Shown: positions 1-64,000 of the stretch, piece after piece
How the letters are laid out: the number at the start of each line of letters is the position of its first letter
Numbering within the stretch: position 1 is the stretch's first letter
DNA from: Hydrolagus colliei
Taxonomy: Eukaryota
Length of the DNA: 64,000 nucleotides
Assembly: GCA_035084275.1 (NCBI GenBank)
Contig: CM068742.1
Coordinates: 55,366,001-55,430,000, forward strand
Direction: 5' to 3'
The notes under the pieces: model-generated
What the model saw: the letters and a program-made list of their open reading frames with translations, nothing else
Databases searched by the model: none
Told to the model about the DNA's origin: nothing
Program-made: the position numbers and the translations under genes

Positions 1-1091
1 GGAATAACAATACCCTTGCTCCATGGAATCTGTCAACTGATTTACGCTTTTATAGTTTGATTTTTAGAGAAAATGTGTGTTTGTCAAGGTAAGAGGTGTC
101 AGGACTGCAAATGCAATTCCTTTTCACTTTAAATAACCAGCGAAAGCACAATCGACTCTAAAGTTGGGTTCAGTAAAAGTTAGGTTCAGAGCAACAGTTT
201 CCTCCTTTGTCCTAAGTGTGCACTAGGACCTTCAGTTTCGAAAAAGACACTCCCAGCTGCACCAATGATTAATGCTATTTCTAACCCAGCCATGGAATGA
301 GATTAGCAATTTAATGCCAACTAGACAATATTATAGGCTGTTTCATGTGGTGGCCTCGTGACTAATAACTGAGATGAGAATGTCTGCACTCTCTACACAT
401 AAAAAAAAGCAGCTGTTGGAGAGGAGAGGATAAGTTTCCATAAGAGAAATGCAGGTGCTAACATGGCTTAGCATAACTGGATGCTCACGTAGCCAGGCCC
501 TGGCAATAGTTTTGTCAGCATGTGGAGCATTTCAGCACTTGATTGACAAACAGACCATTCTTTTCATCTTGCTCATTCCACGTATGCTCAAGACCACCCA
601 TCTGATTGCTCTTTTTGAGCCCTTCCCGCTCTTACAACGAGAGAGAGAGAAGAGAGTGGATACGCTGTTACACAGAAATAATGTCAGGCAGGAATAGACC
701 ATTGGCCTCTCTAATCTAACTACTCAATTCCGTGTATAATTTCTTCCTAATATTACTGTACCCTGTTCCTTAAATAAATTGTGCAAAAAACAGCTTCCAA
801 ATTAGAAGTGAATTCAGTTTTCCAATTACCTTTTCCAAAGTCTGCACAATCTCCAATTGTAACACAATTGTCTTAAGCCAAAAGAAAGCCAAATATTCTG
901 TGCCCCAGGCATGATGTCAGTTTTAAACCACACAACACTGATTTAGCGTTTTAATCCAGGTAAAATAATTGCTGTGTGAACAGGAGCTCGTTAAGTACAT
1001 TGTAATATTATTAATAGAAATATTAAGTTATTAAAGGACGGTTCGGCACAATAGAGCACAGTAAAATATGTTACACTAGTAATTCCCTCAC

Positions 1092-1208
1092 CTGGGTCTA
1101 CTATAGCGGGCACAGGGTGACCTGGAACATGACCTTGAATATGAGCAAGGGCTTCCACGCGACCTGTGCTGTACCCTACTGCGCCCTGAATCATAGCATT
1201 GATGTGAT
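1092..1208 (-). CDS. PPARGC1A: PGC-1alpha exon 9: (R)SHQCYDSGRSRVQHRSRGSPCSYSRSCSRSPCARYSRP(R) (second RS region)
   Basis: cttcatag|A TCA ... CCC AG|gtgag; 117 nt, phase 2/2 continuing exon 8; resembles mammalian ...RSRSRSPYSRRPR. Confidence 0.88.
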
Positions 1209-4200
1209 CTATGAAGCAAAATAAATGTAAATATGTCACCGAAATTAATAGCAATCAGAAATTTTTCAAATCATTTGGCGAAAATTAAAACCTCTTCGCA
1301 ATTTAGTGAGCCAGATTGAAGCAGGGGCGTGAGCATGTGTCGAGAATTTTTCACACGCTATGTTCCTCTTCTCAGGCAGGGTGTGTGGGAGCTGAGCATT
1401 GGGGCTAGTGCTGAGAGGAGTCTAGGCACTTACCCCATGGACTTGTAAAGTAAAACACGGAGCACAAGTCAATGCAGGCCGCTTCTGGCAGCTGGTTACA
1501 GGGCAGGAAAGCCCAACAGTAGACTGCTGCTCAATCAGGGAATATCGTGGCATGATAGGAGGGTAGGGGGGCAAATAAAGAGAGGGAAAATAATAAGAGG
1601 ACGGGGAAGAAAAATGTTTTTAATAAACTGTATAGAAATTATATTATGAAATCGTCATACACCAGATGATCACATTTGTGGATTCTATTCATAGAAGTGG
1701 TTAACATAGCCAGCCAGACGCAAACAAAAACAAGCAATTAGTGAATCAATGAGAAAAGTACCTAACGGAAATGAAACTGGAAAAAAAAAGTTATTTATAC
1801 TTCAGTCGCAGAATCACCGAGTCACAGTTTAATTGTAAAGCAGCATTTCTAGGTAATGAATAAAATCTGCTTTCCAGTGGAAGTCATTAGATTAGCTGCA
1901 GCCTGAAGTCTGGGCAGACGGACCATGGCGTCTTGAGGGACTGAAGGACATGCACTCAATGCCCTTTCTTCTCTTCACTCACCTCTCCTGTTCTCTACGT
2001 GAGGCTCCTGTTACTGATCGAGGTTGAACTCAACTACCTACATCACTCTCACAGTGTAGGAAATGGCATAGTGGCCTGTCAGCTATGAATCACCTCCACC
2101 AACAGCAAAGACCATTTCAACACAGGACATAGATGTTGTAAGTTATTTCTAGGTTCAATATTCTATGCACTGCAATAAAACAATTTAAAATAACTACAAA
2201 AGCCTGGATGCCCATATTTCTACGTTTAAATCATTAGTTCTAATAACATCATGTAATCTACTACAGTAAACAATCTGGAATCCATTGCTAAAGATAGCAG
2301 CAAGCTATAGAGTCTGCTCACTTAATTAGCTTCAGAAAGCTTGTAGACTATTCTAAGTCCCCATTTATGATGCAAGTTTATGTCAGCTAGTATTTCACAT
2401 TCAACCATCTGGCCAAACATTGTCAATCCAAAATCTTTCCTGGTTCCGCCTTGGCATGGGGTTACTGTCTGTTCTAGTGTTCTTTATTACCCTTCTTGGG
2501 TCAAACAGCAGATTTATTTTCTATCAATGTTCCATTTTACTCTATGGCAAAAAAAACCTATTAAATGTACAGGAGAAAGGCAATAGGCCTTCACCATTTT
2601 GGTGCTAAAGCTTTTATTCCTTCTCGCCACATCCATCCTTTTTTTTCCACGAACACATCTCATTGCCTCCTGAACCAACTTCTACTGCTTCCTTCAACAG
2701 CCTTTTCCACACCCAATATATCAATTATCTTTTGCATGAAATAATTCTGTCTGAATCCTGTGTGAGTGAATTCCTAGTTGTCAAGTACGTCCTCTTTTTT
2801 TTAATCAACTGTCAATATGAAAAGTCGTCCCAAGCCAACTTTCATTCCCAGTCATGATTCTTAAATTTTTTATTATCTATGAAACAAGATTATGGTGTCA
2901 AGCTCAGTGCTCATGCACAAAACTTTCCATAAAGAAAGCTCTCTCTATTTAATAGGATAAACCGGCACTGATCTAAGAAATACCTGAATTAATAGACTAA
3001 TTTAAGGCAATGTAAATGGCATGGCATTTGAATGCATGTGAATGGTGCCAGCAAACTTAATGCAGATAGAATTCTTATCAATTCTATATAGTCCTTTCAT
3101 CTATGATGTCCAATGATCTGACATTATATACTCCAGCGATCACTTAATCTACCAGCATGTACACCTCTCCTCCTGCCCTCAATTTGGTGGTGTTAAACAT
3201 TATCCTGTAAAGCACAGCTACATTTAGGTTACTTCATAAGTCAACCACCATGTCAGGCATCCAGGAAGCCAACCATCATAGTAGGAATAAATCTATCTCT
3301 GCCACTGAACTGATCTCTAGCAATACGTTAAAGAAGGGAAAAGTCATCTAAGCTCCAATGGAAGTATCTTTCAATTAGAAAGAGAGGAAGCAAAATGCCT
3401 AATGTACAGTATATTAATAGTTTACCATTACCAAATAGTGCAAAAGCTATGTCAGTGGCTGGGGAAAGTGCCATTCCTTATTACTATTCTTTTGCGCATT
3501 TTATAATTTTATTGTTAGGATGATAAAGATTTAAATGTTACAGATAAAATATATGTGTAACCCCAGGATCTAATAGTCAACAAATTCTAACAAGGAATTA
3601 GAATTGCATCATGGTGGAATTGTATTTTGATGCATCATATTGGCTCCCTTCCAAAATCATTTACTTTGGAGTATGGTTCCCACGGCTCAGATAGCAATAC
3701 TTCCAGATACCAGGTCATTTCCATTTTGTTTCCTTATTAAGCAATCCTGTTAGAAATTGCTACATGTTAGATCCCATAGCAACAATTTCAGTCTGGAGTA
3801 GACCATCAACCAATTAAATCTACCCATCCAATTTCTCAGAGATCCCTTTGTTGCATATTTATAAATCTCATAACCCTGAATCTTTTTTGATGACATAAAC
3901 TTGTCCTGTCTTTTTAATTTCTTGCTTCACCACCATCCTCAGGTTGTATAACAAGTATTGTTTGCCTCTGACTGAAATATTAGGGTCTAACTTGTGGAAT
4001 TTCTGAACACAAATAGGATTCCTTATTAGGAAATTGTAAACAATTGTGGAAATGGTGACTTGTTCCGATGAACAGAAATATTTCAGCTCCAACCCTGGGA
4101 AATTTGCTTTGGTCTACTCCAACAAAGCAGAATCCCTGCAGACCAAAAGGAAGTCTAAAGGGATACTTCTAAATCACAAATTAGATCTCATTGTTCATCT

Positions 4201-4269
4201 TTAATATTTCTAGAAACACTAGATATTCCCATCCAATTCAAAAGTTTGAAAGAAAATGCATTTCCTTAC

Positions 4270-5203
4270 CTGGAGGAGGATCTGCAATATGGAGACCTTG
4301 ATCGAGAACGAGAGCAGGAGGAGCGAGAAGAGACCCGAGATCTTGGATAAGACCTAGATCTAGACCTTGTCCTGCATGTTCTTTGAAAAGAGGCAAAAGC
4401 CTTCACTGAGGAGACAGAATCACTGCCTGGGGAACTGGACAAAGAACGCGAGCAAGATCTTTCTAACAAGAACCCATCTGGTGTTCCATCCCATGGATAA
4501 ATAAATTTGTCTGTTTCATCATCACTTTCATCAAACACACCGTCCATAGACATCCCTGCATTGAGATATGTAGGCAACTTTGAATAATATTCAAAGCAAA
4601 AGTCTTTTTCTCGCTGATGGTTTGCCTTATCTTCTAGTTCATCAAAGAAAGCTTGGCTAGGATGGCCAAAATGCTTGTTTAGCTCAGCCCGAATTTCTTG
4701 GTCTTTTAGCTGTGTCTTGCTATTAGAGAAGGAAAGGGCCTGCATATTATGTTGCTGATTTTCTTTGCTGCACACTTGACTGACAGAAATAATGTTTTGT
4801 TGTTGCTGCCTAGGCAAAGGGAGTTTAATGTCTTTGGGATCTCGTGATCTGCAGGGATCTCTGATATTTAGCGATTCTGCCTTTGCAATTATAAACTGGC
4901 AGTAGTCATGGTCACCAAAGAGCCGTGTGCTTGACCGAGACATTTTCCTTTCCTCATTTCGGCCAAGGCTAAGTGCACTGGGTAAAACTGAAGTCTTACT
5001 AAGCTGGGCGTAGAGTTCAGTTTGTTCGGGATCCTTCTTTGCAGGACTGCTTGGCGGAGGATTAGAGGCAGAATCATTTAAGCGTGATTTCTTTGGTGGT
5101 GGGTTGCGTACCGAAGAGCTGCAAGTAGCCTTATGTTTGACTGCAGTCTTAAAGGGATTATCTTGATTGGCTTTGTGTGGAGGAGTGGTTGGTGGAGTTA
5201 GAC
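4270..5203 (-). CDS. PPARGC1A: PGC-1alpha exon 8 (large exon): GLTPPTTPPHKANQDNPF...GDHDYCQ...EIRAELNKHFGHP...RSRSRS
   Basis: tttcag|GT CTA ACT ... TCC AG|gtaag; 934 nt, phase 1/2, inside ORF 4266..5276. Contains the TPPTTPP phosphodegron, DHDY HCF-binding motif and first RS domain. Confidence 0.97.
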
Positions 5204-8169
5204 CTGAAATGAAAATGACAGCATATCTTTTCACACCAGTCAGTGATTGAAGGCTAACCATTAGAATTAAGAGCATTTCGAAACACTGGCCATTTTCAAA
5301 TAACCAGGTACCAAAAGCTAATCACATTGTGATGAACTGAGTAAAGTGCTGCCTTGTGTGGCTGACAGCACAATTTGCATTAATGCAGAGTGCAACAGAT
5401 TCCAAATGACTTGATTACAATGTTCCTGTCTCATTGCTGTTCATTATTTAAATGAAGTGCTACTAATGTAGTCTGAGTTTTATAAATGATACAATATTCA
5501 CTTCAGATTTCCACCAATATAGGCAGCCAGATAAGACCATAAAGGATCTCCTTTCACCAAATAGTGCATAGATGGATCCAACTGAAACATTCATTCTTTG
5601 TTTGCCTTAACTAAGTATCCTGTAGATTTTGTTCAAACCAGCAAATAGAATATTGCTGATAAAATAGCTTATTAAATCTGTAATGTTCAAATATTTCTTA
5701 CTATATCTTCTATACTTCTTGATGCTCACCGCTGATGATAGATTTATGCACAGACAGATGGCTGTTCTATGCTGAAGGCTGGCAACCAGCAGTTTATAGC
5801 CCTGTCATTACACATGCACAAACACCCTGCATTGCAACATTATATGGAATGTAATTTGGGTTATTATTCCATTGCCGCCTCTTCTCTGGTTGCATTAACG
5901 TTGCATGCTGCACTAAATAACAAATAGCTAATATATTACATAGACAGTAATTGTGTTGGGAAATTCATTTTGCGTAAACAATATCAGTGATGCTTAAAAT
6001 TTTCAAAATGAATCCTATTTTTAAACGTGCCATTTATTCTAGAATATTACATGTGTGTATTTGACATTAGTAGTCATATTTTCAAGAGTTCTGCGAATAT
6101 AGGCAAATAATATCTTATACTGAAACTTAGCTAAAATCCTTCCCAGTTATTCTAGTTTTCTTTAGATGGATTTAGTGGACCACTTGTCAGATGTCACAAG
6201 GAACCCCTAGGCTATAATTCCTGAACACTAAGCATTCAAATAGGCCCATTTTTCATACTGTAGTGATTTCCACCATTCAACTCACTTGCCACGGGTCAGA
6301 ATATTTGCAAAGCTTCTTTGTGTAACTTTGTATAAATACATATGAAATTTTAGGAAATACAATGTACTATCAATTGTGATTAATCCACCAAAGAACTCAT
6401 TGAAAGCTGGTTCATGATTATACAGTATCTAACTCATTACATTTCTGCATCAATCATCAGTGTCAACTATTGATTACATTTCCCTTCAGTACTTTTAGAA
6501 AAAAAGAGGAAAAATATGATTTGCTTCATGCCCACTCCAAAGTATAGAAAAGGAATGTGTTATAAAGTTTGAGATGTGATTGACTAATTGTAACTATTCA
6601 GCACAATTTTCATTGCATTTTGGTGAATAACTTCTATAGAATCATCCAGTCAATCCCTTTCATTTTTACAATCATCCCAGATGCAATATAATCTAGCAGG
6701 TTCATATTGATTTATACAGGAAGCCGCATACAAGAAGTCAAAATCCAATAGCTCCTAAAACAGTTTCACTTGTTTTCCAATATTCCTAGGACATTGTCAC
6801 AATTTTAATCAAAGCATTAAGCAACCTCTTAGAAGAGTCACATGACACAGGCACCTTAAATATACAATGACTTACTTTTAGAGTAAAATCTGGTTGCTTA
6901 TCATGGGATAAATTAAGAAGAAAGACGTGTGAGGTGCACATAACACTGTTTGTAGAGTTCATACAAAAATAAAGAAACAGATGACACACAAACAAGTATT
7001 TTGATATCTGCAAGGAAAATAATGTGACATATACCGGTTGTTCATTGTAAAAGTGTGAATATTAATCCCAGCACCAAATAAGTCCTCTACCATCAAATAG
7101 GAAGTTGAAATGGATAACACCTGACAAAACTAGCAAATACCTCACAGCCTGAACTGTTACTTATGCATGCGTGAAAACGTATTGAAGCCTGAGAGGAATA
7201 ATATTCACACTGAAAAACACATGTGATTTAATACAGTAATGGCAAAAAAACAATAGAAGATAAAAACAGTGGATATGACTAACTGGATGTAATTATAATG
7301 TAATTTAATTACAACTTTAGCATAATTGGATAGGTACAATTTTATAATGTTTTTACTCCAAATTAGATGATTGTTTCAAACGTTTGCTGATTCAACAAAT
7401 CTGATGATTTGACTTTTGAAAATTATTTAAAGTACTTCAGGGGTATTATTCACTGATATGTGCTCGTACTGTTCCAAGTGCAAACTTTATTCACACCAGC
7501 AAGCATTTAGGGAAACAAAAACTTGCATATTTATAGAATCTTATGCACTGAAAGTCTCAGAGTGCATTCAAGTAATTAACAGACTGTACAATTCAGACCA
7601 AGAGTGTTGTGGGCTGGATACCAGGTTCAAGCTAATTTTCTCGATGGGGTGGATAGTTAAAGGAAGGACCTGAATGCCTATGACAGTTACGAAACCAAGC
7701 ACTACCTCTTCAAGTAGTCCCATCCCCCACTCCCATGTGTTCCTACTTCTGGTTGGCAAAATACTGTACCATTACTAGAGTAGCACGAGAATAAACCATC
7801 CATTTGTTGAAGTAGCAGCATAGATAATGCATAAGGATTCAGCACTACTACAACGTGGAGACAGAATGTGCACTGTTACATTCAGCCAAATATGCTAAAC
7901 TATTTTAAAAATGGAACATTTTTATGACTTAACTACTAATGTTAATTGTCCCCATTATAAATAACTTCATGTAATTATAATAAAATTGGCAATTGCAGAC
8001 AATTAAGTCTATCAGCCTTCTGGGCTTCAGCATTTCAATTTTATGCTCATTAAAGCAAGAGATGTCAGTCAAGGGAAATGGAATAGAATATTTTCCAGTT
8101 TGGGCACTCATTGTTGGAATCAGCACTCCCAGATCAGGTAAGATGATGCCAGATGGACATCAAAGCTCC

Positions 8170-8510
8170 TGTACTCTTACTCTAAAGGATTCCCCATTCA
8201 CAACTCAGGGTCTTCATTAGCCTCCTACATCCTTCCCAGTAACTGTACGGATCAACTTTAAGATCCTCCACTCTCAAATGGTGGTCCACACGTTTGGCCC
8301 ACACAGCCCACTGTACCTCTGTGAACTCCCATGGCTCTACTCCTCAACCCACTTTGTCTACTCTGCTAACTCAGGTTTACTTAATTGTACCCCTGCCCCC
8401 CCTTCATTGTAAGACTGCAAACTCTATTCCAAAGCCTTGCTTCCTCTTTTATTCAAAATCCATCTAAAAATCTATCTCTTTGACTGACCCTTCTCTCACC
8501 TACACTCCAA
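8170..8510 (+). mobile_element. Degenerate L2-type LINE 3' fragment
   Basis: Decayed ...cggatcaactttaagatcctc (RINFKIL) followed by the pyrimidine-rich L2 3' region; boundaries approximate. Confidence 0.5.
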
Positions 8511-9834
8511 TTTTGTAATCCCATTCTGCCTCCTGCACAAAACGTACTATATAAATGCCAACTGTTGTCAATGTTGTTATTGATTAAAGAAATAATGTCC
8601 CCAAATTCCTGGTCATACCCTGAATGAATGTGCCTCTTGTTCTGCTGCTTTGGCATATCTGAAAATAATTCAATTTATTTTTTCTATCCCAATAAGCGTT
8701 TTATGAACCCCCCAGACCTCTCAGGCACTTGTTATTTTAAGTGAGTAAGGCTGTATCTTATCTGGTCAATTCTAATAGCTCATCCGTTTCCTACAAAGAA
8801 TCAACCACATGCTTCTCAGTAGTGCCTATAGGGCAGTAAACTTAAGAGTTTCAGCATGATCTACAGAAATCTGAATTTAACTGAATTTGTAATCTAGCCC
8901 ACCATTCCATTCATTCCACTTATTGTTATCTCACAAATATTTGAGCATATTGAGTGGCAGGACAACTAACAAACACTGTTAAATCTCTTTAAGTGTGTCT
9001 CTTGGGAAGCTGATATTGTTGGAGTGGGGGACGGGGGGGGGGGGGGGGGGGACTCACACCTGTGCCAGTCATGAAGAATGGATGAATAAAATTGATATTT
9101 CACAACTGATTCATTAACACATTTGAATCTTGGTACAAAACATATCACTTTTCACCTCATAGAGGGAAGCAATATCGATATTGTAAAATTGAATTTTGCA
9201 AAATTGCCATGAATCATTGCTTTGCGGAAAGAGAGGAACATTTCCGAGATTCAATAGGTTAAATATTAACTTTTAAAATGCTTAAGAGATTGGTTCTGAG
9301 TGAGGAATTCCAGCTGATTATTAACATCTGGAATATTGGACATGTGGGACTCATTCTCTGCAGCGTATTCTCTAATGTACTGTCATCCTTCACAATTGGT
9401 CAGGAGGGAAATTTTAAAACAGAAGTATTCTTAATAATATTGTAAACTTTAAGGCTCCTACAGGCCTTGTTAATTCAAACCTATTCCAAATAAAGGTCTC
9501 ATGCCACAGAGAATTCCATTTTAAAACTAGTTTATTTGTTAACGATTTTCTGGAAACATTTATGTGATATTGAACAGGAATTGCCTTTGTGAAAAGACAT
9601 TGACAAAACATTCGAAAATATATTACTTCTTTTAAAAAACTGAAGCAAAATAACATTATTTTATAGAATTATGACACATGCCTCTTCTTGCTTCCCTTTC
9701 AAACAGTTAAAGATTTATCTTTTTCATGAAGCTAAGGACCTTTAAAAGCCACAAAAATGGATAGCAGGAAACAACACATATTTGTTTTCCCATGGTTGCT
9801 GCCAGGATATCATGACTGAATCATCCAACGAGCC

Positions 9835-10010
9835 AGTAGTCTAAGCTGACACTCTAAAGCCGTTTTGTGGAGGAACTGGATTGTCAGAGGTACCATTCTT
9901 TGGATGAGATACTAAACCAAAGTCTTCTGTGCCTCTTTAGGAGGATGGTAAAGAACCCATAGCACTATTCCATAAAGAGAAGTGAGTTTCTACCAGTGTC
10001 CTGGTCTTAA
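9835..10010 (+). mobile_element. Ancient Deu-domain SINE fragment (AmnSINE1/SacSINE1-like)
   Basis: ttgtcagaggtaccattctttggatgagatactaaacc...cccatagcactattc...ccagtgtcctgg resembles the recalled Deu-domain consensus; related reverse copies at ~50.0, 51.0 and 62.0 kb. Confidence 0.6.
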
Positions 10011-12626
10011 AAAGGTAATTCACTTCACAGGAATCCAAACCTTTCAGACATATCAATACTATTAAGTGCAATATTGAAATAAAGGTTTGTTTTATTTAGA
10101 ATACTGAATCTGTATAATAAAAAGATTGAGCCTGCCCAATATTCTTTTATAAAAAAAATTACAAGGAAAATGCATCATTATTTCAGAGTAGGGCATTCCC
10201 ATTTTTTTGAATCATTACAACGTGTTGTGTGGTTTTCCCTTTGATGGCAACGATAGTGATAGAGGAAAATCAGAAAATCCAGTCGTAGCCTGAATAACAA
10301 GGTCAGGGAGCAACTAAGGTAACTCAGCAAATGAGGAAGACATGTCCACAAGAGGGCAACCTAATGGCAATAATATTGCATCAACTTCTGAGAACAGGCT
10401 GCCAAACTGTCAAGACATTTGGAAATCCAATGGGGAAAAATGCTAATGTACGTGGGATTTTAAAAAGATCTTAAATCAAAATATAACCATAGCATATTTA
10501 TCACTCAGGAATTAAAATGCCGAATGGGCAAATGATTGGCCTAGTGCTCCTTGAAGTTGTCTTGGTCAAAACAGTTGAAAAGCTACTTTGAAGGCAGTCA
10601 CATCTTTTCCATGCTATAGCTGAGAAGACCAGTCTGTTTTGGACCCAGAAGTAGAGTTTTGCCCCAATCCATAACTCCCTACCCAGTAAGCAATAGTGGG
10701 CATTATCAGATAAACATATCTCCAACAAAAAATATGTTCCTACATGACAAAATGTAGCAACTTAATTTGTCAGTAGGAAATTCCATCTCAGATTCAAATA
10801 ATCATAGTTAACATGGCATGAATTTCTAGTCACTGGTACACAGGGTAGCAAATCACATTTTCTAACGGTGTAATGCTGAACATTACCAATATTCAGCAGC
10901 CCAGCCATTACAGAATATAATGTCCCCTCCACTCAACCACCCCATGTTGCTAAATATACCCCAAAAATTAATGAGAATCATTGGTCAACAGGATAGATGC
11001 TTGAGGAAAAATAGTAAGGGCTATGGGCAAAGCACAGATAAATTGGATCAGAGTTGATAGCTCCAGTGGAGGACATAGCAACAGAGTAGATACAAAGAGC
11101 TCAATCACCTCATCCTGGTCTGTGAATATTTTATCATTGTATAATCACACCTTTGTATTTTGATTGAACGGATGAATTTATGAGTATGTTTTGAAACCTT
11201 CCCATTGCTACCTCACCATTCCACCCAGCACTCCCCCCCACTCCCCAATCAACACACACAAGAGGGCTAGGAAAGAATTTCAACAAATGTAGTGATTTAT
11301 ATTTGAAATCCCAATGTACTTCATTGAGAATACTCAGTGGGGAAGTTTGGATGCAGAAGGTAATCCACAAGTGAGGAGGATATGATAATTCCCAAGTGAG
11401 AAAGTTATAAAGGTCTGCCTCGTGAGACAAATCCATTCTGTATTCCAAAGTTCCCCACTGAGTACTTTTGTTTACACAACATGAACTTTATGTGATAAAT
11501 CATTGAAATGGAAATATTGAATAAATTATGGAAATGATGAAATGTGCATTAACAAAAATTTATCACAGTCTGTGTACTCACATGCGTTGTTGTAAAATTT
11601 GATGTGCCATTTGCACCTTTATTTTATGATTGATATTTATGGCATATGCATGAGAGAACAGAGCTGGAATCATCTAGGCTTTGAAGCAGCACATAGTGAC
11701 GGTCTGTCTCTCAGTGTTAATCATTAGAGAGCAACAAAATATCTTCTTTGAACAATAAAAGGCAATTTCAATTTAAAGATGATAATATCACAAACTGAAA
11801 ATGAATGCTTTATTTTTTCATTAGGAACTTTAGGTTTGTCTTAAAATCAATAACTACATTAGAAGTCTCTTTTAACGGTTTGGATCCAATTATATTAACT
11901 GAAATGGAAAAACAATGTTATGAATAAGAAGAGCAACAATCTGTTATTCCGCTATCAGTATTTTGTTGAGCACATTCCCCTGTAGTCCATTATAAAACAT
12001 CAAATACAATTGTGCTACTCTTTTTTACACTTGTATTTGATGTATGCCTTTATCAAAAAGGATCGTATTATTTCAAAAATACTACCTGGATACCTTATAT
12101 GAATGCATTCAGTCTCTGATGGGTAGGATTTGTTAGATTATGTCAACCTTGAGAAATTTTGCGACTGATATCAGAAAACAGGATGGAGAACACATCAGGG
12201 AAAAATCTTTTGAAAAACTGGCTAATTTATAGCTATTCTCTTTGCTATGTTAAATAGAATCAAATCATTTATATTACAGCATAGAAGGAGGCCATTTAGC
12301 CCATGAAGCCTAAAATGGTACTACCTCAGCCACAAATCTGTGCAGAAAATGTCCATGTTCCTATGTTGATAACTGCTCTAATCTCTTTGTTTATCCAATT
12401 CCCTTTTCAATATTGTTATGATCTCAGCCAACTTTTGGCACAACGGTGCAGCCTCACTATAACACGCTTCACTATAGCCCAGAATGCTTAACACATGGTT
12501 GCACTATAGACCCTGTTATTTGTACAGAATGCCAGTTTTTGACGAATATAGTCCCTGTTATGTAATGAAAACTCTCAACCATAACAGCTTAACCATGCAC
12601 AGATGGAGGAAACTATCATGTCTTAC

Positions 12627-12700
12627 CTGCAGTACCAGAGAGTTGTACACTCAGCGTACGTTCAATGGTCTTGTTCTCAAAAGGGGAGCCCTTGGGATCA
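12627..12700 (-). CDS. PPARGC1A: PGC-1alpha exon 7: DPKGSPFENKTIERTLSVQLSGTA(G)
   Basis: tttttcag|T GAT CCC AAG ... GCA G|gtaag; 74 nt, phase 2/1. Confidence 0.97.
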
Positions 12701-12822
12701 CTGAAAAATATATGTTTATTTTTAATTTATTTCAGTTGCTTAATTGATTTACATCTAAAAATTTCAAATACAATGCTTCACTCAAATATGAGAAATCCTA
12801 CAATTTTCTAAGAAACACTTAC

Positions 12823-12868
12823 TTTGATGATTCGGGTGTCAGGGGCAGAGACAAAGTAGTTGGTCTAG
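12823..12868 (-). CDS. PPARGC1A: PGC-1alpha exon 6: (A)RPTTLSLPLTPESS(N)
   Basis: tgcag|CT AGA CCA ... TCA AA|gtaag; 46 nt, phase 1/2. Confidence 0.95.
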
Positions 12869-14141
12869 CTGCAAAATTTAAATAAGAAATGCTTTAGTTA
12901 CTGGTAACCTAAAACATGTGGCTTTTAGTTTTGCCTTCCTGTGTTGCATTTTGCTAGTTACATGAAACGAATACCTCAGCAAAATAGATGGCCACATTTG
13001 GATTAAACAGCCATAAGTGCACAAGTTATTCTAGAGGTTAATGAGCACACTGGAAGACATCTTTATTGTCATTACCAATTTTTTCCCTGTACTCCTTGCC
13101 TACTGGTGTTTTAAGACTCCCTTTCCCTTCTACTGTGAGAAAATTTCCAAAGGCACTCTGTATCTCCAGTACCTCCTTCACCTTATGCCATAAAGCTTAT
13201 AGGATCAATGCATTTAGGAGCAGGAACCATGTCTAATTTTGCGTTTCAACTTTGGATCTGAAGCCTATTGTAGCTTCTGCTTCCCTGGATGAGATTGACT
13301 AACTCAGCACAGACTGCAAATTGAACCCAAGACCTTTCCAGTCTACATGACTCAACTACTCACTGCATTAGCTCTCTGAGCCATTGTGGGAAGGTGCACA
13401 GAAATAATTTGCTGTATACTTTGATGGATAGATCAGACAGTTTCTCTCAGGTGAAATCTGATCATCAAAAATATAAGGAATTGAAACAAATCATGCTCAT
13501 TTACAACAAAACCAGTAATGATCTCAACATTAGAGAAACACCACCAAAATATAGAAATGTTTGCATATCAGGGGAACTGAAAATCATTCATTTATAGCCG
13601 TATAGAGATTGTTTTGTTTTATTCTATAATTATTAGGCTGTGCGCTGGATTTATTTTGACCCCTTCAGTAGCAAATTATTGGCTGCAATGTTAATAAATC
13701 AGATGATGCATTATCAAAGAATTATGATGTGAAAGAACACTTGATGCACTGGAAATAGTAAAATTATAACACCTTGAAGCTTTCCCAGAAGGAATTATAA
13801 CCAAAATGAAAAATAAAGTCACATGGTTGCAAAAAAAATAAAATGAATACAATAGAAATAGAAAAATCAATGCGGAAGAATTGTATCACATTTAAAATTA
13901 GTTGAATAATTCATGATTATCATTTATTATACTGAAAGCGATTGACACACCCATTCCCATTTGTATACAGCAACAAAAGTCACAAATAAAAAAACTACAA
14001 TAAATCATAAGACTGCAGTATGCTTTTCATTATAATCTTAAGGTATAATGACAATGTTATCATTATAATGATAATGTGCAGTATAATGACAATTATGTTT
14101 AAAAGCACAAAATTGTGCGTAAGCTGCAGTTACGGGTTATA

Positions 14142-14810
14142 CAGGTAAACTCACATAAGTCATATCAGTCAGTACTATAGGATTTAATATGACTTACAAC
14201 ATAGTATGCGGTACAAGTAAACTTGCTAAGTCGGATAGTATAGGAATTTATAAGACTAACACTGATGCCATGATGATGGATCAAGACTTTGTTGGGAACA
14301 GGATTGGTGAAGGGCGGGGATGGTTAGAAGGGTGTCCAAAGGCATGGTGGAAGAGGAGGATCTTGAGGTGTGCCTTGCAGGAAGCAAGGGAGGGAGTGAG
14401 GCGAAGGGAATGTCAGATGGAGTTCCAGAGGGTAGGGGTGGAGAGGCTGAAGGCCCAAGCAACGATGGTGAGATGGGGCGAAGTGAATGGACAGGTTGAT
14501 AGGAGGTTAGCAGGTCAAAGAGGTAGAAGGGATCAAGGCCACGGAAGCCTCCAAACGTGAGGATGAGAATTTTTAACTTGATCCTCTGAGGAATACGAAG
14601 CCAGCGGTGCATAATTGAGATTTGAAGAGGATTTAGGATTATTTGGGACCAAGAAATAATTATGATTTAGCCATATATCCAACGTATAAAATACGACCAG
14701 TGCAAAGAAATCTAATGGTCCTTTGGTAGGAAACTGAATGGGACTCGGGTGCATGTAAGTCTTACGCGATTATACAATTTATAAAGAGACAACTTGTGCG
14801 AGTTTTACTG
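14142..14810. mobile_element. Tigger/pogo-like non-autonomous DNA transposon with nested L2 fragment
   Basis: TA|CAGGTAAACTCACATAAGT ... ACTTGTGCGAGTTTTACTG|TA; imperfect TIR (15/19) with TA on both sides. Confidence 0.55.
14270..14615 (-). mobile_element. L2-clade LINE ORF2 C-terminal/3' fragment
   Basis: ORF 14256..14612 reads RWLRIPQRIKLKILILTF...LDPFYLFDLLTSYQPVHSLR, like the L2 'HWLP..RI.FKIL.LT(F/Y)K.L.GLAP.YL..LL..Y.P.R.LR' motif. Confidence 0.8.
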
Positions 14811-16369
14811 TATTATTAAGTAACAAAATTGATAAGCCAAAATTCATACACAGAGGATACACATTGGGGACTAGTGGTTTATGACTGCACCACAAGTCTC
14901 ACATTTAGCAAAAATCAAACATGCATATTTACATAATTCACATGGTTGATCAACGAATTGTGGAAAATTAATGATCAATGAGTTAGCACACTGTCCTTTA
15001 AAATTGGATCTTGTGTACAATTGAATACAACTCAAGTGTCTTATGCTGTAAGTAGTTTCTACTGTTGGTTGTAAACGTCCTAGATAAAATCAGTTTGAGT
15101 CGGCCAAAATTGTATAAAAGTCTTGACGAGAGACAAAATGGCCTAAATTGACAACTCACTCCTTAAGCCATTATAATTATTCAGCACCTTGGGACATCCT
15201 TCCAACCTGAAAGGCGCTAGACACAACTGTTATTTATTTCTTTGTTGTCTGAAATGGAAATGTTGTCTTAATGCTCTTCTGAAGAAGAGACTAAAATATA
15301 TTGCTGGGACAGAGTGTTACGCTGAAGATATTTGTGCTATACTTGACCTAGAGTTCATTCAAAAGATTTTAAGGACATAGATATGCAATAACTAAGACTC
15401 AAGTGAGACACAAAGAGGCTTCCTTTCTTCTCCCCTGCCAATTCACGCCACAATAAGTATCTGGAAATGAAGGTTATAGGCTAGCTACAGACCAAAATGA
15501 AAAATACTGCATTTAAAATTTCTTATATACTGTATATCTATATTATTTTTAATCTGATTTCAGATTAGTACACTGTGAATGCACTCTGCAACTCTGACAG
15601 GTGTATTGTGCTAGTTGAGCAAACCGTGTGTAAATGAATATATACAGAAAGAATTCCCAGTGCCTTTAATAATGTAATTATCAACTGATGAAAAGCACCA
15701 CAGAAACTATAACCTTGGTTAATTATGGGAAACTGGAATTCTTTGCCACACAAAAGGTTTACACAGAGTTTACACAACTCACATAAAAGACCTACTATCT
15801 CTACACTGGTGAGAACACATGCATCAATAATTATGATATGGAATGAGATAATCAAAGACTGCAGAGTGATATGTATGGTGATCTCATGTAAAGCAGTCTA
15901 GCACTGGGGGAAAACAGATATAGTATAAATCAATTTAATCTTGTCAAAACAATTTTGTGCATTAACGTATCAAAATAGAAAAAGCACATACCAGGAGCAT
16001 GTATTTTAATGAAATATTAAATTCCTCTCCTGAAGGTTTGAGGAGAAAATCTGCTGAAATTTGGTTCAGTGACAGCAAAAAATACATTGCTCTTTCAGGA
16101 AACCGTCAATAACTGCACTTAAACACTGCTCAAGCATGGTAAATTAACTGTGTTGTGAATTCTGTGCTCATTTAAATGATAATACACAGTAATGGACATT
16201 TCCTCTTTGTCTCTGTGATAGCACACAGCACTCGCAGGTCTTGAATAGCACTGGTTAGTGTAGTTTCAGCTCCTTTTATAAAGTCCGAACAATGTCCTTA
16301 AATTCAACCTGAGAAGGGCACCTCTAGAACAATAATGTGAAACGTTCCTTTTGTATGCCAGCCATCCTT

Positions 16370-16590
16370 ATCAGCCTCGAGGAGTGAGATTGCTCAACTC
16401 GTGCCAAATGAAGGATGGCTTTATATTCTGGACTCATGCCAGCTAGGAACTAGTTTGAACCTGCTGTGACCCATTTCACTTGGAACTCTTAACTGCCATT
16501 AGACAGGATACAGTACTCTGATCCATCTTGTCTCAGTTGGATTAGAACCAAGGTCTAAAGTAAAATAAAGCAGTGGTCTAGCTGGCTATT
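16370..16590 (-). mobile_element. LF-SINE-like ancient SINE
   Basis: Reverse strand gtgaaatggg...cagg...tagttcctagctggcatgagtccag...atttggcacgagttgagcaatctcactc resembles the recalled LF-SINE body; tRNA-like head near 16550-16590. Confidence 0.55.
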
Positions 16591-17012
16591 TTATCAGTTC
16601 ACAAAGTCTGTCTTTCTCATGTGAATTTCCTGTATTTCTTCATAAATTACCAATCGGGATATTGTAATCTAGGAGATTTTTTTGACATATTTTGTTGTCT
16701 GACTTAAAATGATTATTTGGAGCCTTCCCATTATTTATGTTTGGACTAATTTGCTAATGCCCATTTGTATGCCAAACCATTAGTGTCAATGTGGTGGGAG
16801 GTTTTCCATTGTACCAATGGCAAATCAATTGGGCGACCTCTCAAGATTGTTGCTGTGGATGGACTATAGAACCATTACATCAGTGCTAAGGGAACTTAAA
16901 CATACAGTTTAACAAGCCCAGGGCCCCAAATTCTTCACAGTCAATGTTATCTGTTTGGATGCACTATTACCATCAAAACTCTATCAACATTATATTGCCA
17001 TCCTATTCTTAC

Positions 17013-17223
17013 CTTGCAGAGGATGTGACTGTTGAGACTGCAGTTGCACCTTCTTTTTGGAGATGCCTTTGTCTTTAGTACTAGTTTTGTGGTCATTTGA
17101 TTTAGACTGAGGGTCATCACTTGCAGTCAAGTACTTGAGCAATTCTGTGCATGGGCGACGCTGCGCCTGGGATTTCTGTTGTTGGCAAATGTTCCTCAGC
17201 TTATTACTCGACGTAGCCTCAGT
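17013..17223 (-). CDS. PPARGC1A: PGC-1alpha exon 5: TEATSSNKLRNICQQQKSQAQRRPCTELLKYLTASDDP...SHPLQ (L3 LLKYL motif)
   Basis: tgtaag|ACT ... CAA G|gtaag; 211 nt, phase 0/1. The VK|TE SUMO consensus spans the exon 4/5 junction. Confidence 0.95.
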
Positions 17224-18575
17224 CTTACAAATACATAATGAAACATCAATGTTAGTAAACATTAACATTAGTAAAAGCGTTTAACACAATCTATTCAGCA
17301 CATTAGCTCTTCCCGTTTGAACAAAGAAAGGTACCGCTTTCAAGGTTAGGTAGTTGCATGTGTTCTTTTGCTTATACAATGGGACAGCAACAAAAAATAA
17401 AGACAATTGTAGCAAGACCAGAGGGGCATCTTTCTAATAGGTTGGTAAAGGTCACATTGTTAAATAATCTTATTTTATGCAGAACATAATAGAGTATTAG
17501 GGTGCAAACGCTAGGACGCTGGATAAATTTAGAAAGCAGCTGATGTTGTACTGGTAAAATAGTACAGTGAATATTATGCTGGTATGAGATCAAATGGGCC
17601 AAAAGGCCTTCTTCATCCAAGCTTTTATTGTGATATGTCATGTGCTATCTCTTCTATGTGCTACATCAATGAGAGGGTAAGAACTAAATGAATTTGGTGG
17701 CTCAATGTTAACAAATGTTTTCATTGTGCGCACCTGCAACTTTACTGACCAGTGGAATTTTATTCCCCAGATGTCTCAACAAATGAATGCTGGAAGCTGC
17801 TAGGCACACAGCTTCATAAGCAAAAAGGGCTTGGTGTTTGAGCCAAGACATCCAATATTTGTCAACTAAGTATAAGTGTCACAATATTGTATTTTGAGAC
17901 AACTTTCCATCGTCGTATTGTGTGTGTGCAAATAAGAAGTCGCTCAAACTATTTTTAAAAAAAGAAGGTGGTGTCATTTTAAGAAAGATGACTACACTGT
18001 GATATCCACTGCAGCATTCCTTGGTTTCCATTTTGAAGATAACACTTACCGAGAAAAATTCAGGCATTTGGCTACATTTTCCATCAATACCCCAGTGGAT
18101 ACCCTGCAGAAAATCTAGCTCAATGTCTTTTGAATTCTGTTTAATTTGTTGTTTTTTCTGCAACCTGTTAAGTATCCAGCATTCACTACAATTGTTTCTC
18201 TATGGTATAATATTGACTTTAGACACAATACCAGCAGCTGATTACAATGTCACTCTACAATGGTATTTCACTGATACTTATACTTTTCATGATTATAATG
18301 TTAATTAACTCAGTCTAAATGCTAAGTATGTCACGGATGCTCAGTTCAGATGCTGCTGGGAATCTATACGCTCTTGCTGAATCATTGTTATGTATAGAAT
18401 TAAAATAAGTAATCCTCACGGCTTTCTTGGAAACCAAAGTCAATAATCCATCAGGATTTTCACTCACTCCAGAATACCAAGTTCATTAGAGGGTCCACAA
18501 CTACTTACATCCTTTAAAGGATAAAATATTCTTTTCTAACCAAGGCATAAAGTTCTCATATAATATAAAGTGTAC

Positions 18576-18698
18576 CTTGACAACAGCAGTGTTTGGTCTA
18601 ATCTTGTTACTATTGGTCACATGGGTCCGCATGCTGCCTCCGTGGCATTCGTTGTAGATAAACTGTGAATTAGCTGGAGCTAACAAGAGCTTCTTCAG
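18576..18698 (-). CDS. PPARGC1A: PGC-1alpha exon 4: LKKLLLAPANSQFIYNECHGGSMRTHVTNSNKIRPNTAVVK (L2 LXXLL nuclear-receptor box)
   Basis: ctgtag|CTG ... AAG|gtaca; 123 nt; overlaps ORF 18501..18686. Confidence 0.96.
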
Positions 18699-19135
18699 CT
18701 ACAGAAATGCAACCAAGGAAAGTGTGGGGGGGAAACAGGGGGGGGCAGTGGGGAGAATGAGGAAGAGAAATATTAAAATGAACTGTAAGAGAACAAACAA
18801 TCTACTTTTAAATGCACGTCTTTGATAACAGTATTTCACATTCAAACTCGACAAATCTGCCGATTTAAAACTTACATTTTTAAACAACAAAATCAGAGAA
18901 CAGTTTACTTTTTTAAGAAAAGCACACTACACACACACATCATTGGAAGTGGTTACCTTTAGAATTCTCAAATCACTGCAGCATCGTTCCTACAATGCTG
19001 TAATCTCCGTTTAAATTTTTACTTTCTCGGTGGAATTTATTTAAAAATCCAAACTTTATTTTGATTACATCATACCCATGCAGCAGGTAGCCAGAGGCTC
19101 ATCCATATCTTGTAAACAGTAGGAAGGATTCTTAC

Positions 19136-19330
19136 TAGAGACGGCTCTTCAGCCTCTGGGGTTGGAGGGGTGCAGTCAGACACTGAGGGAGGGCTGGGAT
19201 CGTTGACATTGGTCACATCCCCATCTGTCAGTGCATCAAATGAAGGCAATCCATCCTCATCCACTGGGATACTGTCCAGAGTCTCCGTGAGGGCAGCTAG
19301 CAAATTAGCTTCATTTTCTTCGTCTATCTT
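19136..19330 (-). CDS. PPARGC1A: PGC-1alpha exon 3: KIDEENEANLLAALTETLDSIPVDEDGLPSFDALTDGDV...EAEEPSL (L1 motif)
   Basis: cccccag|AAG ... CTA|gtaag; 195 nt; overlaps ORF 19070..19303. Confidence 0.97.
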
Positions 19331-19436
19331 CTGGGGGGGAAATAAACGGATGATGTAAAGGCGCTATATAAGTATAATTTTGTTGTTGTTAATTTTTACT
19401 GCAGGAAAATGAATCTGTGGGGGAAAATAAATAAAA

Positions 19437-19706
19437 TAATGAATAATAATAATCCTTGCATTTTAATATCGCGCTTTTCATGTCTTCTAGACTTCTCAAA
19501 GCACTTTCCAGAATATACTGTAAAGTGAATTGACTGCTGTGGGTGAAATGCGGCAGCCAATTTGCATGCAGTACTGTGCCACAAACAGTTAGGATTATTA
19601 ACTGGTGTGTGGAGTAAGGGAACTTGCCCAAGGTTTTGCCCTGCTGGGTATCGAACCCAGGTCTCACTTGCAAGATGAGTGCTCTAATCACTGAGCTACA
19701 GACCTC
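19437..19706 (-). mobile_element. tRNA-derived SINE (abundant family, SINE2-1_CM-like)
   Basis: Reverse complement of the family at 33636 and 42543: A box tagctcagtg, B box ggttcgatacc, tail cagtcaattcactttacagtatattctg...tgcaaggattattatt. Confidence 0.85.
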
Positions 19707-19959
19707 AGAATAATAATCCTTGCATTTGATAGCCCCTTTTACCCCACTCTATAGAAGTCAAAGCTCTCTCACACATCTACTACTAATACCCTGCGTAAAG
19801 ATAATGGAAGAGATTAAAGGGTGAAGCTTCAACGTTTAGTAGGAGGGGAGTCCAACAACAAAATTACATTTTTAAAGTTTTTTAGAGTGCCTTTCATTTC
19901 GGGAGGACGTGCCAAGGTGCTGGACTGTCAGGTCGGGACTCGAACAAGGAGGACCCGAG

Positions 19960-20515
19960 CAAGGGGGACCCAAAAAGCAAGAGACCTTGGTTAAATTCCA
20001 GGCAGGATGGGCAATTTTCGTTACTCCTTACTCAATATTGCTAATAATAATCCCTCAAGAAAAACAAATAATAATTTGGTCACTTCAATCCACGACTATT
20101 TGTGGGACACTGCTGTGAGTAATTAGCTGCTGTGTACCGCCCACAAATGTAGTCAATTCACTTTACAGTATCAAAAATGCAAAGTACTGTAGATGCTGGA
20201 AATCTGAAGCTAAAACAGAAATCACTGGGAACACTCAGCAGGTCAGGCATCTATGGAGCATCTATGGGGAAAGGAAAAGTGAGTCGACGTTTCGGGTCCA
20301 CGACCATTCGTCAGAAACTTCATCAGTTCCGATGAAGGATTTTGGATCCGAAACGTTGGCTCACTTTTCCTTTCTCCATAGATGCTGCCTGACCTTCTGA
20401 TTGTTCCAGCGATTTCTGTTTTTGTTTCACTTTACAGTATATTCTGTGAAGCGCTTTGAGATGTCTAGAAAATGTGAAAAGTGCTCGATCAAATGCCAGT
20501 ATTATTGTTATTAGT
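19960..20515 (+). mobile_element. Same tRNA-derived SINE, interrupted by a palindromic insert
   Basis: SINE body and tail flank 20172-20425; ttcactttacagtat is duplicated at 20157-20171 and 20426-20440. Confidence 0.8.
20172..20425. mobile_element. Palindromic Penelope-like terminal-repeat element with two minimal hammerhead-like cores
   Basis: Arms ~20210-20314 and ~20329-20425 are reverse complements. CTGACGA..GGTC/GACC..GAAACGTC on minus, CCGATGA..GGAT/ATCC..GAAACGTT on plus; 15-bp TSD. Confidence 0.7.
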
Positions 20516-21274
20516 AGTACTGCAGTACAGTTGCCAACATTGCCGGTGTCCACTAAGGATAAGAAGATCCTATTCAGTGCTCTACTTTACTGAGCAGTGG
20601 AATTATGTGTCCAGTGAGGGGGCATGAGAAATATAGAAATAATAATGCCATACCCCACTTCCCCCACAAGTCCAATAATGGGACATGGGTGTAAAATTAA
20701 ACAAAATAAGATTAGTGGGTACGTCGTGGGTACTACTGTTACGTAAACAGACGGTAGCAAGCCATCATACTGCAAAGTAAATTGTCCGGAACATTTCCTT
20801 AAGCACAGAATATAAACTAAACCAAATGGATCGAAAGTCCATTTTTCAATACAATTTTCAGATGAATATGAAAGATTCTGTCAAAATCAACTGTTTAATA
20901 GGTTACCCCCAAAGTGTAGGAGTCTTAAAAAGTGAACAGTGACTGTTTATTCTCTAAAGGGATTTATGTTATCAAATCACTCATCTTTCAGGTTGTCCTT
21001 GCTTGTATAAATATTGTGAAGCTTTCTAAAAAGATATTATATCTTCTATTATCTGTAGATAACGTGGAATTTGCTTTAATCTGGCATTCATCTGCAGTAA
21101 AAAGAAAACTGAACGTGATTATAATTTGATCACAATGTAAGCCATTCATGAATGGAGCCTAATTAGCAGAACAATTTTCTTTTTGAAGCCTAATAAAGAA
21201 AAATATAAATGCATAACATTAGTCAAAGGTACTTGCTGCCATGTATATAGTGTTATTCCCCCAATTCTTTCCCT

Positions 21275-21560
21275 AAGGCAGTGAGTAAGTCATCCTGTAG
21301 TATAGTTCTTTTTGTATTTGCAATCCGTTGGGATGTTGCCCAGGTGGCCATTCTTCACGTGTGAGAATAACCATTGAACGATAGCAAGCTAATTGGCCAT
21401 AAGGGGCATTGTGTTCAAGCCTGATCCTGTCCTCATTGACATCTATACGCACGCACTTTCCAGCAGGAGTCACTAAACAGCAATCAGGAACAGGATCCAT
21501 GGTTGAATTTTCCCCTAGCCCAGGGACACAGCTAACTGATATGTGGCTTTGTTCCATATT
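21275..21560 (-). mobile_element. Ancient SINE-like repeat (family name uncertain); related plus-strand fragment at ~26955-27085
   Basis: ggccattcttcacgtgtgag...ctgatcctgtcctc...gcactttccagcagg is the reverse complement of degenerate gaggaggatcagg...cacacatgaaaaatgac at ~27 kb. Confidence 0.5.
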
Positions 21561-24500
21561 CAGCAATGAATTTAACCAACGAACCATCGTATATTTGGAA
21601 GATGAATAGAGAACAAAAATATATCCCAAGTGGTAAAAGTCCCAATGGAATGCAGGAACAAAGGATTCTAGGGATGTAAATACATAGAATGTTAAAGGTG
21701 AGATTACAGCTCGAGCAGGCCATTTAGGCACATGCAGAGGAAGGGCACGAGAGTGTACCAGGAAAGAGATTTGGGATTAGGAAGAATAGCTTAATTGAGC
21801 AGCAAATGCAGACCCTAATAAAAGTTAACTTGTGTCCGACTCTCTTGTGGATTTCTTTGATTCTATGGAACCATTTTTATTTGCACTAATTAAAAAATGT
21901 GTCCACACTAGAATTAAATAGTGAAATAATGAGGATTCTTCACCCCAAAAATTGACAAAATGTAAAATCTAGAAACTGACAAAACATAAGTAAAAAGCTT
22001 TCAGCAAGATGCATTACAAGACGTTACAAACAGATGTACCATGGGTGGATTTCAGAAGGTCTTTGATGTGCAAAGTCCTTACATCTAAGATGTACTTCAG
22101 TCCAGAAACTACATTTAGTCATTAATCGATTATTAATCCAAGGATTACAAAGATCACATGCATGCTGAAGGCAGGCATTTGTAAGGATAAACATGGACTA
22201 GATGTGACATGATTTGGGTAGATTCTACATTAGATCCTCATTGGTTTGATTTGAGGAACTAAGTGTCTTTAATCTATAAAAAGATCATTTTGACACTACA
22301 CATGATTTTATCAAAGAATAGGATCAATTATATTGCATGAATAATAAATGATTGGTGTGAGTTTACAATGACACCAGACGATTGCTGATAGGCAGCCAAA
22401 TTCAGAATATCATTCTGTAATTGGTGATATCCAATCTTCCATTTCCTAGATCTGGATGTTCAAATGAAAAAAAGATGAGCCCTTGCGATCTCTCATCCCG
22501 GAGCTTTTTGAGGAAGGTTGAAAAAACAACATGAAAAGGCATAAAAAAAACCCCGCCTCTCCAAAACTTTAATACCCCCCATAAAATATGGAGATGTATT
22601 CCTGTGTGTTGGACATTGTATACATGCAAGCTGTTGTTGTAAACACGGACTAAAACATTCTTGGGATTCTGAGATAGTTGATAATAAGTCCAGATAATTT
22701 GAAATATATTTTAAAAAGCTGGTAAATTGAAGGTGGAAGGAAAAACTGATGAGGTAAAAAGTATAATTACACTACAATTAAAACTAGATTGCAGATGAAT
22801 TGGGGGTGGGAGCAGAAAGGAGGTCTTTTCCTCCAAGTTTCAATAAGATTAAGGACCTGTGAATTCTATTTTAATTAAACTCTATTTGCATAGAGGATAT
22901 GATATCTCTAATATTAAAACAGTTAAAACAAAAAGTATACACCATTAAATTATTTTATCCTTCGTAATGAAAAATTTGGAAATTTGGAACGGATTGATCA
23001 TTTTGAACCTTTCTCTATTTACTCAAACAAAAGTTGAGCAAATAGAATGTACCAGGAATCGTCATTTCACTTCCCTCATGACGTCTACTTATAGATCTCT
23101 CACAAACAGGGTCAAAATAGGTAGTTAATTAATCGTAGCTTTATCTATTTGACCTTTGTAATGTAAGACACAAAACAGTTCAGAACAAAACAGAATATTG
23201 GCACATCTGGTTTATTGCCTCATACTCTGGTGGCTGGTGAGGGATTCAAGGTTAGAAGCATTTTGGAACAGTGGTAGTTTTTTAAAAAAAATAGAGAACA
23301 GTGTTACTTCTTAATGGACAATCAAAGTGATTGGGGGGAGATTTGTTGATTTAATTTATATCTTTCAGGAACCTTTGAAAAGTATATGAAAAAAAGTTTT
23401 TTTTTAAAAAAGGCTAGTTTTGCATTACATTTGGATTAATGTGGAATTTAAGTTATGATCACGATCAAATTTTACAGGTCATCATTAAAATAGAGCCTGT
23501 AAATGCATGGACAGTTAATACTTTTAATGGAAATAGATGTTAAGAGAAATACTCTGTAGGCTAAACTGTACAACAAACAAACAAAAATTACACTTGTAAA
23601 GCATCTTTCATGTTAGGAGTCCCAAAATGACTATGCAAACTTAGACCACACATACATAAATTTCCAAGATGAAAATATTAATATAAATATACCTAACACT
23701 CACAATTCCATCATCATACACTTCAGATCATAGAAAAGAATGGAGCCTACGAATACAATAGAAATGCATATGCAAAGAAAAACAAATGACAAATTAATCT
23801 ACTTGGCATGAGTGGTGCCATTTTCTTAGTGAATATGGTGTTTGACTTAGCCCAACATTCAGATATTTTCCAATAAATCTTGATTGTCTCAATTGAGCCA
23901 GATCAGATGCAGCAATTCCCCCTTATCTGTATCAATCCTTTCCTACCTTGTCTTCAAAAGCGGAAATTGGAACTTGATTCCATTAAGTGCACAAATCAAT
24001 GGAGCAAAATAATAAAAGGGAGCAGGATTCAAAAGTAAATTATCCAACTCAATTCCCTTGCTCTGTTGTTTAGATCCATATTCAGGACTCCAAGAGACTA
24101 TTTCATCTTGCTCTTTCCTTGTCATTTAAGCGCTTTGGGACGTTGATAAAAATTTAAAAAAATGTGGAAAGCGCTATATCAAATGCAAGGATTATTATTA
24201 TTATTATTCACTCCATGCCTCCTTGCTTCTTGTGGCATTGGGCAGCGCTCCAAACATTCACTCTGCTAGCCAATAATCTGTGTCATATATCTGTGATGTA
24301 GTAACTTTTTGAAGCATATTAGAATTTTTTTAAATGTAACTGTTTTTCCTTTCTTTGCAACTCAAGACCAGTATAATTGGAACCACATAGTTTAACGTGA
24401 AAGGCACGTTTTGTTGTAATTTTGTTGTTGTTGTTAACCAGTACAAAACACAGTTAAGTTACATGATACAGTAGTGGTTTACTTAAACAAATTTGAGTTA

Positions 24501-25029
24501 CATTTCTAAACTGCTGAGGGCACTGAGCATGGTAACAAGTGAATAGGTAATAGAACAGTCAGCATGTCGCTTAATATGAGCAAGTGGAGGAACATCTTGA
24601 GCTGGATACTCTACCGATAACTCTGTGCTGTGCTACGTTAATGAGAGTTCATTAAAAGAGAATCCCTTTGTCGTGCTGGGAGCTCCTGGCTGTGAGTCTA
24701 TGCGACATGTAGCTCTACGCATTCTTAAATTTAATTCTGCCTACTCATTAAACATGCCATAACTCTATTTGAAAAAAAAAGAGATTTTCTCCTGGTCTCC
24801 TGGCCAACGATTGTCTGGGATAAAATTGTTCATTGACTTCTTGGTTGTTTTGCGGGACATTGTTGTGCTCCATTGTTGTGTCCCAGGCATCTACAAAATA
24901 TAGTCACTACAGTTTATGTTCAATTCTGTGAAGTGCTTTGAGAAATCATCCAGACGTGAAAGCCGGTGCTGTATTAAATGCAAGGATTATTTTTATAATT
25001 GTTATTGAGGGCTGTCCTAGATTTTTTAT

Positions 25030-25460
25030 TACAACAATAAATTGCATTTGTATACCATCCTCCATGTCAGGAGGATGTCCCAAGGTGCAGCAGTCAAGGA
25101 TTTGCACACCAGCTGGATGATGGGATCAGGAAGGGTGGAGGCCATGGAGGGTGGAGGGCAGGGAGGGTGGGAGTAGAAGGGTAGCGAAAAGCATGGTAGA
25201 AGAGGAGAGTTTCGAGACAAGTTTTAAAGAAAGCAAGGGAAGAGGCGAAGAGATTGTGGGATGGAGTTCAGAGGGATAGAAAGATTGAAGGTCAGATCGC
25301 AGATGGTGGGGCAAGCAGAGCAGAGGACATGGAACAAACTGGAGCACGCTCCGCAGAGAGATCGGTATGGAATTGGCAGAAGTAGGGAGGAGCAAGGCCA
25401 TGGAGGGTTTTGAAAGTGAGGACTTGGAACTCTATCTTCTGGGATAGAGGATAACTACCA
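25030..25460 (-). mobile_element. L2-clade LINE 3' fragment
   Basis: ORF 25292..25495 contains PLSQKIEFQVLTFKTLHGLAPPY; ends in the gacatcctcctgacatgga...atacaaatgcaattt tail. Confidence 0.75.
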
Positions 25461-28400
25461 TTAGCATTGCAATCTTCCAGCTCAACTTCACGCACACCTC
25501 ACTACCTTTTTCTTCCTCTTGGGAGGTCTTTTGAAATATGGTACTCATTATCGAATAATGTTACAGTTAGGATGATGTGTTCCATAGTCATTATCTTTGT
25601 TCAATAAGAATATACAATTAATTGTGTTGGTACATTTAGTTTGGAGTAACCAAATCAATTCAGATCAGTTTTGTTGGTGCTGTAATTTGCATTTATAATC
25701 AAGTGAAATAATTTGAAGCTCCCAAACTCTTCACCTGCAGTATCTCAACTTGCATGTGTCATGACACGTATGGAGCTGGAATAAGACCCTCCTCTTCAAT
25801 AGTGCCTTCAGTCACCCTCCTCCCCTCCCTGCACTCCACCCTCCCCAATTCCGAGGGTCCGAAACTCTGATTGCCCAGAACCATGGGATGTCTTCCCGAC
25901 GTGAAAGGCACTATACAGATGTCATTTTGTTGTTGTCGTTGTTGAATAGAGTTCAAGTAATGGGTGATCATGGAATAGAAACATATTCTATGATGGCCTG
26001 ATCCAACAACCCACAAACAAAAGGGTTGTAAATGAGTAATTAAATTATCATGCTGTGTTATATATTTGTCTACTAAATATTTTTCTCAGGCATTAACCAT
26101 GTTTCAAAATATGGGTCTGGTATTGTAGGACAATGATGTGGTATGATACATGAAGTTTTCTTAGAAAACAAAACTGCAACATACACTTCAGTACTTCAGG
26201 GAACAGTTTTAGTTATCAGTTCAGTAAGAATGCAATTTCGAGGTTCAGTTAGTAACCCATTATAATTTGCTTAACCTTTTCATTAATAATCCAGTTCAGT
26301 TATTGAATTTAATAATGCATTTATCTTTGCTTACACAGTGTACATTTAATGTCTTTATAATAATAACCTTTTCAAACTAGATAAAAACAAATTATAATTC
26401 TAAATAATGTGAACAGGACAAACCGCTAAAAGATATTCTTATGCGAGACCCGATTCAGATTATGGATCCAATATCAATATTTATGGTAATAGAAACCAAA
26501 GAATCTTTGGAAATGCAGTCAATTTCGTTCACTAACAAAAGGTCATCCTATTCAATTTACACTTGATGCTGAATACAATATAGAGAAACAAAAAATTTAA
26601 GTAAATGATCTTATCTGCTTTTAGGCACTGGTATTTTGAGTACATAATCCAATTTGTTGATTGCCAAATAAATTTACCTCCACTATGCTCCAGACCCTGT
26701 GGCTGAGATTTATACAGGTTAATCTACAGGGAAACCCTGTCACAATACAGTCAGCTGGGTCCAAGATATGTCTGACCGCATTATAATCAAGGTCACAAAA
26801 TATGGCTGTTTTCCAGGTCACCAGGCCATCGATAACATCACTTCCTGTACAGTGAGTTGATGCTCACCATGCTTTGCTAGAGTCACTTCTGGCATCACAC
26901 GTTGTACATGCTTGCACTGAACAAGAAGCACCACCAATTATTTCTCTAATGGATAGTGCACATGTCTGGTTGCTGGACGAAGAGGAGGATCAGGATCAAC
27001 TTTGATGCCCTCCACAATCAATTTGTCAATGTTCACGCTCTAAGGTCACACATGAAAAATGACTTGAGTGAGAGACCAGTGAGCTCCTGGTTCTTGCAAG
27101 ATCCAGCGCCTTGGAGAGTACGAAACAGCGGGAAAATAGGTCGTAATAAATCCATGGTATTACTACAACCTGCAGATTGCAGAGAATCGAGGAGCTGTAC
27201 TAACATCAACATGTCTATGCAAGTTACTGTATGTTGTCACAGTAACCTGGAAATACATGGCTCTGCCAGCAATGAGCAAAACCCCGAAACAGCAAAGGAC
27301 TGCTTTTAAAACATCTTTTGAAATGTCAAACTACATCATGCAAGAAAATATCATAGCTGAGCACCTCCTCACAAAAGGTGTTTGGGTTTGCCATTGATAT
27401 CCAGTAGCAGACGGAAATTATCAGACAGCTTAATGGCTTAGTTTATCTGACCAGGTTAAAGGGACATAGAACTCAAAGGCTCTTAGATGAGCTTACTCTT
27501 TGACTAAAAATAGCATCCACAAAATATTTATCTTGCTTCAAGCTAGCACATTGTATTGGTAAAATACATTGTATTGTATTGGTAAAATAAAGCCCATGAA
27601 TTTGAATATTTTAACAATAGTACTTTTTTTGGAAATTAATTTTAATAATATTTTAAACAGATTTTGTATCAGCAGATATTGTATTTATCAAAGTACTGTA
27701 GTAACCTGGTATAAGTTGAATGTCAGTTAACTAATCAATGATTTGAATGACAGTATTGTGGCATTTTTAAAAATCACTTTTACACAGTTAAGAGAGACTT
27801 AACTAAAGTTTGGGGAGACGGCTGTACTGACACCAACATGAATTTGGATTGTGACTCCAACACTCTGTCCTCTACAACAAGTGAAGGCCTTTTATTATTA
27901 GATCTCCTTTGTCTCCAGTTTTAGTAAATGGTCAGGAATTCCTCACGTCTGCAGCACAATGATGGCGATCGTGCTGTGGAACATGCAAATGTTGCCAAGA
28001 AGAGATGGATTGGGCAGCACACACTTTGAGGTAAGGTGTGTGTGAACAGATACGTTAAACCTCAGACCTGCCAAGTAAAGTGGTAATGAATATGATGGAA
28101 TGTTTGCATAACAGGATTGTGACCTGCACATTTGTACTTTCCACATCATGTGCCTGGGAGTGGAAGACTACAGCAAGAAAAGCAGTTAAAGACTTGGTTG
28201 ACACAACATTTGCTCGAGCCTGACTCAAACACCTAAGCAAAGATTCAGTTTAAACACAAACTAATTGGTTCCTTGCAGAAAAATATGGTGAATTTCAACA
28301 GTAATTAAACACAAGCAAAAATACGTATTGTGATTGTTGTCTATTACTGAATGTCCTGCGCTATGCAATGATATGGTTTTATCCATTCCATCTCTGATCT

Positions 28401-31400
28401 CACAGTGAAATTTAGTTTTTAATGAGGCTATTGGAGGTGTTGACAAATGGAGGAAAAACACTTCACCAAAGGGTAGTGAGAGGGAAAAAAACCAAGGGCA
28501 AATTAACCTGTGCTGCTCATGCAGAACACCTACCACCTGACAACAAAACACCATTGGCAAAGAACGGGGAGTAGGCAAGGTCATCTATTCTAAAAGACAG
28601 AATTAGTGAATGGTGTAGGGTGACCTACAGGGGTAAAAGAGCATACATGAAGGTGCTGACACACTGCCTTTCACTGACACTCTAGAGGTAAATAATTTTG
28701 CTAATGCAAACAAACTTGGCATTCTGTGCTGGCAAAGGGATTTTCCATTATAATTGATCGAGGAGAATAGGAGTAGTGCATTTTTTAATATTCATTTGGA
28801 ACTTGCCAGATGGACCACAATAGTCTTTTTCAGGCCTGTGTATTCTTAGGCTGCAAATATAATGCCAATTCTAAAAGGGACGTTGAACAGAGAATGTCAT
28901 TTGTGATGCAGCTAAATGTTCATCAATAACACCAGCGGATATATTTATATAGTAGTTATAAAGCACCATTCATGTAGATAATCTTGAGGGCTTCACATTG
29001 ATGGGTTTGGATGCCAAGCAAGGGGGGGGGAGCAGAAGTGGTCGGAGCGAAGCATGCATAAAGGATGAACTGTATTAAAATGGAAGGTTGTTCTGCTTTG
29101 AGCTACCAAACTCAGTTATTCTGCTTCTCATTAATTTAGTACCGATAAAGAGATATTCCTCAACAGATCACAAGATACAACAAAACAAGCAAGGTTTACA
29201 TTGTCAAGCTTTTTCTAAAATGAATCAACTGCCATATCCATTTTCCTGGTCACCTGTTCTAGCTGTTGATTTTCCATCTATGTAAAGGAACACTTCCTCA
29301 TGTCTATCCTAAAATTGCACTTCACAATGTTGCATTAAAATTATTGTGATTTGGCAAACTATATTTTTGCCAAGAGGCAATTATAATAGAAATCTGCTAT
29401 TTTCCACATTATAACAAATACTAAATGTTCTAAAAGGGACAGATCTTCATGATAGAAAATATTTTGTGTGACGAACAAGGAAAACCCATTGAACTTGCAA
29501 ATACAATAAATACTGTGATGATATGCGAAAATGTCAGGATGCATTTCAGTACCATTCATGCTCTTTTGTTGTTTGTGCTTTACAATCAAATATGAAAATT
29601 ATAATCTTTATCTTCAAAATATCTTCAAAAGAAACCATATTTAAAATAACGTATATGTAGTTGTTTAATGGAAAGTGATGAAAAATTGTTCTAACTACAA
29701 GCCTCAGCTGTGGTTATTGCTGTGTTTAGGTGTTGTATTTCAGAAGTAGAGTGATATGTACAATTGTTACTAATACCAGCATATCTTTACACTACAGATC
29801 AGTAAACACCTCCATGGCATGTGAGTTTAATGATCCATGTACTTTTCTTTGTTGTAAAGGTCAGACCCCCTAAGGGATAATTCTATGAAGGTTCATGAAT
29901 AATCAGACCAGCAAAAAAACAAAACATTCTCACACGGCAAAGTCCATAAATGTACTGACCTTCAGAAAATTGTCCCTCTTATGTTGCACACGTACTCAGT
30001 GCTACCTCATGTACTATACTTCCAAGTTCAATTTCAGTGGATGGATAGAATTGACAAATCATGCAAATATGTCATGGAAGGCCAGTTGCTATCTCGCACC
30101 GGTTCCCAGTGTTTCATTCGCAGTTCATATCTCACTAAAGTTACTGCCTCAGGCTGCACTTCTTTTTCAAGAGAGAAAATGAATTTACAGAAAAAGTTTT
30201 GAAACTGCCTATTCTGGAAACAACTGCAGAGTAACAACAATAAAATGGGTCAAAAGTACTGCTAAGAAAACACTTAAAATTTAGGCAAAGCCACTCTACA
30301 AAGGATCTAGTAATCTTAAACGCAGAGTAAATTTAAGCGCGATAGGAATTAGTAACTTCTGCCTGAAACACACAGGCATTGTCAAGAAGTATCAGAATGT
30401 GATAGCATAGTTATACAGCGCAGCTTGTGTCTTATTAACATGATTGACATGTCGAAACAATGTGGGTTCTGCGGAATTCTCTAGTTGAAATCATAGAAAT
30501 AACTATCAGGAATGGGAGCTCTAGTTGGTATTCGAAATCCATACAAAATACACAGTCCTACACAATACAAGCATTTTGGATGTCCTCCTGATGTGAAAAG
30601 CACTAAACTAAATGGAAGTATGGTATTCTGGTTTTCCTTCCTCACTGAAACCAGTTGTAATACCTCATCTGCAACCTCATTGGAGATCATCCAACCTGGC
30701 ACAGAATTGTTGAAATCACTGTTAATATTTCAAAAACATATACCGTATGATGTCAATTTTCCTTTCTGTAATGCATTTAATTTGCGAATTTCTCCTCCTA
30801 ACTTAAAATTCAAAATTTCCAAAGTTCCTTGTGGTTCTTCTCTGAATGCTATTTAATGCCACAGAAACCGTGTAAAGAGGTTAGTCCAAATACTTTGGAA
30901 GTGGCCTTAATCAGGCAGTTAGAAAACTGGAGTAAGTTGGTTTCATGCATAGCTCAATGTGTTTTTGAGATGGAACTATCTGTGTTGGCTAGCTTTCTTG
31001 GCTAGCTTTGTTAAGGACAATGGGACACAAAAAAATGCTGATCACAAAAAAAACTGTTCTCTTATTTCTTTATTCCAGGAAAATAAATAATCCATTTATA
31101 AGAGACTCCACACTATTAATTGGTGACCCACTATCACCACCAAATCATTTTTATTCTCCATCATTTTCTAATGAATATTTAATATATCTTTTAAACAATT
31201 CAAAATTATTGTGACAAAGACAGTTGCCATTAATGAAAGTGACGCAAACAATTAATTCATTTTTTAAATAAAAAATCAATGTTGAGGAGATTAAATTCAA
31301 TCCATTTGTTTTTGAATAGGTTTTGAAATGCTATCATTGTTTCATTTTAGCACTAATCCATCTAGAATTAGTACACCCAAAAGTTATCCTGGGGTATGTT

Positions 31401-31789
31401 AAAACAATACATACAATAAAAGATGATATATAAAATACCCCTGTACCTTTCTTTGAAAAGAAAATCTCTCCTTTCACTTGTTTTCTATCAAGTTTATCCA
31501 ACATGGGAGTGTTAATTTAAATTTCTTGTATTGTACTTGTATTTTGAAGATAGTTTGCAGAATACTGCAGAAATAGTTACACTGTATGTAGCCATAAGAT
31601 TGGACATTTTACACTTATTAAAGTCTGTAAATCTTTAATTGCCTGCAACGCATTCTGTGGCTTAATTTTTTCAATGCTTTTTGTTCCTGCATATTCTGTT
31701 CCACATTGTCCCCTTGCTACCAGATGTTTGGATTCCTCAAATATCATAAGGTGAAAATTTGTGGTATTGCTTAATGTAACCACCCAGTG

Positions 31790-32055
31790 CCTTGGATCGA
31801 CAGCACTGGTCTCCTGCTCATCCCTTACACCTACGCCATCGGAGGTCGTGTTTTCAGCTACAAAGCTCTGAACACTCACTCAATCCCCCCATCTTGTCTG
31901 CTTTCTCCCCTTTTTGACGACCTGCCTGAAAACCTTCCTCTTTGTGCTTATGGCATCTCCCTCCCCTGGCTCAAAGTCAGGCTCCATCACTGCCACTGGT
32001 AAGTGCTCTGAGATGCTACCCTATGTGGAGGGTGCAAAATTAGTGCAAGTTGTAG
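31790..32055 (+). mobile_element. L2-type 3' end fragment
   Basis: ggtctcctgctcatcc...ggaggtcgtgttttcagctac...ctgaaaaccttcctcttt...gtaagtgctctgagatg L2 tail pattern. Confidence 0.55.
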
Positions 32056-33635
32056 TTATATTCCTTGTCTTAATTAGCACAAAGTGTTAAGGTATTCCAC
32101 AAATTTGCTCCAAAATCTCCTTACTTATGTCAGCAATGGATGTGCTATTCCTGGTCTATGAGCTACACAATTAGAATTCCTCTGCCTATGTTTACACTCC
32201 TCATATCAAGACCGAACTGACATTCCCACTTTATTGTAGTTTTCTGTTTCTTTTCACTCAGGCTGTTGGCAGCTGATCTAAAGCAGTGGATGTTTGTGGG
32301 TACGTAACACGGATCATCAGAGACAGGGGAGCTTTACAGAGCAATGTGTGGGGAGTTTATTCCATCTATTTATTATAGTTTAGTTTATTCCAATCTAAAT
32401 TAAAAAAAACACATGTTTGGATTTCTTGATGCTTTCCTGAACATGTAAATGTTACCTCCATGTAATATTTTAAGATGTGAGTCTCTGCTCCTCTCCATCA
32501 TTAGCTCTACTTTTCACCTCTTACAATTCAAAACAAGGGGGCATTGGTGACATAGATTCCGTGCAACTTTTGTAACTAGAGTCCTGCAAGGTCAGAGATT
32601 GACCTGCTAGAAATATAGATGGACGCTGTACAGTTTGTCTTCTTTGAAGCTGTATTACAGCTAAATGGGGTTCCTGACATTGGCTCAATCTGTGGCCAAG
32701 CAGAGTTGCAGTGGGATAGTCTCAGATACATCCTGATATCTACAAAATGAACTGGTTACAAATGTTTTGTTTCTATCACATGTTAAACTCCAAGACTGCT
32801 AACACATGACAACAAAGTGCTTGTTGGATTATTTCTTTAAAACACTGAAAGTTGTTAAAGATGAATAACACTCATGGTTAAGATGCTCTGTATCATATAA
32901 ATAGTTAACATTGGGGCTGCACATCTTTGATGTACATTCCTATTTTTAGATAATATTTAAAGATCTGATAATTTCTTAGATTCAACAAATATTCCAGCTG
33001 CATTTATATTTGCAATTCATACTGACAAAAAGCAGTCTGCGGTAATGCTATACTGTACTGTCATTGCTGTATTAGTCACTGCAGTAATATTGAGATTTTT
33101 TCAACAGTATCTAGCCACAAAGTAGTAGCACATCTGTATACATCATAGAGCTACTTCTGACTAAGAAAATAATCCTGTTGATCTATCTCAAAGTATTAAA
33201 TATGTCAAAGGCTCCATGCCAATCCATGAGTGATTTGGAGCATTAACCTTGCTATTTGAACAATCAATCCCAGTTTACTTTGAGTTTAACATTTTGCACA
33301 TCTTGTACATATTGCATTCCAAACCCAGTGTTAGATTTGCTGCTGACGAACAGGGTTGGCAGCACTCTTTTCCCAAGGTTTGCCATCTCACTCTGTATCC
33401 ATCCCACAGTACATGACTGACCTCAAGTGGCACTTCAGAAGCTCCTTGCCTCCTTTAAGTACTTTGACTGACAACTTACCATATATGGTGTCTCAGATGT
33501 AACTCCTTCCATTTTTCTGAAGCAGTATGTTAGCAGGTCAGTATGCCACTAGGTCACTTAATCCAGGTTTTCACTTTATGAAATCGGCGATTTAGTTGCT
33601 TACACTAATGAATACTCCTAGGCAATTTAAGATCA

Positions 33636-33943
33636 GGAGTCCTGCAGCTCAGTGGTGAGAGCACGCACTTTGCAAGCGAGAGACCTGGGTTCGATTCCCG
33701 GCAGGGCAAACCATGGCCAAGTTTCCATACTCCACATGCCTGATAATAATCCCTCAAGAAAAAAAAACCAATAATAAATTGGTCACTCAATCCACGACTG
33801 TTTGTGGGACATTGCTGTGTGCAATTGTCTGCTGCATTTTACCCATAAATATACAGTCAATTCACTTTACAATATATTCTGTGAAGCTCTTTGAGACGTC
33901 TAGAGGACATGAAAAGCATGATATGAAACGCAAGGATGATTGT
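33636..33943 (+). mobile_element. Full-length tRNA-derived SINE (SINE2-1_CM-like)
   Basis: ggagtcctgcagctcagtggtgagagcac...gcaagcgagagacctgggttcgattccc (Pol III A/B boxes) plus the shared L2-like tail. Confidence 0.88.
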
Positions 33944-35202
33944 CTTCAATTAAAATATATACATATTAATGATTTTTTTTTAAAAAGCGTAGGTTTCTAT
34001 TAATCATGTGATGCCTTGTTTCATTCCCTAATGCAACAAATGTTCGCAGTATGTATTCATATCATTGAGGCAGCTCCAAAACTGGCAAGACATCACGGGC
34101 GAGAAATTCCTCCTGCCAATGGCTGAATGCCCATGTCAGTGCACATTGTCAAAGTTTCTTGACATGAAACATTTCTCAACACATGAATCCAAAAGCTACA
34201 CCATTAAAGTTTAAATTTGTATACGTAATTTATTCAAATAAATTCTAAAAGATTTTTTAGGAGGGTATTGAAGGCATCAAAGCTTTTCTTATTTAAACAC
34301 ACTATAACTGCTTCAGCTTCCCTTACACTTAATCCAACCAACCTCCTGCCCTTGATTGTGTTAATACCTTTTAACTCCCTGCTAGATATTCATACTACAT
34401 TAATTTTAGAACATCTTTGGGTAACATGTGCGTGCATCGAGAAAATGCAATGAAGTGTAGTGGGAGGGATTTTATATTTAGATGATACGTGATAATGTCA
34501 TCGCCTGCAATGTTTTTAAAATCTATTTCATGGAGTTAATGTTACCATTGAGAGAAGATTGTATTGGGAAGAAAAAGTTTCAAGATGAACTTCAGCTTGC
34601 ACATTGATTCATTTCCCATTTGAATTTAATTTACTTACATTGTGTTCAGCACAAAGATAACATAATACAGGGTAGCTAGAATCTGTTGGAGTTGGTGGAG
34701 TTCCCTATTGAAGCCATGGCCACAACTTGCTTAACTCCCGTCTTCATCGCTCCTATATTATCGGGTCAGTCACTTGTGGAATATAAATTATAGCATTACA
34801 TAACCTAGGTAGGCACACATGCACCAATTCAAACTCCATGAGACCTTGCTCTTCAGCTCATTGCCAATTTAATGAAATTGATCACTTATTCTTGGTTTAC
34901 CTCTTCGACTCTGCCTATGCTTACCTCCTTCAGTCCCTTACTTGATGTCTGACCGTGCCACAGTGAATCGCTCTACACGAAAGGTGCTATGAAAAGGGAA
35001 GTTATTAATGTGTTTGCTGATATTGTGGAAATTACTTCAAGAACATTGTATTGGAACTTTTTTTCCAATTACAAACAGCCCTTTTAAAAGCATGTACCTT
35101 TTGAACAATAGCTTTGGATGAAGACTACTATGAACTGGGCAGACTGCCAATTCTTCCTAAACAGCAAAAGTAGTGATTTTTCCTGCTATTGTACTGGCTT
35201 AC

Positions 35203-35385
35203 CTCAAAGAGAGCCGCAGCTGACTCATTGCCATACTGGTTGGAAATGATTTCGGATTGGTCGCTGTACCACTTGAGTCCACCAAGAAAGTTTTCTGTGT
35301 CCAAGTCATTTACATCAAGCTCAGAAAGATCAAGTTCTGGGAGATCTGAACACAGGGGCTGGTCTTCACCAACTAAAGCCGCACA
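35203..35385 (-). CDS. PPARGC1A: PGC-1alpha exon 2 (acidic activation domain): CAALVGEDQPLCSDLPELDLSELDVNDLDTENFLGGLKWYSDQSEIISNQYGNESAAALFE
   Basis: ttag|TGT ... GAG|gtaag; 183 nt, phase 0/0; translated by hand, not in the ORF track. Confidence 0.97.
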
Positions 35386-36300
35386 CTAATGGAGAAAAAT
35401 ACAAAAAGGACAATGTGACTTTACAATATTTGACTTCACTAACCTAGCGCAGATGGTTTGTAAATCCATTCTGAATTGTAACCGTTTGCAGAATTTTAGT
35501 TCACTATTTTATGAAAAGCAAGGCACAGTATATTCCCAGACTTTAGCCAATGGAGCTGTCGGTGAGATAAGCGAAAGCCATACAACTTCCAATTCTCCTC
35601 TTTTGATTTCCACCCCAATTTATTCACTGAGTTGGAAGAAGCGGCCTGAATTGCTTGTTTTTGATATTGCAGAAAATTGGCTTCCCAAATTAAGACTGAA
35701 TTTAAGACTGCGTTCCAAAATTTCACATGATCTTAAATTTTGACAACCAGTCTCCAGCCTCAGAACATGAGAAATTGCAGCATTCAGATTTCCATTCTGC
35801 ACACATGCGCCAGCTTCCTCTTAAGAGTTTTTACAGCATATAACCCTTTTCAATTAGTACATAGTTCTGCCTTCATTTAATTAAATCAGATTGTTGTGAA
35901 AGGGCAACACAAAATTATGGTGTTCTCCATTAGTTTGAACTCTCCGTTATTTTTCATTCATAGGGGTATTTCCCCCATTTTCTACAGTGCTTCTACTTAC
36001 AGCATACAAATACTGAAGGCAGGGTCTGGATCTGACAAAGGGAACCCAGCCCTCAGATACTCTCAGTCCTTTATTCAAAGCACCAGTCTGCTGCTAATTT
36101 GAGCAGCTGAATCATTTCTCTTGTATGGCTTCATAAATAAGTGCTATTGTTTTCAAATTTAAAAGAATACAATTTTACCTAACCAGCTTCCTCCTGTAGT
36201 TAAAAATGTGTCTCATAAACCCAATGGTTGACAAAGTTGGGTATCTTTGTACTTACCTTTATACACTATTTACTTTCAGCCATCATTTGTTAATGCAACA

Positions 36301-36378
36301 ATATTATATATATATAAATATATACATATATATATTTTATATATGTATATCATATATGTATATATATATACATATATG
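36301..36378. repeat. Imperfect (TA)n microsatellite
   Basis: atattatatatatataaatatatacatata... Confidence 0.9.
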
Positions 36379-36379
36379 A

Positions 36380-37538
36380 TTTTCATATCGATATGCCAAT
36401 ATAGACATTTTTTAAATATCGATATATCGAAAAACGATATATCGAGGTAAAAAATCGGGATGCGAGCACAATCAACTACAAGACCCAGAATGCTCATCTC
36501 TATACACAATGCACAGACCGAGGTGCAAAGCCGCCATCTTGTATTCATAGTCCTCGAATACAATATACAGATGTGCAAGGGGTGGGGGGAGAGAGACGGC
36601 TGTGGCTGGGGGGGGTGAGGGGGAGAGAGACGGCTGGGGGGAGGGGGAGATAGACGGCTGGGGGGGGAGAGGGGGAGAGAGACGGCTGGGGGGGGGAGAG
36701 GGGGAGAGAGACGGCTGGGGGGGGAGGAGAGGGGGAGAGACGGCTGGGGGGGAAGGAGAGCGACGGCTGGGGGGAGGGGGAGAGGGGGAGAGAGACGGCT
36801 GCGGGGGGGAAAGGGGGAGAGAGATGGCTGGGGGCGAAAGGGGGAGAGAGATGGCTGGGGGGGAGAGGGGGAGAGAAACGGCTGGGGGGGAGAGGGGGAG
36901 AGAGACGGCTGGGGGGGGGGAGGAGAGGGGGAGAGAGATGGCTGGGGGCAAGAGGGGGAGAGAGATGGCTGGGGGGGAAAGGGGGAGAGAGACGGCTGGG
37001 GGGGGGAGGAGAGCGGGAGAGACGGCTGGGGGGGGGAGAGAGACGGCTGGGGGGAGGGAGAGAGACGGCTGGGGGGAGGGGGAGAGAGACGGCTGGGGGG
37101 GGAGGGGGAGAGACACGGCGGGGGGGCGGGGGGGGAGGGAGAAAGAGACGGCTGGGGGGGTGGTGGGGGAGAGAGATGACGGGGGTGGGGGGTGCGAGAG
37201 AGGGACGGCGGGGGGGGGGGGGGGGAGTGACGGGGTGGATGTGATAATATACAGATAGATAGAGATGGGGGGGGATGTGAGAGAGGAGAGAGGAAGAGAG
37301 ACATAGAGAGACACAGACAGAAAAACACAGAGATGGAGAGAGTGAGAGACACAGAGAGAGAAAGATATTTACCTCCTGAGAAGATAGGCCCCGAATGCAC
37401 GCGCATCCGGAACACGCGCGCATCGGATGCGCGCGCATGCGCAGTACGGAAAAACTGAAAATGTCGATATTTTGGTATATCTCGATATGTGCCGACCGAT
37501 ATGGATATATCGGGAAATTCCCATATTGCCGTTCCCTA
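36380..37538. mobile_element. CpG-rich non-autonomous DNA-transposon-like insert with CGATAT subterminal repeats and an internal minisatellite
   Basis: Clusters of (AT)CGATAT at 36386-36445 and 37463-37512; right end ...gccgttCCCTA; CpG density far above the flanks. No matching left TIR was found. Confidence 0.45.
36586..37230 (+). repeat. G-rich minisatellite, ~22 units of GAGAGAGA(C/T)GGCTG(G)5-10AGAGGGG (21-33 bp)
   Basis: Direct reading; it produces the spurious Pro/Ser- and Gly/Glu/Arg-rich ORFs in all frames. Confidence 0.95.
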
Positions 37539-39727
37539 GTCCATACCTCTGGAGACATAGTGCACACTCCATACCAGACAAACAAAAATGACATATACGT
37601 GGAAATCTCGACAAGTTGGTTTGGATACTCTTGGTGATAGACTTCCCCGTGTTTCAGACATCCGCTGACCCCCAAAAAACACATACCAATCAGAAGTGTT
37701 ATACAACATCCTCGTTATACAACTTTACCAGGTGCTGCTTGGCTTTCTGGTTTGAAAACATCGGGTCAGCATTTTGTGCAGAGGTTCCCATAATGTGACA
37801 TAATGAATGAAGAGGGCGGCCCATAATCCACCGTCCTCATTCATAAAAATGTCACTGCAACACAGGTTTGTGTTGTCACAATATGGGGCCTTCTACGCAG
37901 ATCGCTGATCTCTTCCCCCACCACCCACACCTACCTCACCTCCACCACTCAGCATTTTGTAAACTAAAGCAAGATAACAAGATACAATTTAACAACACTG
38001 GTTAAGATCGCAGACATTTCCAGTTAGAACATTTACAATCAGAGGATAATTCAAGTGACTTTATCCCTCAGCTGAAATATAATAAGAGAAAGTTTATAAC
38101 CTCAACCAAAAGCACTAAGCATAATATACTGTTACAAAATAGTTTGCACTGTTGCCCTTTAATTGATGTCAGTGGGCAACTCAGCAAAGATTATTTCCCA
38201 ACTGAAATTGCAATGCACGTTGTACAACCTGTTTCAGCTCCCGCTAAAATGGGTCATTTCATCATGTGTGAAATAAATATTGCTCAAAGTTGTATATATA
38301 TTTTTTAAAATCAATTGGAGTTTTCAGCTATAATTGCTAAACTACAGTATTGCCCCTCGGATTGCATAACCCATTTTGAGTGCTTATCAGTCACTTCTAT
38401 ACACTCAGGGCAATAGCTTTCTCCAATGCGGCTTATTGTTAGAGAATATTATATACCTATAGTGTAATATGATAAATGAGGTACCCAAAATATACCAGCT
38501 ACACAGCAATAGAGCTCAACACACTGACTTGCTAGATTTGCTCAACCATTATCTGCTCTCCCTAAAGCAACAGTCACCATCACAGTATTTCCACATATTG
38601 TAGGCAAAATTGCAATTAATATCATAACATGTTGTGGTGATTTAATTTAGCTTAATTCCATATGACTTTCCACGTAACTCATAATCGAATGAAAATGAGA
38701 GCTTGCAAATCCTAAACTTATGTGTCGCAGGCAGCCTTTGGGGCTGCAAGGAGTCTGTTAAATTCCCAGCACCTATGAATTGGGAAACAATATATTTATG
38801 TGGTGTAGGTTGGCTGGTAAGCAAAACTACTCAAAAGGCATGTAGAACAAATATACTTGTGCCAACGGGTCCAACTTCTGCATTATGACAATTACTTTGA
38901 AAGAAAACACAGGCAAGAAGAAGCTTCTGCTGCAGGAAAGCTTATATTCTGTGTTTAGCAAAAGGTGTCTCAAGATTATCACAAGGTTAGCTGCAATCTT
39001 CTTGCCAATACGAGTATTTCAGAATCTCAACATGAACACATAAAACCCCTTATAGAGCCATAAACTTACTACTAGCATACCCTGGAGAGCAACTACGAAC
39101 CTGCCTGCTTTTTCTTCATGAATTGTTCCCATGCAGGTGATACTGACTTGATATATTGGCATCTATTTTTACATTAGCAGCAGCAGTCTTTCCATGTAGA
39201 CCTTCTGTAGCTGCTGCACTGCCCACTGTGGATGCTCTAGATCTAACATTTTCTTTTTCAATACAAAAAAAATCCTGCAGATCCACGAGCAAAACTATTG
39301 TGTAGCAAGCGTCCAAGCTTGGGAAATGATCAGAATCTAAAGTGCATCGAAAACTAAACCCTTGGTGTATTCTCACCGTGCCCACTGCCTTCATTTACTC
39401 CAGCATTCTGACGGCTGGTGGCATTGTGTCAGACAGATTACCGAATGGCAGTGAGATTTTACGTTGCATCTGAACCTCATGACACAAGTTGTTTCAGAAC
39501 TGAGCATTTCAATGAAAAGGCTGTGTCACCTATCACAGCTACGAGAAGCCACAACGTATCTAATTGCATTTCAAACTAAGGAGATACTAATAAAGCACCC
39601 AGCACAAAATTAATACACCGCGTAAAGTAGTATAAGATTTACAGCATGCTGAAGTCTTAATGTGATGTTTTGAGAGCTTTAGTAAAGCTGGTTCTCTCAG
39701 ATGAAAATGAAAGCAGAATTCACTTGC

Positions 39728-39875
39728 ACATACATACATACATGCATACATGTATGCATGCATACATGCACGCACGCATGCATACACGTATTCATGCATA
39801 CATGCATACATACATGCATACATACATGCATACATACATGCATACATACATGCATACACACATGCATACATATAT
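39728..39875. repeat. (TACA/TGCA)n compound microsatellite (catgcatacata units) running into the gap
   Basis: catacatgcatacatacatgcata... Confidence 0.95.
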
Positions 39876-40023
39876 NNNNNNNNNNNNNNNNNNNNNNNNN
39901 NNNNNNNNNNNNNNNNNNNNNNNNNNNNNNNNNNNNNNNNNNNNNNNNNNNNNNNNNNNNNNNNNNNNNNNNNNNNNNNNNNNNNNNNNNNNNNNNNNNN
40001 NNNNNNNNNNNNNNNNNNNNNNN
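39876..40023. other. Assembly gap (148 N) in intron 1
   Basis: Run of n. Confidence 1.
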
Positions 40024-40154
40024 CCAAGCATAACAAGTGTAAGACACTAAGTTGAAGGGTAGGCAAGTACAGTTTTAAGTAATATTCCCTCCTCAGTTAG
40101 AGATGATATTAATTTCTTCTTGCTGCAAACATCACTTGTAGTGTTCCAGCTCAC

Positions 40155-40202
40155 CTCTGTTTCACTCCACTCAAAGCCTTGGCTGCACCTGTCCCACGCC
40201 AT
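40155..40202 (-). CDS. PPARGC1A: PGC-1alpha coding exon 1 (1a): MAWDRCSQGFEWSETE
   Basis: ATG GCG TGG GAC AGG TGC ... ACA GAG|gtgagc; 48 nt, phase 0; resembles mammalian MAWDMC...WSDIE. Confidence 0.95.
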
Positions 40203-40315
40203 TCAGCTTCTGACTTAAAGCAAAAGCCACAATAAATCCACGCTCACACACAGCAGTCACACGTGTAGAGTGCTGGCCCCTCGCAGAGACTCAACTGAAG
40301 GCACCTGTCTTACTA
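40203..40315 (-). other. PPARGC1A: 5'UTR of exon 1a
   Basis: Begins TAGTAAGACAGGTGCCTTCAGTT (40315-40293), matching the recalled 5' end of mammalian PPARGC1A mRNA. The exact TSS is inferred. Confidence 0.75.
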
Positions 40316-40410
40316 CTACACTAATGCTACTGTTCAGCGTCACATGACAAGTTATTAAAAGTAGGCAGGGCTGTCAATCAGAGGCAGTGTTCCATGATAA
40401 AGCCAATGAT
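40316..40410 (-). promoter_or_regulatory. Proximal core promoter: E-box/CLEAR-like GTCATGTGAC (40339-40348), TATA-like TTTTAATAA (40352-40360), PBX/PREP-MEIS decamer TGATTGACAG (40371-40380), CCAAT (40403-40407)
   Basis: Motifs read directly. The block GACAGCCCTGCCTACTTTTAATAACTTGTCATGTGAC resembles the recalled mammalian proximal promoter. Confidence 0.8.
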
Positions 40411-41355
40411 GTATCAGGAAGGTGGAGCCAGAGCTAAGTACAGTAAATCTTTAAACTACTCAACCTTTGAATCTTCAGTCCCATGCTGTGATTAAATCCT
40501 GCTTTATGTGCCACACCTTTACGAGGCTACCTCCAGATAAAAGCATATCCTAAAGTGCTTGGTTGTTTCATTTTATCTTGAATGAAAAGATATATCTCCA
40601 CAGAACATTAGACGTGAAAGGCGACGTGAAAGGCGACGTGAAAGGCACTCTATAAATGTAATTTTGTTGTTGCTGTAGAAAGATCTTGTTCTCTCGCCCT
40701 CAATTGTTTTTATTGCTTTCGTAGAAATGCAACATCCTTATAGCATTTGCAAAGATTTAAGTTTTAACACCCCATCTGTCGTCATTTCTGCGTCGCTCTC
40801 TCGCATTTCAGCTTCGGAATTATAAGTCGCATTGTGCTGAACACGGGAAGGGTGATAGCAAAGTGCAAACATTCATCAAACCGAATAAACAAAAATCGTT
40901 TCGAATTTTCTGCCTCTTGGCTTGAGGAGACAAAACGTTTAGTCACTTAGAAATCAGCTAAGTCTGGATACAGCGAGAACCAGCAAAAAAAACAGCCACA
41001 CAGCTTACTGTGTTGATAGTAAAAACAATAAGGTGAACTATGCTGTCGTTCCGTTAAAATTGCTGTGGAATTCAAACATACACAAGCCTTTGATTTTAAT
41101 CAGTGTATGAAAGCAGTGTCAGTGATCTTACTTGAAGTATGGTCATGTGCAAGCAGTGTAGCTCAGTGCCCTGCGTCACACGGTGCTCGTGCTTGCAATC
41201 TACAATATGGATTACTGATCTCAGCTGTGTCGTCATGGTGAGAACAGCTAGTGCCAGGCTACTCTCCAGAGGGAGAGTCTGGAGAGGCGGCTCACACCTG
41301 CTGGTGCCAGCACAGCTACATACATCACTGGAGGAGGCCTGGGGCAAGTTGCAAC

Positions 41356-41634
41356 AATAATAATAATCCTTGCATTAGACATCTCAAAGCACTTCACAGA
41401 ATATACTGTAAAGTGAATTGACTGTATATATGTAGGCAAAACGTGGCAGCCAATTGCGCACAGCAGTGCCCGCCACACAGTCGTGGATTGAAATGACAAT
41501 TTAAAAATATTTTTTTTTAGGGATTATTATCAGGCATGTGAAGTAAGCTTGCCCAAGGTTTTGGCCTGTCTGGAATTGAACCCAGGTCTCTCGCTTGTAA
41601 GGCGAGTATTCTAATCACTGAGCTACAGGACCCC
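41356..41634 (-). mobile_element. tRNA-derived SINE ~1 kb upstream of the TSS
   Basis: Reverse complement of the family consensus, from head (ggggtcctgtagctcagtg) to tail (tgcaaggattattatt). Confidence 0.85.
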
Positions 41635-42542
41635 CCAAATTCAGTGAGCTCTTTTCTTCACACAAGTAGACACAAGTGTTAGAGACATTTCAACTTTAAA
41701 GACAGGAATGATTTAATTTCATGATAGAAGCTATTTGGATTGCACCCTAAGAAGTCTGCTTGAGTGTGAATGTGTAAAACTAATAGAACTTGCCTCCCTT
41801 TTGTTAATTTGCAGATTGTATGATAAGAGTGTGTGCTGATTATACCGTACGTGTAAATGTGTACACTTAGGACAAAGGTCAGCATCTACAAAACAGAATA
41901 ATAATGAACCTTGAAGGAATGCTAGTCAGGCAACAGTTGTTAAATGAGTCAATTATTACTGAAGATATCCAAGAGTTCAGTGCTTAATATTACAATGCAT
42001 CAAGGGTATTGAATTCACCCCCAAATGTTTGTGCAATGGATCTTCTTTGAGACACAGCTACCTCTTGCCTCATCCACTTCCCTTTGCATACAAGATGCCA
42101 TTTTCTGCAGGGTGTTTTTTGTAGTTGTGCAGCGTGATTGTATGAGCAAGCCTGCGTCAACAACATGCACTTCTATGGTATCTTTTACATAGGACAAACA
42201 TGTCAAAGAGCGTCACACATACAATGGGCATCCAACAGGGAGTAAAGGTAGAGCAGTATGAGGGTATCGACCAAAACACAGGGAATCAATTACATGGTTA
42301 AAGAGATTTGTTTAATTAACTGAGGTTTGAAAGCAGGAGTCATTGCAAAGTGAGAGGTTTGGGGCTTCCAGAGAGCATGAGCATAATAGAAGAGTATGGG
42401 ATACAGGATATAATAAATGAATAAGACTCCACAGCCCGTGCAGAGGTACAAACTTCTCCAGGCCACAGGAGTCTTCTATACACATTTATCAGTGCACCAC
42501 ACCGTATTAAAGTCAGAGAAAGCTTGAAATACACTACACCAT

Positions 42543-43148
42543 GGAGTCCTGCAACTCAGTGGTTAGAGCACTGGCCTCACAAGCAAGAGACCTGGGCTCA
42601 TTTCCAGGCAGGGTGAAACCTTGGGCAAGTTTCCTTACTCATCATGCCTAATAATAATCTCCCCCGAAAAATAATAAATTGGTAATTTCAATCCATGACT
42701 GTTTGTGGGACATTTCTGTATGCAATTGGCTGCCACGTTTCACGCTCAAATTTACAGTCAATTCACTTTATAGTACATTCTGTGAAGCGATTTGAGACAT
42801 CTAGCAGACGTGAAAAGCGCCATATCAAAATGTAAGGATGATTATTGGAGCTACTGTGGCCTAGTGGTTAGAGCACTTGTCTTGCAAGCTGGGGAGTCCT
42901 GTGTTCAAATCCAGGCAGGTCAGGGCGAAACCTTGGGCAAGTTTCCTTACTCTACAGCCTAAGAATACTCCCTCCAAAAAACCACAATAATAAAATTAGT
43001 CATTTCAATCCACGACTGCTGTGTGCAATTGGCTGCCGTGATTTGCCCACAATTATACAGTCAATTCACTTTACAGTATATTCTGTGAAGAGCTTTGGGA
43101 CGTCAATAAGATGTGAAAAACGCTATATCAAATGCAAGGATTATTATT
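42543..43148 (+). mobile_element. Two head-to-tail tRNA-derived SINEs (42543-42846, 42847-43148)
   Basis: Two ggag...cagtggttagagcact heads, each followed by the body and aaggat(g/t)attatt tail. Confidence 0.85.
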
Positions 43149-44260
43149 TTTATATTATCATTACCATGTGCTTTAGTCTGTATCACAAACTAAAGGATTT
43201 GATGCATATACTTTTTTTAAATGTATGGGAAACATTTATATTATACAGTAGAGTATTTGGCAAACTTTCTCTGATTTACTGTACAAACACAAAACATTGT
43301 AATATAACTAACATTAAATCTTCTGCGCTGTGGGGTAGAAATCCCACCTGGATATAGCTTTCCTTTATTTTCTTAGCATTTCATGGCAGTGTTCATGATT
43401 TAGTTACTACTTAAATAATTTTAATTTTGAAGCCAGTTTTCCGTAAATGATTTTAAGAAATACAGCAAACCAACATCCAAGTGAAGACCGAATTCAACAA
43501 TTTACCAAATTATTGATGCATTGAAAAGCTCCTAAAATAGCTTTTTAGCTATTCAAGACCCTGGTGAATTTCTTCCCTCTCCCCATGCCTTCATGGTGAA
43601 AATGAGCAGGGTCTCCAACCTACGCTGAATGAATCATTTGCAAGAAGACAGATGCACTTGAATCTCTTACCATTTCAGGAAAACTTATAGTGGAAAATCA
43701 AAGGGGGCTGGTTCCCGTGACTTGATGACATGATTCAAAGTATAGTAAAGTTACAGTCAATCAGTCGTCATAACAAAGCTGCCTATAGACGTCAAGGGAC
43801 CTAATCGCAGGACTTTCCTTCTGCCAGTTCCTGCAGCTGTCTGTTCCTTGTCACACTTCCAGATTTTACACCACATGACTTGGATTGCAGGCATCTCCAG
43901 CTGTATATTCCGCTTGGCAGTACATTCACTGCCGATTTTGCAATTGTTTTACCGGCTGATAACAGTGTCTGCCAGATAAAACTCAATCCTGAACGGCGCC
44001 TATAGTGCTGGAAGCAGCTTTACAGCACCAGTGTGGTTCAAGTTGGGTAAGTGGGGTTAGTGAGGGTTTTGTTTGAGAAGTTACTGTCAGAATAGGATTT
44101 GTATTTCTTTTAAAAGTACTTATCTTTCATCTGGCTATATGTTGTGTTCAGAAGAGTTGGACTCTGATGTTGGATGGGGAAATCAATTTTTTTTTTGCCA
44201 TTTCTCATCCACCCTTAGGGTTATCTTCCATGTGTACACAGATAACACCCAAATATACTA

Positions 44261-44870
44261 CAGGTATCCCCCGATTTACGAAAGAGTTGTGTTCCCGAAA
44301 ACCATTACGTAAATCGAAATTACGTAAATCAGGATGGGTTTTCTCATATGGTCCCAATATATAATCCGAGATGTGTTCTTTTGACAAAATTTTCAGACCC
44401 AAAACCCACTAAAATAACACTTTGCAACAAAGAATTTAATGTTAATGAGACTTAATGAATTTAATTAATGAATAATTAATTTAATACCACATCGAGCAGG
44501 TCCCGCAGCTTTCGATCGCAGACGAGCGGGTCCCCTTTCTGCGAACAGATCGAGGGTCTAGAGCGACTCACAGGGGAGGCTTGGCTTACCCAGGGATCCG
44601 GAGTCTTCATTGCCACAGTTTTCCACTTCAATGGCTACAGGACCCAACGTGAGCCCCGAGGCCTCGGGGATCACCTGGGCCTCATCCAATCAGCAACCGG
44701 CAGCCGCTTGACGCCAGTTCAACAGCTTGTATTAGATATACTGGGTATTTACTGCAAAATATACTATATACTGCACAAAAAAAATCAAGTATAATTTTAA
44801 AATTTCGTTAAAACAAAACAAAATATCGTAAATCAAAAAAAAAGGCATAAAAAATTTACTTTCGTTAAAT
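44261..44870 (+). mobile_element. Tigger-like DNA transposon remnant (left end intact, right end lost)
   Basis: TA|CAGGTATCCCCCGATTTACGAA start; repeated ttacgtaaatc/ttcgttaa subterminal motifs; CpG-rich interior. Confidence 0.55.
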
Positions 44871-44879
44871 TTCCAATCC

Positions 44880-45400
44880 GGGTTCCAGTTTGATCCTTGG
44901 CTCTTCTTTCTCCTTCAATCTGGTCCCTAACCAAGGCTGTTTTTCTTCACCTCCTCCACATTGCCCCTATTTCACACTAAATGCCAACAAACTCTTACCT
45001 CCGCCTTCATTAACATCCGCCTGGACTTTTCTAACTTTAGTTCATTAGGCTAGTCTTGGTGGTCTCCCTAGCTTCACCATCCGTTGATCCAAATTTCACA
45101 GTAACCACAACATTACATATATTCTATGCTATGCTGTGAGACACCCTCCTGTTGTGAAAGTCACTATATCAAAGGTAAGGATTGTTATTATTATTATTAT
45201 GGTCCATAAGCTCTAATTCATCCAAAACACCACTGTCTGCAAGCTCATCCACATCAAACTCTGTGCACACATCACCCTAGTCCTCTGCAGGCTCCACTGT
45301 ATCCCTGTCCGCCCACCAGATCAATTTCAAGATTGTCACCCTCACCTATAAATCCCTTCACAGTCCAGCACCTCTCATTTTGCCTGCAGGGAGCATAGTC
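44880..45400 (+). mobile_element. L2 LINE ORF2 3' fragments
   Basis: gccttcatt..atccgcctggacttttctaac (AFI.SRLDFSN-like) and cacatcaccc...ctccactg...atcaatttcaagattgtcaccctcacctataaatcccttcac (HITP..LH...INFKIVTLTYKSLH). Confidence 0.7.
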
Positions 45401-46279
45401 ACTGCAATTCATTATAAAATCCTGTAAAGCAATTTGAAAAATTGTTTTGGTGACGTGATAAGCTATTATGCAAGGAATATGCAAGGAATATTATTATTTC
45501 TCTGATCTTCTCTTACAGCTCTTCTGCTTGGCTAATTCATGCTTCCTGGACATAATGTCCACCTCTGGAACTCTTTCCCTCTGACCCACCATTACTTGAT
45601 TCATTGTTGAGATTTGTGTGAGACTGATAGGGTCAGGAGTCAGCATACATTGTCGCATTTTGCCCACAAAATATATACTGTACAGTCAACTCACTTTATA
45701 GTATATTCTGTGAAATGCTTTGAGATGCCTAGAAGACGTAAAAAGCATTATATCAAATGCAAAGATTAGTATTATTATTTTTAGTTACCCTGAGGAAGGG
45801 GTGTTGAATGGAGCCTTCTTTTTAATCCACTGTAGTTGTGATGATAGCGCTCCAAATTCAGCGCCTTGGGACGACCTCCCGACGTGAAAAGCGCTCTATA
45901 AATGTAAATTGTTGTTGTTGTTGTTGTTGGGAGGGAGTTTCAAGATTTGTACCCAGCTGAATATTGAAATATAGTTCTGGGTTACTTTCTCTACCCCATT
46001 TAGCACCCTACAACAGTAAATGATCCTCTCTGAAATGACTTCTTGGAAAGTTAAGGAGCCTTAGATAACGGTATTAAATTGGAACCTGCCCTCATGTGGT
46101 GCAATTTGCCACTGAACACCACACTGAAACAGCATGAAAAGCACAGAATAAATCAGGTGTGAAATCTGAAGTTGCAAAAATTAAGGTGGCATTTTGCCTA
46201 CAAGATATGAAGTCAATTCACTTTACAGTATATTCTGTGAAGGCTCTTTGAGACATTGCGAAGATGTGATAAAATGCTA

Positions 46280-46538
46280 CAGTAAAAGCCCGTTTATCCG
46301 GCACCCAATCAACTATAATTTCTGTTTAACCAGCATCGCAAAAAAAAAGTCTGCATTCGATTAACCGGAATTTATCTGGAAAAATGCATTGAAATTATTA
46401 TTTATTTAGTTATTTAGTTATTGATTGATTCATTGATTCATTGATTGATTGTATTTTTGGCCGAATATCCAGCATGCGCTGTTACCGTCGTTGGCCAGGT
46501 CCCGAGGGTGCTCGATAAACGGGCTTTTACTTTTAATG
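46280..46538. mobile_element. Tc1/mariner (Tigger/pogo-like) MITE inserted at a TA in a SINE tail
   Basis: TA|CAGTAAAAGCCCGTTTATCCGGCACCC ... GGGTGCTCGATAAACGGGCTTTTAC(ttttaa)TG|TA. Removing it restores gctatatcaaatgc of the SINE tail. Confidence 0.85.
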
Positions 46539-46570
46539 TATATCAAATGCATAGATTATTATTTTTACGA

Positions 46571-46895
46571 GGAGTTCTGTAGCTCAGTAGTGAGAGCAAT
46601 TGTCTCGCAAGCCAAGAGACCTGGGTTCAATTTCTGGAAAGGCAAAATGTAAGGCCAGTTTCCTTACTCCACAAACCTCTGTTTACCTTGAAGTAAATAG
46701 GAATCCAATTGTTAGTCGAATGGCGGGTCACTTTTCCAGGGCTAATAGCACCCATCAAAAAAAAATTAAAAAATTGGTCAGTTCAGTCCACAATTGTTCG
46801 TAATTTGCTGTAAAGTTTTACCCACAAAATATTCTGTAAAGCCCTTTGTGGCATCGTGAAGACATAAAGCACTATATCAAACATAAGGATTATTA
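46571..46895 (+). mobile_element. tRNA-derived SINE, longer subfamily (also 52190-52540)
   Basis: ggagttctgtagctcagtag head; extra internal segment (aggaa.ccaattgtt.gtc.aatgg) shared with the 52.3 kb copy. Confidence 0.75.
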
Positions 46896-47337
46896 CACAT
46901 AAATATACAAGTAAATATATAAATATACAATTTTTTAAAATCAAATACAAGGATTGTTATTATTATAAAACAATTTAAACCAGGACCTGACCTCTCAGAC
47001 CAATTCAAAGAGGTGGTTTCAATAATGCATGAACTTGATACATTTTAGAACAAACTCAGGCACTGCAGATCAGATCGTCATCCACTCAAACATGGCTCCA
47101 TAAAAGTACTTAAGTGAATCAAAGATCAGCCCATGAATTTTTAAGGGGCATTTTTCATACTAAAAAGGAAGCGCCATTGCACAATGGGAATTACAGGTCT
47201 CTCAAATCTCTCCTTGTTTATTCCATCAGTATAAAGTAGCCACAAGGCGCCCGCGGGATATTACAGAACATAAAATACTAGCTTACAGTGAAATAGTTAA
47301 TTGTTTGGCATTAGTGATGAGTTTGTTCCACTTGTGT

Positions 47338-47992
47338 CAAATTTTGATGGCCTTCACCAATGTATTCCCATGGATTTTTAAAAAATACTCCTTAGAATAC
47401 AAAAACACGGTAGTTATGGTACAATCAAGGATATTCATAGACAATTATTTCTCAACTAATTGGTAGCCTGGTGAAGTCTGAATTAGACAGCTCATTTCAA
47501 CCAGGCATGGTGACTGATGGGATAGTAGAGTTTTTCTCTACTATAAACCATTTTAGAATGGCCAGTCCTTCACAAAGTGGATCAAATGGGTGTTGTTGTT
47601 GTGGTGGAGGGGGGGAGGGGAGCTGTCATCAATGTTAGTTTATTGGCTTAATTTGAGCTGTTTTAGACTTGGAATTTGAGTTTTATCCCAAATGATGAAT
47701 GATCAAGTTATCTGGTGTGTCTGCGGTTAGGAGCTGGTCCACTTTGTGAAGGACTGGCCATTTCTGAAAAGGTTTATAGCAGACAGAAAGTCTCCCATTC
47801 CTGTCCCATCAGTCACCATGCCTGATCGAAATGAGCTGTCTAATTCAGACTTTGTTCACCAGGATACCAATTAGTTGAGAAATAATTGTCTATGAATACC
47901 CTTTTGCACCATAACTACCGTATTTTTGTGTTCCAAGGGGTATTTTTTTAAAAATACATGGGAACACATTGGTGGAAGCTCTCACAATTTGG
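47338..47992. mobile_element. Foldback/MITE-like element: ~250-bp inverted arms around a 150-bp spacer
   Basis: Arms 47338-47584 and 47735-47992; 47432-47465 is the perfect reverse complement of 47865-47898 (34 nt). Confidence 0.85.
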
Positions 47993-48454
47993 CCAGGGCA
48001 GCAGGGTAACCTCCCTTCTCTTTTCAAATAATGCCAGGGGAATTAACATCCAAGATTGCCGTCTCCAATGGACAGGACGTACGGCAGTGTGATGCTCCCA
48101 CCAGTACTGTTCAAATACTGTACAGTACTGTGGGCAGAACAACATTAGGCTTGAATCCCCAACCTTCCGAGCCAGAGATGACAGAGCTACTTACTGACTG
48201 ACCTAAGCTGAATATGTATTACACATTCCTGTTTCAATTTGCTATGTGCTTGGCACAGTATTCTACTCATCTTAATGGGATTCTATGCAATCTTTGAAAA
48301 ACCTGCAGCAATGAAATAATGTTCTGTAACAAAATATTGAAGTGTGTGCCACAATATTGCTTTAGGGATTCCAGTTAGGTGTACAATTTAGTGAAACTAG
48401 CTCCTAACCGCAGACACTTTTGTAAGGTCCGTTTCCAACCATCCATTAATCTGA

Positions 48455-48870
48455 ATCAAAATGACACTGGTTCCCAGGCTTAGAGTAACAAGCTACAGGG
48501 AAATGGATACACTAGGGTTCTTCAGCCGTCAAAGGAGAAATCTAAGTGCAAACTTTGTTGAGGTTTTTATGATTCTAATGGATAGAGACAGTAAACCTAG
48601 AGCAATATTTTCAGATATGTCAGCATTACAAGAGGTCAGAGGTTCAGGCAATGTGAAGGATAACGTTAAGGTAGACACCAGGAAGTATTTATTTACATCA
48701 AGACTAATTAACAGCTTGATTGAGTTACCAGGAACATTCCCAAAGCCATGACACTGAGCTTAGTAGAGAAAATTTCATGCCATAATTGGAAGACTTTATA
48801 GTTTAAATTCTGGTAGGATGAGATCAAACCCCTCTTCTGATCCTGCAAACTAAACTGAATTGGATATTTC
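48455..48870 (+). mobile_element. CR1-type LINE 3' fragment
   Basis: ORF 48461..48751 (LVPRLRVTSYREMDTLGFFSRQRRNL..VEVFMIL...RKYLFTSRLINSLIELP) resembles the CR1 ORF2 C-terminus (SY.ERL..LGLFSL..RRL....IEV.KI...R..FF..R....WN.LP). Confidence 0.75.
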
Positions 48871-49789
48871 TGTTTACAATTTAAAGGAAAACAGTTGTTG
48901 TTAATTCTCATCTTTGTTACTTACAAAATATATAGACATTCACTGTTTAAATGTACTGTGGCTGACAGTGCCTCATGTTGGATGCTACTGTAACTGAAGT
49001 GAATTTCTGTATTAATTGCACACTATTTCCTCCTACTGCTGCACTCCTCAACTAAAGGAATATTGCAAAAAGCAACAGTGCATCCCAACCATCACTTCTG
49101 AATAAAGATGCAATGACAGACAATCTCTTTCGTACGTCTCTCATGTTAAAATGAATCATCTGTTACACACTACATGCAAACCTCTATGGAACTGAGTCAG
49201 CTTTTTGTTGAGCCCACGGTTACAATACAATTCATATTTCAGCACAAATCAGAAAGAAATATTTCTAAAATTCTATAATTGACAGTGTTCGGAGACTGCT
49301 ATTCTGGGAGTATTTGAAACAGGAATGTTTTGACAGACACTAAAAATATATTTCACACAAATCAAATAACAATGTATAAAAAATTGAAATGTTTTGCTTA
49401 TTTTTAACAAAAGGAATAAAAAAATCAAAACAGTCAACAAATCAGCATCTATAGGCACATATGATATTTAAGGCTTGCAGAATTCATAACTATGGGGTAA
49501 AATTTGAGAGGTTTCTTAACCTAAAAGATAATTAGCATGAGTCACAGATTTGTAATATGGTTTGGAATTATGAAAAGCAAGAGAGCTTTTGATTTTTTTT
49601 ATTGCTTTAATTCAAATAAGTTTTTTTTTCTTTTTTTGCCCAAACTTATGATCTGATTTATGTGAAATGTATTTCTAGGGTCTGTCAAAATGTTGCTGTT
49701 TCCTATTACTTAACTAGACCAGTGTTAGCGTAGCAATTAGGACTTACATTGCTCCCATTTTCTTTAAAAAAAGATTAATAATACTTAGA

Positions 49790-50185
49790 CTTGATATATT
49801 GGCTTTCGATTCAGGAAAGTATTTCAAAGCAGTTCACAGGATATACTGTATATGTTATGAGCAAACACAGTATCCAAATTGCTCACAGCAATGTCCTACA
49901 AATAGCCGTGAAGTGAATGATCAATTTTATTTGAGGAACTTTTCATCAAACAATTCTCTTCTATTTTCAAATAATGCAGGAGGATCCTCAATGTCCACCT
50001 GAACAAATAGCTGGAACGTCAGTTTAACATCTCACCCAAAGGACAGCATTTCCACCAATGCAGCACACAATTGTAAAGTCATCTTAGACTACAGTATATG
50101 AGTTCCCAATCCCGTAGTGGTGCTTGAACCCACAACCATCTGTCTTAGAGGCAAGAGTGCTTCCAACTGAGCCAGGCTGACACTG
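49790..50185 (-). mobile_element. Deu-domain SINE, reverse orientation (related copies ~50930-51190, ~61770-62110)
   Basis: ggatcctcaatgtccacctgaac...cagtttaacatctcacccaaaggacagc...cttgaacccacaacc...ccaactgagcc, a tRNA-like head plus Deu domain on minus. Confidence 0.65.
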
Positions 50186-53100
50186 CTGATAGGGATGATT
50201 TCTTGTTCACTCACTCAATCACATGCAGGAAGTGAGCAAACCAATTCAAACAACATTGAGATAATAATCACTGTGATAATCTGGTAGCCACAGTTAAAAA
50301 GCCATGTTCCATGATAAAAACATTGTATTCTATGCACACAATTATTTAAAAGATTTGTTTTAAAAGATTGGATTCCATTTACATCATCATCAAAATGAGC
50401 ACTATCAATGTTTGGGAATTGATTGTTTCTTCCACTACTGTCACTGAGTGTCAATGTGAAGCAGTTTCACATCAGTATGAAGCAAGTGAGCAGTTTTTTT
50501 ACGCAGATAACACGTCATTGTTTGAGTAAAAAAAAGTCTGCAAACAAAAAGACACAATCCTTGGAAATCTAGTTAAAAATCAAAGCAACGGCCCTACTTC
50601 AAAGAGAACCCTGTTGTGCTTTCATTATCTCTTTTCATTATCACTCTAAGATTAGGCGATTGTACCAGCTAACAGTTCAGAAAAGAGGTTTTACAATACA
50701 AATTGCTATATTTGAGAGATCTCATTCCTGTAGGCGGGGAGCTAATGTGTCACAGAAAAGGCAAACTGTCTGTTCCTAAGAGAAGGATAAATAAAGTATG
50801 CTTATTGGTTTTAAAAAGAATATGTATTTTTAGAATACCTTATCAGCTCACAAGATAATTACTATCAGATGTCTACATTTAAGAAAATGCAGCAACAATT
50901 TAAAACAATAAGGTACTACAGCCTTTTGATGAACGACCAATTAATCTGGTGAATTATTGGCCAAGACACTGGGAGAATCTCTCATTTATTTTTGATAACA
51001 AGCAATGGATCCTTAATGTCAATGTGAACAAGTATACAGGTCCTCAGTTTAACATCTGAACTGAAAAAACAGCACCTTCCGTTCTACACCAGTGTCTTTG
51101 TGAAGAATATGGTTTCCAGCCCTGGCGGAGGGCTTGAACCCAACCTTCTGGTTCAGAGTGATAGGACTACCAACTTAGCCAAGGTTGCACTAGACAAGCT
51201 GATAGAATTTAATGTTTGCAGCTGTTTAAAAAGGTCAAAAAGGAATCAGCTGTTTAAAAGGGTACATTATAAACCTGTTAAGAACGTTCTCTTCAAGACT
51301 GCAGTATGTTGTAACAATAGGTTTCTTATGTTTTATATTTTACTGTCATTCTGGTCTCGTGACATTTACATATTACTCTTGTAGTCACAGTGTCAATGAC
51401 AGCAGGGTCCTAATTCAGGTCGAGCTTGTGCCTGCCATACAGGTGTGAAAACGATCCTCCTTTATGGTTGCGAACTCCTGGAGAGGTTTCCTCTGACCCA
51501 TTTGCAAAGTCCAGGATCAAGCAGTGAGATAGATTCTTGGCAAATATGGGAAGCAGCTGCAGGGAGGGAAGGCTCGAGCCTACACTGACCTGTCACTATG
51601 CACCCTGAAGGCAGAGGAGGCTTCACATTGGGCACATCTATTTGCCAAGGCCCCTCGCATGAAAACCTAGATTAAGCTACGGGTGCTGAGTAAGCCTGAT
51701 ACGTGACATTGGACTTGAATTTTGAGAACATCAAGGTGGCTGCATGCACAAGCTGTCGTGTAAAGATCCTCCTACCACACTGAAGGCAAATCGAATGTTA
51801 GAATTGAGCCAGCCTCTGTGACGGTCTCAGTAGTCTGGTGGCTGAGTCAGGTGGGTTTGCAGTATTCCAGGGCACTGCTGATAACAGCACAGCCAGCCTG
51901 GCTCATCGTCAGACCTTGGAAAGGCCAATGTGTCACTGGGGCAGTGAGTCATCCCATTCAGCTCCTGGTAACCCTGTAAGCCAAAGTCCTAACTGGTCAA
52001 GCAGCAGAAAAGCTGGCCAGACAGCAATACTAATGGCAATCTGTGCATTTTTAATTCAGTGTAGCACCCCAACGCATACTCTAGGGTCTCCAACCTTTGG
52101 CTTTTGTCATGTCAACCTATGCCTAATATTTTCCGGAATTAAGTAAGCAGGATGTATCTCTCCAGGGAGAATGCACATTTCATTCAGTCTACGTCCGATA
52201 GCATAGTGGTTAGTGTGCTCCCCTGGCAAGCAAGAGGACCTGAGTTTGATTTCCAGGCAAGGCAAAACTTTAGCCAATTTTCCTACTCCACACGCCTCCA
52301 TAAGTAGGAACCCAATTGTTGGTCAATTGGCAAATCTCTTTCTGGCGGTAATAATGCCTCCAAAAAAAATTGCATTACTCAAACCACAACTGTATGTGTG
52401 TGCAATTGGCTGCCCACACTATACACAGTCAATTCTTTTCACAGTATATTCCATGAAGCGCACTGAGATGTGTCCATGACGTGATGAGGCGTAATATAAA
52501 ATGCCCAAGGTATTATTATTTTAATTTTATTATTATTCCAGCACTCTGTCTCTGGAATATCCATGCGTGGGTGGGGTGCATGGAAATCTCAGTTTGCTTT
52601 GGATACTCTTAAACATGATGATGGCTTTCTGCATGCGTCAGACACCTGGCTGACCAAAAAATGTCATGATGTCAACTATATCAAATTCTGAATGCCCATC
52701 ACCCCATTCCTCAGAGAGTTCAACTGGCTCCCTGGCTCCCAACTGATGACTTCAAATTTCTCGCCCTCACCTATAAAGCTGTGTGCACTTCTCTGTCTCT
52801 TTGACTTGTTGCACCATTTTTTAGTTTTGTATTATTTTTGCTCAGCCCCTCCACTCAGCTGATTCAGGCTTGGTGTCTGCATCCCCTGCCTCCTTGGTGC
52901 CACCACTAGAGGCTGAGACTACCTGCACTAGTCACTGCTCCTCCCCCACTCCCTCCTATCAACTCATTACTGCACTATATCCAATAAACTGAACAATTGA
53001 TACAGGTTATTTTAACTCCTCTGACACACTTTTTAACTCAACAAGGGCAGTTCCCATGGTTGTTGATGATAAACAGTATTCCAGTTCCAGGAAATGTGTC

Positions 53101-56100
53101 AAGTAAGTCACATAATAGTATTGTCAAGGCTTGTTCAGCACCTCTTCCATATAGAGATTAATCTTTAAATTCTGAAAGTTTTGCCTTGCAGGGATAAAAT
53201 ACAATACAAAATTACATTTGTAAGGCACCTTTCGGGTCGGGAAGACGTTCCAAGGGGCTGAACAGTCAGGGATTAGGACTCAAGCGGGGATGATCGGGAG
53301 GTGGGGGGAGAGGGATGTGGAGGGCAAAGAGGGTAGGAGGGAGGCCTATGGCACCCACATTTCTGAGAAGACCATTGATTTACAGGAGCAAACACACCAA
53401 ACCGAACTAACAGATATGTGTACTGTATCCTTAGGAGGCATGTTTGCCAGTTTGGCAGTTTCTACTTGTAGAGGGATCAGAAACCATTTCCTAAGACAAT
53501 TACAGAAGAGATTTCCCATACATACAGCCAATCAATGGCAGAACTGTTTTTTGGAAATAAAAATTGTTTCTAAACTCCCTTCTTTTGACCAGTAAACTGA
53601 AACTAGCAGTGCATCAATACTCATATAATATTTCATGAATTATTTTATACAAATTATGTTTTGGAAGGTAGAGTTAGATTTTTGAAGATCTTCTGAAAAT
53701 CACACCGCGCTAAGAACAAAGGTCGATATTTTCATATGTGTACGTTATAGCTTTGAATGATGTGAAATATTATTTCCACAAAACTAAGAAACTAATATTT
53801 AATACCCACAGAATATAGTTCTACATTAGGTGGCAGTCTGTAGTCTCGACAGTGACCTCAGTTTTAAGAAGCACCAATCAAAAGTGCTGAAATGTCACCG
53901 CATACAGAAAAAAAACTGCTTCTGCACTTGGCATCAGGGGTGCATTACCAGCTGTGTAACATTTGGATTGAGCTGCACAACAAATGACCTTGAAAGGCAT
54001 AGTCACCTGAACCCCATTACAATATCACTGACTAAGTTGAGAGTTCCTTTCTCATTCCAACCTTCTCATGTTTCTCCAGTCTGGGGATTCACCAATGTTA
54101 GTGAAAATGGAGACACCTATAACAGGGTGAAACTTTGGATGCTCATGTTAAATGCTTTTAGCACTTCTTTGAAAATTTCTAGCCCTGCAGTTCCAGGGAA
54201 AGGAATTTGCAAATAAAAGGGGAAAGACAATTTAGCTTGCCAGTAAGGACGAGCTCATGCAAAAATCTACAGCTGAGAAAGCACATCTAGAAATGAACAT
54301 TAACTCTAGGTCAAAGCTGGCGTTAATGAGCTTAACAGAGGGCAAGATGTCAGGTATCATCTGAGCAGTGACAGAACTGAAGACTACAGAGGGATTTTCT
54401 GCCCATTAGCAGTGGTGGTTACTTAAAAATTGGGAAATATTCATGCACAATTTATTTTCCTTTCGCAAGAATTTAAAATTTAAAGCAAAGTGTGAAAAAA
54501 AAGGTTGAGGAGCAAAACACCGAGTCTCAGTTAGGTTGTACATACACCATCATGAAGTGGTAATGAAATGCCATTTCTACAATCTGAAACAACACTACCA
54601 ATAACTGCTAATAGGAACAAAGATGGTAACAACCAGAATTTGCAGCCTGCTTCGTGGCAAACCACTGGAACAGTGTTGAAAGGCTGTTCACATCCAAAAT
54701 TGTAATATTTCTTGGCTGATTTTAAGGTGGTAATTGATAAATCAAATTTGTCAAGAAACGTTGCATTATTTACCCCATCATTTTGAAAATAAATTCAGGA
54801 AAACTATCAAACACAGGGGGTATATATGATAAACTCTTCAGTATTAATGCTGGTTTTGAGCTGATAGTAATCGATATTTTTGTTTACAAATGTATGCAAC
54901 ATTTTACTGCAGAGATTGTGATTACGGTATACTGTAATAAACTTCCCGGTCTACATCAACAGGTCTTATTTGTCCTACTGGGGATTCCTTATTTTACTTT
55001 GTCAAAATTCCAAATACAGTACCCTGGAAGTATGTTAGGTGCTCTTCAAATCAAAGTTGTTGTTGTTCTAGGTTTTTCATTAGTATTCTTTTGGAAAGTT
55101 TGTTTTACATAGGTTTCATAGTATATCATAGTAACATTCAAAAGGAAATCTGAAAGCTTTGCTACTTACTGAATCTGGCAGTCATTTAGCTCCGGAATTC
55201 CAGTGATATAAATCCTACTAACTGCTCACTAGAGAAATAACAACCAGAAATACACCTCTTCAGATATGTATTACATGCTAATATGATCATAGCTATGCCA
55301 CAGAGTAAAATCGGACATGCCTTGGGCAGAATTTCAGAAAGCAGTATTTATCCTGTGTCCTCGAACACTTATCATGGTTTTCTCGCAGGGATCCAGTGTG
55401 CTCAGCTGTTGCAGAATATTTGCTATTTACAGATGTGGGAACAATTAACACAAAATTAGTGGCAAGCTCTTTGTACCAAAACGTGTGGTGGATTTGATTT
55501 GATAGCCATTTTGAGAAGATTGAAATCTTGCACCTCGGAGGGTGGAAGAGCACCTAGTTGTTACATTCATATGTTCGCTCTTTTGGTTTGAAAAATTTAC
55601 CTTGTGTTTACATTAATGGTGTTTGGCAGTTTTTTTCTTTTTCATCGCAAACAAGATTAACACATGAAAACTACAAGTATTGTTTAAAGTAGTTTAGTCA
55701 GTGAGGATGGTAATCTGTGTGATTATTTGTACACAAAAAGTGAAACAAATAGGACAGAGAATTCAAGATCATTTCAAAGATGTATGAATTTATACAAAAT
55801 GCAGGTCTGTTTCTTAATACAGTATGTAGTCTGCACAACGTCTACAATTTCTGCATCCAAGGGCTTTAACTGAAGACACTTTCTACTGGATATGTAGACC
55901 ATCCACCATCACATTGTTTTATTTGGATTGCAAATAGCAACTCCTGCAGGAGGCACCAGACAGAGTCATGATGAACAGTGAGAACTCCATTTCAGCTTGC
56001 TCATTACGAGAGACCTGGCAGAAGGCTCAACCTCTATTAGATTGGAATTTGAGCAGGAACCCAGTCGGAAAACCTAGAGTATGGTATGGAACAAAACACG

Positions 56101-57384
56101 AGTGAAGGTGATTAGAAGAATGAACCAGTGAAGGAATTTGTAAAAGGAGTTCAAGCATAATCAAAAAAAGGAGACTTTGTTTCAGCGCAAAAGTGACATA
56201 GTTTTGACAATCCTATAAACTGTAAATACAATGAAAAAAATGCAGATGTGTTCCAGTCCTCGATGTCATACACAACCTCTAACTTGACTAAATAGATGTG
56301 TACATCCCACATTATAAACAAAGTGAGCTTGTTGCCTTCACATTGGTTTCCAGAACCCACCTCAGCTCCAGCTCTGAGGCAATTAAAAAAAATTAAACAA
56401 AATAGAAAGTAAACTTTGATAATGTATGGCAGCAGTCTGAGAAGCTGTGCAACTGATGGGTGGAATGGGGTTCATGCCCAGAATTCCCATCATGGCAAGG
56501 TTATAATGTCAGACATAATGTCAAGGAGATATTTAGATGCTTCCCCACAATGAGTGAGAAAGAAACAAGTTAGAGAGTGAGTCATTAGGATGCAATTAAC
56601 TGTTCCAACATACAGCCAGCTTAAGAGTATCACTGACAGAGATATTTGAAAGACATTTTAAAATAGCATCTTATCGCTTTAACACATTTCATAGATTATC
56701 ACTCTTTAATTTAGGGACTGTTTTTGCGGTCAACTTCTGCAACCATTTGACTTCATAGATGAGGAAGCATCTTAAAGAAGAATTTTGTATCGGTATGCCA
56801 GGTCTAACGCATGAGAAAACCCATCATAATGCTTAAGAGTCTCCAAGCCAAACTACTGAGGATAACTTCACGTATACTGTATATGGTTTCAGTTTGTCTT
56901 TCCCCAGACAAATGCACACATCTTAGCTAATCCTGGAGATGTTAGGCACACATTGACAAGAACCAAGGCTTGCAAATCCCAGAGTGTGCATACTGATAAG
57001 CTAGCTAGAACCTAAAGATGATATGAGAAGAGAAAACAATGAAATTGTAGAAAAGCGGAAATAAAGAGAACAAAGCCAAAATCAAACAAAATTGACAGAT
57101 GTTCAACTCAGACAAGCCATCCAAATCAGACAATTCAGTTAGGCTTGGATTTTGGTCCCAAACTCATCCTGCTAAGCAGAACTGCTATGTACTGGAAAAT
57201 GTCAGTAGCCCACATGAAATTTACAGGTTTAACAATGCAAACAAGGAGAACAGATTCTCGTAGAAATTAAAATGATGCAATAAAAATGATTAATTTTACA
57301 TATGATGATATGGCAAAAAAAAGTCTACAGATGTTCCCAGTGATCTCAAACACCACCATGTCAAAGCTGTAAACCACCAGAATG

Positions 57385-57780
57385 ATTCAAGAAATCAGGA
57401 ATATACATCATGAGGAACGGTTAAAAAAAAGCTGAGCCTGTTCTCTTTGCAAAAGAAGAAGTTTTCAGATGATCCGATTGAAGTTTTCCACAATTCGACA
57501 GAAAACTGACAAAGCTGATGCATGCAAATTGTTCACCATGGTGAAAGGTTCAGATACCAGGGGACAAACGTTAATAATATGCTAGCATGCTCAGACTTGT
57601 GGAATAAATAATCATTTCAGCTGACAGTATACACAGGTTCAAGAGCCAATAAACCACGTTTCTAAACTGAGAAAGGATAGAGGGTTGTGGTGAGAAGCTG
57701 GCTTGGTGGGGTTAAGAATCAAAAAGCAATCTGTTTTTTCAGGCTTAATGTCCTTTTTTTTTATTCCAAAGTAATCTTTG
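57385..57780 (+). mobile_element. CR1-type LINE 3' fragment
   Basis: atgaggaacggttaaaaaaaagctgagcctgttctctttgcaaaagaagaag...ccgattgaagtttt...accaggggaca (EERL..L.LFSL.KRR...IEV...TRG). Confidence 0.65.
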
Positions 57781-60700
57781 TGTGAAATCTGTACCATAAA
57801 GGGAGTTATCAGTGCACTTACAGATGTCTATTTTGTCATATAGTTTAACGTTGCTTACTACAGTACAACCTTAATTTAGAAGCCATAGTTGAAAAGAATC
57901 GACAACCACAAATATACAGTCAATTCACTTAACAGTATATTCTGTGAAGCGCTTTGAGATGTCTAGAATATGTGAAAAGTGCTATATCGAATGCAAGGTT
58001 TATTATTATAACCAAATTGGAATTGAGTTTACGAATCATTATCAGGTTAACCCCTACCTTTGGGACATCACAATATTACATCTATAACATCTTGGGTAAA
58101 CCCTGAGACAATATAAAGCTGATATCCGTGATATCATGGGGTCTGCCTTGTGATATCATGAATGGAGACAACAGATATGTTCCATGTTCTATTCCTGATG
58201 ACAAAGGGTGCAGGAGGTGGTAAATGCTTGGTCTCATGGGTGACAAGCAATGACATATACAGTACATCACTCAATTCACAGGCCGCTTTCCTGTACATCA
58301 TTATGCGCAATTCAGTACTTTCCCTTCATTTTGCCTACAGATTTTGTCAAGTTTAAGTGATTTCTGGTTTTACAATAAACATGTCAAGCAGTGTTTTACC
58401 AGAGCTTTGGAGGAACTTTATAGCAGAATGTGTTATTAAATCAATATGCCACTGGCTCTTCTGCTTGTCCACCTGTTGGCTAACTTACTGGATAATAGTA
58501 GAACCCTGTGAGATTGCCCATGGGTTATACCATAAAGCTATGCAAAGTACATGGCATGAAGCATAGAAACATGTGCTTGAATTGATAAATACCCTGAAGT
58601 GTTGTTTCAAGTCCCCCTTCAAGGACTAGTCTTCCTGCAAGTACTGCCTACAGCATTCTCTGAAGTTATCTCACCTTCAATTGAAATAAAACCATTCTGA
58701 ACACACTATTCTGAAACATTTTGATGTGTAACTTTGATCTACGATTTCAATGAAATGCAAATCTTTTGAATGTTTTAACTATCAAATATCGCTGTTTGCA
58801 ACAATAACTTATTTTTGATGGATGTACACATTGATTTAATTATAAAATGTTTACTGTACTGTTTCATCTTCAAGAAGATAACAGATTATTCTGCTATAAG
58901 TGCTCAGCGGTCCTTTAGCTGATCTGTAAGTAAGTTTTACAAATTTGCCACTGTATAATTTTAAAAGTATAAAATTATTGTTTTATGTTCTATAAACATA
59001 TTACAGTAATGACAATCCAGAAAAAGGAGGAAAGTAGCACTTAACTTATATCCACAAATGTACTATATGTAGCCTTGTATATGATAAGATAAATAAATGG
59101 TATGTCATTTTTTTTAATAAGGATGCAAACTGACTAATACAAAAAGCAACTACACAAAAATATCAATGAAACCAAACTTAAGGTTACATTTCAGGCACTT
59201 GAAAACAGTATTTTGAATTATGTCTCCAGAGAACGGTTTCACAGCGGCAGAGAAGACAGGTAGTTTCTTTGCCAACAACAAAAGATTAATGCACTCCATA
59301 AAACATTAGCTAATTTTCGTCAGAAGTAATTTACTCAAAACCCTTGAAAACAAAAATTAAGCTTGTCTGAAGGGGTGAGTTAGCACAAGTTTAGCTGAGC
59401 ACCTTTCTTCTGTTTTGCATTCAATGCTTTGTTACTAACCAACAAATAAAATCCTGAAGTGAGCAAATGAAAACAAATATAACACAAAATTCAACAAATG
59501 TTGCATCAGTTGATCACATTTTAATAACCAGGTAAAGCTGTAGAGCTTCACGATTGATTTTTCATAGAACATAGTTCTTCACCTCAGAAATGTACCTGAA
59601 TATAGAAAAAAAATCTCATTCCAAACATGATCCAATTTGAAGTTATTTTATTTTTTTCTAGTGGGAATCGATATAAGAAAATATGTGGCTTGTGTATTTA
59701 TGGTGTGGACATCCATTGCTGTTCAGCTCTGGGTCCTCAGCTCTGTGATTGGCAGAAGGCAGGGGTGGAGGGAAGAGGTTAGCACCATCAGTATACAAAC
59801 CCTACAGTTCTTTGTATTGATCCACACTGGGGAAAAAATGGAATTAGCTCTGACACTAATTGCATCTGGAATGTGATTTTTTACGCAGGTATGTGTCTTC
59901 AGAAATGACCTTTGCTCTGAGAAAATGGAGGCACTGAGATGTTATCTGCCTTGCTCCAGGAGTTATCCACAGAACACACAAGGAAAGGAAAACAATTCAC
60001 TCATGTTAGAGGACTAACATTTCACCTAATTATAGCCATTTTGTTTTAAAATGCAAGATCTATAAAATTTAAGGAAAATCCTTAAATTTAGTTTACATGT
60101 AGGTTAAATTTAGAAAAAACATTTTAAGGACATAATACGATTCAAATGAAAATTATCAGCATTTTTGCAAATTAAATTTAAATTTTAAGACAAAATGGTC
60201 TTCAACGTCCTGACTCTACATATAATTCCCTCTCTATCCTAGCATCTCCCCACCTTCCTGATCTGCTCATATCCCACTCCTCCCCTTATCCCCTTCACTC
60301 AGCTGTACATCTCTCCCCACCCCCCACCTCCACCATACCAAAATCAACCAGTATCTGTTACCGGAGAGAAGTAGATAATAGCAAGTAAGGTAATGAGTTA
60401 CAGAAGAGACATTCTTAGTGTTTCTAATAGGGATTAGGGTTAGGATGGTCTAACCTTTTGTCGAGGGTTGGATCCGCTATTTGAGAAACATCCAGGGGTT
60501 GCGTAAGCAATAACTTTGTGTCTCCTTTCTAGGAGTATCTCGTAACATTTTTGGGTGGGCCAGATAAAATGTAAGTAGAGGGGCTGGATGTAGCTCACAG
60601 GCTGCCAGATGGTCCACCTGGGTTAGACAGCCACAGTTAAGAGCAGAAGAAAGCTCAGCGAAAGAAACAGCTATTTGGCCCATTAAATGTGCTTGTTCCG

Positions 60701-63499
60701 CAGACTACCCTAAACCTATATGTGAACACCAGTGCTGAAAGGCATTCTGCATAAGAGCTGCTGATCACCAATGTTAATTCAATAACACCAAGGAATATTC
60801 ATCCAATTTCACACCTGCAGTATTCAAAGCTGTTCTCTTTACAAATTGTACAACTCATTTGATCAAATGAGGGCACAAATAGCAAGTAGGTCTTTCTCTT
60901 CTCCTGCTCCTCTTTTGAATGGGTTGTGCACTTTTTTTCTTTCCTCTGAAGTACAGTTTCATGTGCCTCACCTCAGAAGCCATTTATTGCAATTTAATTA
61001 TTGCATTTGAAATCATTTTATAAAGAAAAGGGAAAAACGCTTCTATTCACAGATTTTGTTGGTGTCGTAAATGTAGGAAGTTCAAATGCCACTATTTACA
61101 AGGGAAATTGTGGTAAACCTATATAATTTGCATATCAGCAATAGCTTTATGAATAAATGTCTATGTTGAGAAAAGCTGCATATTTCAAGTAAATAGATTA
61201 CTTGAAAGAAGTTCAAGTAATCCTGAATATGAAAAAAATTATTAGAAATAGAATTCTAATACTTTTGTGAACTAGATATATAATTCATCAAGATGAAACA
61301 TACATCTCTCATGAAAGGCCTGATCCAAAATCTGAACTCTTTTCCTCTTTCAAATGCTAATTGACCTCAAGTGCATTTCCTACATTTCCTGTTTCATTTC
61401 AAATGTTCAGTCTCAGCAGGTTTTCTTTATCATTTCTACATGATCGGGTAATTTAGAGTAATAATAATCCTTACATTTGGCGTAGCACCTTTCATGTATC
61501 CTTTGCTAGTTTAAACCTCAGAGATGATGAGGAGGAATGCAAATTGAGGCCTCGAATGTGTTCGTTAACACCAGTGAGATTGAATGCAGTATTGAAAAAT
61601 GCTGTCCGTACAGGAAAAAGATAAACAAAGGCTAATTCATTAGCCCATAGGTGTGGTTCTCTTCCTTCCATTACAATGTTTGAACAAAATCCACACCATG
61701 GCACCTACTGATTTGCCAGCTCATGGATGGTGGCGTTGTAGATGCATACCAGCTACTGACTGTTTTCTTTTAATGAGTTAATCATTGCGTTTGGTATAGC
61801 ACACTTTCAGTTCAGCAGGATGACTCAAAGCTTCATAGCATTTACAGTCAAATGTAATTACAGTATTTGTAGGTGAACATGACACCCGCTTTGCACACAG
61901 GGTTGTCCTACAAGAAGTCGAGAAGTGAATGATCAATACATTTGGGGGATTGATGTCAGGAGAAACTCCCTTCTCTTCCAATAGTGCAATGGAATCTTTA
62001 ACTTCTACCTGAACAGGCAGACAAAACCTCAGTTTAACAATTCATCAGAAAGCCAACATTCCGACATTGCTGCATGCCCTGAGCACTGCACTAAAATGCC
62101 AGTCTCGTTTAATGGATCATGGCATGGGAGCTCACTGACTGGCATTTCAGTGGTGCAATGCCTGGCAGGTTAAATAGGCAAGGTGTGCCAGCTTCAAGAC
62201 CAACCAATACAATGGAGTCAGGTGGGAGGGGTGTACTTGTAGACCAGTTGCTGTCTTTACTAATTGACTTTTCAAGGAAATAATTAACACAAGAAACAAT
62301 TTTCACCCCCTCAAATTATAATATATAAAGTAAAGCCATATTTTGGAAAAAAAACTTGGCTCCTTCACTTGCCCTTTCAAAGAATAAATAGCAGAGCTTT
62401 TGTGACTATCATCTTAGAAACAAAGTACAGTTCACTGGCAGTTCATTGCTAGCACTATATGCACATGCTCCTGTAACTCTCATTTACAGCTTTACTGCTT
62501 GGCCAATGGCAGCAAACAAGGTCAAAACATTCGAAGAACAACTCCTTATAGCAAGTAATTCAAAATCGATGTGCAAACATGCACTTAGGAAAACATCTCC
62601 TTTCTCCGAGCATGATGAAAAATAATCTAACAAAAAGTGAAAATGACATGTTTGGACAGTTAAATTTATGCTCATTATTTGCATTGCAATTCTGCCCAAC
62701 GGTATGGTTATTGATACTTTTCTAAAAGTACCGCAAGTATATGCCACTGAAAACCACTGAGCATTCCTGAAAAATGCTAACGTATGTGTCCAGCAAATTT
62801 CCAGCACTGGAATACAGCACTTTGATTTCCATTACATCTCTCAGCTAGTGTCACCACAGAAATACCTTTGGAGAGGAAGATCTCAGCAATGGGCCGCCCA
62901 CAACACAAAGTGCTTGCTTCTCAGCTATCTGACATGTCATATGCTCTCCGCATTCCTCCAGTTCACACCATCATAAAAGGGAGCGTGAATGACTGTTGCC
63001 ATTCTTATTCTACTGATTGCAAAAGCTATTTTAATTTCAGCCTCACTGCCTTGAGCATTCCTGCCCATAACCCAAATACAGCAGGCTCCCAAGAAGAAAA
63101 AAAGACAGAAAATATAAATATTGACCTGGATAGTAGGTTTATTTTCTGTCGATGTTTTCTACTAGTAACTTAATTTTTAAACTGTTTGCAGTCTCCTAGC
63201 AGTGCTCGTAATTTATAACAACCATTAGCCACATCCGTTTTTTTACCAGTCTGTTTTTTAATCATTTTTTTCTGAGAGGCCTTTCTTGGAAAGGGGTTTG
63301 GAAACATTGTTAGTGAAGAGAAATGAGTTAAATGAGCAATGTGTCACTTTATCAAGGTGTTGTCAAGCTGGTCAGAGTTGAAGAATATCACAATATGGCA
63401 AGAGAGGTTCAGATGAAGAAAGCTCATTGACCTGTTTGATCTCATCCTTCCAGAATACTTAACCTACTGTCTTCTCATTGTAGCATCAAATTGCTTATG

Positions 63500-63705
63500 A
63501 AACAAAAGGCAAATTACTGCAGATGCTGAAAATCTGAAATAAAAGCAGAAATGGCTGGGAACACTCAGCAGGTCAGGCAGTATTTATGGAGATGGCAGCA
63601 TCTGACGAAAGGTCATCGACCAGAAATATTAACTCACGTTTCTCTCTCCACAGATGCTGCCTGACCTACTGAATATTCCCAGCAACTTCTGTTTTTATTT
63701 TTTAT
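63500..63705. mobile_element. Second copy of the Penelope-like palindromic element with one hammerhead-like core
   Basis: agatgctgaaaatctgaa..ctgggaacactcagcaggtcaggcag ... ctgacgaaaggtcatcgaccagaaatatt ... agatgctgcctgacct; similar to 20172-20425. Confidence 0.7.
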
Positions 63706-63709
63706 GCTT

Positions 63710-64000
63710 CTTAAACAAGTCAATTATTGGAGCCTTAGCTCCAATAAGCCTTAGCACTTCCTGCTAACCCCTTCCAGCTGTTGACTGTCCTCAATATAAA
63801 GAAATACCTGTTTGCATCTAAAATTCTGAATTTGGCATTCATAGCCCAGAATCTGTGCCTTTTGTTCTGCTGCCCTGGCCCATCTGATAGTATTGTTTAT
63901 ATTCTCAATCCAGCTTTGCGTCTTGTATACCTCTATAAGATCCATGCTGAGATGTCTCATTTCAAGGTCAGAAGCCCTAGCTTCTCTATTTAAACCTCTT
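63710..64000 (-). mobile_element. CR1-type LINE 3' fragment
   Basis: ORF 63751..63960 (RHLSMDLIEVYK...) preceded by RGLNREARAS-like decayed 'ERL..LGL'; runs off the right edge. Confidence 0.65.

Follow-up and report, generated by a model that had tools for sequence, protein, structure and literature searches.

Does the PPARGC1A gene of a cartilaginous fish carry the uORF (upstream open reading frame) described in this gene from other animals? The uORF in the PPARGC1A 5' UTR represses translation of PGC1alpha (Dumesic et al, 2019, Cell Metab 30:190, as cited in the accessible parts of PMC7288267, PMC12396333, PMC6862278 and PMC8036390), and the available text of PMC7288267, a meeting abstract, reports it for orthologs ranging from human to fly, with multiple uORFs in those of fish and none in that of the Atlantic bluefin tuna. 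We analyzed a 64,000-nucleotide stretch of DNA (the window) for which an original prediction had proposed that the mammalian uORF start codon reads ACG. Among the article listings and openings of abstracts that we searched, we found no paper on a PPARGC1A uORF in sharks, rays or chimaeras, although Dumesic et al (2019) may already have included cartilaginous fishes.

The PPARGC1A locus and its first exons

The minus strand of the window carries PPARGC1A (PGC-1alpha), and the order of its exons in tblastn, together with the names of the best matches, confirms the gene assignment of the original prediction. The coding part of exon 1a (40155..40202, minus strand) comprises 16 codons (MAWDRC...) followed by a GT donor, and 14/16 are identical to P0001, a protein named as Callorhinchus milii; exon 2 (35203..35385, minus strand) matches the same protein at 61/61 residues (tblastn). 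The locus has the marks of the ortholog: a MAWD-type first exon spliced to a CAALVGE exon, an exon with the LKKLL motif, and best hits named PPARGC1A. Searching the genome returned 21 matches on three contigs, with a high-identity set on C1 and weaker, paralogous sets on C15 and C19, leaving one high-identity PPARGC1A locus.

The large exon at 5219-4269 (minus strand) has 906 protein matches at E <= 0.001. Among the best 120 of these, the top match is a protein named as C. milii at 92% identity, an alignment that spans exon 8; shark and ray proteins follow at 66-73%, versus about 44-52% for bony vertebrates. Because the matches fall in this order, the sequence identifies the organism as a holocephalan, and we refer to it below as the chimaera.

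The main ATG (40202) has T at -3 and G at +4, with an in-frame TGA directly 5' of it. An N-terminal extension from a near-cognate start is ruled out by in-frame stops at 40259, 40217 and 40205. For 4 of 11 queries, the results showed no alternative first exon within the window. On the minus strand at L002:1101-1017 (G000:C1), 201,398 bases upstream of the exon 1a ATG, there is a distal alternative first coding exon; it begins MAGCGLSEDLLFSS..., is of the MAGCGL type, is 79% identical to the N-terminus of the shark/ray protein P0011, and resembles bird and mammal isoforms. This exon has a strong start context and a GT donor, with a perfect TATA box at L002:1657 and one ATG (L002:1562) between the TATA box and the start. 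Transcripts from it would bypass the exon 1a leader altogether. Intron 1 contains a GC-rich, purine/pyrimidine-skewed tandem repeat that gives long low-complexity open frames (36500-37300), and a short-period TATG/CATG repeat (39750-40023) adjoining a run of 148 N bases (39876-40023).

The predicted leader and its ACG codon

ATG is absent from the minus strand between 40344 and 40203, immediately upstream of the main ATG. Within this interval an ACG at 40264-40262 lies 62 nt upstream of the main ATG and opens a frame of 6 sense codons that ends at an in-frame TGA (40246-40244; whole frame 40244..40264, minus strand). On both points, the missing ATG and the ACG with its early stop, our reading of the sequence agrees with the original prediction. 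Of the listed sequencing runs, 5/24 contain all 47 sampled words of 40060-40560; four of these runs are marked as a possible source of the assembly, and one (X5) comes from a different sample and study. An assembly error at the ACG is unlikely because five runs hold all of the words and because a distant relative, X19 (see below), has the same three bases. Among the listed runs, no RNA run contains these words.

We predict the start of transcription from promoter sequence. A TATA-like element (40352..40360, minus strand; 2 mismatches to TATAWAWR) would put +1 near 40328-40331, and it sits about 31 nt before the pyrimidine-purine step that opens the most conserved block of the leader. The predicted leader therefore spans 40203..40328 (minus strand), its 5' end being taken from the TATA spacing. 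We consider it likely that transcription starts downstream of 40345, the A of the nearest upstream ATG; provided that it does, the leader would contain no AUG and hence no canonical uORF.

The absence of ATG from a stretch of this length is by itself unremarkable, since 57/564 window tiles of 113 nt and 35/505 tiles of 126 nt also lack one, as do 33% (113 nt) and 18% (126 nt) of 5000 dinucleotide shuffles, and since uAUGs are generally depleted (in 473/478 eukaryotes, according to the accessible part of PMC7889888). It would become notable if the position were homologous to that of the mammalian uAUG: the ACG at 40264-40262 presumably corresponds to the mammalian uORF start, a match proposed through the human sequence given in the original prediction. 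Our search of article listings and openings of abstracts found no mammalian PPARGC1A leader sequence; the available parts of PMC13018091, PMC11801751 and bioRxiv 2023.01.06.522985 add nothing on its position, and N-terminally extended database proteins yielded no usable leader sequence.

With T at both -3 and +4, the ACG lacks a purine at -3 as well as a G at +4 and stands in a poor initiation context. The predicted fold of 40328-40180 reaches -45.4 kcal/mol (z +0.62), and 146/200 shuffles do as well. We judge the ACG a poor start from its context, and the fold to be no better than that of shuffled sequence. Because the leader has no uAUG, a poor ACG context and no stable fold, ribosomes would likely scan to the main AUG without a brake.

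The ACG and its CpG lie in a CACGTG palindrome (40260..40265), the E-box consensus and one of 2 such hexamers in the window. The original prediction overlooked this CpG, at which, judging by the sequences, a change on the opposite strand gave one relative an ATG. A CpG transition on one strand creates an ATG at 40264, and a transition on the other strand creates one at 40262; ACG to ATG and CGTG to CATG are both described as ways in which uAUGs arise, and in the human lineage CpG was the origin of about 33% of the newly fixed uORFs (Zhang et al, 2021, accessible part of PMC7889888).

Two further elements lie upstream. A palindrome-like E-box/M-box with a CATGTG core (40348-40339), situated between the TATA-like element and the predicted +1, contains the ATG at 40345 and is unchanged in X19. 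Upstream of the promoter, at 40646-40611, a 12-nt unit with a CACGT core occurs in three tandem copies; the surrounding region (40560-41300) has a CpG observed/expected ratio of 0.80, against 0.33 for the window.

The ACG site in elasmobranch-type relatives

We compared 4 of the 24 listed runs with the chimaera over 40060-40560 at 80% likeness. The contig from organism D (X11) reaches only 40388-40538, outside the ACG site, leaving three relatives that cover it, none of them a second chimaera: organisms E (X14), F (X19) and G (X21), each represented by one contig over 40147-40519 with 38 other letters in about 370 (~89-90% alike). In all three, codon 2 is changed to Glu, giving an MEWD start; this start occurs in 7/120 listed proteins, all named as sharks or rays. 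E, F and G are thus of elasmobranch type by this sequence mark, and comparison across the site spans roughly 400 million years of divergence. Assigned from the counts of each kind of change, the individual differences listed comprise 33/33 for X19, 33/35 for X21, 26/36 for X14 and 0/1 for X11 (40 of 53 rows in all).

Organism F has kept the site. It shows no difference from the chimaera at 40264-40260 or at 40246-40244, so that ACG, CACGTG and TGA are all present, and a reading by hand finds no leader ATG arising from any of its 33 differences. The whole ACG..TGA frame carries 1 difference in 21 nt in F, against 4 substitutions and 3 inserted bases in G, while the most conserved block of the leader (40293..40328, minus strand) carries 1 difference in 36 nt in each of the two. 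Because ACG and TGA recur in an elasmobranch-type relative that likewise lacks an upstream ATG, we find it very probable, on these alignments, that the ACG predates the split between holocephalans and elasmobranchs. The original prediction had offered independent loss in the chimaera lineage as one of two readings, and F speaks against it. The suggestion that translation is de-repressed in this lineage would accordingly concern an old state, and not an event like that in tuna.

Organism G has an ATG. At position 40262 the G of the CpG reads A and 3 bases are inserted beside it, giving CACATG on the minus strand; the resulting ATG, two bases downstream from the position of the ACG, opens a frame of 13 sense codons that ends at a TAA 12 nt before the main ATG (by hand). 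This is the pattern of a CpG-derived uAUG, with CGTG in the window and X19, CATG in G and an open frame, as read from one contig at depth 12. The other 2/35 differences of G, one A>T and one G>C, probably lie beyond 40286, judging by the ascending order of the four listed X21-only rows.

In organism E, TAA replaces TGA at the stop of the frame, and the change of G at 40262 is absent. Ten of its 36 differences fall outside the listing, and two of these are G>A, either of which could fall at 40263; an ATG at 40264 in E would correspond to 2/54 candidate positions, roughly 4%, a share that a tenfold weight on CpG sites raises to about 30% at most. Across the three relatives, then, start and stop are both kept in F, the stop persists as TAA in E, and both are changed in G. 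E and G share substitutions at 40245, 40338 and 40366 and a net 6-nt loss at 40220-40229, none of which occurs in F or the window. Since E shares these other changes of G but not the change at 40262, G's ATG is most simply read as a derived, later gain.

The window has 5 CpGs in 40178-40488. Only that of the ACG is also a CpG in F (it is the one changed in G), and at the other four none of E, F and G has a CpG. The retention of this sole CpG in F fits constraint, whether on a DNA E-box or through avoidance of AUG, in a sample of five; CpG gains in the chimaera line are also plausible from the same alignments. At 40410 (by hand), the contigs of E, F and G all show T>C on the plus strand, so that their minus strand reads CGTCA, a half-CRE, in place of the chimaera's CATCA; this sequence difference may possibly reflect loss of a cAMP-response half-site in the chimaera by CpG decay.

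Possible histories of the AUG-free leader

The reading that we prefer, at about even probability, is that the AUG-free leader with its ACG is the old cartilaginous-fish state and that upstream AUGs were gained later by CpG mutation. Under this reading, transcription would start near 40328, scanning ribosomes would meet only poor near-cognate codons, and they would reach the main AUG free of the uORF brake that mammals and teleosts are known to have, with no meaningful translation of the ACG frame. The AUG of organism G would be a derived gain by CGTG to CATG, and the other transition at this CpG, ACG to ATG, would have produced the bony-vertebrate uAUG, provided that the human alignment of the original prediction is right. 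That the ACG is ancestral to all jawed vertebrates we favor by a little. Both the direction of change on the stems and the register with the mammalian uAUG are putative, the leaders compared being those of the chimaera and the three elasmobranch-type relatives.

The main rival has the uAUG in the jawed-vertebrate ancestor and lets the cartilaginous-fish stem lose it once (ATG to ACG, with the stop added), after which G regained an AUG; there would be no brake in the chimaera on this account either, and we regard it as rather unlikely. It needs a T to C change that creates a CpG, and such changes run against the usual mutation bias of vertebrates. CpG status changes freely in this leader, however, and CpG gains appear to occur in that of the chimaera, so mutation bias is a weak argument about polarity, and a single change on either stem fits the data equally. 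Stem loss also draws on general observations, namely that uORF repression is reported for orthologs from human to fly (PMC7288267, accessible part) and that selection generally removes uAUGs (PMC7889888, accessible part), although conservation from human to fly need not be positional.

Less probable still is an account in which transcription starts further upstream and ATGs upstream of the predicted +1 supply the brake. The nearest of these is a start-stop, an ATG followed at once by TGA (40340..40345, minus strand), between the TATA-like element and the predicted +1. The other two would be uORFs only if transcription starts further upstream: a 5-codon frame at 40378..40395 and a 16-codon frame at 40434..40484 (both minus strand), whose ATGs at 40395 and 40484 have strong contexts (A at -3, G at +4). 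All three ATGs are without a listed change in X19, further TATA-like sites with 2 mismatches exist at 40541, 40510 and 40455, and teleosts carry multiple uORFs (PMC7288267, accessible part). Against this, the frame at 40395 is not kept, a stop cutting its 5 codons to 2 in X14, X19 and X21 (rows 40387 and 40389), and the spacing of the TATA-like element at 40360-40352 to the head of the conserved block argues for the downstream start.

Weak action of a near-cognate uORF, which the original prediction had raised for the 6-codon ACG frame, seems improbable. That frame does exist, with start and stop kept in F and the stop kept in E; its context is of the weakest class, the leader has no stable structure, G has changed both start and stop, and the site may be held as a DNA E-box instead. 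From its context, a GTG at 40241 appears to be the better near-cognate candidate, though a candidate only: it has A at -3 and G at +4 and opens 8 codons (40215..40241, minus strand) to a TAA at 40217-40215 that also closes the ATG frame of organism G. Apart from position -1, the GTG and its context are free of listed changes in X19 and X21, and the closing TAA is likewise kept in both. A chimaera-specific, tuna-like loss or an assembly error, for which the window's own lack of an ATG is the only argument, is very improbable, given that the matching runs come from two samples and that the same ACG and TGA in F contradict it unless F changed in parallel.

Returning to an old AUG-free leader, we tentatively extend it to a possible double origin, in which one CpG gave rise to the PGC-1alpha uORF brake at least twice among jawed vertebrates, by ACG to ATG in bony vertebrates and by CGTG to CATG in one shark/ray line, while the ancestral AUG-free leader persisted in chimaeras and some elasmobranchs. 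The chimaera gene resembles that of the described inhibitory uORF in being the same gene with the same reference first exon and an ACG 62 nt upstream of the main ATG, and organism G has a 13-codon AUG frame that ends before the main AUG; it differs in that neither the chimaera nor F has an AUG, and hence a canonical uORF, as known here from sequence. Our comparison follows one site over those roughly 400 million years. By contrast, the CpG-derived uAUGs surveyed elsewhere are genome-wide, recent primate changes (accessible part of PMC7889888), with which G's CGTG to CATG, at a place where ACG to ATG is also possible, agrees in kind.

Chimaeras are not known to be endothermic or to be high-performance swimmers. 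Their leader is like that of bluefin tuna PPARGC1A in being a vertebrate leader without an upstream AUG. The tuna differs in that it reportedly stands apart from the other teleosts, which have multiple uORFs, and its state is linked to high mitochondrial content and cited as a likely adaptation (in the accessible text of the sources), whereas the chimaera state is old and common to two deep cartilaginous-fish branches. The matter concerns one regulatory codon in a well-known gene and carries moderate weight. If cartilaginous fishes lack the uORF as an old state, tuna are not alone in lacking it, and the vertebrate uORF may have arisen later than assumed, or more than once. This would put a date on a metabolic control element, and a small testable system would be formed by related leaders that differ at one CpG, some having an AUG and others not. 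If the double origin is true, an AUG-free leader would not by itself be a mark of high oxidative capacity, and cartilaginous fishes would offer natural comparisons of leaders with and without the AUG.
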